A stretch of DNA of 64,000 bases from Eledone cirrhosa (lineage: Eukaryota): contig OZ024742.1 in the NCBI GenBank assembly GCA_964016885.1, positions 332,630,001 through 332,694,000 on the forward strand. The letters run 5' to 3'. The translations under genes were made by a program, and so were the position numbers. The notes under the pieces were generated by a model, which made no database searches, was not told where the DNA came from, and saw nothing but the letters and a program-made list of their open reading frames with translations. Shown here piece by piece: positions 1 to 64,000 of the stretch; position 1 is the first letter of the stretch; each line of letters begins with the position of its first letter.

Positions 1-50
<50 letters not shown>

Positions 51-314
51 TTTATATATTTATATTTATAAGAGGAAAAACAAGCGTACCGTTGTTTTTT
101 TCCTTTTCCTTTTCAGAGCGAGCTGAGTAGCCGCATAAGGGAAGACATTTGTTCTCGGTATGGTAAACTAACAGATGTGGAACTACTTCTACCAAACTCG
201 TCCCATGGACTGAATGCTTTACTGCTACGGATAAAACTGTCCATTGTTCTGCTATTATATATATATATATACTGTATATATTTAAAAAAATAGAGGTGTG
301 ATACACGTGTTGTG

Positions 315-506
315 ATATATTCGTAAAAAGGAAAAGAAAATGCTGACAAATTTGTCCCAGTCAAAAATAGTTTAATTAGAAATAAGTATAAATTATTAAT
401 AAGTATTAGTTAGTATTCAGCTAATACTTTTTGCTAATTTATACTTATTCCTAATGAAACTATTTTTCACTGGGAAAAATTTGTCAGCATTTTCTTTTCC
501 TTTTTA

Positions 507-516
<10 letters not shown>
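315..516. repeat. ~200-bp foldback (palindromic) element next to (TA)n
   Basis: Left arm gtaaaaaggaaaagaaaatgctgacaaatttgtcccagtcaaaaatagttt is the reverse complement (2 mismatches) of aaactatttttcactgggaaaaatttgtcagcattttcttttcctttttac; pairing continues inward to a short loop near 411-418. Confidence 0.85.
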
Positions 517-556
<40 letters not shown>

Positions 557-704
557 TATATTATATGTGATAGCAAGTTATCGTTTTAGGTAATCCAGAA
601 GGTAATCTAGTGGTCGAGTGAGGCAATTCCAAATGGTCAGCGGCCTTTAGATTCACCTGATCAAAGAAACAATTGTGCATACTGTAAATAAAATTGTACA
701 GCCG

Positions 705-1370
705 ACCATCAGGCTCAGGCGCCAGCTCGACCATCACCGCCTTGCTTTTTTTCGTGCGGCCTCCAAACCACACAGTGGTGCCTCGCTCCATGCCTTGCCC
801 TCCTTTTCCACTGGCACGCAGCTAGGCAAACATAGCCTGTGAATCGGCGTGCCCCTGAGGCTCGGCTTCCGGATCTGCCAGCCACACCAATGTCGCTGCA
901 GTTCCACCGTGGACTCTTTCGGCCTCTACCCGCTTTCCTGTCGTCACAGTGCCGGCCGCATTCCATGCCATGCTGCGCTCCCAGCTCGAGCCGGTGGGGA
1001 TGGATCGAGGGGACCGCAAAAGGCCAGATGGCATGACCATCTTCCCGTCCCACGGTGGTAAAACCCTCGTCTGGGGTGCCCCATGCACCGACACTTTCTG
1101 CAGGCGCAACCTCGTGCAGTCTGCGACTGACCCAGGTTCTGCTGCACGTCGGGCTGAGGTGGCCAAACTCCTCAAATACCGGTGGCAGAGGAGACTTCTG
1201 GTGTCCTCGGCCCCAGGCCTACCTCCTTACTCACCACCATAGGCGGTGAGCTGGCCAGCCTCAGGTGGGGCGCCGCGAATTGAAGTGGCTTTTCCAGCGC
1301 GTCTCCCAAGCCGTCTACCGGGGAAACGCCTTCTCCATTCTGTTCGGCGGGGCTGTGGGTGGGCCCGATC
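705..1370 (+). mobile_element. 3' fragment of a CRE-clade non-LTR retrotransposon (zinc knuckle + restriction-like endonuclease), frameshifted
   Basis: Across frames: HSGASLHALP..LRLG.RICQPHQCRC..VDSFGLYPLSCRHSAGR (CCHC-type), EPVGMDRGDRKRPDGMTIFP..GKTLVWG..CTDT..GSAARRAEVAKLLKY, then WLFQRVSQAVYRGNAFSIL, the typical C-terminus of CRE-type RLE proteins. Confidence 0.8.
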
Positions 1371-1534
1371 GCATATCGTTGTAGTTGTTGTATACAGATA
1401 TTAACTCATCAATCCCATTGTCCTAACATAGAAGATTATGTATTAACACCTGTTATTCTTCACTCTTTCACTATATTATATTATAGTGTATTACACACAC
1501 ACGCACAGACACAGACACATACACACACACACAC

Positions 1535-1570
<36 letters not shown>

Positions 1571-1779
1571 GATTTTTTATATATATGAGTGTAAATACAT
1601 ATATAACGCGCGGGCGAGAATATATGAAGACGGTGATATATGAAAGAAAATATTGTGCACATAAGAAAATTGAACCCTCATACCAGAACCACCAATATTT
1701 CTCCACCATCGCCACAATTATCAAACCCTCTACCACACATATTCCAGGTGCCCAACGGCAATCTTCAAAGCCTCAACAC

Positions 1780-2700
1780 CACCAACAGCTCAAAACCCAA
1801 CAAAACTAGTCATCATAAGAACAATTCTCAGCAAAAACATCCCAACTATCACTGCCACACCAGCATCATCAACACCACAACAATGTGCTTTACAACAACC
1901 ACCATCATATCTTCCCCACCACCACCACCACTACCATCACCAGCAGCAGCAGCAGCAACAACAGCTACCTCCTACTACATCATTACTATGACCATTACGT
2001 TAACATTCATCTCAAGCACAATTCTCACACCATCCCCACCACCATCACCACCACCAACACCAACATCACCACCATCACTACCATCACTATCACCACATCA
2101 ACCACTACCAGCTCCATCAACACCACAACCACCAACAACACCATCCCCACCACCACCACCACGATCATTACCACCATCCCAACAACACCACCACCACAGC
2201 CACCACCACAACCACCACCACCACTATCGCCACCACAACCACCACCACCAACAACAGTGCCACCGCCGCCACCACCTCCACCACCACCATCACCACCACC
2301 ACTATCACCACCACAACCACCACCACCAGCACCATCAACACCACCACCAACAACAACAACATCCCTACCACCACCACCACCACCACCACCAGCATCACCA
2401 CCAACACCAGCACCACAGACACCACCACAACCACCACCACTATCCCCCCCCATCATTACCACCAACGCCACTACCATCATCACCAACACCACCACCAGGA
2501 CTATCGCCACCACAACCGCCACCAAAAACAACAGTGCCAGCGCAGCCACCACCTCCACCTTCACCATTTGTAAGAAAAGCATAAGAAACCCCTCAGCAGC
2601 AGCAACACCATGCAACTCAACAACTGCACCACCATCAACAGCAGCAACACTACACGCAACAACAGAAGGAACAGTAGCAATACCAGCAGCAACAGCGAGA
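1780..2700. repeat. Degenerate (CAC/ACC/CAA)n trinucleotide low-complexity tract
   Basis: Runs of ccacca/acaaca; gives poly-P/T/H ORFs in several frames. Confidence 0.85.
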
Positions 2701-2814
2701 TTCGAACATTCTGTTCACCTTCTCCCGAGACATGCTACAAACTGGAGGAAAACAAAATACAATTCAATTGCAAATGCATACATGTACATGCGTGCGCATG
2801 TGTATATATGTGCA

Positions 2815-4015
2815 TGTGAGTGTGTGTTTGTGTATGAGCATCGGTAGGTATATACGTGTGTGTATGTGTGCGCGTTAGTGTGTTTGTGTATGAGCATCGG
2901 TAGGTATATACGTGTGTGTATGTGTGCGTGTTAGTGTGTTTGTGTATGAGCATCGGTAAGTATATACGTGTGCGTATGTGTGCGTGATAGTGTGTGTTTG
3001 TGTATGAGCATCGGCAAGTATATACGTCTGTGTATGTGAGTGTGTACCTGTGTATGAGCATTGGTAAGTATATACGTGTGTGTATGTGTGCGTGTGAGTG
3101 TGTGCCTGTGTATGAGCATTGGTAAGTATATACGTGTGTGTATGTGTGCGTGTGAGTGTGTGCCTGTGTATGCGCATCGGTAATTATATAAGTATGTGTA
3201 TGTGTGCGTGTGAGTGTGTGCCCGTGTATGAGCATCGGTAAGTATATACGTCTGTGTATGTGTGCGAGTGAGTGTGTGTCTTTGTATGATCATCTGTAAG
3301 TGTATACGTGTGTGTATGTGTGCGTGTGAGTGTGTGCCTGTGTATGAGCATCTGTATGTATATACGTGTGTGTATGTGTGCGTGTCAGTGTGTGTCTTTG
3401 TATGATCATCTGTAAGTGTATACGTGTGTGTAGTGTGCGTGTGAGTGTGTGCCTGTGTATGAGCATCTGTATGTATATACGTGTGTGTATGTGTGCGTGT
3501 CAGTGTGTGCCTGTGTATGAACATCTGTAAGTATATACGTGTGTGTATGTGTGCGTGTCAGTGTGTGCCTGTGTATGAGCATCTGTAAGTATATACGTGT
3601 GTGTATGTGTGCGTGTCAGTGTGTGCCTGTGTATGAGCATCTGTAAGTATATACGTGTGTGTATGTGTGCGTGTGAGTGTGTGCCTGTGTATGAGCATCG
3701 GTAAGTATATACGTGTGTGTATGTGTGCGTGTGAGTGTGTGCCTGTGTATGAGCATCGGTAAGTATATACGTGTGTGTATGTGTGCGTGTGAGTGTGTGC
3801 CTGTGTATGAGCATCGGTAAGTATATACGTGTGTGTATGTGTGCGTGTGAGTGTGTGCCTGTGTATGAGCATCGGTAAGTATATACGTGTGTGTATGTGT
3901 GCGTGTCAGTGTGTGCCTGTGTATGAGCATCTGTAAGTATATACGTGTGTGTATGTGTGCGTGTGAGTGTGTGCCTGTGTATGAGCATCTGTAAGTATAT
4001 ACGTGTGTGTATGTG
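2815..4015. repeat. 58-bp minisatellite, about 20 copies
   Basis: Unit gtgtgtgcctgtgtatgagcatcggtaagtatatacgtgtgtgtatgtgtgcgtgtga; ORF-track stop positions 3500/3558/3616 show the 58-bp period. Confidence 0.95.
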
Positions 4016-4148
4016 TTCCGCTCGACCATAGATCCCTCAATGTGGTTTTGTTTGTTAGCGCATGTGCATAGATTTTACATACATTCATGCATGGATATCT
4101 ACACATATTTGTATTGTTACTTAATTACATATACACACAGACGGGCAC

Positions 4149-4721
<573 letters not shown>

Positions 4722-5212
4722 ATACGGTGTGTGATATAGCTACAGGAATCTAGGTCTGACGTACTGACTTAACCCTTCTCTCCTACTTTAGCATCTCTTT
4801 AATATGTCGTATTTAGCCTTCAATCATCTCTTACTACTCCTCATTCTTTCTCCCTCTCCTTACCTTCATTTTCCCCCTTTCATTATTGCTCTCTCATCCT
4901 AACTTCTCTATTTCTTTCTCGTTTTTCGCCTTTACATCATTTTCTTATTCTTTTTCTTTTTCTCACTCCTTCTTTCTAGATCAATCTCTCTATCGTTCTT
5001 TCCCTCTACTTTACGGCACTTCTCAATCCTTTACATTTTCACATATACATGCAATCACTTACACACAAGCATGAACATAGATGCACATATACATTCACAT
5101 AAGCGCGTCTAAATATACACATACATTGTAATACAAGTGTACATATAGATATACACATATATATGCACGCATTCATCACCTTACTTTTTTATACAGGATA
5201 TACCTGTATATA

Positions 5213-5270
<58 letters not shown>

Positions 5271-5879
5271 TATCTGCATATACATATGCGCACATTTGCG
5301 CACACCTGTACATATACCTACACATGAGCCCGTTCCTATATGCATATGCATTCTCACACCTGTATTTATATAAATGCATACACATACATATGCATACATA
5401 TGCATACACGTACACATGCATACACATACATATATACTTAGACTGTGCTGCTGGTTTCACATACAGAGCTAATGCAAAAAGGCACCATCACAGCTTTCAA
5501 CCATCACTGCCCATCCACGATATTGCTAGCTGTCCCTTAGTCGTTTAATGTCCGATAGCTTGACGACATCTCACTTAGTGGTACTACTGAGTCCGTTATT
5601 AAAGACCTTTAGTACATAATAAAACTCTAATGCAACTTTGATTAGAGAGGAAGCTATCTAGTTAAGTATTGAAAAATATGAATTACGGCGAAACCCATTA
5701 TGATGTCATCGTACACAGCGTTCTAACAGTTCTGATTGAAGTATGATGGAATCCAAGACGATCTTTACATTCCTGTCTCTCAATTTTTCTCGAAAACTAT
5801 AAAAAAGTGCCTGGAAGCCAAACAAATTGATTGGCGGAGATACCAAAGAGATTTTGTCTTACCGATTCCCATCATGTGG

Positions 5880-6520
5880 TCTTCCTCTCCAAGAACTGTT
5901 TACTTTCCCCAGACATTGCGTTTGGGTCCACAGTGTGCCCTGTCACACCACGCAGTGCACTTCAGTAAACTCCAGGTTACCATTCAACTCTATCCGGAAT
6001 ACAGATGCAACGTAAGCTACGAATACGTATGCTGGCAACACGCTAAATTCCCCGTGAAGTTCATTGGCCCCGGCCTCTGCATATTATCTGATTTGGAATA
6101 GACATCTTATTTTCTATCTATTGACTGCAGTCGTGCCTTCTCCAACGCAAAATATCGGGAGTGAATGTTGTCCGTGAGGTTTGACGAAAGCTTTATTCAC
6201 CCCCAGTATGCAGGTTAAAAAAAAGCCAACTGGGACGACGTAACTGCAATTAAATCTGCACGAGAACCGAATTATATCTAGATCGATGGGGTTTTGTCTA
6301 TTTTCAGTCTGATTTCTAGCCAAAGAGTGGCACGCAGGTGCCAATTTAATCAAGTATTACTCATTTTGAATTCGTCAGAGTAGCTCTGCGACTGGTTTCC
6401 GCGTGTGAGGCAGACGCTGCTCTGGAATCAATGTTGAATGACATTATCAGAAAAAAACATGACGCAACCAGCTCTCCGCTCCAGTAGGACCCGCTAATTC
6501 GCCAGCTGGACCTTTGCTGA
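5880..6520 (+). mobile_element. Highly degraded APE-type non-LTR retrotransposon fragment (endonuclease/linker; possibly Ingi/Vingi-like)
   Basis: Residual motifs HAKFPVKF (cf. HDAKLPxSF), KKANWD and a weak IPRGCR-like stretch; many stops and frameshifts. Confidence 0.4.
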
Positions 6521-6769
6521 TACGTCAATTATACTCATTATTTGCAAAATTTATTTTACAAAAACACGCATAAGTAAGGCAATAATAGGGGGAATTCCAT
6601 AATAAAGTCTAGTTTCATCAGTTACATAAAGTGAGGCCAAAGTAAGGGTACATTATAATTACAGACATGCTTATATGTTTAAGAAGTTCACTTCAAAAAC
6701 ACGTGATTCCATGTTCAGTCCAATATTACGTCTCCTGATTGACATATATTTTGTAATCAGTCTTTAATT

Positions 6770-6801
6770 AGATTTGTCTCTGTGTGTGTGTGTCTGTGTG
6801 T

Positions 6802-6850
<49 letters not shown>

Positions 6851-6926
6851 TGTGTCTGTGCGCGTGTGTGTGTGAGTGTGTGTGTGTGTGTCTGTATGTG
6901 TGTGTGTGTCTCTGTGTGTGTGTGTA
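6770..6926. repeat. (GT)n microsatellite
   Basis: Direct reading. Confidence 0.95.
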
Positions 6927-8111
6927 TCTTTTGTACAGCGAATGATGAAAACAGCGAATGATGAAAACTGCATTGAAAAATGTGATTTTGTACGATAGGT
7001 GTTACGATTTTTCTTATGTACAGATTTAGTAAGACTCATTTGACGATTTGGCCCTGAGAAATGCAGTAAACCAGTGATTGGTATATACAAGACTTGCTTA
7101 ATAAACAACGCTAGTATTCATTAAATGAAATATATAATAAAATAAAATCCATCAGCACGTACCGTATATCTTGGTGTGTCAGACCCACTGGGTGGTGCCC
7201 CGCACGTTCATTTTACATACATTTTGAATTAAAGTTTTATGGATCAATATATAAGTCGTTGTCTGTGATATTCGGAAGCTCGGCGGTGCTGGGCAACTAT
7301 CAACGAAGTTTTCGCCATTGATAACGGTACATTAGATGAAAACATTAGGTGATATCCGTGAAGGAGCTTGGCTATTCCAGCACTTTAGCTTTGCTATCAC
7401 GCGTAGTATTACCGTCACTGTCTCGGCTTACCTCAAAAATATTTAGAGGGCAACACGAGCATTGCATTTTTAGTGTATAATTGAGTATGCATGTCTTCCT
7501 CATATTAATTCTCTATAACACATTTTTATTGATTTAATTCTTTCGTAAATCACAAACATTATATAAATTAAATATAAAAACAATAAGTCATTACACGATA
7601 GAAAGATATCGACATTAATTAATTTTCTAATATGATAACCACCTGCAACATAATATAATAATTCTGGAAGTGTCCATCAAAATATTGCAAGTGAATTTCA
7701 TTACATTATCTCTTTAAAAAAAAATATTGATGAATTCTCGCAAACTTGCTATTCTAGGATAATGGATTAAGCTCGTGAATGTTATAGAATAATCGGTCTG
7801 ACGTTTTTATATTATAGTTTTAAACTAATATAGTAAACTAGACGATCATTGCTGTGTGATCGTTAGAGTACCTGATTGAATCTTTCTCTTTATTTTTTTT
7901 TCAGTTCTCTGCTCTCATCTACAGAATTTTCTAATTCATTTTCAACAACAACAACAACGATAAGACGGCATTCCCAGTCTCATGCGTGCAGTATATGGAC
8001 ATTTCTCTACTTGTGGTCCTTCCACTCTGAAAAAATCGAACGTAATGCCACCACCACCGATCATGGGTTCGGCGTCGGACGTCTGTAGTCGAATGCATTT
8101 TATGCATATGA

Positions 8112-8207
<96 letters not shown>

Positions 8208-8249
8208 GTTGGCGTATTGGAAAGAGATAAATTCTTTTTCATACACATC

Positions 8250-8860
8250 GAGAATGCTTATGACCACGATCCGCGGGAACATTTTTGAAGTTTCTGCAGG
8301 AGTATGGAATCGATCGACATCTTGTTATACTGATGTGTTAATACGATAACCTAATGTTTGTGATATTATTATGTTTCCTCTCGTTGTATTGGTGTAAGGT
8401 AATGTTCGGATAAATGGTGCCAATTCAAAACCATTCAATGTTGATTTTGGACTCCGCAACGTTGTTGATCTTCATCTCTCCTATTCATAAACTTCATGGA
8501 ATGGATGTATATGCTCAGCCGGGCTGGAAGTGGTATCGTGACTGGCTAGTTTAGGATCAATGGAATTTGGTACTACGTAACTAGTTAGAAGGTGGTCTCC
8601 GACATTTCCTTGATAGATTTGCTACTGAGTGTAGGTCGGTTGAAATGGAAATCAGTGCTGCGAAAAGATTGAGACACTGGTCCATTCAAAGAAGCCTGCA
8701 CAGTGCACTCTACATGTGCAGAGATCCCATTGGAATACGTGTAAAGTATCAAGTATTTCGAGGCTGAGTTCAGGTGTGGTGCAACGCAGGAGAAGTTAAA
8801 TGCAAGAATTGCAGCAGCTTGTGCAGTAATGAACCAGCTTCAACACTCGGTAATCTTAAC
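8250..8860 (+). mobile_element. RTE-clade (Rex3/Expander-like) LINE relic, RT part
   Basis: AYD.DPR..LQEYGI, VRINGANSKPFNVDFGLR, LLFINFM, LDRFATEC motifs with frameshifts. Confidence 0.7.
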
Positions 8861-8944
8861 TATAATAAAGAAAGGAGTGCGGGACTGCATCCAGAATATA
8901 ATTATTTATCCCGTTTGTAAAATAAGTTGGATTACATTGAATAA

Positions 8945-9137
8945 ATAATTGTTTCTACTTTTGGCACAAGGCCAGCAAATCACCAGTACATTACTGGTAC
9001 TTTATTTTATCGACCTCGTAAGGATGAAAGGCAAAGTTAACCTCGGCGGGATTTGAACTTAGATCATAAAGGGCCGTAACTCTTTGCTGCAAAGCATGGT
9101 GTCCGACCATCTGCTGATACTGCCAATCCACCGCCCT
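8945..9137 (-). mobile_element. tRNA-derived SINE with conserved domain gcctttcatccttacgaggtcgataaaataaagtaccag (MetaSINE-like)
   Basis: Minus strand: ggcggtggattggcag head, gttcaaatccc B-box, conserved central domain; related copies at about 12720, 26910, 44820, 60815 and 63445. Confidence 0.8.
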
Positions 9138-9499
9138 TACATTGAATAAATAATGAATGAATATTACATAATTTATCTGCTAAATTTCGTAGTTTTTGAT
9201 TAAATATATTTTATTGCTTATTTAAAGATTCACTTCTTTAAAATTTTCAAATGTCAACACTTCCGGTTAGCGCTCGATTAAATAAACATTCATATATTTC
9301 CGTCACTAATTTTCTCTTGATGCAGTTATATATAATATCGTCTTTTTTTAATGTATCATGGATTACGTTACTGATTACATAAGTCAGTGTAATGCAGTCT
9401 TCGTGTATATAGTCAATTACGATTTTATTTGATGTATCATATCTACATGCATATATACTTGCGTATAATATCAATATGCACACTACACATGCTAGCAGA

Positions 9500-10040
9500 A
9501 AACCACCCGGATGGAGGTAGGTGTAAAAGCCAAACTCGCTATCTTTAATTCAGTATTCGGGCCAACCCTTACCTATGGTCATGAATCTCGGTTAATGGCC
9601 AAAAGAATAATACCACGAATGCAATCGGTTGAAATGAGGTTCCACCGAAGAATTTTGGAGGAATGTTACTCAATAAAGTGTGTAGCTAGGAGAGTAGAGA
9701 GTCACTAATAAGTGTTCCGCTATTACTGATTACTTATTAGAATGTCTCAGGAAGAATCGCTGGATAGATTTTACGGACAAAACCAATTGGCACGTGAGCC
9801 AGGAGTAATCTCCGCGCAACACGGTTGAACAACAGACATGAGCCCACCACGACGCGCTTGCTGATCTAGCTGGATCATCTGGAGACAGCTGCTTCCGAGA
9901 GAAACTGCTGGGAAACGTGCATGAGGACTCGCACTCCCTTACCCTCCCAAGAAGAAGAAGAAGAAGAAGGAGGAGGTGAAGGAGGAGGAGGAGGAGGAGG
10001 AGGAGGAGGAGGAGGAGGAGGAGGAGGAGGAGAAGAAGAA
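9500..10040 (+). mobile_element. 3' part of the same RTE-clade LINE with (GAA/GGA)n tail
   Basis: AKLAIFNSVFGPTLTYGHES..MQSVEMRFHRRI; ends in a trinucleotide tail at about 9950-10040. Confidence 0.75.
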
Positions 10041-10705
10041 GATATTTATAACAAAGTACATGTATATTTGAACTTAGCTCTCAGATCCAGAAAGGTTGGC
10101 AGATACAAAGTCAGGAACTATTAGTATATGCGGTAAATATTTTAAGGTAAGTGGCCATCCTATTCTGTTCTATGCTAGTTTTAAATGTGACTGTGTTTGT
10201 ATGACAAATTCCGAGCCAGAGCACCTCTTTAAATTCCATGCGCTATTTATCTCTATAACTTCACATGTGTCCTATCAATAGGAATGTTATGTCGAAGCCT
10301 TCTTTTCAATTCCAAAGTCAAAATAAATAAATAAATAATAAATAAAATAAAATAAACATCTCCATAAGAAACTGCAATTATCTCAGCAAAGAAAATGTGT
10401 TGTCTGTGCATAAGAGATATATAGATTCGCTGGATACAATCTGCCATACAGAATCCTCAGTTTAAAGTGACAGTAGAGTTCTGTTGTTTTATCTAGTTAC
10501 CCAAGCAGAAGTGAACCTCTTGTCGACGGTATTCATGAAGTCACGGCATCCTGTAGTAGCCTATTCATGTAAGGCAACGGATTAACAGACCCGTTAGAAT
10601 GTCGGATGATAAAATGCATCGACTTATTTCTTTCAGCACACAACACATTAATGCATATCCCACCGAACTTTACTTTTCATTTCATTCTTTCGAAGTTCAG
10701 TATTG

Positions 10706-10749
<44 letters not shown>

Positions 10750-11725
10750 AGTACACTATGTATCATGCCACCACCACAACGACTCCAACAGGAGGCCGGA
10801 CCCGTTCATAAAATTGTCATATCATAGAGAATAAGACAATTGAGGGTTAAAAAGGACAGAAACCCCAATAAAGTGGTTGACAGAATAAAATAATGTTTGA
10901 AATAATAACAGTATGATGGCAGTAACAGTAGGATAAATGAATGAGAGAAAATATAGAGAATGACAGAACAAATAAAATATATAGTTAGAAAGAATGGCAG
11001 AATTACAGAAATAATAAAAGAATGATATAAAAATTAAATGTATGACACATGAAAAATGGGTATCGAATAGAAGAGTGATATGGAGAACAAAATACTAAAA
11101 GAAAGGTAGAAAGATAGAAAAATAATGAGATAATAACTAGAAGAAAATTGTAGATTAAGAAAAATAATAAACGAACAATGGGATAAATGATATAATCGTA
11201 ATCAGATAATGAGGGGAAGAATACGAATATGAAAGAAATGATAAAAGAATGTGAAAAATAACAATAATAATATGAGAGAAAGTGTAAGAGTATTTAGAGG
11301 ACAAATAATAGAAGAGAATGTATAAAGGAATGGGTGAGGGCTAGAAGTAAAGAATGTGGGAATAATGGTAATAAAATTATGAAAAAATATAGCAAAAATA
11401 TAATTTATTTCCTTGCCCTTTGAAAGACAAATTGATGTTTCGTAAGAAATTATAATTCTCTGAGCACTATGATTATGTTATATCATTTCTTTATTTAAAT
11501 TTCTAATTAAGGGTTCATTAACTCAATTATATAATTGTGTTCCCTAGGTTGCGTAACGATGTTAAATCTTATATATGTTATGTAGTACAGTATTTGTGTA
11601 TCCAGTAGCTGTACATACATACACTTATATTCACGTAAAAATATGATACATTTATTATATAATATGAAATGAATAAATGCATATATATACATATATATAT
11701 ATGGTATTAATACCAACAATACACA

Positions 11726-11852
<127 letters not shown>

Positions 11853-11890
11853 GAATTATAAGAATCAAAGAACTGTTCAAAACATTTTTA

Positions 11891-11937
11891 TGCTTACAAC
11901 TGTTTCCTCCAAACCGAGGTTTGGATTCTTCGGACCA
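11891..11937 (-). ncRNA. Degenerate minimal type-I hammerhead motif at a PLE-like terminus
   Basis: Minus: tggt-CCGAAGA-atccaaacc tc ggtttggag-GAAA-cagttg-TA-agca; U4C core mutation, near-palindromic stem III, about 40 nt from (TA)n. Confidence 0.55.
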
Positions 11938-12714
11938 ATTTATTATTGAATGAACACTTATATGACCTCCTTTTCCACCCAAGAGACATACAGATACATA
12001 TGCAAATATTGTGGGTCAACATACATTACAGCATTTAGTGTGGCAGTACACATTTAGAAATTACATTCATATTAAAAGATAAAATCAAAAATACAGCTTA
12101 AAGTACAACATGAAATTAATGTGATACGATAGTCATAAGCGGTTATTGAGTACAATAGCTATACGTGTGGCAAGCACGTGCGTCTTGTTTATATAGTGTG
12201 GCAGAGAGTTACGTGTAATAGAAGCGCAGCTCCCTAATTCATAGTCTACAAATGGCTGCGATAGCTGGCACCTTCAAAATTTGCTAAACATTCTTGCGAT
12301 TCAAGGGATGACAATTTCTTTTCTTTTACAACCTTGCCACCAGGAAGGTGGCCGGTCAAAAGTATACTCGAAATTAAGAGAAAGAGAGAACATACATATT
12401 TCTTTTTACTACCATCCCATGAAATGATGTTATGACTAGAAAAAACCTTGAATGCACTACAGAAGATCACAATAAGAAAATACCAATGAATATATTGAGA
12501 ACGATGAATCAAAAGAATATTGATGGTACCAAAAAGTATAAACCGCCATCGAATTAAAACACATCCAACCACAGAATGAAAACTCGCACTATTGAAGTAA
12601 CCAGATACCCACTCTTTTAATGTTGGAAGAAAGATACAAAAGTAGTAAGATATCTGCGGACCATGGTTGGTGTGGTTGCAGAACCAGTACCCAGAATACA
12701 CGTTTAGTTTCATA

Positions 12715-12885
12715 GAGCGTCAGAGGCAATGCTTTGCAGCATAGAGTTATGACCCTTTACGTTCAGAGATCAAATTCCGTCGAAGTTAGCTTTGCCTTTC
12801 ATCCTTACGGGGTCGATACAATAAAGCCCCAGTAATACGCTGGGGTAATTGCTGGATTTCTGCCAAAAGTAGTAACAATTTTGAT
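12715..12885 (+). mobile_element. MetaSINE-like SINE copy
   Basis: ctttgcctttcatccttacggggtcgatacaataaag domain and tgccaaaagtag end. Confidence 0.75.
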
Positions 12886-13561
12886 CAGAAATACAGGATA
12901 TAACGAAAACTGCTTGGGAGAGAGTAGGACTTCGATTTTTGGATAAGGAACTCAGCTCATTCAAGAAACCCCATTCATAAGCTACGATTGGCCATGCTAT
13001 ATGAAATCTTCAAAATTTGTAAAACCAACTGTATAGGATTCAAAGTATTGTACAAATAGTAATGGAAATTTCCTTTTATTATTCCCTCACCGCCGACAAG
13101 GAGGACGGGCAAAAATAATCTCGAAATTAATACTGAGACGCACGTACGCACGCAGAAACACACACAACCACAGCCACCCAATACACACACACACACACAC
13201 ACACACATATATCATAAGAATATATTAAAATATCATTATTTCAATTATATTATACTATAAACAACACAATGCATTTTACAACAAAAAAACTATATTTTTA
13301 CAGAGCTTCATTTACACAAATTGTATTCAGGTAAAATAATAAATAGTATATTAAGAACATAGCTGAGCAAGTAAAGAATATGTTTAAGGGAAAACATACT
13401 TTTCCTCAAAATTATCTTAGACCGCGGTTTCATATTGAAACATATATTTATATATATTAACATATATATTAATATGTTTATATATATTAACATATATATA
13501 CGAAACATATTTATATATATTAACATATATCTACGAAACATATATTTATATATATATATAT

Positions 13562-13621
<60 letters not shown>

Positions 13622-13634
13622 TTATATATATGTA

Positions 13635-13748
<114 letters not shown>

Positions 13749-13752
13749 TATA

Positions 13753-15657
13753 ATATAAGATCAAAAGATGGTTAAAGGAGTTCCATGTATTTTATTATGC
13801 GCATTTCAAAAACAAACATCATCATGCAATAATATTTGTGTTTTCATCAGATAAAACAGGAGAACATGATATGAAGGCTAAAAAACACTTGTGGATAGTG
13901 CAGTTTTAAATCAACATATGAAAAGTGGTTTTAGATTAATGTGTGATATTGGGAAAAATATTTTATTTAGAGAGGGGGGGGGGATGAAAAAGGGGAGGAG
14001 ATGAGAGGGAGAGATGGGTGATAGAGAGAAAGAGATAGTTTTTATAACTGAGAGAAGATATATTGTTTTACATAGAGAGGTTGAAAACCGTTGGAAGATA
14101 ATGTATAAATTAAAAGAATTTTAAAATTAGCGAAGGTAAAGATATGTACGAGGACAAAATATTTTATTTAGGGAGGGGGGGGTGGAAAGGATGAAAAAAG
14201 GGGGAGGAGATGAGAGTGAAGGTGGAGAGGGAGAGATGGGTGATAGAGAGAAAGAGATAGTTTTTATAACTGAGAAAAGATATATTGTTTTACATAGAGA
14301 GGTTGAGAACCGTTGGAAGATAATGTATAAATTAAAAGAATTTGAAAATTAGCGAAGGGAAAAATATTTGCGAGGAAAGAGAGGGAGTTTATGTATGAAG
14401 ATAGAGAGAAAAAAATAATAATTGTGGATGAATATTCTAACGTGAAAAAGGTGTATGTTGATAAGTATTGTGGCAATTTCAAAATTAACGAAGACAAAAA
14501 AAATTATTAAGGTTTGTGTGTAGAAGGATTTGAGAAAAATAATGTGAAGTTAAAGTTTGTATATTGAAGGAATTGATAATATGTGCGAAGAACGAGTTAA
14601 TATGTATTAAGAATGAGTTCGTTGATGGGGAGAAAAAAATAATAAATTAAGGATGAAATTGAGATTAAAAAGTTTTATGATAGAGAGAAAAAATAATAAT
14701 AATTGCGGATGAATATTCTAACGTCAAAAAAACAAATGTATATGTTATGAAGGATTTTACAAGGTGAAGATAGAAAGAGGGTAATGAGTAAACAAGTATT
14801 ATAGAGTGTATAATGCCCTTTAAAGTAAGGTAGGAAGATGGGTATATTTTAAAGAGGTGTATGTATATGTGCCTTTGAGAAAAGATTCTAAATTGATAAA
14901 GAATTGAATATTAACTGTATACTTTGTGAAAAGTCCTATGGAATTTATGCAGGCAGATAGAAAACAAATCTGTACGTCTATTTATTATAGAATCTAGATT
15001 AGAGATAATGGTAAATTTTTCATTTAGGCAGAGATTACAGATTTTAGATAGAGAGCTGTTCAAGTATGAGGATGCAGAAGAAACCTTCTTCCAAAAGATG
15101 GTATATTTAATGTTTTTATCTTTCAAGGACCATATGAGTTCTGAGAGAGCCGTGTTGGTTCTTTTAAGTTTGTATTTGAAAGATGAATGGTGATTATAGA
15201 GACGAGCTTTAAAAGAGGTGGAAGTGGAGCCAAAATAGGTGAAGGAATTGGTGCTAGTTATAACTTTACATTCATAAATTAAGTTTTTATCAAGACAATG
15301 GTTGTTGAGAGGACATTTATTTTTAATGCGGCAGTTGCAATTAGAGAGATTATTAATGAGTGACCTAGTGTTATCTATAGAAGGAATTGGATTGGAGAAG
15401 TTGTTTGCGATAGGAATAATAGGAATAATAGTTTCTTGATTTAGAGTTGGATTATGAACATTTAGCGAAGTTGTGTTTGACGTTGTATTTGGGTTTACAG
15501 AAGTTAGCCTAGGGTTTACAATGACGTCGGGAGTACTATTACTGTTATTATGAAATTCAATGTTGGAAGGAAGAGATTTAGTATTTAGTATTTTATTGTT
15601 GTGTTTAGAGATGATGTTGGAAATATTGGAGGATGTAGAATAAGAAAATTTGACTAG
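13753..15657 (-). mobile_element. 5'-truncated Penelope-like element (Naiad-like): GIY-YIG region 15657-14911, 3' UTR with an internal ~200-bp duplication, HHR terminus at (TA)n
   Basis: Minus: VKFSYSTSSNISNIISKHNNK..CNCRIKNKCPLNNHCLDKNLIYECKV..TYFGSTSTSFKARLYNHHSSF..TALSELIWSLKD..ICNLCLNEK..NRRTDLFSICLH. Confidence 0.9.
13790..13856 (-). ncRNA. Type-I hammerhead ribozyme (PLE terminal repeat)
   Basis: Minus: ttttat-CTGATGA-aaacacaaatattattgcatgatgatgtttgtttt-GAAA-tgcgca-TA-ataaaa; 6-bp stem I, palindromic stem III. Confidence 0.8.
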
Positions 15658-15830
15658 ATCTTCAAATATTAGCTTTTAAAAAATGATTAATCCTCCTTGT
15701 ATATATTTCATTAAAGAAATATATTTCACTACAAGTCCGTAAAGTGATTACACACTTTACAAATCATCCCCTCTGATTGTTTCATGTGTTTATTTAAAAT
15801 ATATATATATATATGTCACATGGAGGCACA

Positions 15831-16175
15831 TGGAGGCATATAGCAGTGGTTAGAGCATTTGCCTTGCAATCGAAAGGTTGTGAGTTCAATTCTCAGACCG
15901 GTTGATGTGTTGTTTCGTTGAGCAAGACACTTTATTTCACATTGCTCCAGTTTACCCAGCTGTAGAAATGAGATGATAGGGACTGGGGTCCATATCATTC
16001 CACTGCAAAGTGGTCGTGCAGGTGCCACGGCAAAAAAGCACCCAACACTCACTCTAAATGAGGTTGGTGTTAGGAAGGGCATCCAGCTGTAGAAATCAAG
16101 CCAGAATCAGTTCCCGTTCCATCCTTGCAAGCAGGGAAAAGCGGACATAAAATGAAATGATGATGAATGATGATG
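15831..16175 (+). mobile_element. tRNA-derived CORE-like SINE with RTE-like 3' end and (ATG)n tail
   Basis: A/B boxes (tagcagtggttag, gagttcaattc), ttgagcaagacactttatttcacattgctccag domain, ttggtgttaggaagggcatccagc 3' part. Confidence 0.8.
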
Positions 16176-16310
16176 TCAATCAATTTCTAGTTGATATAAA
16201 ATGCTCGGATCTATTCATTGGAATCTTTGGAATCTTTGAGCTTATTCTACAGTGGATATGGCGCATGTCTCGGACATGACTCCTTTAATGTAATTTAAAT
16301 AAATCTATTT

Positions 16311-16381
<71 letters not shown>

Positions 16382-16410
16382 TCAAAAGATGGTTAAAAGA
16401 ATTCCATGTA

Positions 16411-16477
16411 TTTTATTATGCGCATTTCAAAAATAAACATCATCATGCAATAACATTTACGTTTTCGTCAGATAAAA
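16411..16477 (-). ncRNA. Second copy of the 13790 hammerhead (CUGACGA core)
   Basis: Minus: ttttat-CTGACGA-aaacgtaaatgttattgcatgatgatgtttatttt-GAAA-tgcgca-TA-ataaaa, within repeat 16378-16545. Confidence 0.8.
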
Positions 16478-17083
16478 TAGGGAGACATGATATGAAGTTT
16501 AAAACACACTTGTGAATAGTGCAGTCTTAAATCAACATATGAAGATGTGTTCATTGAAGATGTGTTCTTTACCGGGAATTTTCTCAATCGTACTTGTACG
16601 AGGATCATCTGTCCCAAAGCTGCCTACTATATTTTTTTCACTTCCTCAATATATTTCTCTCTCCCATATCTCCTTCTCTCTCTATCTCGCTCTGTTGTTT
16701 TTCTTTACATACATCTCTCCATCTTCTTCTTTTTATCTTCGTTTTTCTTCGTCCTTCTTTCTCTATAACTGTCCTCAACAGTTTCACTACCAAATCAACT
16801 TTTTAAATGGAAGTTGCATTATTCTAAGGTATGTCAAAATTATTTATAAAACAGCTTATATATTGTATTTTGTCTGAGGAAGGCATACCATATTTTTAAT
16901 ATGATATCCCTGAAATATATATAACGAAATAAATATGGTTTTATAAATATAGTTTCCATTTGTTTAATATCGTAAACCTACTCCAAAAACTGTTGAGTGC
17001 TTTTATATCAGTTATAAAATATTTACTCGTTGTAACCCAACAATTTTAAATAAATCTTTTGCATATATATATATATATATATA

Positions 17084-17513
17084 TTAGAAAGTGAGTTTTT
17101 TTACAAAATGAAAAATAACCGAGGGGTCCTACACGAGTGAAAGTATAAAGAAAAAAAGATGAAATCGACAATACAACTGGAGTCTCATTTAAAAAAAAAT
17201 ATATATGTTTATTTGGTTCCTTTACCGGTTTTCCAGGTCATCTGCTTTTCAAAAGTAGAATTGAGATGGAGGGTCTGTGGTTTTTCTCACATCTGATGTG
17301 AGAAAAACCACATAAAAACCACAGACCCTCCATCTCAACCCTACTTTTGAAAAGCAGAAGAACTGCGAAACCGGTAAAGGAACCAAATAAATATATATAT
17401 TTTTTTTAGTAAAACTCCAGTTGCATTTTCGATTTCATCTTTCTTTCTTTATACTTTCACTCGTGTAGGACCCCTCGGTTATTTTTCATTTTGTAAAAAA
17501 CCTCACTTTCTAA
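17084..17513. repeat. 430-bp foldback element with ~200-bp arms, flanked on both sides by (TA)n
   Basis: ttagaaagtgag..aaataaccgaggggtcctacacgagtgaaag is the reverse complement of ctttcactcgtgtaggacccctcggttattt..ctcactttctaa; central hairpin tttttctcacatc t gatgtgagaaaaa. Confidence 0.95.
17344..17379 (+). ncRNA. Minimal hammerhead motif with U3-A8 core variant in the foldback arm
   Basis: ctt-TTGAAAA-gcag aagaa ctgc-GAAA-ccgg-TA-aag, followed by aaataaa; mutated mirror copy in the left arm. Confidence 0.6.
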
Positions 17514-17519
17514 TATATA

Positions 17520-18169
17520 TATATATATATAAAACGGTAGATGTCTGTGTGTGTGTGTATGATTTTTATGCATTTCCACATTTCTCTACCGATTTTGATG
17601 ATTTTATTAACGAGCAGCTGATTGAGAAAATTCCCGGTAAAGAACACATCTTCAAATCTATCGACCGGACGTCAGACCCCAACGGTATCGTTAATTATCC
17701 GGTTGAGCTATTAAATTCCCTTGAGACCCCAGGGCTCCCACCTCACATTCTTAAGCTTAGGGTTGGCTGTCCCATTATGTTAATAACGAACTTGCGTCCA
17801 CCAAAGCAGTGCAACGGTATCCGCATGGTCGTCAAGTCACTGATGCTCCACTTGATTGAGGCCACGATTGTAACGGGGTGCGGGAGAGGGGAGAATGTTT
17901 TCATTCCAAGGATGAACCTTTTCCCCTCGGCGTCAGATATCCCGTTCGATTTCCGGCGATCCCAATTTCCGGTGAGACCATGTTTTTCCATGTCCATTAA
18001 CAAGTCACAAGGGCAAACAATGTCGGTGGCGGGCATCCATTTGGTGGAACCATGCGTCTCCCATGGCCAACTTTATGTTGCCTGTTCCCGCGTAGGGAGC
18101 AGGAATGGACTTTTTGCTTACACTTCTCAAGGGATGACACGCAATATCGTCTACAAAGAGGTGCTATAG
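17520..18169 (+). mobile_element. Internally deleted Helitron: 5' end fused to the C-terminal PIF1-like helicase part of RepHel
   Basis: tatatataaaacggtagatgtctgtgtgtg..accgattttgatga Helitron-like 5' end; ORF with YPVELLNSLETPGLPPHILKLRVGCPIML, QFPVRPCFSMSINKSQGQT, SHGQLYVACSRV, TRNIVYKEVL*. Confidence 0.9.
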
Positions 18170-18247
18170 ATGTTGGTGCAGGTGTTGGAAGTGTTGGATC
18201 TATGCCGTCTGGAAAACTGGTAGGGTCACCCATAGCGGACAGATCTG

Positions 18248-18447
18248 ATGACCACGAAGGCAGAGCTCAAGCCGTTTCGACAGCTAATTCCATTTAGTCC
18301 AGAATTAGCCGGGGTCATACATGAATTAGCCGGGGTCATACTTGAATTAGCCGGGGTCATACTTGTTTCTAATACCCACTCTACCACCTTAAGTATTGAG
18401 TATTTTGGTGCGTTTTGGTCCATCTGGTTCCTTACCACAATTCCTTC

Positions 18448-18452
<5 letters not shown>
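18248..18452 (+). repeat. Small hairpin-headed dispersed element (family copy 1) with three tandem 22-bp repeats
   Basis: Shares ggcagagctcaagccgtttcgac and the tail ..ggtccatctggttccttaccacaa.tccttcgtt with 57836-58030; gaattagccggggtcatac x3. Confidence 0.75.
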
Positions 18453-18488
<36 letters not shown>

Positions 18489-18560
18489 CTTTGAATAACT
18501 TTGAAATGTTTTGGCCAGTATTGGCCCAGGCCATGTCTAACTTAATAGCACCACCTGGCA

Positions 18561-18642
<82 letters not shown>

Positions 18643-18649
18643 CATATAT

Positions 18650-18842
18650 GAAATGTTTCAGGACCCGACGGTTGAGCTGCGGCTGTTTCGACAGTTAGAC
18701 ACGAACTAGCTGTCGAAACGGCCTGAGCTCATCCGTTGGGGTCCTGAATCTGTTTATATTGCCGACTCTATCACACCAAGTCTAAATATCGAGTACTCTG
18801 GTGGGTTATGGCCAACCTAGTATCTTACCACACCCTCTCTGA
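18650..18842 (+). repeat. Small hairpin-headed dispersed element (diverged family copy 2) between (TA)n tracts
   Basis: ttcaggacccgacggttgagct..gtttcgacagttag / ctagctgtcgaaac..agctcatccgttggggtcctgaa foldback, then a tail ending cttaccacac. Confidence 0.7.
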
Positions 18843-18851
18843 TATATATAT

Positions 18852-18944
<93 letters not shown>

Positions 18945-18949
<5 letters not shown>

Positions 18950-19020
18950 GTTATTGAGACATGAGTCATGATTAAAATGATTGGAAATTTATACCATGCC
19001 TTCGCATCTTTATTTTGATA

Positions 19021-19064
<44 letters not shown>

Positions 19065-19153
19065 TATATATATAAATATATCAAATTAAAGATTCGAAGG
19101 CATGGTATAAATTTCCAATCATTTTAATCATGACTCATGTCTCAATAACAGAT
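18945..19153. repeat. Tail-to-tail ~80-bp inverted repeat around a (TA)n spacer
   Basis: tatctgttattgagacatgagtcatgattaaaatgattggaaatttataccatgccttcg and its reverse complement at 19073-19153. Confidence 0.9.
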
Positions 19154-22120
19154 AGATCGATCGTGTAGCCATGATCGATTATCACTGATCACGTCAGGTG
19201 AAAATGAATTGTCTTCAAATCCTTGATATGAGGGAGAAAATTAACGGTGTTCACTCACAGAGTTTAGTCCACCATATGAAGATCAAGCAGTCAAAACATG
19301 GCGACTGCTATCGTCCTCAGTTAGGGTCATAAAACTCTCAAGTCTCTATCTCCCAATAGCTGTAAAGGATGCTGGACATCAATCAAATTTGTAGAATTAC
19401 AGTCAGGCACAGTTAATGTGAGTAGGTACACACACGCTCACACACACACGACGCGAGGTCAACGAAAAAAAATATATATACATATACCAACATAGCATCA
19501 CATTTGTAGAACTATAGACGGTCACAGTTAGTGTGAGTGAGTATACACACACTCACACACACCGCCACGAGCTCAAAGAAGAAATATAAATTACCAACAT
19601 AGTATCCACCGAAAGTTAGTTTACAAAACAACAAATGTTATATTGGTCAAATCACAATTTGACGATGTAAATTTGAAAAATTGTGTCAACTGCAACCTGA
19701 TACACACGCAAGTAAGTTCAGTTCAATGTTCTGCTATACGTGTATAGATTGAATTGTAACATCCGTATCTCCAAATAGTGTATGTTATGTTATATACACA
19801 TTCGTATCGTCCAAAAAAGTGTATGTTTAGGTATATACACATCCATGTGAAGAGCAAGTAGTCAGCTCATATCGAACTCAGTATGTGCCGTTGTCCCATT
19901 GAGAATCTGAATCCCCCAAATCTGTGCATACTAGCAACCGATATGTAGGCCACCAAGGGGCTCTGTGTAGGGTTGGGTATTTGGGTTAAGGTGTCAGTAT
20001 GTGCGATTTCCCTTCATATGGGCCCTTGGGCTTTTAAGATAGGTGTTTGAGTGGTGGAGGTGTGTTATCCAACACAAAAGGCAGAATAAAATAACAAAGA
20101 ATAGCAAAACCCAGACAATGTGTGTAGGCTCATTAATGGTGTGTAAGTATTATTGTCCAATCTGTAACCGTGAGGACTCCATGGTTATATGATCACGGAT
20201 CAAAACCTAGTGTAGTCTTCAATCGATAGGAACGTTACCAGTAATAACTGTGGGGACTCAGTGACTAAAGAAACCGGGTACTGTGTGTAGAATTATGTAT
20301 AGAGACCGTAATTAGTCTTAACTGAGTGTGTAATACGTCTAGCTATATCCTAACCGAGAGAACTCAATGGTTAGTGCATCCTAAAGTAATGGTGAAAGCG
20401 CGTCCCCGGTCTTACCTGAGCGTGTAATCATTCTAACTATTTACTAACTAGGTATTCTAATGTGCACTCAGCTGTGATAACTCTGTGGAAACAGGCCGAG
20501 TACCGTTTGTAAGTGCGCAAACCAGCTTAGCTGTCTAACTACCTGAGTGTGTCATTGTCTGTTGTTTGCTAATTGAGAGAACTCTATGGCTAAGGTAGAG
20601 AGGGAGGAGTAAGTGGTAAGTTACTTTCCAAAAATCCCGTGGAAGGTTTTCGAGGTTCTATGTCGGCAGTTGCTGAAAATATCCCCTCTCCTATTGATTA
20701 ATAGGGAGCCGCCTCTAATAATATTAAAGGTTTCAGCTATACATAAATTACCGACGCCAGTGCTGCCGTTATATGGCTGGGCTGAGCAAATTATGGACCA
20801 GGATAAGGAGTGCTCTATATGCTGTTGTTTAGAGCTTCCAGACTAATTCAGAAAGCGCCGTGCTATTTTTTATCTAATCTATTAAAGGTATGGCAGTGAT
20901 TATACCATCTATCCTTAAATTCAGTGACACTTGCCCCAACATACCTGAAGGTTCCCTCTAAAGTGGAGACCTTACAGTCGTAGACTATTATTTGGTGAGG
21001 CATTTCCCAGCCATGGGGCAAGTGGCGGTGTTCCTGCAATTACATTTTCTGTTATCGACCTGGGTAGTTCCAGAGGAAGCACGGTATCTCTGGGTTCGGG
21101 TCTCAGTTCTTGTCTGTTCTATGGGTAAGTTCCCAGGAGTTGGGGTGACCCGACTCGCCTCACGTGTATGAGTCCGTTCATCCATAGAGCTGCCATTAGT
21201 TCTGCCATGTCAACCGCCTCTTGGGCTGTCCTAAGTCTACTATAATTCATCTTAGCTATATTCTGAGCTATGTTACTGGTTGTGGAGTAGGACAGCTTAA
21301 TGCTATTCCTATTGATTATTTTATAGTATCTGTGTGATCTAGGGAAGCATTTGTCTAAGGCTCTAAAGAAAAGCTTAGCTATACTAGTGGTCAGGCCAGT
21401 GGAGTAAGGGGGGTTATACCACAGGATTTTTCTGGTCCGATACCTCTTGTTCTTGCTATCTATGCTGGAGTTACTTGTCTCCCTAGTAGCTACTGGTCTA
21501 TTGTAACTGAAAACTGCCTGTGGGTCGATGGTGTCCTGGGGTGTCCCGATTGTGTTCGGAATCGTCCCATGTCTCCGGGGCGGTTTACCTCTTGTGCAGC
21601 CATTGGAATTACCCTCGATAGCCGGGGTTATATCCACTATGCGCCTGCTACATTTATCCCTATTCCCTCTACCCGACCCTCGTTCCAATTTACGTTCAAC
21701 GATTATTTTATCAGTTCTACAATTAAGGTTACAATTAGAGTTTCCGCTGGCATTATGGTGCTCAGACTCCGTGTTTGTACCTGGGTAATTGTTTCCATTG
21801 GTACCATCGACATTGGGACTAGGAGGCAATACAACGTGAAGTCTATATTCACCCTCCCTCGCATCCCGCCTGCTGTTAACTAAGGTGTCACTATTTTGGC
21901 CTAAGCTATCGCAGGCAATCTTGCTACTACTATTTAATGGACGATTGAATGAGATTCCCTCGCTATGCCCCGCGCGTTCCAGGCCGCTATTATAGTAATT
22001 CGAGATCCTATCAGAGGTATCTTCATTGGAAGATAGTCCTAAAATTCTACTATAGACGCTTTTGGTAATGCCGTTAGTGACTATTCTCGGGTGGTTCGAT
22101 TTTGCGTTGACATAATTTTA
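19073..22120 (-). mobile_element. 5'-truncated Penelope-like element (Naiad-like): thumb, linker and GIY-YIG about 22120-20620, long 3' region ending at (TA)n
   Basis: NYVNAKSNHPRIV..RILGLSSNE; RKILWYNPPYS..LDKCFPRSHRYYKIINRNSIKLSYS; CNCRNTATCPMAGKCL; FKDRWYNHCHTF; NLCIAE..NRRGDIFSNCRH; frameshifts. Inclusion of 19073-20600 as UTR is inferred. Confidence 0.85.
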
Positions 22121-22189
22121 ATAACCTTTGAGCTAGAGCAGCTAAGATGAAGCCTTCACTCATAACCTTTAGCTCTGAGCTTTATAACA

Positions 22190-22560
22190 ATTAATAGGAG
22201 GGCTTCTGCTCAACATCAGCTTGTTTGCTACGGGCCACATATTTGTCAATCCGAGGTTCGTGCATCCACCTTGCTGCTAGTTGTTCATGCCCTTTTTTCT
22301 TACCCAGTATTCTTACTTCCTTTGCAACAACAGTTCCCCCAATTCCCTTGGTCTGTGCAACAGGGATATCAGTCAGGAAATCAGTAGTAATTTTTATTTT
22401 GGTCTCATTTAAAACAAAATGCATCTTCTTAATCTCATGTTTTTCTACGAGATTCAGCATCCTGTCGTTGGCTCTTTCAAATCATTTGGCCAGTCCTGTT
22501 GTGGTGGTTTTCTACGAACGTTCAAACTCGATCATCATCATCTTCATTGTTATTACTTTA
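22190..22560 (-). mobile_element. Degraded RLE-type LINE fragment (R4/Dong-like post-RT region)
   Basis: KTTTTGLAK..DRMLNLVEKHE..LAARWMHEPRIDKYVARSKQADVEQ resembles the post-RT region of R4-like elements. Confidence 0.5.
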
Positions 22561-24201
22561 AACTTCCTTTCAGCACTGCTTCTTTCCCATATCTTGCCTA
22601 GTGTCAACCTGGAACCTGAAACAAATTTGGTAATACTCAAATTGTATAATCTATTGTCATACAATTGATGCCACAAGGGCAGAAACCAGTGTAAATGTCT
22701 TTTAAATTGATAATGCCTTTCTCAGAGTATAGACAGTGGCACTCAGCACTATTTCCTGTAACTCTTGCAGAGAAATAAAAGTGGATGGTATCACTAAAAA
22801 CGGCCGATGCAATAGATTTGGAATGATTTGTTGATAAATAGCAACAACTACTACTATTGCAAATAAGCAGCAACCGTTAGGCACCAAATGATTTTGCTCT
22901 ATGATGTTCACATCCGCATCTAACTGTATCCCAATCTGCAGATATACATCAACAAGTCATATCGAAAAAATAACTTGTCCAGACGAGAGCTATGCGTCTG
23001 TCAATCAACATACATCTTTAGACCAGTTTTTTTCAAACATGTGTGGCCTAACTTCAGAAACACACATTTTAACCAAAAATCCTTAACAAAACTGATAGGA
23101 TTCCAAGCGGAAATTATCGTTTATTATAATTCATATTGTTGGTGCTAGATTCCTGTTCTTTCATGTAAAGATGCGGATGTTGCATTTATATAATTGTGCT
23201 TTTTGTTATGTAAGGATTCAATGATGTATGCTGTTCATTTGATGAAACACTATAATGCAATGAATACATTAAATAATTGATCGGCAATGAAGCGAGAAAT
23301 GATTTCTTAAAATGTATATAATGAAATAATTGTGAGATAACCTTCTGTAACATTCTACAGTTGAATGTTTTCTGTTCGCTCCAGATGCTCACTTGTACCG
23401 GCACTCACTCAAGTTGCTGACATAAAAATCTCCATCCCAGGGTGACATTTGTGTCCTGGTGTCGCTACTGGCTTTGATCGAAACATCCCCTCGTTCCACA
23501 AATGTGCTTCTCACAATCACAGTGTGTAATATCAAAACTATATCGGATACATCCCCTGGGTGAACGAGGGCCTCAAAGTCCCCAAGGTATGCAAATTAAA
23601 AAACAATTGAAATAACATCATTTGATCTCTTCATTATCATACTCAGTTTATTTGGTGTTTGCCCCGGCAACGGAATAATCTTACGCCTTGGCCTACGCGT
23701 GTGGGAAACACACAAGTGTCGTTGAACAGTCAACGATATCGAACTTCACTCGATCTCTAGGGTCCAATATCAATATCGGTTACCTAAAAAATCTGATCTG
23801 AGCGTAACCAGACGTTACCTAGAGGTGACTTGCTTATCGTCAGAGTTGGAGCATGTCGACCTCGACCACGGTGTCGGTAGATGCCAAGATGGATTAACAC
23901 TTCTCTCATTGGAAGGGACTAAACTACTAATATGAGATGCCTTCTCCGATATAAAACATCGAGTCGTTCAGAAATCAGTGGAAAGCCACCCGTAGCGGAG
24001 AAGAGCGGAAAATACCAAAATACCGGACTTTGATCTAAAGTAGCCACAGTTTAGAGTTTGGTACAATTTTCACATTGATACTTAATATTATAATTGACAC
24101 CATTTCATGTTGTGCTGGTTACGATCGGCACACCCTTTTTTCCGGATCAAAGACTGGCATTTTCCTTCGTAAAATCAGGAAATGAGCATCGCGCCTGGCG
24201 A

Positions 24202-24401
24202 NNNNNNNNNNNNNNNNNNNNNNNNNNNNNNNNNNNNNNNNNNNNNNNNNNNNNNNNNNNNNNNNNNNNNNNNNNNNNNNNNNNNNNNNNNNNNNNNNNN
24301 NNNNNNNNNNNNNNNNNNNNNNNNNNNNNNNNNNNNNNNNNNNNNNNNNNNNNNNNNNNNNNNNNNNNNNNNNNNNNNNNNNNNNNNNNNNNNNNNNNNN
24401 N
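24202..24401. other. Assembly gap (200 N)
   Basis: Run of n. Confidence 1.
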
Positions 24402-25642
<1,241 letters not shown>

Positions 25643-25791
25643 AGAATTAAAATACTAGAGTGTGTTGGAGTTAAACACCCTCTTCGTATTATAGAAATGA
25701 CAGTAAAGTTATAGCTCAATATAATTAAACAGAGCCGAAGAATTATGAAAATAAACCAAAGAAGCCTTCAATACATCAAAAGTCTTTATTA

Positions 25792-25829
25792 GCCAACAAT
25801 GTTTCGTCCTATTAAGGACTCATCAGGGC
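25792..25829 (-). ncRNA. Minimal type-I hammerhead ribozyme
   Basis: Minus: gcc-CTGATGA-gtcct taat aggac-GAAA-cattg-TT-ggc then taataaa; perfect core and 5-bp stem II. Confidence 0.8.
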
Positions 25830-26284
25830 AATTAAAGTTATAAGAGCACTATCGGCCAATACAAGCCCAAAACTCAGAAGAATATGGAGTGTACATACAT
25901 TAAATCATAGGAAGATTATCGGGTAAAAATTATCAAGTAAAAATTGCTAAGGAAGTGAATAACATTTTGAACCATATTACAAATATAGTAAAATGCAAAA
26001 ACTAAAGCTAAACAAAGGTGGTGATATAGAGCGGGAATTATTGTACTATATATAATATAATATAATATAATATAATTGATAATGACAATAATAATAATAA
26101 TATTAAAAGGCCCAGATAGAATGAAATACAAACACCTATGTTGCTGTGGTGTCAACCTGAAGGCGAGAGACCCTTTTATATCTTTCACCTACTCTTCGCA
26201 GCTATCATATCGCTGAATCAATGTTTTAATGCTTTAGCTCTGTCTATCTCTCTCTCATCCCACCCCCCATCTTTTTTCTCTCTA

Positions 26285-26326
<42 letters not shown>

Positions 26327-26459
26327 ACCCTCTCTCTCTCTTTCTCAAACACACACTATCTCTATTACACTACTACAATCACACCTGCTCATTTCCCTTT
26401 CTTCTATTTCTGTATAAAAGTCAGTCATAGAAACTTTTATGAAGAAACATTCTGGAACT

Positions 26460-26700
26460 ATACATAAGTATATTCATTAAACAGTGTCTTTTTGCTTATA
26501 CGACTGGAATAATTGCTACTTACATTGCAGGTCACGCCATTGTCTGCTGGAAGTCTGTAGAAATGTAAAATTCCGTATACAGCACTAGTATAGAAATCGC
26601 TCAGAGAGAAATTAGCTACGATCACTATAGTTTCTCCTGTATAGACATACATTTGGTGATGGAGGTTCATATCCCATAATGTGTAGTTCCGAGACATATT
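26460..26700 (-). mobile_element. Possible degraded PLE GIY-YIG C-terminus upstream of the 25792 HHR
   Basis: YVYTGET and YGILHFYRLP..LFN weakly resemble a PLE endonuclease C-terminus. Confidence 0.35.
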
Positions 26701-26909
26701 TCCAAAAGCATGACAATAGCTTTTTATGGAAGAGTTAATTAACAGGACGCTGCAGGTGCTAATACATGATCATGTCAGCCATCAATAATTACGAATCAGA
26801 TGTTATTAGATTTAATTAAAGTATATATATTTCATAGGTGCGAGTTCGAATTACTGTCCTGATTAAAATATAGTCTTACATTTTGTAAGTGAAGCGTATT
26901 TCTGCAGAG

Positions 26910-27045
26910 CCGGTGAATTGGCAGAGTCGCTAGAACGTCGGATAGAATGTTTGATGTTATTCCTTCCGGTTCTCTGCCTTTGAGTTCAAATCCCACCGAG
27001 ATGAAACTTTGCCTTTCCTCCTTTCGGAGTCGATTCTTTTCTGGG
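26910..27045 (+). mobile_element. MetaSINE-like SINE copy
   Basis: cggtgaattggcagagtcgctagaacg..gagttcaaatcccaccgag..tttgcctttc..tttcggagtcgat. Confidence 0.75.
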
Positions 27046-27606
27046 ATCGATTCCTTTCTGGGGTCGATTCTTCCTCTATATATGTTTGTCATTTCCTTTC
27101 TCGCACTTTCTATCTTTCGCCTGAAGAAATCTGCTTTTCTTAGACCTGGAGGGGGGCGGGCTCTGCCTGGCTTAAAATGCCCAAGAAACGCGCCCCTACG
27201 ACACTATCTAGAGTTAGAGGACCATGAATACGTAATTGTTGCAGAAGAATTTCGTATCTTTGCTTCCTTAGTTCAAATCACACTATGTCCTTCTTATTCC
27301 TTTTATTCTTTTTTACCCTCTTTTTTTCTTTTACGTCTTCATCTTCACCTTAGTTCCAATCATAATTTGTCTTATTTGGCGGAAAACATAATTCAATTTG
27401 GCGGTAAACTAAACCGATGTTCATCTTTAGCCAATGTCGTTCGAAGAAAAGTCACCACCCATTTAAATATTACGCTTGAATCGGAGGCGACCATTTATAC
27501 TCTCCGTAATTTTGTTCCGCTAGCGCTGCCTGCGGGGTGTGTACCCTGGCATTGGTGCCAACCGTTCGTTCTCTTCTGCCTTGTACTAGATAGAGAACAC
27601 GATCGG

Positions 27607-27668
<62 letters not shown>

Positions 27669-28013
27669 CAGAGAGAGAGATGGGGGGGGGGAGATTGGGA
27701 GACGGAATGGTGTAACTTCTACTTTTAACATATCAAGAAATGTTATAATACATATGATATAATAAATAGATAGTTTGTCACATAGATATATAGATAGATT
27801 TCTTTATTTACCATAAAGGCATAAAAAGAAGGGACAAATACAAAGGGGGAGTTTACATATAATCGAGTAAAAAGGGTGTAACATGAAAATAATCGAAAAT
27901 AACCTCAAAAGGGAGGGGACGTGATGGGGGTTGCAAACACCCCCGAAAAAGTGTGCAATCCTTTGCCCGGGGAGCACATGGAGAAGGTGCTCCCCTCTCC
28001 TTTACTTCTTTAC

Positions 28014-31000
28014 CTACAGGATGGTATACAGAGAAGGCCCATTTACACGAGCCATTCTCGCCACTATCACCCACCTTTCATAAAACTGCCTGTGGCCAAG
28101 CACCTCTCTCTCCATTCTTATCCTTCTTCCGAAGTGATATCGGAAGAAGTAGACCAGACTATGGCCAGAGAGGAAGTTGCCTGACCTCAGACCTTTCAAT
28201 CGTGTCCACCAAACAACCTCTTTCAACATGGCTATTACGGACAGAAAAACCGCCTTTGCTTCCTTTGTGAAGAGGGGAGGCGGTTTGATTGTCATCACGG
28301 ACTCGGCGGTCAATTTAATCGGCGCCACCCGCGACAGCAGTTGTTCGGCGTAGCCCCACAGATCAGCCACGCCCGGACATTGCACCAATGCGTGCGCTAC
28401 GGTTTCTTCGTGACGCACGCATCTAGGGCAAATCTTTTTTGAGGGATCCCTGCCCGGGCGCCCGTGTCTGTAGAGCCTCTCTCGAACGGGTAGAGCCCCT
28501 CGGTAGCACTGCCAGGCCAGTGACTTCTGGAAGTTGTCCATTGGTCCTGGGCCGAAAGTCCTACCGAACAGGCTGGCCAGTTCGTCTTCTTCCATGTCCA
28601 GCGACTCTCCAAGGGTGTCATCGCCCCTGCTAGCCACCAGCCCTCTATAGAATGATGAGGTGGATTCTCCACCGATGGCTTGGCCCGCTTGCCAGAGAGC
28701 CCTGAGCGCCTGAGCACACTCAGTGTTCCAGTCTCCCAGTTTTCCGGATCTTTGCTTGACCCAGGACTGTAGCTCGGTGAGTGAGACGAGTCTCGGAAAG
28801 GCTCGTTTCACGAACGGAGCCCACACCGGTTGACCAGTGAGGAATACCTGTAGGTGCCGTAGCCTTAATGCGTGCCTACGCATCATCAACCACGGCATCC
28901 CCAGCCCTCCTTTCGAAGGTTGTTGGCAGCAGATGGATCTTCTCACCATAGGAGGACGCTTCTTCCAAAGAAATTGGAAGAGCATGCGTTCCATGGTGGT
29001 GAGTGTTTCCTTAGGGCAAGGCACGACAGTCAGGCGGTAGTAAGTGACGGACGCTATGTAAATGTTCGCCACCTCCGCCCGGCCTTTTAGGGACAGCTTA
29101 CACTTGGCCCATTTCTGGGTTAGTGCAAACACCTTGTTCGTAACCTCGTTCCAGTTCTTTTCCACCTGGAGGTCCGGTCCAAACCAGACCCCAAGCAACT
29201 TTACCGGGCCCTCCGTCCAGTGTCCGACGACACAGTCAGGAGGCATCGGTTTGCCTCTCCACGTTCCGAGTTGCAGCCCGATGGATTTTTCCCGGTTCAG
29301 TTTCGCTCCTGACAACCTTTCGTACTCCTCCAGTAAGGTACCGATCGCCTCGATCTCCGAGTCGGTTGATACCATTACTGTTACGTCATCGGCGTAGGCC
29401 GACACCGCTTTGCTCAATCCTGGTTCCAGGGGGATACCCTGCAACAACTCCAACTTCCTCAGTAAAGGCTCGAGAGTCAATACGTACAGAAGGGAGGAGA
29501 GAGGGCACCCCTGTCGAATGGATCGTGTGATTTCGAATGGCTTCGAAAGGTAGCCGTTCACCTTGATCCTAGAACAGATGTGGTTGCTATGTAGGGCAGT
29601 GATCCAGCCTCTGAAAACAGGACCGAACCCAGCCGCCGCTAGCACCGCATCCAGGTAACCATGGTCGACCCTATCGAAGGCCTTAGACTGATCCAAGTTG
29701 ATCAGGGCCCCACCGAAGCCGGGTTTGTTGCCAACCCTCTCTATGATGTATCGCATGAGGTGGAGGTTATCGTGAATGGACCTGGATGGGATAGCACATG
29801 TCTGCGCATCTCCCACCAGGCCACCCACGACAAGCGCCAACCTCTTTGCTAACACCTTGGCCAAAATCTTTAACTCTGTGTTTAGCAGGGTTATGAGCCG
29901 AAAATTATTTATACTATCCCCCTTGTTCTCGTCCTTCCTCACCAGCGTGACTACGCCCTTGGCTACAGAACAAGGAATTCTCCCGTTCTGCTGCCAATTG
30001 CAGTAGACCGCTTCGAGGAGTTCGGAGAAGAAGACCGGCATTGCTAAATAAAGTTCGTAAGGTATACCATCGAGACCTGGAGATTTGCGTCTGCTGCATT
30101 GGCTCAGCGCATCTCCGATCTCATCAGCCGAGATTGGTCCCTCGCAGGACTCTGCCTCTTCGTTCGAGAGACGCGGCAGGCCGTCGAGGTATGGACCGAA
30201 ATCCACGCCCCGGCCCGGACCCTCGCCTCCCCCGAACAATCGGGCAAAGTGCTTTTGAAAGGCCTCGCACATCTGTTTAGGCTCCCGGATCACTCGTCCA
30301 TCTTCGTCTTGCAACGACCGGATGGTGGATCGATTTCCACTCTTAGCTTATGTCACGCGGGCCCATCCAACGGCTTTGGCCCCCTCATTACCTAGAGCAC
30401 GTATTTTACTTCGAATGACGCAGCCTTCGTGCTTTGCATCGAAAAACTGGTTCAAGGCCGTCCTCGATGCCAGCACTCTGGCCACATCTTCGCTCTTGAT
30501 TGCCTCTTCTAATTTACCTGTTAATTCTTTCTCGTTTCTAATCCTATCGGCAGCTAACATCTTGCTATAACTTATTGATTCTGTTCTAATCTCTCTTTTG
30601 AGAGATGCCCACCATCGGTTGTTGACGATTGCACCCGTCAACCTCTCCTTAACTAATCTGCTAATCCGGTTTCTGTAAGTCTCTTTTGCCGGTAAAGACA
30701 AATTAAGTTTCCAGTAACCGGGACCCTGTCTATGTGTTTTCTCGAGATTGACCACGCAGGTCACTAATTTGTGATCCGTGTAGCCAACCGTGCGCATTTC
30801 TGGACAGCTTAATATGTCCCTATCCTTACTTCTAACTAAGAATCTATCTAAGTACGATCTAGATTGACCACTGTGGTTTCTCCAAGTCCAGGTAGGCACA
30901 GTTGGAAAATCTAGTCGATATCTATCGACCAAGTTAAAACGGTCGAGTAACCCCTTGAGGCTGTTACACCCCCCTCTATTAGGACATGCTCCTGCATAGT

Positions 31001-31451
31001 CCCAACGTGCATCCAGGATGTCATTCCAATCCCCCGCTAGAAGCAGGGAACGCGACGTTCCCAGAAAAGTCTCCAAACGCTGGAAGAAGTCGGGCCGTTC
31101 AGCTCCGAAAGGGGAGTAGACGGCGACCAGTCTCAAGGCCGCACTTTCACTATTGCCAACGTCTAGCACCAACAAACGACCCTCCGGGTCCGAGTGCACA
31201 ACCTGTACGGCAAGACCCAGGTGTTTTTGCAGCAGTACGACAACCCCACCCCCACCTCCAGGTTGACAGAGAGATGCATGCACCTCAAAGTCATCGAAGG
31301 TGGGGGCCAGCTGCCGCACGACGCTGATTCGAGTCTCACAGATAACCATTACATTTATACTACATGACCTGAGGTCATTTAGAAGCTTTGCTTGCTTCCA
31401 AGTTGAGCCCAGGCCACGTGCATTCAAACATCCTACTCTTAACACATCCAT
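28014..31451 (-). pseudogene. ORF2 of copy A (APE endonuclease, RT, C-terminal Zn finger); one in-frame TAA at 30348-30350
   Basis: CLNARGL, ICETR, GDWN, SYLDRF, TDHK; KSPGLDG, DQSKAFDRV, RQGCPLS, YADD; CPRC..ETVAHALVQC; ORFs 30348-31451 and 28014-30314 are in the same frame. Confidence 0.92.
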
Positions 31452-31484
31452 GTGGGCGGCAGAGCCAAAGGAGAGTGTAGAGAC

Positions 31485-33383
31485 CTACCTTTCCGCTTCC
31501 CGGGGTTCGGGTTGCACGACTTCCATGGGGTCGGGGTGTTGGGTGAAGGGGTGTCTTGTGGTGGTGTGGGGTCGTCAGTGTGTGGTGGGGTTGGGGTGTT
31601 TGGAGTTGTGTTGGGGAGGGGAAGGGGAGGGGGAAAGCTTTTTAGTAGGACGCGGTTTATGGGTTTGACAGAGGGTGGTCCTACGTCCTCCTTAAAATCC
31701 TTTTTTAGTTTTTGGTAGAGGTTCATTGGGATTTTTATTAGTTTTAAATGTGGGTGGTTTTCTGACGAAACAAAGTTTACACCTTCGGTTTGTACCGAAG
31801 GATTATTGTATATGAGTTCATTTAATTTATTGTTGTTTCTGTTGATGTAAGTATAGTGTAATGTCTTTTTTCCGATGGTGTGAGTGTTTCGAAGAGGGGA
31901 GGGGCAGGTTTGGTTTTGTTTGTTGCTGGAGGGGTGTTTTCTGTTTTGTTGGATTGTGTTGCGATTTGGGTGGGGGTTGTTTGTCCTTGTGTGTTTTGCA
32001 CATGTTTTCTTTTTTTCCTTTTAATCTGTCTGAAGGACTCCGTTTCTTCCTCCGAATTCGTTGGGTTATCTTCAGTGTTGGAGGGAAGAGGTATGTTTGC
32101 TGGTAATGTTTCCGTGTTGGTTTTCTTTGTGGAGGAGATGGATGTCACTATGTTAGACTGTGTTGTGTGTTGTGTATGCGGTGGTTGTGTTGTTTTCTTG
32201 AGTGAGAGGTTGGGTGGGCCTGTATTTTGTTTTGGGGTAATGTGTTGTGACTGTTTGTGTTGTGGTGGTGTTGTGGTTTTACTGAGGGACGGGTTGGGTG
32301 GGACTGAGTTTTGTTGTTTGTTTATCTGTTGTGGTGGTGGTGGTGGAGCTGGTGTTGGTAGCAGGGTTTTCTTTTTGTTGAGTTGGGGACAAGCGGCCTT
32401 CAGGTGCCCTCTGCCTGCACAGATATGGCAGGACGGCCTTCTCCCCTCCACGCTAATGTTTATATACCCGTGGTCCTCTAATAGGATTCTGTCGGGTATT
32501 TGGGCGATGCGTTCAGGCTTCATTTGTACTACCAGCTCTATACCTGTTCCACTGAACGCATTGCCTGTGGTTTTCCCAATGGAAATCACGTTGTCATTCA
32601 CTGGATCGATGAAGCCAGCTATGAGCCAGCAGTAGTCCACATCTGGCATCATTGCATCCAGCCATATGCGTTGAGTTCTTTTCCCCATATAAGATGGATA
32701 AAAGGTGAAATTTTTTGAACGAATCGGTGACAAAGCACATTTTTTTGCCGCCGATTCGTTCTTCATGATAATTGCTAGGCTTCCATACAGTCTGTCTTTT
32801 CTTATGAAAGTTGTTTCATTCAGTACTTCTGTGAGTACTGTTTTGATATCTGCTTGAGAAGGCTGTTCAGGTTTTTTTGTACTGTTGTTGATGGTCCGAA
32901 ACTTGACCGTTCGGCTTTCAATGTCTTTCGTGAATTCTTGAGGCATTTTTACCGATAAAATACCATTCTCACCTTCACTTATGTATTGTTTGGCGTCCGT
33001 GATCTTCGTACCACATCTGAAATGTTTTCCGCTATATAAGTCAAAGATTTCTTTGTTTTCTGTGCAAATGAAATCTTGTCGTCTGCTTTGTTTTCTGATA
33101 TGGTGTTATTTTCAACTGTTATTTTTTTGTTTGTTGTGTCTTTGTTTGTGTTATTAGTATTGTCATGCAATTTTTCAAATTTTTTTTTTTCGTTGTTGGA
33201 ATCCAAGTCCAGATTTATGTTTTCGTCATTTAATTTTTTCTCCGCAGATTCGTCCGTTTTTATTTTAATTTTTCCTTCCTTCTCTATGACGTTAGTGTGG
33301 AAGGAAGGGAGGACTAAAGCGTGCGAGCTTACAACTCTTACCGCTGTCCCCCCACCACTATTTTCGTTCGCTGCGTTTAACAT
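31485..33383 (-). pseudogene. ORF1 of copy A (gag-like CCHC knuckle), disrupted
   Basis: CHICAGRGHLKAAC knuckle in ORF 31822-32946; C-terminus ..EPREAER* matches copy B ..DTRDAER*. Confidence 0.8.
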
Positions 33384-33652
33384 TTCTGTTAGACGATTGA
33401 AATTTTTTACACGAAATTTTTTAAAACAGGTTTTTCACCTCTAGGAGGGGTAAAGATGAGCTGACCCACCGCCTGACAGTTCAGACGGATGGTCAAGATG
33501 CACAATTGTATCAAAATTAAGTTTGAACTCACAACATTTCCTCAATAAATTTGAACAAAACTTCTGTGCGAAGTGAATGACATCCACACTGTAGAACAGA
33601 CGACAGCTAGATTATAGATATATAGATAGTTAGATGGAAAGATAAATAGATA

Positions 33653-36600
33653 TGTTTCTTTTATTTGCCACCAAGGCATCAAAAGTGGGACAAGTACAAC
33701 GGGGGGAGTTTACAAAACAAGGCGTCCTCAATAAGGAGGAGGCAATAACAATATATAAAAATAAAATAAAATATAACAAAAAATAAAATTTATAACAAAG
33801 TCCTCAATAGAGAGGAGGCGCCTTGGGGGGTCGCACACACCCCCGAAAAAAAGTGTGCAACCCTTTTCCTCAGGAGCACAGAGAAGGGGTGCTCCCTTGG
33901 TCTTTCATCTTCCTCACTTATAGTCTGATGTAGAGTGAAGGCCCATTCACACGGGCCATTCTCGCCACTTTCACCCATCTTTCATAAAAACGGCTGGGGT
34001 GCAGCACCTCTCTCTCCATCCTGATCCTTCTTCCGAAATGATATCGGAAGAAACGGACCAGTTGTTGGCTAGAGAGAAAGGTGTCTGACCTCAGTCCTTT
34101 CAGACGCGTCCACCATACAACCTCTTTCGCCATGGCTATTACGCACAGAAACACCGCCTCTTCTTCGTTTTTGAAGAGGGGAGGCGGCTTGATCGTTACA
34201 ATAGACTCGGTGGTCAACCGGATCGGACCCACCCTTGACAGCAGTTGTTCGACATAGCCCCACAGATCGGCAATGCCCGAGCAGTGTACCAATGCGTGTG
34301 CAACGGTTTCCTCATCGCACACGCATCTGGGACAGATCTTTTTCGAGGGGTCCCTACCCGGGCGCCCGTGTCTGTAGAGCCTTTCTCGAACGGGCAGAGC
34401 CCTTCTGTAGCATTGCCAGGCCAGGGACCTCTGGAAGTTGTCCATGGGTCCCGGGCTGAATGTCCTACCGAACAGGTTGGCCAGTTCGTTTTCCTCCATG
34501 CCTAGGGCTTCTCCGAGGGCGTCGTCGCACCTGCTAACCACCAGCCCTCTATAGAATGACGAGGTGGATTCTCCACTGACAGCTGGGTCCGCCTGCCAGA
34601 GAGCCGTGAGCCCCTGGGCACACTCGGTGTGCCAGGCGCCCAGTTTTCTCGGTCTTTTCTTGACCCAGGATTGCAGCTCGGTGAGTGAGACGAGTCTGGG
34701 AAAGGCTCGCCTCACAAACGGGGCCCACACCGGTTGACCGGAGAGGAATACCTGAAGGTGCCGTAGCTTTAATGCGTGTTTACGTATCATTAGCGACGGC
34801 ACCCCCAGCCCTCCTTTCGAAGGGTGTTGACAGCAGATGGATCTCCTCACCATAGGAGCCCGCTTCTTCCAAAGGAATTGGAAGAGTGCGCGCTCCATTT
34901 TGGCGAGCGTTTCCCTTGGGCAAGGCACAACGGTGAGGCGGTAGTAGATGACGGACGCTATATAAGTGTTCGCCACCTCCGCCCGACCTTTCAGGGACAG
35001 TTTGCACTCGGCCCACTTCTGGGTCAGTGCAAACACCCTGTTCGTTACCTCACCCCAGTTCTTCTCCACCTGGAGGTCTGGTCCGAACCAGACCACGAGC
35101 AACTTCACCGGGCCCTCCGTCCAGCGCCCGACGACGCCATCGGAGGGCATCGATCTGCCCCTCCACGTGCCGAGTTGCAGACCGGTCGACTTGTCCCGGT
35201 TCAGCTTAGCCCCTGTAAAACTTTCGTACTCCTCCAGTAAGGTGCCGATCGCCCCGATTTCCGAGGCGGTCGACACCATTACTGTTACGTCATCGGCGTA
35301 GGCTGACACCGCTTTCCGCAATCCCGGTTCCAACGGGATGCCCTGCAACAACTCCAACTTCCGTAGCAGTGGCTCTAGAGTCACTACATACAGAAGGGAG
35401 GAGAGAGAGCACCCCTGTCGGATGGACCGCGCGATTTCGAACGGCTCCGAGAGGTAGCCGTTCACCTTGACCCTAGAGCAGATGCGGCTGCTGTGCATGG
35501 CATTGATCCAGCCCCTGAAAACGGGTCCGAAGCCTGCCGCCGCTAGCACCGCATCCAGGTAAACATGGTCGACCCTATTGAATGCCTTAGATTGATCCAA
35601 GTTGATCAGGGCCTCACCAAAGCCGGGTTCGTTCCCAACCCTCTCTATGATGTATCGCATGAGGTGGAGGTTGTCGTGGATGGACCTGGACGGGATAGTA
35701 CATGTCTGCGCATCTCCCACCAGGTTACCCACGACAAGCGCCAACCCCTTTGCTAGCACCTTGGCCAAACTCTGTAACTCTGTATTTAGCAGAGTTATGG
35801 GCCTGAAATTATTTATATCGTCCCCCTTGTTCTCGTCCTTCCTCACTAGCGTGACTACGCCCTTGGTCACAGCACAGGGAATTCTCCCGTTCTGTTGCCA
35901 GTTGCAGTAGACCGCCTCGAGGAGATCGGGGAACAAGTCCGGCATAGCTAGATATAGTTCGTATGGAAGACCATCGAGACCCGGGGATTTGCGTTTGCCG
36001 CATTGGCTCAGCACGTCCTCTATCTCAGCGGCTGAAATCGGCTCCTCGCACAACTTCGCCTCCCTGTCCGAGAGACGCGACAGGCCGTCGAGGTATGGAC
36101 CGAAGTCCACATCCCCAGCCGGCTCCCCGCCCCTTCCGAACAATGCGGCAAAGTGCTTTTGAAAGGCCTCGCACATCTGCTTAGGCTCAAGGATCACCCG
36201 TCCATCCTGGTCTCGCAAAGACCGGATATTGGATCTGCTCCCTCTTTTGGCTTCTGTCACGCGGGCCCAGCTAACAGCTTTGGTCCCCTCGTTTCCCAGA
36301 GCACGTATTTTGCTTCGGACGATGCAGCATTCGTGTTTCGCGTCGAAGAACTGGCCCAGGGCCGTTCTCGACGCTAGCACTCTGGCCACGTCACCGCTCC
36401 TAATTGCCTCTTCTACACTATCTACCAACTCCCTTTCCTTCCTATTTCTATTTGAGGCTAACTCCTTACTAAATTCTATAGAGACTACTCTAATCGCTAT
36501 TTTGAGAGATCCCCACCACCTGCTGTTGACGATGGCGCCCGTCAACCGCTCCTTAACTAAAGTGTTAATCCGGTCCCTGTAAGCCTTACTTGCCGGTAAG

Positions 36601-38295
36601 GACAAGTTGAGCTACCAGTAACCGGGTCCCTGTCTATGAGTTCTGTCAAGGTTGACCATGCAGGTCACTAACTTGTGGTCTGAATAGCCAACCATGCGCA
36701 TTTTTGGACAACTTAAAAAGTCCTTATCCTTAATTCTAACTAAGAACCTATCTAGGTACGACCTAGATGATCCGCTACGATTTGCCCAAGTCCAGGTTGG
36801 CGCAGTCGGAATATTTGGTCGATATCTATCGGCCAGGTCAAATCGACCGATTAACCCTTTGAGGCTATTACACCCCTCTCTATCGGGACAGGCCCCTACG
36901 TAGTCCCAGCGTGCATCTAGGATACCATTCCAGTCCCCCACTAATAGCAAGGAGCGGGACGTCCCTAGAAAAGTCTCCAGACGATGGAAGAAGTCCGGCC
37001 GCATTGACCCGAAAGGGCCGTAGGCGGCTACCAACCTAAACGCTCCGCCTTTACCACTGCCAAGGTCCAGAACCACTAGTCGACCCTCCGGGTCCAAATG
37101 TACCATCTGTGTTGCGAGACCTAGATGTTTTTGCAGCAGAACGACAACCCCACCCCCACCTCCGGGCTGACAGAGAGATGCGTGCATCTCAAAGTCATCA
37201 AAGGTGGGGGCCAGCTGTCGCACGTTGCTGATCCGGGCTTCGCAAATAACCATTACATCTATACGTTGTGACCTGAGGTCATTTAGAAGCATTGCTTGCT
37301 TCCAAGTTGAGCCCAGGCCACGCGCATTTAAACAGCCTACTCTTAGCATAGCCATGTTGGCGGTGAAGAGAAAATGCACTTACCTCTCTGCGTCCCGGGT
37401 ATCGGGCTGCACAATTTCCATTAGGGTGGGGGATGGGTTGTTGGGTGGGGTGGTGGTTTGTGGAGGTGTAGGGGTATCAGTGTGTTGTGTGGTTGGGGAG
37501 TTTGGAGTTGTGTGGGTGATTGGGGAGGGGGTGGGGTAGTTTTTTAGGAGGACGCGGTTAATGGGCCCGACGCAGGGGGGACCCACGTCCTCTTTAAAGT
37601 TGTTTTTTAAAGTTTTATAGGTGTCCTATAGGGCCTTAATCATTTTGAGGTGGGGGAAATCCCCTGCCTGGGTGAAGTTAGGCCCTTGGGTTTTTATTAG
37701 ATTGTTGTTGTACACAATGTTTAACAGTTTTTTGTTTCTTGTGTTTATGTATGTGTATGCATGTTTTTGTTTTTGTGTGGTGTTTTTTGTTTGCTGTTGT
37801 TGTGAGCTCTTTTGTGTTGGTGTCAGTGTTATGTTTTGGGGAGGGGTTTTTTTCATTTGTGTGTCTGAGGTGTGTTTTCTTTTTTTTCTTTTGATTGTGT
37901 GGAAGTGCTCCTCCTCGTCTGACGACGAATTAGGGTCATCTTCCGCGTTGGAGGGGAGGGGTATACTTTCGGGTTGTGTTTGCGGTGCGGGTGTTTTGGA
38001 AATGTTTTTGTTTTTTGAGTGGGGGGAATGGGTTGGACATTGTTTTGTTTTGGTTTGAGCTGTGGTGGTTGTTTTTGTAATGGTAGTTGTGGTGATTGTG
38101 TTGGTTGGGCAGTTGTTGGTGGTGTAGGCAGGATTGGGGTTTTCTTATTAAGTTGGGGACAGACAGCCCTCAGGTGACCTCTGGTTCCGCAGAGGTAACA
38201 CGAGGGCCGCCTACCCTCACCGGTAATGTTGATGAAAATTTGATCATCCAGTATGACGCGTTCAGGGATCTGGGCGATCCTTTCGGGCCTCATTT
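33653..38295 (-). mobile_element. 5'-truncated Tx1/L1-clade LINE (copy B, sister subfamily) with 20-bp TSD gatggaaagataaatagata (33633-33652 / 38296-38315)
   Basis: Truncated inside ORF1 (QMRPERIAQIP..CYLCGTRGHLRAVC); exact direct-repeat flanks. Confidence 0.92.
33918..37355 (-). pseudogene. ORF2 of copy B (APE, RT, Zn finger); one in-frame TAG at 36612-36614
   Basis: GPGYW*LNLSL versus GPGYWKLNLSL in copy A; YADD and CPRC..HALVHC intact. Confidence 0.92.
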
Positions 38296-39021
38296 GATGG
38301 AAAGATAAATAGATAGATGGATAGAGAGGGAGAGAGAAAGAAAGGGGGGTCGATTGATAGGTAGATAGATATAAGAGACGAAAATATGTGACTGCTACAT
38401 GTGACATGTCGGGCGAAGTATGTGTTATACTAAAGTTATGTAACATTATGAAATGGGTCCATTTCAATGTTTAAAAAATACAGTAGTTCAAGAAGTATGA
38501 ATAGAAGAAAGTGAAAAACATTCAGGAGCGAATTCCTTGAAAACAGTCAAGATGGATTAGACGGAGAACGCTACGTTAAGAGCTAATATAATATTAAGAC
38601 GAAAACATGTTTTGCCTTGTCATCATTTTACCCTAATACCAACATTATATTTGTATCCGCGTTGTACCAACTTTCCGAACGATATTTTTTGTTTGTTTTT
38701 TTTTATAATTTCCCCATGTTGCCTCGACTAAGGAAACAGTATGTATTATATACTTTTCCATTTCTGTTAGACTTGAAGATTATTATTCAATTATTGGTGG
38801 TTCCAATAATAATTCTTCTCCTACGAAACCACAGTAGGTAAATCTATATATAAACGAAGTTACATAAAATATTCATTTTTTTAATCTTTTTATTGATCCC
38901 ATTTAATTTTCTCATTTAATTTTGATATATAATATTGCTTTCCTGAGAGATTTCTTTCATCGAGATGTCTAATTATTAGAGACTAATTAACCTATAATTA
39001 ATATATATGTATATATATACA

Positions 39022-39101
<80 letters not shown>

Positions 39102-39360
39102 ATATTAGAAGAAAAGAAGTGAGCTGTGTGGTTACTGTGAACGAAGTTTAGGATGGCAATATGGACGAAACAAGAGAAGAAATCCTTCAGCAGCTGTAAA
39201 CCGCAGGACATCAAAAGCGATTAGCGGTGCGCCCAAGGCCTTTTATCGATCAAAAGGCTGGGAGCGAAAGAAAAGAAAAAAAAGGAAAAGTAGAGAGGAG
39301 AGACGAAGAAAAAGAAAAAAACGAGACAAGCAGACCGAAGGAGGGGGACGCAGGATGTGG

Positions 39361-39420
<60 letters not shown>

Positions 39421-40729
39421 AGTGAGTGTGTGTGTGTCAAGCATGCCTCTATAATATATACACGTCTATTCTTAACAGTGTATGAGTCTGTCAATGTGAA
39501 TGCATCAGTATGTACACCCTTTATGCAGTGGTAATCATATGTTTAGTTTATACAGTCAATAAAAGCCAATACCCATGTAATATATGTATGCAAACTAATA
39601 TTTACACAGGTACAACTTTCAAAATTCACGTCTCGCAAAGTAAGTATAGAAGTATTAAACTCATAACTCTAGTCATGATTTACCTTTGCAATTAAAGTAA
39701 AATAAATAGAAATAGCTAAGAAATATAAACAATAAATCAAACTTCAGTTATGTGCAAGAAAATTATTAGAATTGCTAGCCTGATGTTGGTAGGTGATAGA
39801 TTTTCTGAAGTTCTTTGAATATTAATGTATTTTGACAGATGTGGCAGTCATTCGCAACGTTTTCCCGGTATAGTAGCCTGAAGGTTAAGATAATTTGTCT
39901 GAAAAATATAATTATAAAATCATTGTAAATATTTTTCTCACATTTGCATTTTTATCACAAAATTCTAGAATGAAATGAAGAATATAAATTACCTGGAAAA
40001 TTGCTATATTCGATTTTCCTATAGTTTCATAGCTAGTATTAAGTTAAAGAAGATGATTATATAGTGGTCTGAGATTTAACTTTTTATTCGACTATTTTTT
40101 CCAAACTTAAATATTATATATTTTCAATTAAATCCTAAGTGTGTTTTGGGGTACATTATTGTATCTGCCCTCGAACAGATGATAAACAAATTTGAGCTTG
40201 ATGGGTTTGAATGCTGAAATATACTCCAGAGCCGATCATTGATCTGCGATCACAAATCTAAAAGGAACAGTATTATGAGCAAAATGTTTTGTTAAGTATT
40301 TACTAAAGGAAAAATGATAAAAATACTTAGAATACCGGGTTCGATTCTTATGTAGTATTTCGACATAAGAGGGTTGAACAGTTTTCTAAATTTAATTGTT
40401 ATGGTTATGCCTTAAATGGCACTTCAGTCTACTTGCTGATTTCTACATCAAGCCGCGTCCTCTGCAGATGACATAGATTTTGAGCAGGATGGAAAGTTTG
40501 ATCAAATCTCGGTGTTAGATCCTAGAACACGAAGATTTTTCAAAGTTCTTTATACCCTCATAGCAAAAAGTTCTCCATTTCCACACCCAGGGCTGGTTAT
40601 GTCCTACGAATGACTGAGCACTGCACATAATGGTGCGCGTAATAAAGGCAGACCATTAAGATGCATCTCGTGAATAGACTGGCATTTGGGCTCTATCAGA
40701 ATGTGCATAAGCACAGATAGAGCAAAGGT

Positions 40730-41990
40730 TCTGGTGGTGGAAGACATGAAGATTATAAGTGTTGGTGCAATAAAATGTTCATGACTCCGAGCCGTATAAT
40801 TGTGTTCTCAGTAACATAGCACGAAAAGTTTCAACTTTCGTTTTCAGGGATATACATCTGACTGCCCATAGTCATGACGAAGCTTCCCAAAGGCATCAGT
40901 TGCTTTGGTTTCACGATTGCCAATCTCTTTATCCAGGCATGTAGTGGAGTTCTTCTTGTTGCCAATGTAAGTAAAGGAGTTCACAGACATCAGATCCATA
41001 CCATCATTATTGATGGAAATAAGGGTCTGCCCGTGTCTCGGTTGTCTCTGCTTAAAAATCTTCTTTTCGGAGGAGGTGGTTGGGGGCTTTGCTTGCCGTA
41101 GCACCCAATCTTCTTAATGATGATCTTAGAACCAAGGGTTTTACATACAAGCGAGAATCGTTTCAACAATATTTATGCCTCTTCAAGGGAAGATGAAACA
41201 AGTGTAACATAACCAGCAAACAGTAATACACGAATAACGCCTGTTCATGCAAGTGTTTTAGACTTAAATTGCAGGTGGTTGAATAACCGATCTGATGTAT
41301 AGAATTCAATCTTGTCAACTGTATGTATGTTGCCAAAAGTTTACTATAGCATACCAGACCAGAACAAAGCAAAAAGGACAAGAGCCACGACAAAATTCTG
41401 CTTCGTACCGTTTGTGACACTGAAGGGTTCAGAGCGTTCTCCACTGGATATACTTCATGCCTTTATGTCCTCATGAAAAGACATGATGATATTCAGCATA
41501 TTGTCAAGTATGTAAAACATCTTGAGGATTTTCCAGAGATCTTTACGATGAATGTGTCAAAGGCTTTGGTCAAGTCGACAAAATCCATAAAAATCTTCTG
41601 GTTCTCTTCAGGAAACTTCACTGTAACTTGACGAAGGGAGTTGTTCATGTCAATAGTACGCCAAACCCGTGCGGAAATCACATTGGTTTTAGGGTTGATA
41701 TCTTCAGCCAGTCTGGATATAATTATGTTGGGAAATTCCGTCCCAGCAACACAGATAAAGGAGATGCCACTAGATTTGTCACAGATTGATTGTTAACGTG
41801 TATACTTGCAGATATGGATTATAGACGCATCTCTGAAGTCTGGAAGTACATGTTCATTCTTCTAGATTTCCAAAATTAACCGAAGAAGTGTATGAACCTG
41901 TTTTTGACCACCATATTTGAACATTTCCCGTGGGATGTCATCTTTACCAGGAGGTTTATTGGACGACAGCTGCTTGATAGCTTGGAAAGA
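40730..41990 (-). mobile_element. Degraded RTE (BovB-like) LINE
   Basis: IKQLSSNKPPGKDDIP, FVDLTKAFDT, SVNSFTYIG..LDKEIGNRETKATDAFGKLR. Confidence 0.75.
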
Positions 41991-42539
41991 TAATATAACA
42001 ACTTCATCTACGTTAGACGTATAACATTCGTAACATTTCCAGAGTAAATTAGCAAAAATGAAAAAAAAGTTGACGGAAAAATAATTAAATTCAAGTAAAT
42101 ATTTTCTGGAAAATACATGAAATTAGTAAATATGCATAACTGAGTAAAATTAAATAATCTCTTGACTTATTGGCACGTGAAACTAAAGGTTGAATGAGCC
42201 ATGTACCCCTGATGAAGTCGTAGGGTAGGCACCATATCATGACAATCTATTCATTATCAATAGTATGAGTCTCTGTGTGAGTAATGTATAGTTTGTGAAA
42301 CAGAACAAACATATAATTCGTCATCAATCGACAGACCAGAAGGTTTACTAAATGTATCTGGTCACTCGGTGCAAATGAATTAATAACAAAATCTTACTGC
42401 AGATAAACATTGAGAGTTGTTTATGTGATTAAGAAAACGGCTACAAATACGCGCGCGCGCACACACACACACATATGAATATATATATATACATACATGT
42501 ATGTATGTGCTCATATATATATATATATATATATATACA

Positions 42540-42585
<46 letters not shown>

Positions 42586-42586
42586 G

Positions 42587-42662
<76 letters not shown>

Positions 42663-43689
42663 CACATAACATAAGCACATATGTATGTATATATTTGTCA
42701 TTAACGCTTGTTCGGACATAATAAAAGCGTTCAAGGATTATCTCATTATCTGTATGAAAATAAACAGATGGACGAGGAATAAGAAGAAAAAAAAAGAAAC
42801 ATTAATCGCATAAATATTAATTGAGTATGTCTTCCGCTTAATAGGAAGATATTAATATGATTTACAACAGATCCTTTTAAAACGATTAACATATGAATAT
42901 CTCCAGTCAGATTAGCGATCCGCTGCTATTCATAAACACTATGTACTCGACGTGTTAGAAATAAGAGCCAAATATCACACTCCACTTTTTGTAAAGTTAC
43001 GGAACCAATTGATAATAAAGTGGTAGACAAATATATAAACATCGTTTGGCTACAGTTGCAAAGTCTTTTGTCACATTTTATGCTTGATTATTACTGACCT
43101 GTTGAGACAGAATGTAATTGGTCGCTGCCAAATCTCTCTTAGATCTGTAGTGACCTACATTCCGCGGGCTCACATACATTCTGTGCGCGTGATTTGGATC
43201 AGCTCAGCCAATCAGCGCCAGGGGAAGGGAATGTACCTCTACGCGTTCTGAGGGAGAAATAGCCCGCGAAGATTTGAGAAATATGAGACTTGCAGCTTGA
43301 CCATGTTAAGGTAAACACCACTTGTTCTTTTGCTCCGTAAGCACAAACAATATGTAACGACACAACAATTTTACCACGGACCTGGCCAAACGCCTCAGCC
43401 AGTCGACCGTATTTTCATTGTAATCTTAATTGAATGATTTCATTATTCTTGGCATGTCAGCTTAATTCACTTCTTAACCTTTGTTAATAAATTATGTAAA
43501 AACAAGCTAAAGTCGTTGTCGATATTCTTATCATATCTTTCTACCAAACTGGTGGTTCCTTGTGGCGACATTACAACTTCTAAATACTTATCTCCGCTAA
43601 AGATCCAACACTTATTGTAATATGTCAGGGCTAGAACAGAAAATGTTCGTCGGAGCGTCATTTTGATCCCCGTACGTAGTGTGCAATGA

Positions 43690-43850
43690 AATACAGCATG
43701 ACACAATGGGGAACATGTCTGGCCCCTTGAATTGCAGGTGCAGCTCCTTTTCACCAGCTGAGTAAACTGCAGCAACAGGCAATAAGGTGCCTTGCTCAAA
43801 GATGATACTTACCCCCGGGTATCAAGCACCCTAATACCGCTGAACTATGC
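43690..43850 (-). mobile_element. Degraded CORE-like SINE
   Basis: Minus: ttgagcaaggcaccttattgcctgttgctgcagtttactcagctgg, homologous to 15920-15965. Confidence 0.6.
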
Positions 43851-43959
43851 GGCTTCACGTTAAATTAATACAGAGAGAAAGATTACAAATATGTGGAAGA
43901 GGTCTAAAAGGAAAGTACCAGTATTGGAGGCTCTGTCAGAAAGTTCATAAGCACAAATA

Positions 43960-44170
43960 TAGCAACGACTCTGTTGGTGGAAGACATGAAGATTATAAAT
44001 GTTGGTGTGATAAAATGTTCATGACTGCGAGACGTATAACAGCGGTCTCAGTACCACAGCATTCAACTTTCGTTTTCAGGGGTATATGACAGTCCATAGT
44101 CAATGATGATGCTTGCCAAAGGCGTCAGTTGCGTTGGTTACGCGATTGCCGATCTCCTTATCCAGGGATG
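43960..44170 (-). mobile_element. Second RTE fragment, homologous to 40730-40940
   Basis: ggtggaagacatgaagattataa..aaatgttcatgact..caactttcgttttcaggg shared. Confidence 0.7.
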
Positions 44171-44684
44171 CAAATAACAAACCAAAAGGAAAATAGAAGA
44201 ATGTCATTTACTCATATTTTTTTCTTTTCAAATATTATTTCACTCTTTTGTTTCATCAGAACTTTTATATATACATATGCATTATGGTTCCTAATTGTCT
44301 TGGTTTTATCTTGCAGATTCATTTTTCAGTCTTTCAATATATTTTCATTTACTCTACATCCATGGATATCATTTCATCTCACGTTCTTCTCACACTATTG
44401 TTAGATGTATTGTCTCCCGTCATATAATTATTATGTTGTTTTTTTTTCTAAGTTTTAGTGAACATACATTTTTGGAAGCACAGCAAATTGAATTGAAGTT
44501 ACTAGAACGGTATTTAGAATGGTTTGCAGTATGAGCTCTAGGATTAAATAAGCCTGAGATCAGTTTTGCAGTTCATCTGTTTGGCGTCGATAAATGAATA
44601 GGAGTCCTCAATTAAATTCGATTCTTCTTCTCCCTCTTTCCTCTCTCACTCACTCATTCTCTATCATACCCCGTTTCTCTCTTT

Positions 44685-44745
<61 letters not shown>

Positions 44746-44747
44746 TC

Positions 44748-44799
<52 letters not shown>

Positions 44800-46207
44800 C
44801 TATCTACCCATCTCTCGTAAGGCGGTAAATTGACAGAGAAGTTAGAAAATTAGTTAAAATGTTTTGCCATATTTGATCAGACTGTGCCGTTCAGAGTTCA
44901 AACCCGTGTCTGTCTATCGGTCAGTCCCCCCTTTCTTTCTCCGGAAACTTATTGACCCCCAGTATTTATTTTTCTTAAGCCTGGTAATCATTTCAGGTAT
45001 CACTTTTTTTGTCGAAGATTTATTGTGCAAAACATATAGACATTAAACTTGAATGGACAGTTTAGCGGGCCTGAACACAGAATCCATGAATGCACATGTA
45101 CGTGGAACTGTAATAAGTAATAGAACTGTGTTACTGATTGACTAACTCCTTCCGACATAGATGAACAGAAAATGTCCATCTGGTATGAGACAATGCCGAA
45201 AAATGGAAGGTAGTGGATAGTTTGAAGATATCTGTGAGCATATATATTTTCTTTTATTCGCATGTTGACACCTTATATATATTTTCTAAATTACAGGTTG
45301 ACGCTGTAAAAGGAAACATTGGTTGAATTCCAGTAATTCCAGAAAATAGCGAGTTCTTTCATGGATAAATGTAACTTCTCTGCGAATTTGAGGATTAATT
45401 GTGTAAGGGCATATGTCATTTCCTTTTCTACCCGCTTATGTAGACTATGAGGAGTCAACGAACTGAAACAATAAATAAAAGAGTTATAAAACAAAAATTT
45501 GTGCTGAAGAAAATATATTGCGGATTTTCATCGGAATACTGAGAATATTTTTTGCATAAATGAATATATTTATTGTACCATAAATAGCACACAGGTCCAT
45601 ATGACAGAGGAGAGAGGATATTATACGATGCTGTAACAGCTATTAGTTATAGCATGTCTTTTATAGTAACATACAAGATATCATTAAGTAATTATTTAAA
45701 AATAGCTCAATACTTGATGACAAATCTGAAATTAAGAGGCAGCGGTTGATGAAAGGTGGTTGGGAAATGGGTAAAGAATATTAGAGAATGCATTTAGAAA
45801 ACGATTATGAATACGGCATGTTAATTTTGAAATTCACACGAAAATATATGCTCCGGGTAGCATTATGTTCAGATCAGATGTAAATGAATCAATAATCACT
45901 GTTCTAATGGAATATTTAAATTAACGACCAACGTTACCAACAACTGAATGAGATCACAAGACGATAGCAGCAGTTAAGCAGAATATGATAATGGCAAAAC
46001 AGATTTTTTAATTCAAATAGAAATATATCATACGCATGAAGTATACTCGTACTCATATATATACATATGCATATATAATCATGTATGTATGTATGTATGT
46101 ATGTATGTATGTATGTATGTATGTATGTATGTATGTATGTATGTATGTTCGTATGTATGTATGTATGTATGTATGTATGTATGTATGTATGTATGTATGT
46201 ATGTATG

Positions 46208-46422
46208 TTAAACCACTGCGAGTGAAGGACCCCAATCCTTTGTCAGGGCATACTTCTAGGAGAAGGTAACTCAGGAGACTGGGATAACTCCGATATAAAA
46301 CCTGCAGCTCAGTAGTTACCGATGATGTTGATCTTTTATTCTTTTCGGAATTAATTAATAATAAATTAATAATCATTATTAATGGTACATCGTGCATACT
46401 CGATAACGAGGGGGCAGCCATC
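46208..46422 (+). mobile_element. Short insertion within (ATGT)n; possibly an RTE-derived non-autonomous element
   Basis: ctaggagaaggtaactc..tataaaacc resembles an RTE 5'-UTR motif; (ATGT)n on both sides. Confidence 0.4.
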
Positions 46423-46805
46423 ATGTATGTATGTATGTATGTATGTATGTATGTATGTATGTATGTATGTATGTATGTATGTATATATGCAAGTATGTAC
46501 ATATGTACAATATATACCTGCGTAAGTGTGTATGTGAGCATACGTGTGTGTGTGTGTGAGTGTGTTGTGTTTGTGTTTGAATGAATGTGTATGTATGTAT
46601 GTACATATATACCTGCGTAGGTGTGCATGTGCCTATACGTGTGTGTGTGAGTGTGTGTGTGTGTGAGGGTGTGCGTATGTGTGTGGATGTGTGCGTGTGT
46701 GTGTGTGTGTTTGTGTGAGTATGTATGTACATATCTATCTTCAAAATAAGTGATAAACATCAAAGAAAAAGCATTTCCAGAGAAGAGTACATTTAAATGG
46801 TATAT

Positions 46806-47365
46806 ACTATGTGTGTCAAAAAGAAACAAGATGGGTTCGCAAAAGAAATAATTCGAATCCAAACTACAAATTACAAGTTTCCTTCTCCGAAATAATCTCC
46901 CTCGAGCCTAACGTACTTTTCAATCCTACTCCGCCACGTCTCCATGCAATCCTGGAAGGATTCTCCCGGAATTCTCCGCAGATGCGCCGCCATAGCCCTG
47001 AAAACGGGTCGTTGTCGGAGATCCATGACCCTAAGTCGGTTTTGCCTCTTCTGAGCAAGTATGGTTCGGTTTCTAGAAACTCGAGAATCTTCTGACACGT
47101 CTGCATGCACGGCTCATTCTGGTCATCATTCAGCATCTTCAGCACCATCTTCCAGAGATCTTCCAAATGTTCGGTGATAATCTCCCAAACGCTGTTCCGC
47201 TTATGCCCAGCTCACATGCCATCAATAAAAAATTCAATTGAGATCTCCATGCACCACCTGCCTCAATCACTCAAAGTTGACCTCAGACCCACTCATAAAA
47301 GGCATTCTGCTCCTGGGTTCCCTTTCCACGACATGGCGTTCCTCTTTGAATTTGTTGTGCTACTT
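46806..47365 (-). mobile_element. Internally deleted mariner (Tc1/mariner) transposase relic
   Basis: HNKFKEERHVVEREPRS..ELGI..VWEIITEHL, KMLNDDQ..SWISDNDP, then a jump to the C-terminus RRIPGESFQDCMETWRSRIEKYVRLEGDYF. Confidence 0.8.
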
Positions 47366-47394
47366 GATGTATGTATGTAAGCACAAATGTCTTC

Positions 47395-47540
47395 AGGCAT
47401 GGCTGACTCGTTGGGAAGTTCATTTTTCAATCACGATGACTCGAGCTTTATCCCATTGTGTAGCGTATAATCAAACTGTTTTTTCCCATTGCTTCGAATT
47501 GACCTAACGATTGTGAGTGAAAACTATGTAGAATCTCCTT
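47395..47540 (+). mobile_element. Degraded tRNA-derived SINE
   Basis: caggcatggctg..aatcacgatgactcgagc..atcccattg head, gacctaacgattgtgagtg downstream. Confidence 0.45.
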
Positions 47541-47911
47541 GAAATTATTGCACCTGTAATTCAAATATACAGACATGTCACATATTTTGCCGCACTGAGT
47601 TGGCTTGTGTCAGTGGAATATTCAATCACAGGTAAGTTGAATCACGATTTGAACTTTCATTTTGTCGCACAACTCTAAGTGCCCATCATGAAACACCGAT
47701 AGGTTTCATGACATATATACACACACATATATATATGTTTCTTCCCCCTCTCTCTCCATAGAGTGTGTAGCTGTAAGCCTGCACGCATTATTTATTCTTC
47801 TCTGTGATCTGAGTGAAAAGATAGCCCTATTGAAATTGACTGAAGGGGTCAACGGTTGATAGATTGAATATATACATACATATATATATATACATACATA
47901 TATATATATAT

Positions 47912-49742
47912 TTTCGCGATGAATAGGACAAACCTAACACGCGACGAGCTCCGAATCATACACGCCGCCAACAAGACCATGATCTAATTTGGTGGGGACA
48001 TATGAACCCGGAGCGACTGGCCAAATAATTTTGACATTACAATGGGTTCCAGTGACTCCGCGCAGCTAACGGACTTGGTTGGGATATACATACTCTACGA
48101 GATCAAGAGAGAAATACCCAACCTGGGTGGCGGGCTGTACCGAGACGACGCACTATTCACCCTAGTGGACCACAGCACCACAATGGTCGAAATTATGAAG
48201 AGGAGAATTAGGCACTTCTTTAGCAAGGTAGGACTTAAAGTAGAGATGGAATCCAATAGAAAAGTAGTGAATTTCCTGGACACCACCCTCAACCTCAACA
48301 CCAAGCTACACCACTCATATCATAAACCCAATGAGAAGCTGGTGTATATCAACGCTGGGTCCAATCACCCTAGATCTATAGTTAAGGCCGTAGTTAAGAG
48401 TGTCTCTGACAGGATCTCTAACTTGTCAGCCAATAAAGAGATATTCAATAGTAACGTTGATTACTATAACTCAGCGCTAGCCAAGGCGTCCCACAGCCAT
48501 AGGATCAGCTACAACCCTAAGGGACATGATCGAAATGACCAAAGGGTACCCAGGACAAATACCCTCAGGGGCATGAGTCGCCCACCTAATACCTCGGTGA
48601 CCAGTAGTAACACTCCCCGACCTCAATCCGTCACCACCCCCGGTAGAAGGTCCCGCATACCCCACCGGTCTAATACCTACAACGCTGAAGACCACTGTGC
48701 TGCGGAGCATAGGCACCCCTGCCCTGGCCCCACCACCCGCCGAACCCTAATTGAGCAGGGAGGCCGCACCTTGCAGGTTTATAGCCCCACGGTGGGCCCA
48801 TGTAACCCTCATGATAGTGACCGCTCCGCACACCTGATTGACACCAACCGAGCTCGACCTGAGCTGTGCACAACCACGCGATGGACCACGGCGGACACCC
48901 AAAAACCCCGCAAGAATAGGACCCGGAAGTTCACATGGTATAACCCTCCGTACTCGGTGGTTCTCCGTACCAGCCTGGCTAGAACATTCTTTAGAGTACT
49001 GGATAAATGTTTTCCTATGGCCCACAAGTACCATAAAATATTCAACAGGCACACGGTGAAACTTTCCTACTCAACCACACGCTCCGAAGCCCAGCACATA
49101 GCTGGCATAAATAGGAATAGGCTCACTGCCTCTAATACCACCGTAAACCCCGGAGCCACCTAACAGAACCAGCACGCGGAACGCACCGGAACAAGGACAG
49201 GCCCAACTATCACACCGGAACCCAACGACCCTGTGCTGATTGCAGAGGCTACCCAGCCAACCCCGAGTGATGGTAACCACGCGGTACATGTGGTGGGGCT
49301 TAAGAAGTCATGTAATTGCAGAGACCCATCACTATGCCCCCTCAGTAATCAATGAATGACGAAAAACGTAGTCTACAGGTGCAAGGTCACAACCCCTAAC
49401 ACGGAGCACCACTACATAGTATCCACAGCGACGAGCTTCAAAGATCGGTGGTATAACCATTGCTATTCCTTTAACAGAATAGATAAGAGGAAATGTACGG
49501 CCCTTTCTGAATTGATCTGGAAGCTCAAACTTGAAAATACCCCGCACTCTCTGGTCTGGTCCGTGGTTAGAAAGGTTCCCCCAGACAGAGGCGGGTCTGG
49601 TATTTGCAACCTCTGTCTTAGTGAGACACTCGAGATACTTCATGGCGGAACCAAGCTATTAAACAGAAGGACCGATATTCGGTGCCTGCAGACAGCTAAG
49701 GACGGGAACTTTCCTCAAACTATATGGATAAACCCCGGTTAA
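47912..49742 (+). pseudogene. PLE RT-thumb-linker-GIY-YIG reading frame with in-frame stops (two 5' of 48042, TAA 49161, TGA 49353)
   Basis: FDITMGSSDSAQLTDLVGIYIL..GLYRDDAL, VNFLDTTLNL, SNHP, RKFTWYNPPYS, TVKLSYS, CNCRDPSLCPLSNQ*, VVYRC..FKDRWYNH..TALSELIW..CNLCLSE. Confidence 0.9.
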
Positions 49743-49911
49743 TGCCTCCCACAACTCCCCCCCCCCTCCCCATGTAGGTCCCCTACACCCCGTACCAATA
49801 ACCAATGGATAACAACAACACCCACCACCCATAGTTTGTGGTCCCTGTGGTGGATGGTCCACCGGATCCTCTACTGGATAGGAGTCATCAAAACCACGTT
49901 TATTGAACTTG

Positions 49912-49969
<58 letters not shown>

Positions 49970-50071
49970 GTGTGTATATGTATATAATTTATATGTGTAT
50001 ATGTGTGTATTTTATATATACATGTATATATATATATGTGTATTTTATATATATATATATATGTATATGTG

Positions 50072-50164
<93 letters not shown>

Positions 50165-51030
50165 ATATGTGTGTGTATTTTATATCAATGTATATTTTAT
50201 ATATATATATGTATTTTATATATATATATATTTTATATATATATGTGTTTTATATATATATATGTATTTTATATATATATACATATATACTTGTGCGTAC
50301 ATATATATATATACACACCTGTATGGATTTGTGTGTGTAGATGTGAGTGTGTCTGAAGGGGTAGGTGTGAGTGTATGTACAAGTCAACAAACATAAGCCT
50401 TTTATTTCTAAATTCTCTAAATAATCTAAGTATTTGACTCTAACCATTATTTTAAGTATTACCACCCCACATTAATTCCTCAATTTGTACGTGTGGATGT
50501 GTGTGTCTGTCTGTGGAGATGGGTGTGAGTGTACGTGCAAACCAACCTACATAAGTCTTTTTATTTGTAAATTTTCTACTCTAACCATAATTTTCAGTAG
50601 CACCACTCCACATAAATTCCTCAATTTAAAAACGACCTGTAGTATCTATTTCATACTATTAACCTTAATTGAATATATATCTGACCAGTAATGCTTTTTG
50701 TGAAAATCAGTCATATGGAACTATTGCCTGACGGTTTGAACTTTACAACACCACTTGCCTCTTTGAGGTCAAATACCAACCCTACTAGCATCTACTAGCT
50801 GACTAATGAGAATTAAGACTATTCCTCTTGCCTGACGGTTTTAACTTAAACAACACCACCTGCCTCTTTGAGGTCAAATACCAACCCTACTAGCATCTAC
50901 AAACTGACCAATGAGAATAAAGACTATTCCTGCTGACAACATTAAATTATTCCTAACAAGCTCATTTGTCCCAAGGCTCTGATACCATCAACACTATAAA
51001 CACAGAGCTGGCATATCTAAGAACTAACTA

Positions 51031-51086
51031 ACTGCCTGATGAGGTCATAGCCATGCAATGACTATCATCGAAATATATATAGCAGT
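51031..51086 (+). ncRNA. Type-I hammerhead ribozyme at the PLE 3' terminus
   Basis: actgc-CTGATGA-ggtcatagccatgcaatgactatcatc-GAAA-tatata-TA-gcagt then aaataaa; perfect 5-bp stem I, palindromic stem III. Confidence 0.8.
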
Positions 51087-51272
51087 AAATAAAGGATTAT
51101 GAGTTCTTGCAATTGACTTATGTTTCGTCACTATATATATATATATATATATATGCTTTTTCGCCAACTTACACAAAGTCTGAGGATAAAGTTTTTCTTC
51201 TTGATTTATTTTAGATTAAGATTGTATTACTTTTCCCACATCTTACATTGAAAATCTTTTCATCTTGATGGT

Positions 51273-52678
51273 AAAATATAATAAAAAAGAATATAATAGA
51301 AAATGAGAGACAGATATATCAGAATGTAAGATTGGAAAGTGGGAAGGGAAATAAAACAAAAACTAAGGAGTCTAACACAGCTGCTATACTTAGTTGGTCC
51401 TTCTTCTTTGGGGGCCAATGCTATAGAATGGGTTGACAGATGAGAATTATTGAAAATTTAGTATTGGGTATTAAATATTAATACCACATCTCTGGGGTCT
51501 AACACAGCTGCTATGATTACTTAGTATAGCGTAATCGGCGAATGCTATCTGTCAGTTACTGGGATGGGGGTACTGAGGCTAAAGAGGCCCGATGGGCGCT
51601 TCGTGGTAGGCGAAAGAGGAAAAAAAACAAAGGAACGAACGAGGAAGAAGTTCGGTGGTGGAAAGAAGTGATAGGGAGCAGACACTGGGAAGAAGAAAAC
51701 ATAGAGGAAAAGGAAAGGGGTACATCTACCTATATAAGTTGGGGATTTCCCTATCTTATTCTGCAAGCGGGGTATTTAGGCCCCTGTCTACCCACCCGGA
51801 TCATTAGGGGGTTTGAGGGCGAGGTAAGTCTTCTGCAATCTGTGTTTGCATGCATTTACCAGTTCATCTTTTTTGTTTAGGAGTTGATCCTTCGTAAACA
51901 GCATTTGTAATGTTTCCTCCGAGCATAAGTTACATGGACGGCGTTCTCCCCTGTAAGAGTTAGCTCTTACCATCGTACTTGGAGCTTATTATCCTGAGCT
52001 AACTCTTACACGGGAGGACGCCGTCCATGTAACTTATGCTCAGAGGAAACATTACAAATGCTGTTTACGAAGGATCAACTCCTAAACAAAAAAGATGAAC
52101 TGGTAACTGCATGGAAACACAAATTGCGGAAGACTTACCTCGCCCTCAAACCCCCTAATGATCCGGGTGGGTAGACAAGGGCTGAAACACCCCACTTGCC
52201 GAATAAGATAGGGAAATCCCCAACTTATATAGGTAGATGTACCCCTTTTCTTTTCCTCTATGTTTTCTTCTTCTATTTGTCTCTTCCTTTCACTTCTTTC
52301 CACCACCGAACTTCTTCCTCGTTCGTTCCTTTGTTTTTTCCCCTTCCGCCTACCCGAGGCGCCCATCTGGCCTCTTTAGCCTCATTACCCCCACCCTGAC
52401 AGAGAGCATTCGTCGATTACGCTATATTAACTAATCATAGCAGCTGTGTTAGACCCCAGAGATGTGGTATTAATATTTAATACCCAATTCTAAATTTTCA
52501 ATAATTCTCATCTAGCAACCCATTCTATAGCATTGGCCCCCAAAGAAGCAGCACCAACTAAGTATAGCAGCAGTGTTAGACTCCTTAGTTTTTGTTTTAT
52601 TTCTCTTCTCACTTTCCAATCTTACATTCTGATATATATGTCTCTCATTTTCTATTATATTCTTTTTTATTATATTTT
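51273..52678. mobile_element. Head-to-head inverted pair (~690-bp arms, 29-nt spacer) of a PLE 3' end
   Basis: Arms 51273-51966 and 51996-52678 are reverse complements; they encode RANSY..PCNLCSEETLQML..LLNKKDELVNACKH (GIY-YIG C-terminus). Confidence 0.9.
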
Positions 52679-52984
52679 CCTTTGTCCCCTAATTTCATTT
52701 GATTTACCTTTTCTATAACGTCCCTCCTCCATTTTCTAAAGAAACCTTTTTTTGCCTACCTCCCCTGGCCTACTCTCATACACATTCCTTAGAATTTGCC
52801 GTGCAGATTTCACCTTCAACGCTTGACAGGCTCTACCCATTCCCCTATTGTTCTACAGGCAAGTTCAGCCACCCCCACCCCGCACCCACTGCCATGATAG
52901 ACTTTTCTGTGTCTGCTACAAATGTTGACCAATCCTCTTGACGACTACAATCTTCCCATATAAGGAAGTACCACTTGAAAAGTT

Positions 52985-53069
52985 CGGCTATTTATTTACC
53001 AGACTAAAAATACCGTCCAGAAATAGCCGTCGAAACGGCTTGAGCTCTGCCGTCAAGGTCATACTTTCT

Positions 53070-53072
<3 letters not shown>
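52985..53072. repeat. Small hairpin-headed element (partial family copy 3)
   Basis: gtccagaaatagccgtcgaaacggcttgagctctgccgtcaaggtcatac then (TA)n. Confidence 0.7.
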
Positions 53073-53115
<43 letters not shown>

Positions 53116-54422
53116 TGTGTGTGTGTGTGTGTATAATTACAACAACCCAGATATTAACTGATGTTCCCTCAAACACTACTGCTATTGTTATCACCAGATC
53201 TAAGCACGACTCATTTATATACACTATTTCATTTCAAGTGGATGGTTGATAAATTGCAGAAACATCAGTGTATATAAGATAAATCAGTGTATATAAGATG
53301 CCTGATCAAGCACTTCAGATAAAAAGTTTTCTGGAACGTCAGTGATGCTTACTTTACACGTAGAATTCTAATCCTATATTTTCTGGAAGAAATGAGCAGA
53401 GATTTTCTATCGTCTAAACATTTCTATTTCTGTATTGTCTCCTCTCTTCTGAGAATAGTTGATATAAATGATGATGAATGGTTAATAATGGTGATTGCGT
53501 TTGTATACGGACCCCGTTCATCTTGCGAAGATATTTGCAGACGTCTAGCTTTCACTAATATAATTACACAACTACATCACATTACAGGATAACAAGCATT
53601 TTAACATAGATAGTTATAGTGAAAATAAAATCGTGTCCTTTTACTATCTGAAAATCGTATTGTTCTTTTATTCTATTGAAGCAAAGAAAAGCATTCTTAA
53701 CGACTGATGATGATTACCATCTTTAAAATCAAATTCAATAATAAAACGGTTGTTGAAGTGATAACCATACGTATAGAGAGAGTGGTGCGATATTTGTTCA
53801 AAGATATTACTTCTACATTAAGATGTCTTGTTTTATGTCAGTGGTTCCACCATTTAATAGATACAAATGATGTATATAGATTATCTGTATGGGATGCTTC
53901 GGTTAAAGAATATAAAAGGTGATGGGGTGAACGTGATATAACAGAAGAAAAATAAATGTTCTAAGATAAACAATTATCAATCTAAATCATTTCTCGATTG
54001 TATATAAGACCCGAGGCTGCAGACAGGTAAAAGTCAGCTGTCTGTTGACTTGGTAAAATAATAGAATGAACACGAAACATTTTGGTTATAAATTTTGTTG
54101 TCACACTTTATAGATACTAATCGATTTACAATATATATGTGCAGGCCAGATTGTCAAATTTGTTACATATTTTCCGTATAGACCCAACGTTATTTCATCT
54201 AGCTGTTCACAAGATAGTCACCAGGTAGTCACAGTGAATAGATATTAACTATATAATCAAATGTGTAACATCGTATCTATATAGACATAATGCACATGAT
54301 CACAATAATTTTAGTAAAATGTTTTGTGTATTTTCTATATAGAAACAACATTATTGTGAGTATATATTCCAAAGATAACCAAGATGTGTAAATGCCGGCG
54401 TGATCGTTAAATGTGTCATATA

Positions 54423-54630
54423 TAGTATTCTGCATGTTCTTCTAAGATTTGTCGGTTAGATGAGAGGCGGGAGATCCTAAGGGATATGCTGCGTGGAATG
54501 GATTTAATTATGTATAGTGGGTGGTTTGAGTTACAGTTGATGTATGCTAAGTTTTCATTAATCTTGTGAAAAGGTCTTATAAGTCCCGTATTTAGGTTAA
54601 GCGTCGCGTCTAGAAAGTTAACTGTTTTAG
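54423..54630 (-). mobile_element. PLE RT/thumb fragment, inverted relative to and abutting the 591-bp array
   Basis: Minus, open frame: KTVNFLDATLNLNTGLIRPFHKINENLAYINCNSNHPLYIIKSIPRSISLRISRLSSNRQILEEHAEYY. Confidence 0.9.
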
Positions 54631-54655
54631 TTCTTGAGACTAGTAAAATGAGGTA

Positions 54656-54743
54656 TCCTCTTGATAAGTCGGCAGACCTCGCAAGGACTCTATATCTTTG
54701 ATATATTGTTTTTGTTTATGCCACGAAACTACGTAGTCGAGGA
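54656..54743 (+). ncRNA. Type-I hammerhead, U3-A8 core variant, array copy 1
   Basis: tcctc-TTGATAA-gtcggca..tgccac-GAAA-ctacgtag-TC-gagga; predicted cleavage 3' of C54738 (GUC). Confidence 0.8.
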
Positions 54744-55246
54744 ATTTAGGAACAGTTTAGGTATGATACATTTTATTACTAATTATATCTAAATGTTTCT
54801 TCTCTCTTCATAATGTATTTTTAACTCTGATACTGGTTCAGTCTGGTTCAAACTGAATTGGTCTGTCCCAGTCATTCATTGAGCAACATCGGTGAAGTTG
54901 GCACCCTTAACTCACAGTTGGGTGCGGATGCATTCATGTATATATGTGTGTGTCCGCATGTATCTGTGTGTTTCTTAATATATTAATAACTCCCTCTGGT
55001 CGAGCAATCTTTGAAGTGTGGGGACAACTGGAAAGCTTCCATTACTCATACTTCTCGCCTTCTTCACTACCTCTTCTACGGCCTCGATATGAATACCCCC
55101 TCCGCCTCCGTGGTATTTTCTTCGTGGTTATAAGAGGCTTAGCTCTGTTTCTCGACCGTTATATCGCGTGACTATCTCCCCCTCCGCCTTTTGGGATTCT
55201 TTCTCACGTCGTGTAGACGCGTTCTTGAGACTAGTAAAATGAGGTA

Positions 55247-55334
55247 TCCTCTTGATAAGTCGGCAGACCTCGCAGGGACTCTATATCTTTGATATATTGT
55301 TTTTGTTTATGCCACGAAACTACGTAGTCGAGGA
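55247..55334 (+). ncRNA. Hammerhead, array copy 2
   Basis: Same motif at +591. Confidence 0.8.
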
Positions 55335-55837
55335 ATTTAGGAACAGTTTAGGTATGATACATTTTATTACTAATTATATCTAAATGTTTCTTCTCTCTTC
55401 ATAATGTATTTTTAACTCTGATACTGGTTCAGTCTGGTTCAAACTGAATTGGTCTGTCCCAGTCATTCATTGAGCAACATCGGTGAAGTTGGCACCCTTA
55501 ACTCACAGTTGGGTGCGGATGCATTCATGTATATATGTGTGTGTCCGCATGTATCTGTGTGTTTCTAAATATATTAATAACTCCCTCTGGTCGAGCAATC
55601 TTTGAAGTGTGAGGACAACTGGAAAGCTTCCATTACTCATACTTCTCGCCTTCTTCACTACCTCTTCTACGGCCTCGATATGAATACCCCCTCCGCCTCC
55701 GTGGTATTTTCTTCGTGGTTATAAGAGGCTTAGCTCTGTTTCTCGACCGTTATATCGCGTGACTATCTCCCCCTCCGCCTTTTGGGATTCTTTCTCACGT
55801 CGTGTAGACGCGTTCTTGAGACTAGTAAAATGAGGTA

Positions 55838-55925
55838 TCCTCTTGATAAGTCGGCAGACCTCGCAGGGACTCTATATCTTTGATATATTGTTTTTGTTTA
55901 TGCCACGAAACTACGTAGTCGAGGA
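55838..55925 (+). ncRNA. Hammerhead, array copy 3
   Basis: Same motif. Confidence 0.8.
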
Positions 55926-56428
55926 ATTTAGGAACAGTTTAGGTATGATACATTTTATTACTAATTATATCTAAATGTTTCTTCTCTCTTCATAATGTAT
56001 TTTTAACTCTGATACTGGTTCAGTCTGGTTCAAACTGAATTGGTCTGTCCCAGTCATTCATTGAGCAACATCGGTGAAGTTGGCACCCTTAACTCACAGT
56101 TGGGTGCGGATGCATTCATGTATATATGTGTGTGTCCGCATGTATCTGTGTGTTTCTAAATATATTAATAACTCCCTCTGGTCGAGCAATCTTTGAAGTG
56201 TGAGGACAACTGGAAAGCTTCCATTACTCATACTTCTCGCCTTCTTCACTACCTCTTCTACGGCCTCGATATGAATACCCCCTCCGCCTCCGTGGTATTT
56301 TCTTCGTGGTTATAAGAGGCTTAGCTCTGTTTCTCGACCGTTATATCGCGTGACTATCTCCCCCTCCGCCTTTTGGGATTCTTTCTCACGTCGTGTAGAC
56401 GCGTTCTTGAGACTAGTAAAATGAGGTA

Positions 56429-56516
56429 TCCTCTTGATAAGTCGGCAGACCTCGCAGGGACTCTATATCTTTGATATATTGTTTTTGTTTATGCCACGAA
56501 ACTACGTAGTCGAGGA
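56429..56516 (+). ncRNA. Hammerhead, array copy 4
   Basis: Same motif. Confidence 0.8.
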
Positions 56517-57019
56517 ATTTAGGAACAGTTTAGGTATGATACATTTTATTACTAATTATATCTAAATGTTTCTTCTCTCTTCATAATGTATTTTTAACTC
56601 TGATACTGGTTCAGTCTGGTTCAAACTGAATTGGTCTGTCCCAGTCATTCATTGAGCAACATCGGTGAAGTTGGCACCCTTAACTCACAGTTGGGTGCGG
56701 ATGCATTCATGTATATATGTGTGTGTCCGCATGTATCTGTGTGTTTCTAAATATATTAATAACTCCCTCTGGTCGAGCAATCTTTGAAGTGTGAGGACAA
56801 CTGGAAAGCTTCCATTACTCATACTTCTCGCCTTCTTCACTACCTCTTCTACGGCCTCGATATGAATACCCCCTCCGCCTCCGTGGTATTTTCTTCGTGG
56901 TTATAAGAGGCTTAGCTCTGTTTCTCGACCGTTATATCGCGTGACTATCTCCCCCTCCGCCTTTTGGGATTCTTTCTCACGTCGTGTAGACGCGTTCTTG
57001 AGACTAGTAAAATGAGGTA

Positions 57020-57107
57020 TCCTCTTGATAAGTCGGCAGACCTCGCAGGGACTCTATATCTTTGATATATTGTTTTTGTTTATGCCACGAAACTACGTAG
57101 TCGAGGA
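57020..57107 (+). ncRNA. Hammerhead, array copy 5
   Basis: Same motif. Confidence 0.8.
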
Positions 57108-57610
57108 ATTTAGGAACAGTTTAGGTATGATACATTTTATTACTAATTATATCTAAATGTTTCTTCTCTCTTCATAATGTATTTTTAACTCTGATACTGG
57201 TTCAGTCTGGTTCAAACTGAATTGGTCTGTCCCAGTCATTCATTGAGCAACATCGGTGAAGTTGGCACCCTTAACTCACAGTTGGGTGCGGATGCATTCA
57301 TGTATATATGTGTGTGTCCGCATGTATCTGTGTGTTTCTAAATATATTAATAACTCCCTCTGGTCGAGCAATCTTTGAAGTGTGAGGACAACTGGAAAGC
57401 TTCCATTACTCATACTTCTCGCCTTCTTCACTACCTCTTCTACGGCCTCGATATGAATACCCCCTCCGCCTCCGTGGTATTTTCTTCGTGGTTATAAGAG
57501 GCTTAGCTCTGTTTCTCGACCGTTATATCGCGTGACTATCTCCCCCTCCGCCTTTTGGGATTCTTTCTCACGTCGTGTAGACGCGTTCTTGAGACTAGTA
57601 AAATGAGGTA

Positions 57611-57698
57611 TCCTCTTGATAAGTCGGCAGACCTCGCAGGGACTCTATATCTTTGATATATTGTTTTTGTTTATGCCACGAAACTACGTAGTCGAGGA
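57611..57698 (+). ncRNA. Hammerhead, array copy 6 (70 nt before the terminal (TA)n)
   Basis: Same motif. Confidence 0.8.
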
Positions 57699-57764
57699 AT
57701 TTAGGAACAGTTTAGGTATGATACATTTTATTACTAATTATATCTAAATGTTTCTTCTCTCTTC

Positions 57765-57803
<39 letters not shown>

Positions 57804-57835
57804 ATTATTACATGGATTATTACAACATATATATA

Positions 57836-58028
57836 TATAACGAAGGAGTTGTGGTAAGGAACCAGATGGACCATAACGCACCAAAGTACTCAATTCTTAG
57901 GGTAGTAGAGTAGGTAATAGGAAAATGTATGACGCCGACGGCAGAGCTCACGCCGTTTTGACGGCTATTTCAGTCCAGAAATAGCCGTCGAAACGGCTTG
58001 GCTCTGCCGTCGGGGTCATACATTATCC

Positions 58029-58030
<2 letters not shown>
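57836..58030 (-). repeat. Small hairpin-headed element (most complete family copy 4) between (TA)n tracts
   Basis: tagga.aatgtatgac.ccgacggcagagc..gccgttttgacggctatttc agtcca gaaatagccgtcgaaacggc..gctctgccgtcggggtcatacatt.tccta foldback plus an ~80-nt tail homologous to 18370-18452. Confidence 0.8.
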
Positions 58031-58060
<30 letters not shown>

Positions 58061-58064
58061 CATA

Positions 58065-58432
58065 TATTGACGTACATACGTCAATACTCATCTTTTTCCA
58101 TTTATCTGAGGGTTCTTAACCCCATTATCAGGCTAAATTTCCTTTAGTCAAAAATACGGTGAAAGCTATATATTTTCTAAATTCAAACCTGCTCACTGTT
58201 TCAAAACATACTTACTTGCCATTTAAACTCGCTAAGAATGTAGTTTCTAATTTGAATGGAAACTGATGGGTGATGTGTTGGTGTAATGGTAGTTCAGTCG
58301 TCGCGATAACCAAAGATGTGTGTTCGCCTCCCATGTACGTCAATACTCATATTTTTCCATTTATCTGAGTGTTCTAAACCCCATTATCAGGCTAAAATTC
58401 CTTTAGTCAAAAATACGGTGAGAGCTATATAT
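58065..58432 (+). mobile_element. tRNA-derived element in partial tandem (period ~259) with a palindromic 5' junction, between (TA)n tracts
   Basis: tRNA-like 58271-58343 (acceptor tgatgtg/tacgtca, A-box tggtgtaatggtag, B-box gttcgcctcc); 58077-58172 repeats at 58336-58431. Confidence 0.65.
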
Positions 58433-58477
<45 letters not shown>

Positions 58478-59109
58478 TTATTATATGTGTAACTTGTGGT
58501 CACTTGCGGCGACGCTGGTCGAAACACTCGATGCTGCTACGTGGTCCGTCTCTCGTTGGGTTGTGCTCAGGTTTAAGGCGCCTGTAGTTTGCAGAGTGCA
58601 TACATACAGTGACAATATGAAGTCAGATTTGCAGCTCTTTCTTCTCCTTCTATTTCATACATACACACTCATAATATGTCAGTGTAGGCATTCATTTGTT
58701 TGTACGTGTATACTTTTTGTCTTAATTCTGCTATTGTTTTCTGATATTTGTTATCTGTTAAATCTTCATTAACATTTCACTGATGACATTTTAAAATAAA
58801 ATGGATTTAGACTGGGTTTGGTTTCTGATTTTTTTTTTTTTAATAATCTATTTTTTGCTCAATTGATTTCGTTTCTCTTTCAAAATTGGTCTTCATCGTT
58901 CTGTTTTCTTTTCTTTTCTTGTTCTTCCTTTAGATTTTTCTTTCTTCTAGTACTTCCTCTACTTCTTAAGTCTTTATTCTCATTTCTCATCATATTCAGG
59001 TATTTGTTGTTGTTCTTCTTCTTCTTCTTCTTCTTGCAAATGACTTTGGAGAAAATACACCAAAGTTAATATAACAGTGCAAGGATTGTGGTTTACATTG
59101 TGTAAAGTT

Positions 59110-60260
59110 GAGGTATAGGCTAGACCGTCTGGTGAATGAGAATTGGGTTACGCTAGCATGCTGGATCGCCTCTCTCGTCTAGAAATTGGTGGAGTGGAAT
59201 CTATCCCTAAACGGTCAGTTGGATGCGGTGAATGCGTGTATGACATCTGTTATCTATTACCACCTGCCAATGCTCCCGTTCACGCCTCACCAAACTGGAA
59301 AGCCTGATCTTCAACTTCTTGTGGGAGGGGCGGGTTCCCTTGCTGAGCCAGTCCATATGTTGCCAGCACTATCTAAACAGGGCTGGACATGCCATGGATG
59401 ATGATGCGCAAACAAGCAATCAGGCTACGGCATCTCCAGCTATTCCTAAACGGTGAAGAGGTGTGGTGGCCAGGAAGGTCATCTGCAATTATGAGCCAAA
59501 TGAATACCATGACTGGACACCTGGATCTTGAATGTTGTCGGACACTCACTACCCTATAATATTGCGGCAATGCGGTCAGTGGATATTCCACTCTAGCGCT
59601 CTATAAAAAACTAGTATTGGCTAAGTTCGACGGCGTTCCCGGAGAGGCTTTGGCCGTCGATTAAATCGAAATGTCCAGTCTGTGCCGGAGGACTTCTGAG
59701 CCAGGGACTATGGTCGAATTCCTGACTTGGCAGTGCTACCGGAAACAATGCCAATTTGAGACAAACTCTACTAGCACAGAAACTGGGACCTACGGACCTG
59801 TCCAAGATGCGATGAAACCGTTTTTTACACACGCGTCCAGTATCCCGGCATTACTGACTTGTGGAGTTTTGTCGAACAGCAATAGTGGAGTCTAGGATGG
59901 ATCCGGCTATCGAAGTAGTCCATCGTTAAGATCGCCAGACCACCTCGTTTTGGCCGGGAATGACAGGCAGTTTTCCTATTCAGCCACCCCTCAAATTTTT
60001 CAAGTTTCACTTCGAAAAGAAGGTGAAGGAGAAAGAATTGCTGCCACTTCCATTACATTTGGTAAAAGGTGGTTAAATGTAGCGAGGGTGGCTCGAGTCA
60101 ATGGATCTACCCTGACCATGCGCCTGTAAGCGAGTTTCGAGAGCGGACGGGTTCCCATCTAGGGTGCTCTTGGAGATTACGGTCGTTTACATTGGTGGGC
60201 TTCTTGAGTCACTGTAGGGTAGTAGTGCACCGTTTGGGGAATATTGATTGTCATAATTGT
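59110..60260 (+). mobile_element. Old degraded 3' fragment of the same Tx1/L1 lineage as copies A and B
   Basis: EWNLSLNGQLDAVNACMTSVIYYHL, LDMPWMMMRKQAIRLRHLQLFL and LTWQCYR match ORF2 of A and B. Confidence 0.8.
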
Positions 60261-60814
60261 ATTATTTATTAACTAGCAAATAGTTATCTCTCTACATGGC
60301 TGAATACAATAAATATAATCTGAGCTTTTCGAATATTAATAATAATATTCGATTCGTTTGCAATTATGCGAACAGCCTCTTTTAAGCCATATCCGTAGAA
60401 TGAATCCCTCATCCTTGCTCTTGTGTTGGCATGTAAACAGAATTGTAGATACTAATGTTTCTGAGTGATTCCCCTTCATCAGTGCAGTTTACTGCACACC
60501 TGCCAACTGTAAGACCTAGTGAAAATATATGATATTTTCTGAAATATAGAGTGACTGATTGGCTTGATTTGCATATTAGCAGACTGGCTGATCAGTCAGG
60601 TCATTATTTATTGGTATCTGTTATCTGTTATTTATTGTTATCTGTTGATTTCATGTAAATCCTCACTGTACCTGATTTTATATTGTCCTACATCTTTCAT
60701 CCCTTAAATAAGATGCCAGTATCGCACTGGGGCGATTTAACCGAATTTACCCTCCCTGTAAATAAGTTTAATTGCGCCTAATTCAGAAACCCTTATTATT
60801 ATTATTATTACGAC

Positions 60815-60945
60815 ACGAGTTCAAATCCCACTGTTGTTCGCCTTGCCTTTCACCGGGGTCGATAAAATAAGGTACACGTAACGACTTTCTCCTCTCCTTC
60901 AAATTGCTGGCCTTGTACCTAAATCAGAACCCATTACTATTATTA
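60815..60945 (+). mobile_element. MetaSINE-like fragment
   Basis: gagttcaaatccc..ttgccttttc..ggggtcgataaaataag..aaattgctggccttgt. Confidence 0.7.
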
Positions 60946-61119
60946 CAGAATGACAGAAATTATCATTATATTTACTTTATTGTTCCTGCTGCTGCTGATG
61001 TAATCGTCTGAAGTGAAAGTTTAAGATGTTTGAAAGGTTACTCAGTACGATGTTTTAAATACTGATTTGATTTATCATAAATATCAAAATGTTTATATAT
61101 TGTTGTTCTAGGACCTGAC

Positions 61120-61455
61120 GCTTTGTTTTGCGGTTGTTGATGTTTTTCTTGTTGCTATCGTTGAAGTTATTGTTGTTGTGTTGTTTCACGCATTTTCTCG
61201 TTGCTGCTGCTGCTGTTGATTTAGTAGTGGTTCTTTTTGAATGTTTATATTGCTGTCCTTGTTGTGGTTGTTTTTGGTGCCTTTTTTCGTTGTTATGCTT
61301 CTGTTGCTGTTGTGGCTGTTTTTCTTGTTCCTTCAGCTGCTGATGTAATATGGGTGCTGTTGTTATTTTTGTTGATTTTTATTGTTATTGTTGTTCTGGT
61401 GGCTGTGGTTGTTGTTGATACGGTTGTTGTTGTTGGACCTTGCTTGTTGTGACTG
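61120..61455. repeat. Degenerate (GTT)n low-complexity tract
   Basis: Direct reading. Confidence 0.75.
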
Positions 61456-62990
61456 CTTTTTGCCTATAAATGCCTATTAATTTAACTGTCATTTTTAACG
61501 TCAGCCCAACGCTCCAGACATATGGCCAAATGAATTTCAGCGGTGATCACATGCCTCAGTGTATAATTAGGACAAACATTGCATTTGTTTAAAACCAGGG
61601 TTCCAATGATTAATCGGTAGGTAATAAGTGTCACCCCTATAAGCCATTTTACCTAAAACAATTTGTCATTGTTGTGGCTTAATACATTTTCATAATCAAC
61701 CACTATTGTATTTTCTATATTTCTGATAGGAACATATCTTGCTGTGGCAAGAAAACCATGGGTGATGGGGAAATTAGGTTTCAACATATATTACTGATAG
61801 GCACATATCTTGCTGGAGCAAGAAAACCATGGAGGATAGGAACATTTGGTTCCAGTATATATAGATATATATGGATGGTATATTTTTCCTATGACACATA
61901 ATGTAAGCCCTCTAAAGCAATATCTACAAAACATTAAATTATATGAGATTCCACAGGTGGTGTAGATCAGCGTACGTTAAAATTTGTCAAGATAGAAGTT
62001 AGAACTCCTACTCATCTGAGAGAACATCTGATTAATTCATATTTTTAAAAATAATTAATTTTATCAAATTATAAAGATTTCAATTATAAGTTTATTTAAA
62101 GGTATTCAAAATCTTTCCACCAACAATTATTCCCGTTATCTTAATTTACTCAAACAAAGAGTAAAATGTAAATGATAATAGATGATTATCTTCAGAATTT
62201 CAAAACCCATAGGACATTTCTAAAATAATGATAAGGGGATAGGGAATGGTATAGATGTGACATAACATCATATATATTAATATATATATGATTAATAGAA
62301 AACGTAGGAAATTTCAGTACCAATCTATCACTGTAAATAATGTGTGTTGCTATAACTAACTTAGCAAATGATGTAATGACAACATATATATGTGAAAAAT
62401 TGGCCATCAGTCACTTTTTCATCTATAAGATGTCTTTACATGATTTTCTTAGACATATATATTAGCCAACTATAATTACAGATATTTTCTGCGTTTGAGT
62501 TTTCCTATATTTGTATATATACATACCATTGTAATAAAACACAGTATCAAACAACATCAATTTTGTGATAGTTCATTTGTCTGGTAAGTTGGAACGTGTG
62601 ATTGTGCTTTAAAATATTTCTCCCTACGTCTCTGGAATAGTATTGATAAGACATATATATAGGCATATCATATATTTATATATACATAGGTGTGTGCAGT
62701 GGCGGACTGAGTCTAAAAATATTGGTTGCCAGGAGATGAAGGGGCCCACCTACATATAGAATGTTATCATTTAAATTTTCGAACAATACATAAGTGGAAA
62801 CAAATCAGTGCAATCACATTTTTGCGGAGAAATATATTACCTTCTCCAATAAAAAGAGTATGTATATTGCGAAATCCAGAGACTTTCAATAATGACCAGA
62901 AGTCGACCCTAAATATTACTAATAGCTCTAGGAAAACCAGTTTTTTCTATGGGTTGTAAAATAAAAAAACTGAAAGGATTTACAAGTACC

Positions 62991-63059
62991 TCTTGGCCAG
63001 GACTGAACCCAAAGCCAGGTTCTTCACCGTCTCTTGTACCTACCGCTAGGCCACAGAGA
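62991..63059 (-). pseudogene. tRNA-like / SINE-head remnant
   Basis: Minus: ctctgtggcctagcggtagg..gggttcagtcctggccaagag (A and B boxes, partial acceptor stem). Confidence 0.45.
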
Positions 63060-63283
63060 ATACTACGTAAATGTTATGAAAATTCATACTTTGTAAACCT
63101 ACTTTAAACATTTTCAAACCAAAATGTTGTGGTGTCGTTCATGTCTTTCTTAATGTTATTGCTCCTACTTAAGGTCGACTTCTAAATCATTTGGGTGTTC
63201 CATAAATTACATCCTCGTTTTGTTTCTCATCGATCTAGACTACATTTTAACCTGTAATTCATGTTTCATTTATGTTGCACCTC

Positions 63284-63361
<78 letters not shown>

Positions 63362-63444
63362 CTCTCTCTCTCTCGCTCTTTATGATATTTGAATCTATTA
63401 TGATTTTGGCTTACCTTATACCTATATATATGTTTTTGCATGTC

Positions 63445-63560
63445 CGTTAGATTCAAACTTAGGTTAACTTTGCCTTTCATCCCTACGGGATCGATAAAAT
63501 AAAGTACCAGTAAGGCACTGGAAAATTGCTGGTCTTGTGCCAAACGTAGAAACAATTATA
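63445..63560 (+). mobile_element. MetaSINE-like fragment
   Basis: ggttaactttgcctttcatccctacgggatcgataaaataaagtaccag..aaattgctggtcttgtgccaa. Confidence 0.75.
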
Positions 63561-63791
63561 TATATATATATATACTTATATATATATATATATTATTCAA
63601 AATGTTAACAAATGAAAAATATTCTCATAATCAAAATATATATTTTATTATACATATTTCAAAGTACTATGGTGTTTAAGTACGCTTTCATCGGACAGAC
63701 AAAATATATGATTTGATATGTGACATACCGCTACGGTTTTGATTATTCAGTATTGGCAGATGATACCATACTAATCTTTCGTTATACACTG

Positions 63792-63857
<66 letters not shown>

Positions 63858-63942
63858 GGAGGTGAGTTTTATTGAAGTACAATAAAGCAATGCAGATATA
63901 GGATAAGAAGCACTCTACAGTTTGTGGGACTGGAGTATGCAT

Positions 63943-64000
63943 AATATAAGATCAAAAGATGGTTAAAGGAGTTCCATATATTTTATTATGCGCATTTCAA
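63943..64000 (-). repeat. Third copy of the 13753/16378 PLE terminal repeat; HHR cut by the window edge
   Basis: atataagatcaaaagatggttaaaggagttccatatattttattatgcgcatttcaa. Confidence 0.85.

What the first reader, a model, noticed from the sequence alone, without database searches (positions are those of the whole stretch)
54423..54660. Array fused head-to-head to an inverted, still-open Penelope RT fragment: physical link to its likely mobiliser
Seen: immediately left of unit 1 is a minus-strand 208-bp open frame (VNFLDATLNL..SNHP..RISRLSS) homologous to the PLE at 48260-48480. The whole cassette is bounded by TATA on the left and (TA)n on the right. Established: PLE insertions often carry inverted 5' segments, and PLEs have been proposed as mobilisers of non-LTR retrozymes. 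Inference: array and RT fragment were inserted in one PLE-mediated event with a template switch, so either a parasite RNA used the PLE RT or a PLE terminal repeat circularised and was amplified.
Basis: partly seen in the sequence, partly recalled or inferred. Interest (0 to 1): 0.75.

Follow-up and report, generated by a model that had tools for sequence, protein, structure and literature searches.

The report
Retrozyme array fused to Penelope fragment
A young array of a small repeat with a predicted self-cutting RNA motif is joined back to back to a 209-base scrap of a Penelope-type jumping gene; the two were likely pasted in together from the two ends of one DNA cut, but the scrap comes from an older family than the one that best matches the repeat, so it likely records mixed copying rather than naming the repeat's carrier.

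Summary
Observation confirmed, interpretation half right. Window 54423-54631 is a 209-bp internal RT piece, 97-98% identical to a Hydra-type Penelope-like family (X), joined 5'-to-5' by a 2-bp overlap to 5.3 copies of a 591-bp type I hammerhead unit (7,135 motif matches genome-wide). The unit's insertions end at two fixed sites (A, B); 57 of 57 two-armed insertions with canonical ends pair A with B, as Hydra PLEs here do. In the window the RT piece stands where the B arm should be. One two-ended insertion is likely (about 0.7 with its variant); two private changes in the piece keep 'older relic' alive. The fusion does not name the mobiliser: two other fused loci carry different PLE families, X is older and mostly broken, and a sister family (Y; 4 of 20 copies with a full ORF) matches the unit's ends best. 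The unit is not part of X. The scan already noted the A/B two-armed pattern in other retrozyme families of this genome and one retrozyme-PLE tail fusion; new here are the mixed arms from three PLE families and the ranking of carriers.

The parts
54419..54424 (.). Short TATATA remnant of the target at the left end; the last TA is shared with the 3' end of the RT piece
   Evidence: sequence; family comparison; junction bridged by one unitig
54423..54631 (-). 209-bp internal RT (motif C-terminal/thumb region, label recalled) piece of Hydra-type PLE family X; both ends non-canonical; 3' end at ACTA|CA, the local sequence of X's site B; two private C>A changes at 54513 and 54443
54630..54631 (.). 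2-bp overlap at the head-to-head (5'-to-5') junction
   Evidence: other two-armed junctions overlap by 0-6 nt
54630..57773 (+). Array of 5.32 copies of the 591-bp unit, ending at site A (unit position 189)
54630..55220 (+). Unit 1: a different family haplotype from units 2-5 (positions 55, 347, 392); identical to full units at other loci
54656..54743 (+). Predicted type I hammerhead (U3-A8 core variant, long stem II, short palindromic stem III; predicted cut after 54738); repeated every 591 bp, six copies
   Evidence: variant described in PMC4209133; no Rfam hit
54810..54818 (+). Site A (unit position 189), the short fixed 3' end of the family; used as the array's right end at 57773
54975..54983 (+). 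Site B (unit position 354), the long fixed 3' end; not used as an end at this locus
54998..55007 (+). GGTCGAGCAA motif just 3' of site B, shared with Hydra families X and Y at the same place; candidate recognition signal (inferred)
57768..57801 (.). (TA)n target tract at the right end

Best explanation
The array and the inverted RT piece likely entered in one two-ended insertion at a TA site: the right DNA end likely primed reverse transcription on the retrozyme RNA at site A, the left end likely primed on a stray transcript of PLE family X, and the two copies were joined 5'-to-5' at a 2-bp overlap. Shown: the anatomy, the fixed A and B ends, the A+B rule in the unit and in Hydra families X and Y, and fusions with three PLE families. 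Inferred: a Hydra-type RT/GIY-YIG protein cuts (TA)n and extends both ends; it normally takes sites A and B of one RNA (probably a 591-nt circle, since arms run over several units); now and then the second end takes another PLE RNA. The X piece is then a bystander template. The carrier is likely a Hydra family with matching ends, Y being the best of three tested (my odds: Y 0.5, X 0.15, other 0.35).
For: Of 112 insertions at 110 loci, 57 are two-armed with both ends canonical and all 57 pair A with B; none A/A or B/B. X copies do the same in 11 of 11 simple two-armed copies among 20 (read by eye) and Y in 5 of 5 among 20. At the window each piece is antisense cDNA to its adjoining target end, the geometry of priming from both ends. 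The RT piece replaces the B arm and ends at ACTA|CA as X's site B does; that hexamer has 2 internal sites in 3,336 nt (chosen after the fact). Two more head-to-head fusions, each TA-anchored at both outer ends: unit B arm with 2.15 kb of a Neptune-like PLE (L087) and unit B arm with 5.6 kb of young Hydra family Z ending at Z's short end (L091). PLE coding DNA is 2.9% of flanks, so 2 such junctions among 10 foreign 5' junctions has P about 0.01-0.04. A PLE protein extends both strands, starts at two internal RNA sites and is predicted to be a dimer (PMC11167929). Unit ends score best against Y (A+B z 4.9; X 2.4; Z 1.7), spacing 165 nt against 173, 133 and 139.
Against: The piece has 2 private changes in 209 bp while the 3,144-bp array has no single-unit private change; if these arose after insertion the piece is older (P at most 0.017), and no source copy carrying them was found (40 scored of 637 candidates; read depth). 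No other X copy ends at this site into TA (1 match, this locus), so it is not a regular start. Other foreign 5' junctions land in what look like pre-existing repeats, some not head-to-head (L276, L262, L073). No fusion was found in the 48 loci of the unbiased sample, and none with Y. The A-site similarity to Y alone is not significant (p 0.04-0.17). Only three Hydra families were compared. Cleavage, circles and enzyme specificity are untested.
Confidence: 0.5

Rival explanations
1. One event, one strand: the RT copying the retrozyme from the right end jumped templates twice, first to a second retrozyme molecule, then to antisense PLE-X RNA, cDNA or DNA, and the product was joined to the left TATATA by a 2-nt match.
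For: The arm switches family haplotype between units 1 and 2, just before the junction; only 3 of 57 arms of 1.6 units or more change at two or more family-polymorphic sites. The site is not a recurrent X end. Antisense templates for PLE inversions were proposed in PMC3846280.
Against: Needs an antisense template; priming from the left end explains the orientation with sense RNA, and matches the family's rule. The haplotype switch could also be gene conversion or a second insertion.
Confidence: 0.18
2. Two events: an older X remnant lay here, and the array later inserted in the neighbouring (TA)n, its 5' end joining inside the remnant with loss of the DNA between.
For: Two private changes in the piece against none in the array; X copies are typically 2.5% from their majority; the left junction shows no branch in one sample, as if fixed on both chromosomes or on the only one sampled; other 5' junctions fall in unrelated repeats.
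Against: Needs a separate earlier 3' truncation exactly at a TA; no other X coding sequence lies in the window; all three PLE fusions at true 5' junctions are head-to-head.
Confidence: 0.22
3. One reading: family X itself is the mobiliser, or the unit is an amplified terminal repeat of X.
For: X shares the order hammerhead, A, B, motif, a U3-A8-type core read by eye, and TA targeting; one of 38 near-full copies keeps RT and EN in one frame; its youngest partial copies are 0.7-0.9% from the majority.
Against: Unit against X's terminal region is no better than shuffles (49 of 200 and 122 of 500 reach the score); X ends in ACT, the unit and Y in TAT; near-full X copies differ by at least 1.75% while units are often identical; fusions involve three families.
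Confidence: 0.1

Closest known systems
Metazoan non-LTR retrozymes (Cervera and de la Pena 2020, PMC7229834, passages; Li, Clavereau and Pollet, bioRxiv 10.64898/2026.07.22.740005, parts 1-3 of 5)
   Same: Dispersed short tandem arrays of a unit with one type I hammerhead; PLEs proposed as carriers; size inside the 51-972 bp range of the preprint.
   Different: Longer than the 170-400 nt of the 2020 paper; U3-A8 core and long stem II; fixed A/B ends, two-armed insertions and fusion to PLE pieces were not in the text I read.
Hydra-clade Penelope-like elements (Craig et al. 2021, PMC8557442, passages and section 11)
   Same: Families X and Y have RWK, DKT, CxCX5C, no CCHH, C-terminal GIY-YIG and TA targets; inverted 5'-truncated copy with a tail at one end only.
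   Different: The tail here is 133-173 nt, not 30-40; the inverted arm at this locus belongs to another element.
Two-site internal initiation by the Anolis PLE PAc (Frangieh et al. 2024, PMC11167929, parts 1-2 of 4)
   Same: AT-rich target, both strands extended, two RNA start sites that define the tail.
   Different: PAc starts were not homologous to the target, here ends overlap TA by 1-6 nt; one start per DNA end and mixed templates were not reported in the parts read.
L1 twin priming and U6-L1 chimeras (recalled; only a search listing seen)
   Same: Two primers, inverted junction with short overlap; chimeras of two RNAs.
   Different: L1 twin priming uses one RNA and a variable second site; U6-L1 chimeras are co-oriented. 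Here both sites are fixed and the mixed arms are inverted.

Membership tests
Metazoan non-LTR retrozyme (the 591-bp unit) | Tandem units, each with a type I hammerhead motif | tested here: met
   Six copies in the window; 221 of 232 matched units share the same core and stems I and III
Metazoan non-LTR retrozyme (the 591-bp unit) | Canonical hammerhead (CUGANGA core, loop 1-loop 2 contact) | tested here: inconclusive
   U3-A8 variant, known from PLE hammerheads; long stem II; no Rfam hammerhead at gathering score or at E up to 10
Metazoan non-LTR retrozyme (the 591-bp unit) | Dispersed at many loci as short arrays | tested here: met
   7,135 exact motif matches, reversed control 0; 110 loci read
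Metazoan non-LTR retrozyme (the 591-bp unit) | No encoded transposition protein | tested here: met
   tblastn with X and Y proteins hits only outside arrays; the unit's 80-codon stop-to-stop frame was not searched further
Metazoan non-LTR retrozyme (the 591-bp unit) | Unit size | tested here: inconclusive
   591 bp: outside 170-400 nt, inside 51-972 bp
Metazoan non-LTR retrozyme (the 591-bp unit) | Self-cleavage and accumulation as circular RNA | not testable with these tools
   Circular fold is stable (-172 kcal/mol, z -6.4 against 30 shuffles); this is a prediction only
Hydra-clade PLE (source of the RT piece, family X) | RWK, DKT, CxCX5C, no CCHH, CxxC and CxH around a C-terminal GIY-YIG | tested here: met
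   Read by eye in the ORFs of L193 (X) and L256 (Y), against section 11 of PMC8557442
Hydra-clade PLE (source of the RT piece, family X) | Insertion into (TA)n with inverted 5'-truncated copy and one-sided tail | tested here: met
   tail longer than in print
Hydra-clade PLE (source of the RT piece, family X) | Canonical hammerhead in the terminal repeat | tested here: inconclusive
   Canonical core seen in Z; only a degenerate candidate by eye in X; none assigned in Y
Hydra-clade PLE (source of the RT piece, family X) | Placement in the Hydra clade on an RT tree | not tested
   No tree with reference elements was built
Terminal repeat (pLTR) of family X, Y or Z | Unit alignable to the PLE terminal repeat over its length | tested here: not met
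   Longest non-simple shared word with X is the 10-nt motif region; only the B region aligns to Y

The most novel reading that the evidence does not exclude
Hydra PLE complexes prime the two ends of one cut independently and asymmetrically (one short-end, one long-end start), so that arms from different RNAs, even of different PLE families and retrozyme circles, are joined in one insertion with the A+B pairing kept. Mixed arms would then be a general route for shuffling PLE and retrozyme parts, and the motif beside site B would be the signal by which family Y carries this retrozyme.
Probability: 0.3. Interest if true: 0.72.

Novelty: new variant of a known kind. Interest (0 to 1): 0.5.

Why it matters
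How animal retrozymes move, and how PLEs make their inverted arms and one-sided tails, are open questions: carriage by PLEs is proposed from co-occurrence and terminal-repeat likeness. This locus and its family give testable specifics: two start sites on the unit, a candidate signal, named candidate proteins with natural full ORFs, and a prediction of mixed-arm products. It also warns that a fused RT scrap does not identify the carrier. The family-level pattern was already noted by this scan for other units, which limits what this locus adds.

Tried and rejected
Rfam found no hammerhead; the miRNA hits are hairpins and simple repeats. TRF misses the array (period limit 500). Pfam on the 69 aa gave only a sub-cutoff DUF5048 hit. 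Neighbouring PLE as donor: rejected. Nested insertion with the RT continuing right of the array: rejected within the window. Recurrent internal start at the piece's 3' end: not found. Source copy with the two private changes: not found. Paralogous empty site: none. No RNA holder listed. L073's left arm looked like a third element but is a common TA-associated repeat. Arm lengths of two-armed loci do not correlate (rho -0.11, n 63). One search did not reach Z's sequence beyond site B; one search did. Literature: no paper with retrozyme, head-to-head and insertion; searches gave no listing that describes retrozyme-PLE fusions, judged from titles, abstract starts and the passages read. Not seen: the preprint's supplements (closed) and the supplements of PMC8557442, which may hold octopus Hydra consensus sequences that bear on the naming of X, Y and Z.

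Full report
1. The observation. The window is G000:C3:332630001-332694000 of a 3.0-Gb animal assembly. A search with it returns a high-copy family at 97-98% (1,374 candidates, 40 scored), here called X. Against 29 of these copies the piece is exactly 54423-54631; its 5' end overlaps the array's first base pair by 2 nt and its 3' end runs into TATATA with 2 nt shared. It is not derived from the neighbouring PLE (37/68 aa, 118/205 nt). Openness means little: 25 of 29 copies are open over the same codons. No other X coding sequence lies in the 64 kb. The left flank is unique and its junction to the piece is bridged in three runs of one sample; the piece-to-array junction rests on the assembly alone.

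2. The array. 54630-57773 holds 5.32 copies of a 591-bp unit. Each has a predicted type I hammerhead: 5-bp stem I, U3-A8 core, long stem II and a palindromic stem III; 221 of 232 units matched in fetched loci keep these letters. U3-A8 cores and palindromic helix III are described for PLE hammerheads (PMC4209133, passages). Rfam does not call it. A 24-nt piece of the motif has 7,135 exact matches in the assembly, reversed control 0.

3. How the family inserts. I read 110 loci: the window plus 37 from the unit search (biased to the youngest haplotype), 48 from the first 100 places and 24 from a motif variant. One partial locus was dropped and one segmental duplicate counted once. Of 112 insertions, 57 have two arms head-to-head with canonical ends; all 57 pair site A (unit 183-195) with site B (353-362), none A/A or B/B (0.5^57 if arms were independent); 5 have one odd end and 50 have one arm. 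Inner junctions overlap by 0-6 nt. In 12 of 63 arm pairs both arms exceed one unit. This fits two DNA ends priming at two sites of one RNA, probably a circle (inference). The scan had noted the same pattern for units of 311, 422, 460 and 466 bp, seen after my own counts; these are unchecked notes, not support.

4. The PLEs do the same. X has two fixed ends 133 nt apart, paired A+B in 11 of 11 simple two-armed copies among 20 (by eye). A 10-nt motif follows site B in both X and the unit. A relaxed search for it found a sister family Y, 72% identical to X over 475 aa, with ends 173 nt apart, A+B in 5 of 5. X and Y carry the Hydra signatures of PMC8557442 section 11; no tree was built. A PLE protein in vitro extends both strands and starts at two RNA sites, and is predicted to be dimeric (PMC11167929, parts 1-2 of 4).

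5. One event or two. For one event: the array ends at A and the RT piece sits where the B arm belongs; each piece is antisense to the RNA when read from its adjoining target end; the overlap is typical; the piece ends at ACTA|CA like X's site B, a hexamer with 2 internal sites in 3,336 nt (18 for ACTA; post hoc). Two further fusions exist among the other 111 insertions: L087, a B arm joined to 2.15 kb of a Neptune-like PLE (clade label from recalled motifs) with its own hammerhead and end, and L091, a B arm joined to 5.6 kb of a third Hydra-like family Z ending at Z's short end. By eye, 10 insertions besides the window join foreign sequence; 2 are these, against 2.9% PLE coding DNA in 747 kb of flank (an underestimate, as few queries were used), P about 0.01-0.04. 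Against: two changes in the piece are private while the array has no single-unit private change, P at most 0.017 if post-insertion; no other X copy ends there; none of the 48 unbiased loci is fused; some junctions fall in repeats in other orientations; the sample shows no branch at the left junction. The arm itself switches haplotype between units 1 and 2, seen in 3 of 57 long arms, which suggests a template jump or a second arrival. I put one event at about 0.7 (two-ended priming 0.5, single-strand jump 0.18) and two events at about 0.22.

6. Does the piece name the mobiliser? No. Three fusions involve three families, none Y. Of 40 X copies that keep the 5' motif, 38 were fetched here: 1 keeps RT and EN in one frame and differs from the piece at 7 of 209; the closest pair differs by 1.75% (7 truncated rows aligned badly). 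The youngest partial X copies are 0.7-0.9% from the majority, so X is not excluded. Of about 40 Y places listed, 20 were fetched: 4 have 793-794-aa ORFs and the six closest pairs differ by 0.36-0.64%, close to the age of the arrays. The unit's ends finish in TAT as Y's do (9 and 7 of the last 12 nt identical; X 4 and 4; Z 7 and 7); combined end scores are z 4.9 (Y), 2.4 (X), 1.7 (Z), and the local alignment beats 500 of 500 shuffles only for Y. Nearly all of that signal is at site B. Z is young and abundant but lacks the motif beside B. Other Hydra families were not compared. The unit is not a recent terminal repeat of X, Y or Z, though an old origin from such a repeat fits the shared order hammerhead, A, B, motif and the preprint's proposal.

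7. Against what is known. The unit works like, and mostly passes as, a non-LTR retrozyme; cleavage and circles are untested. Inverted 5'-truncated copies with a one-sided tail are standard PLE anatomy (PMC8557442 and PMC3846280, passages), and carriage of retrozymes by PLEs is proposed (PMC7229834, passages; preprint parts 1-3 of 5). My searches showed no paper on retrozyme-PLE fusions or fixed paired ends; subscription papers and supplements were not seen.

8. Verdict. Real feature, likely one mixed-template insertion by Hydra-type machinery; not proof of which element carries the retrozyme. New variant of a known kind; interest 0.5.

Noticed in passing
window 54630-55220, runs X4, X5, X7: The unit lies at 0-1 differences, with the 591-base joint, in runs labelled as three other organisms, without this locus's flank. 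Cross-contamination by a very abundant repeat or real sharing between species; not resolved.
   Followed up: partly
window 51031-51087: A canonical-looking hammerhead core (CTGATGA ... GAAA) about 1.1 kb downstream of the neighbouring PLE.
   Followed up: no
window about 51275-52676: A 1.4-kb imperfect palindrome centred near 51980, probably another head-to-head insertion.
   Followed up: no
window 47915-49920: Degraded PLE of another family with C-terminal GIY-YIG; a 94% copy lies in L067.
   Followed up: partly
L286 (oriented) from 3200: A family-Z copy breaks off at (TA)n and is followed by what looks like the very start of 18S rRNA (label recalled, not checked).
   Followed up: no
L084 4398-4615: An old relative of the unit at 72% identity covering sites A to B, beside a young array.
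   Followed up: partly
L066 left of 4482: The array's 5' end joins an inverted duplication of its own flank across a TA tract, as if the second end copied flanking DNA.
   Followed up: partly
L318-L347, L278-L302: Family Z is young and abundant (1,434 candidates; median 0.71% between 93 gap-free pairs) with a 3' region over 3 kb full of microsatellites.
   Followed up: partly
window 28017-38144 and 17378-18166: Two tandem LINE-like copies with endonuclease and RT frames on the minus strand, and a PIF1-like helicase frame (labels recalled).
   Followed up: no
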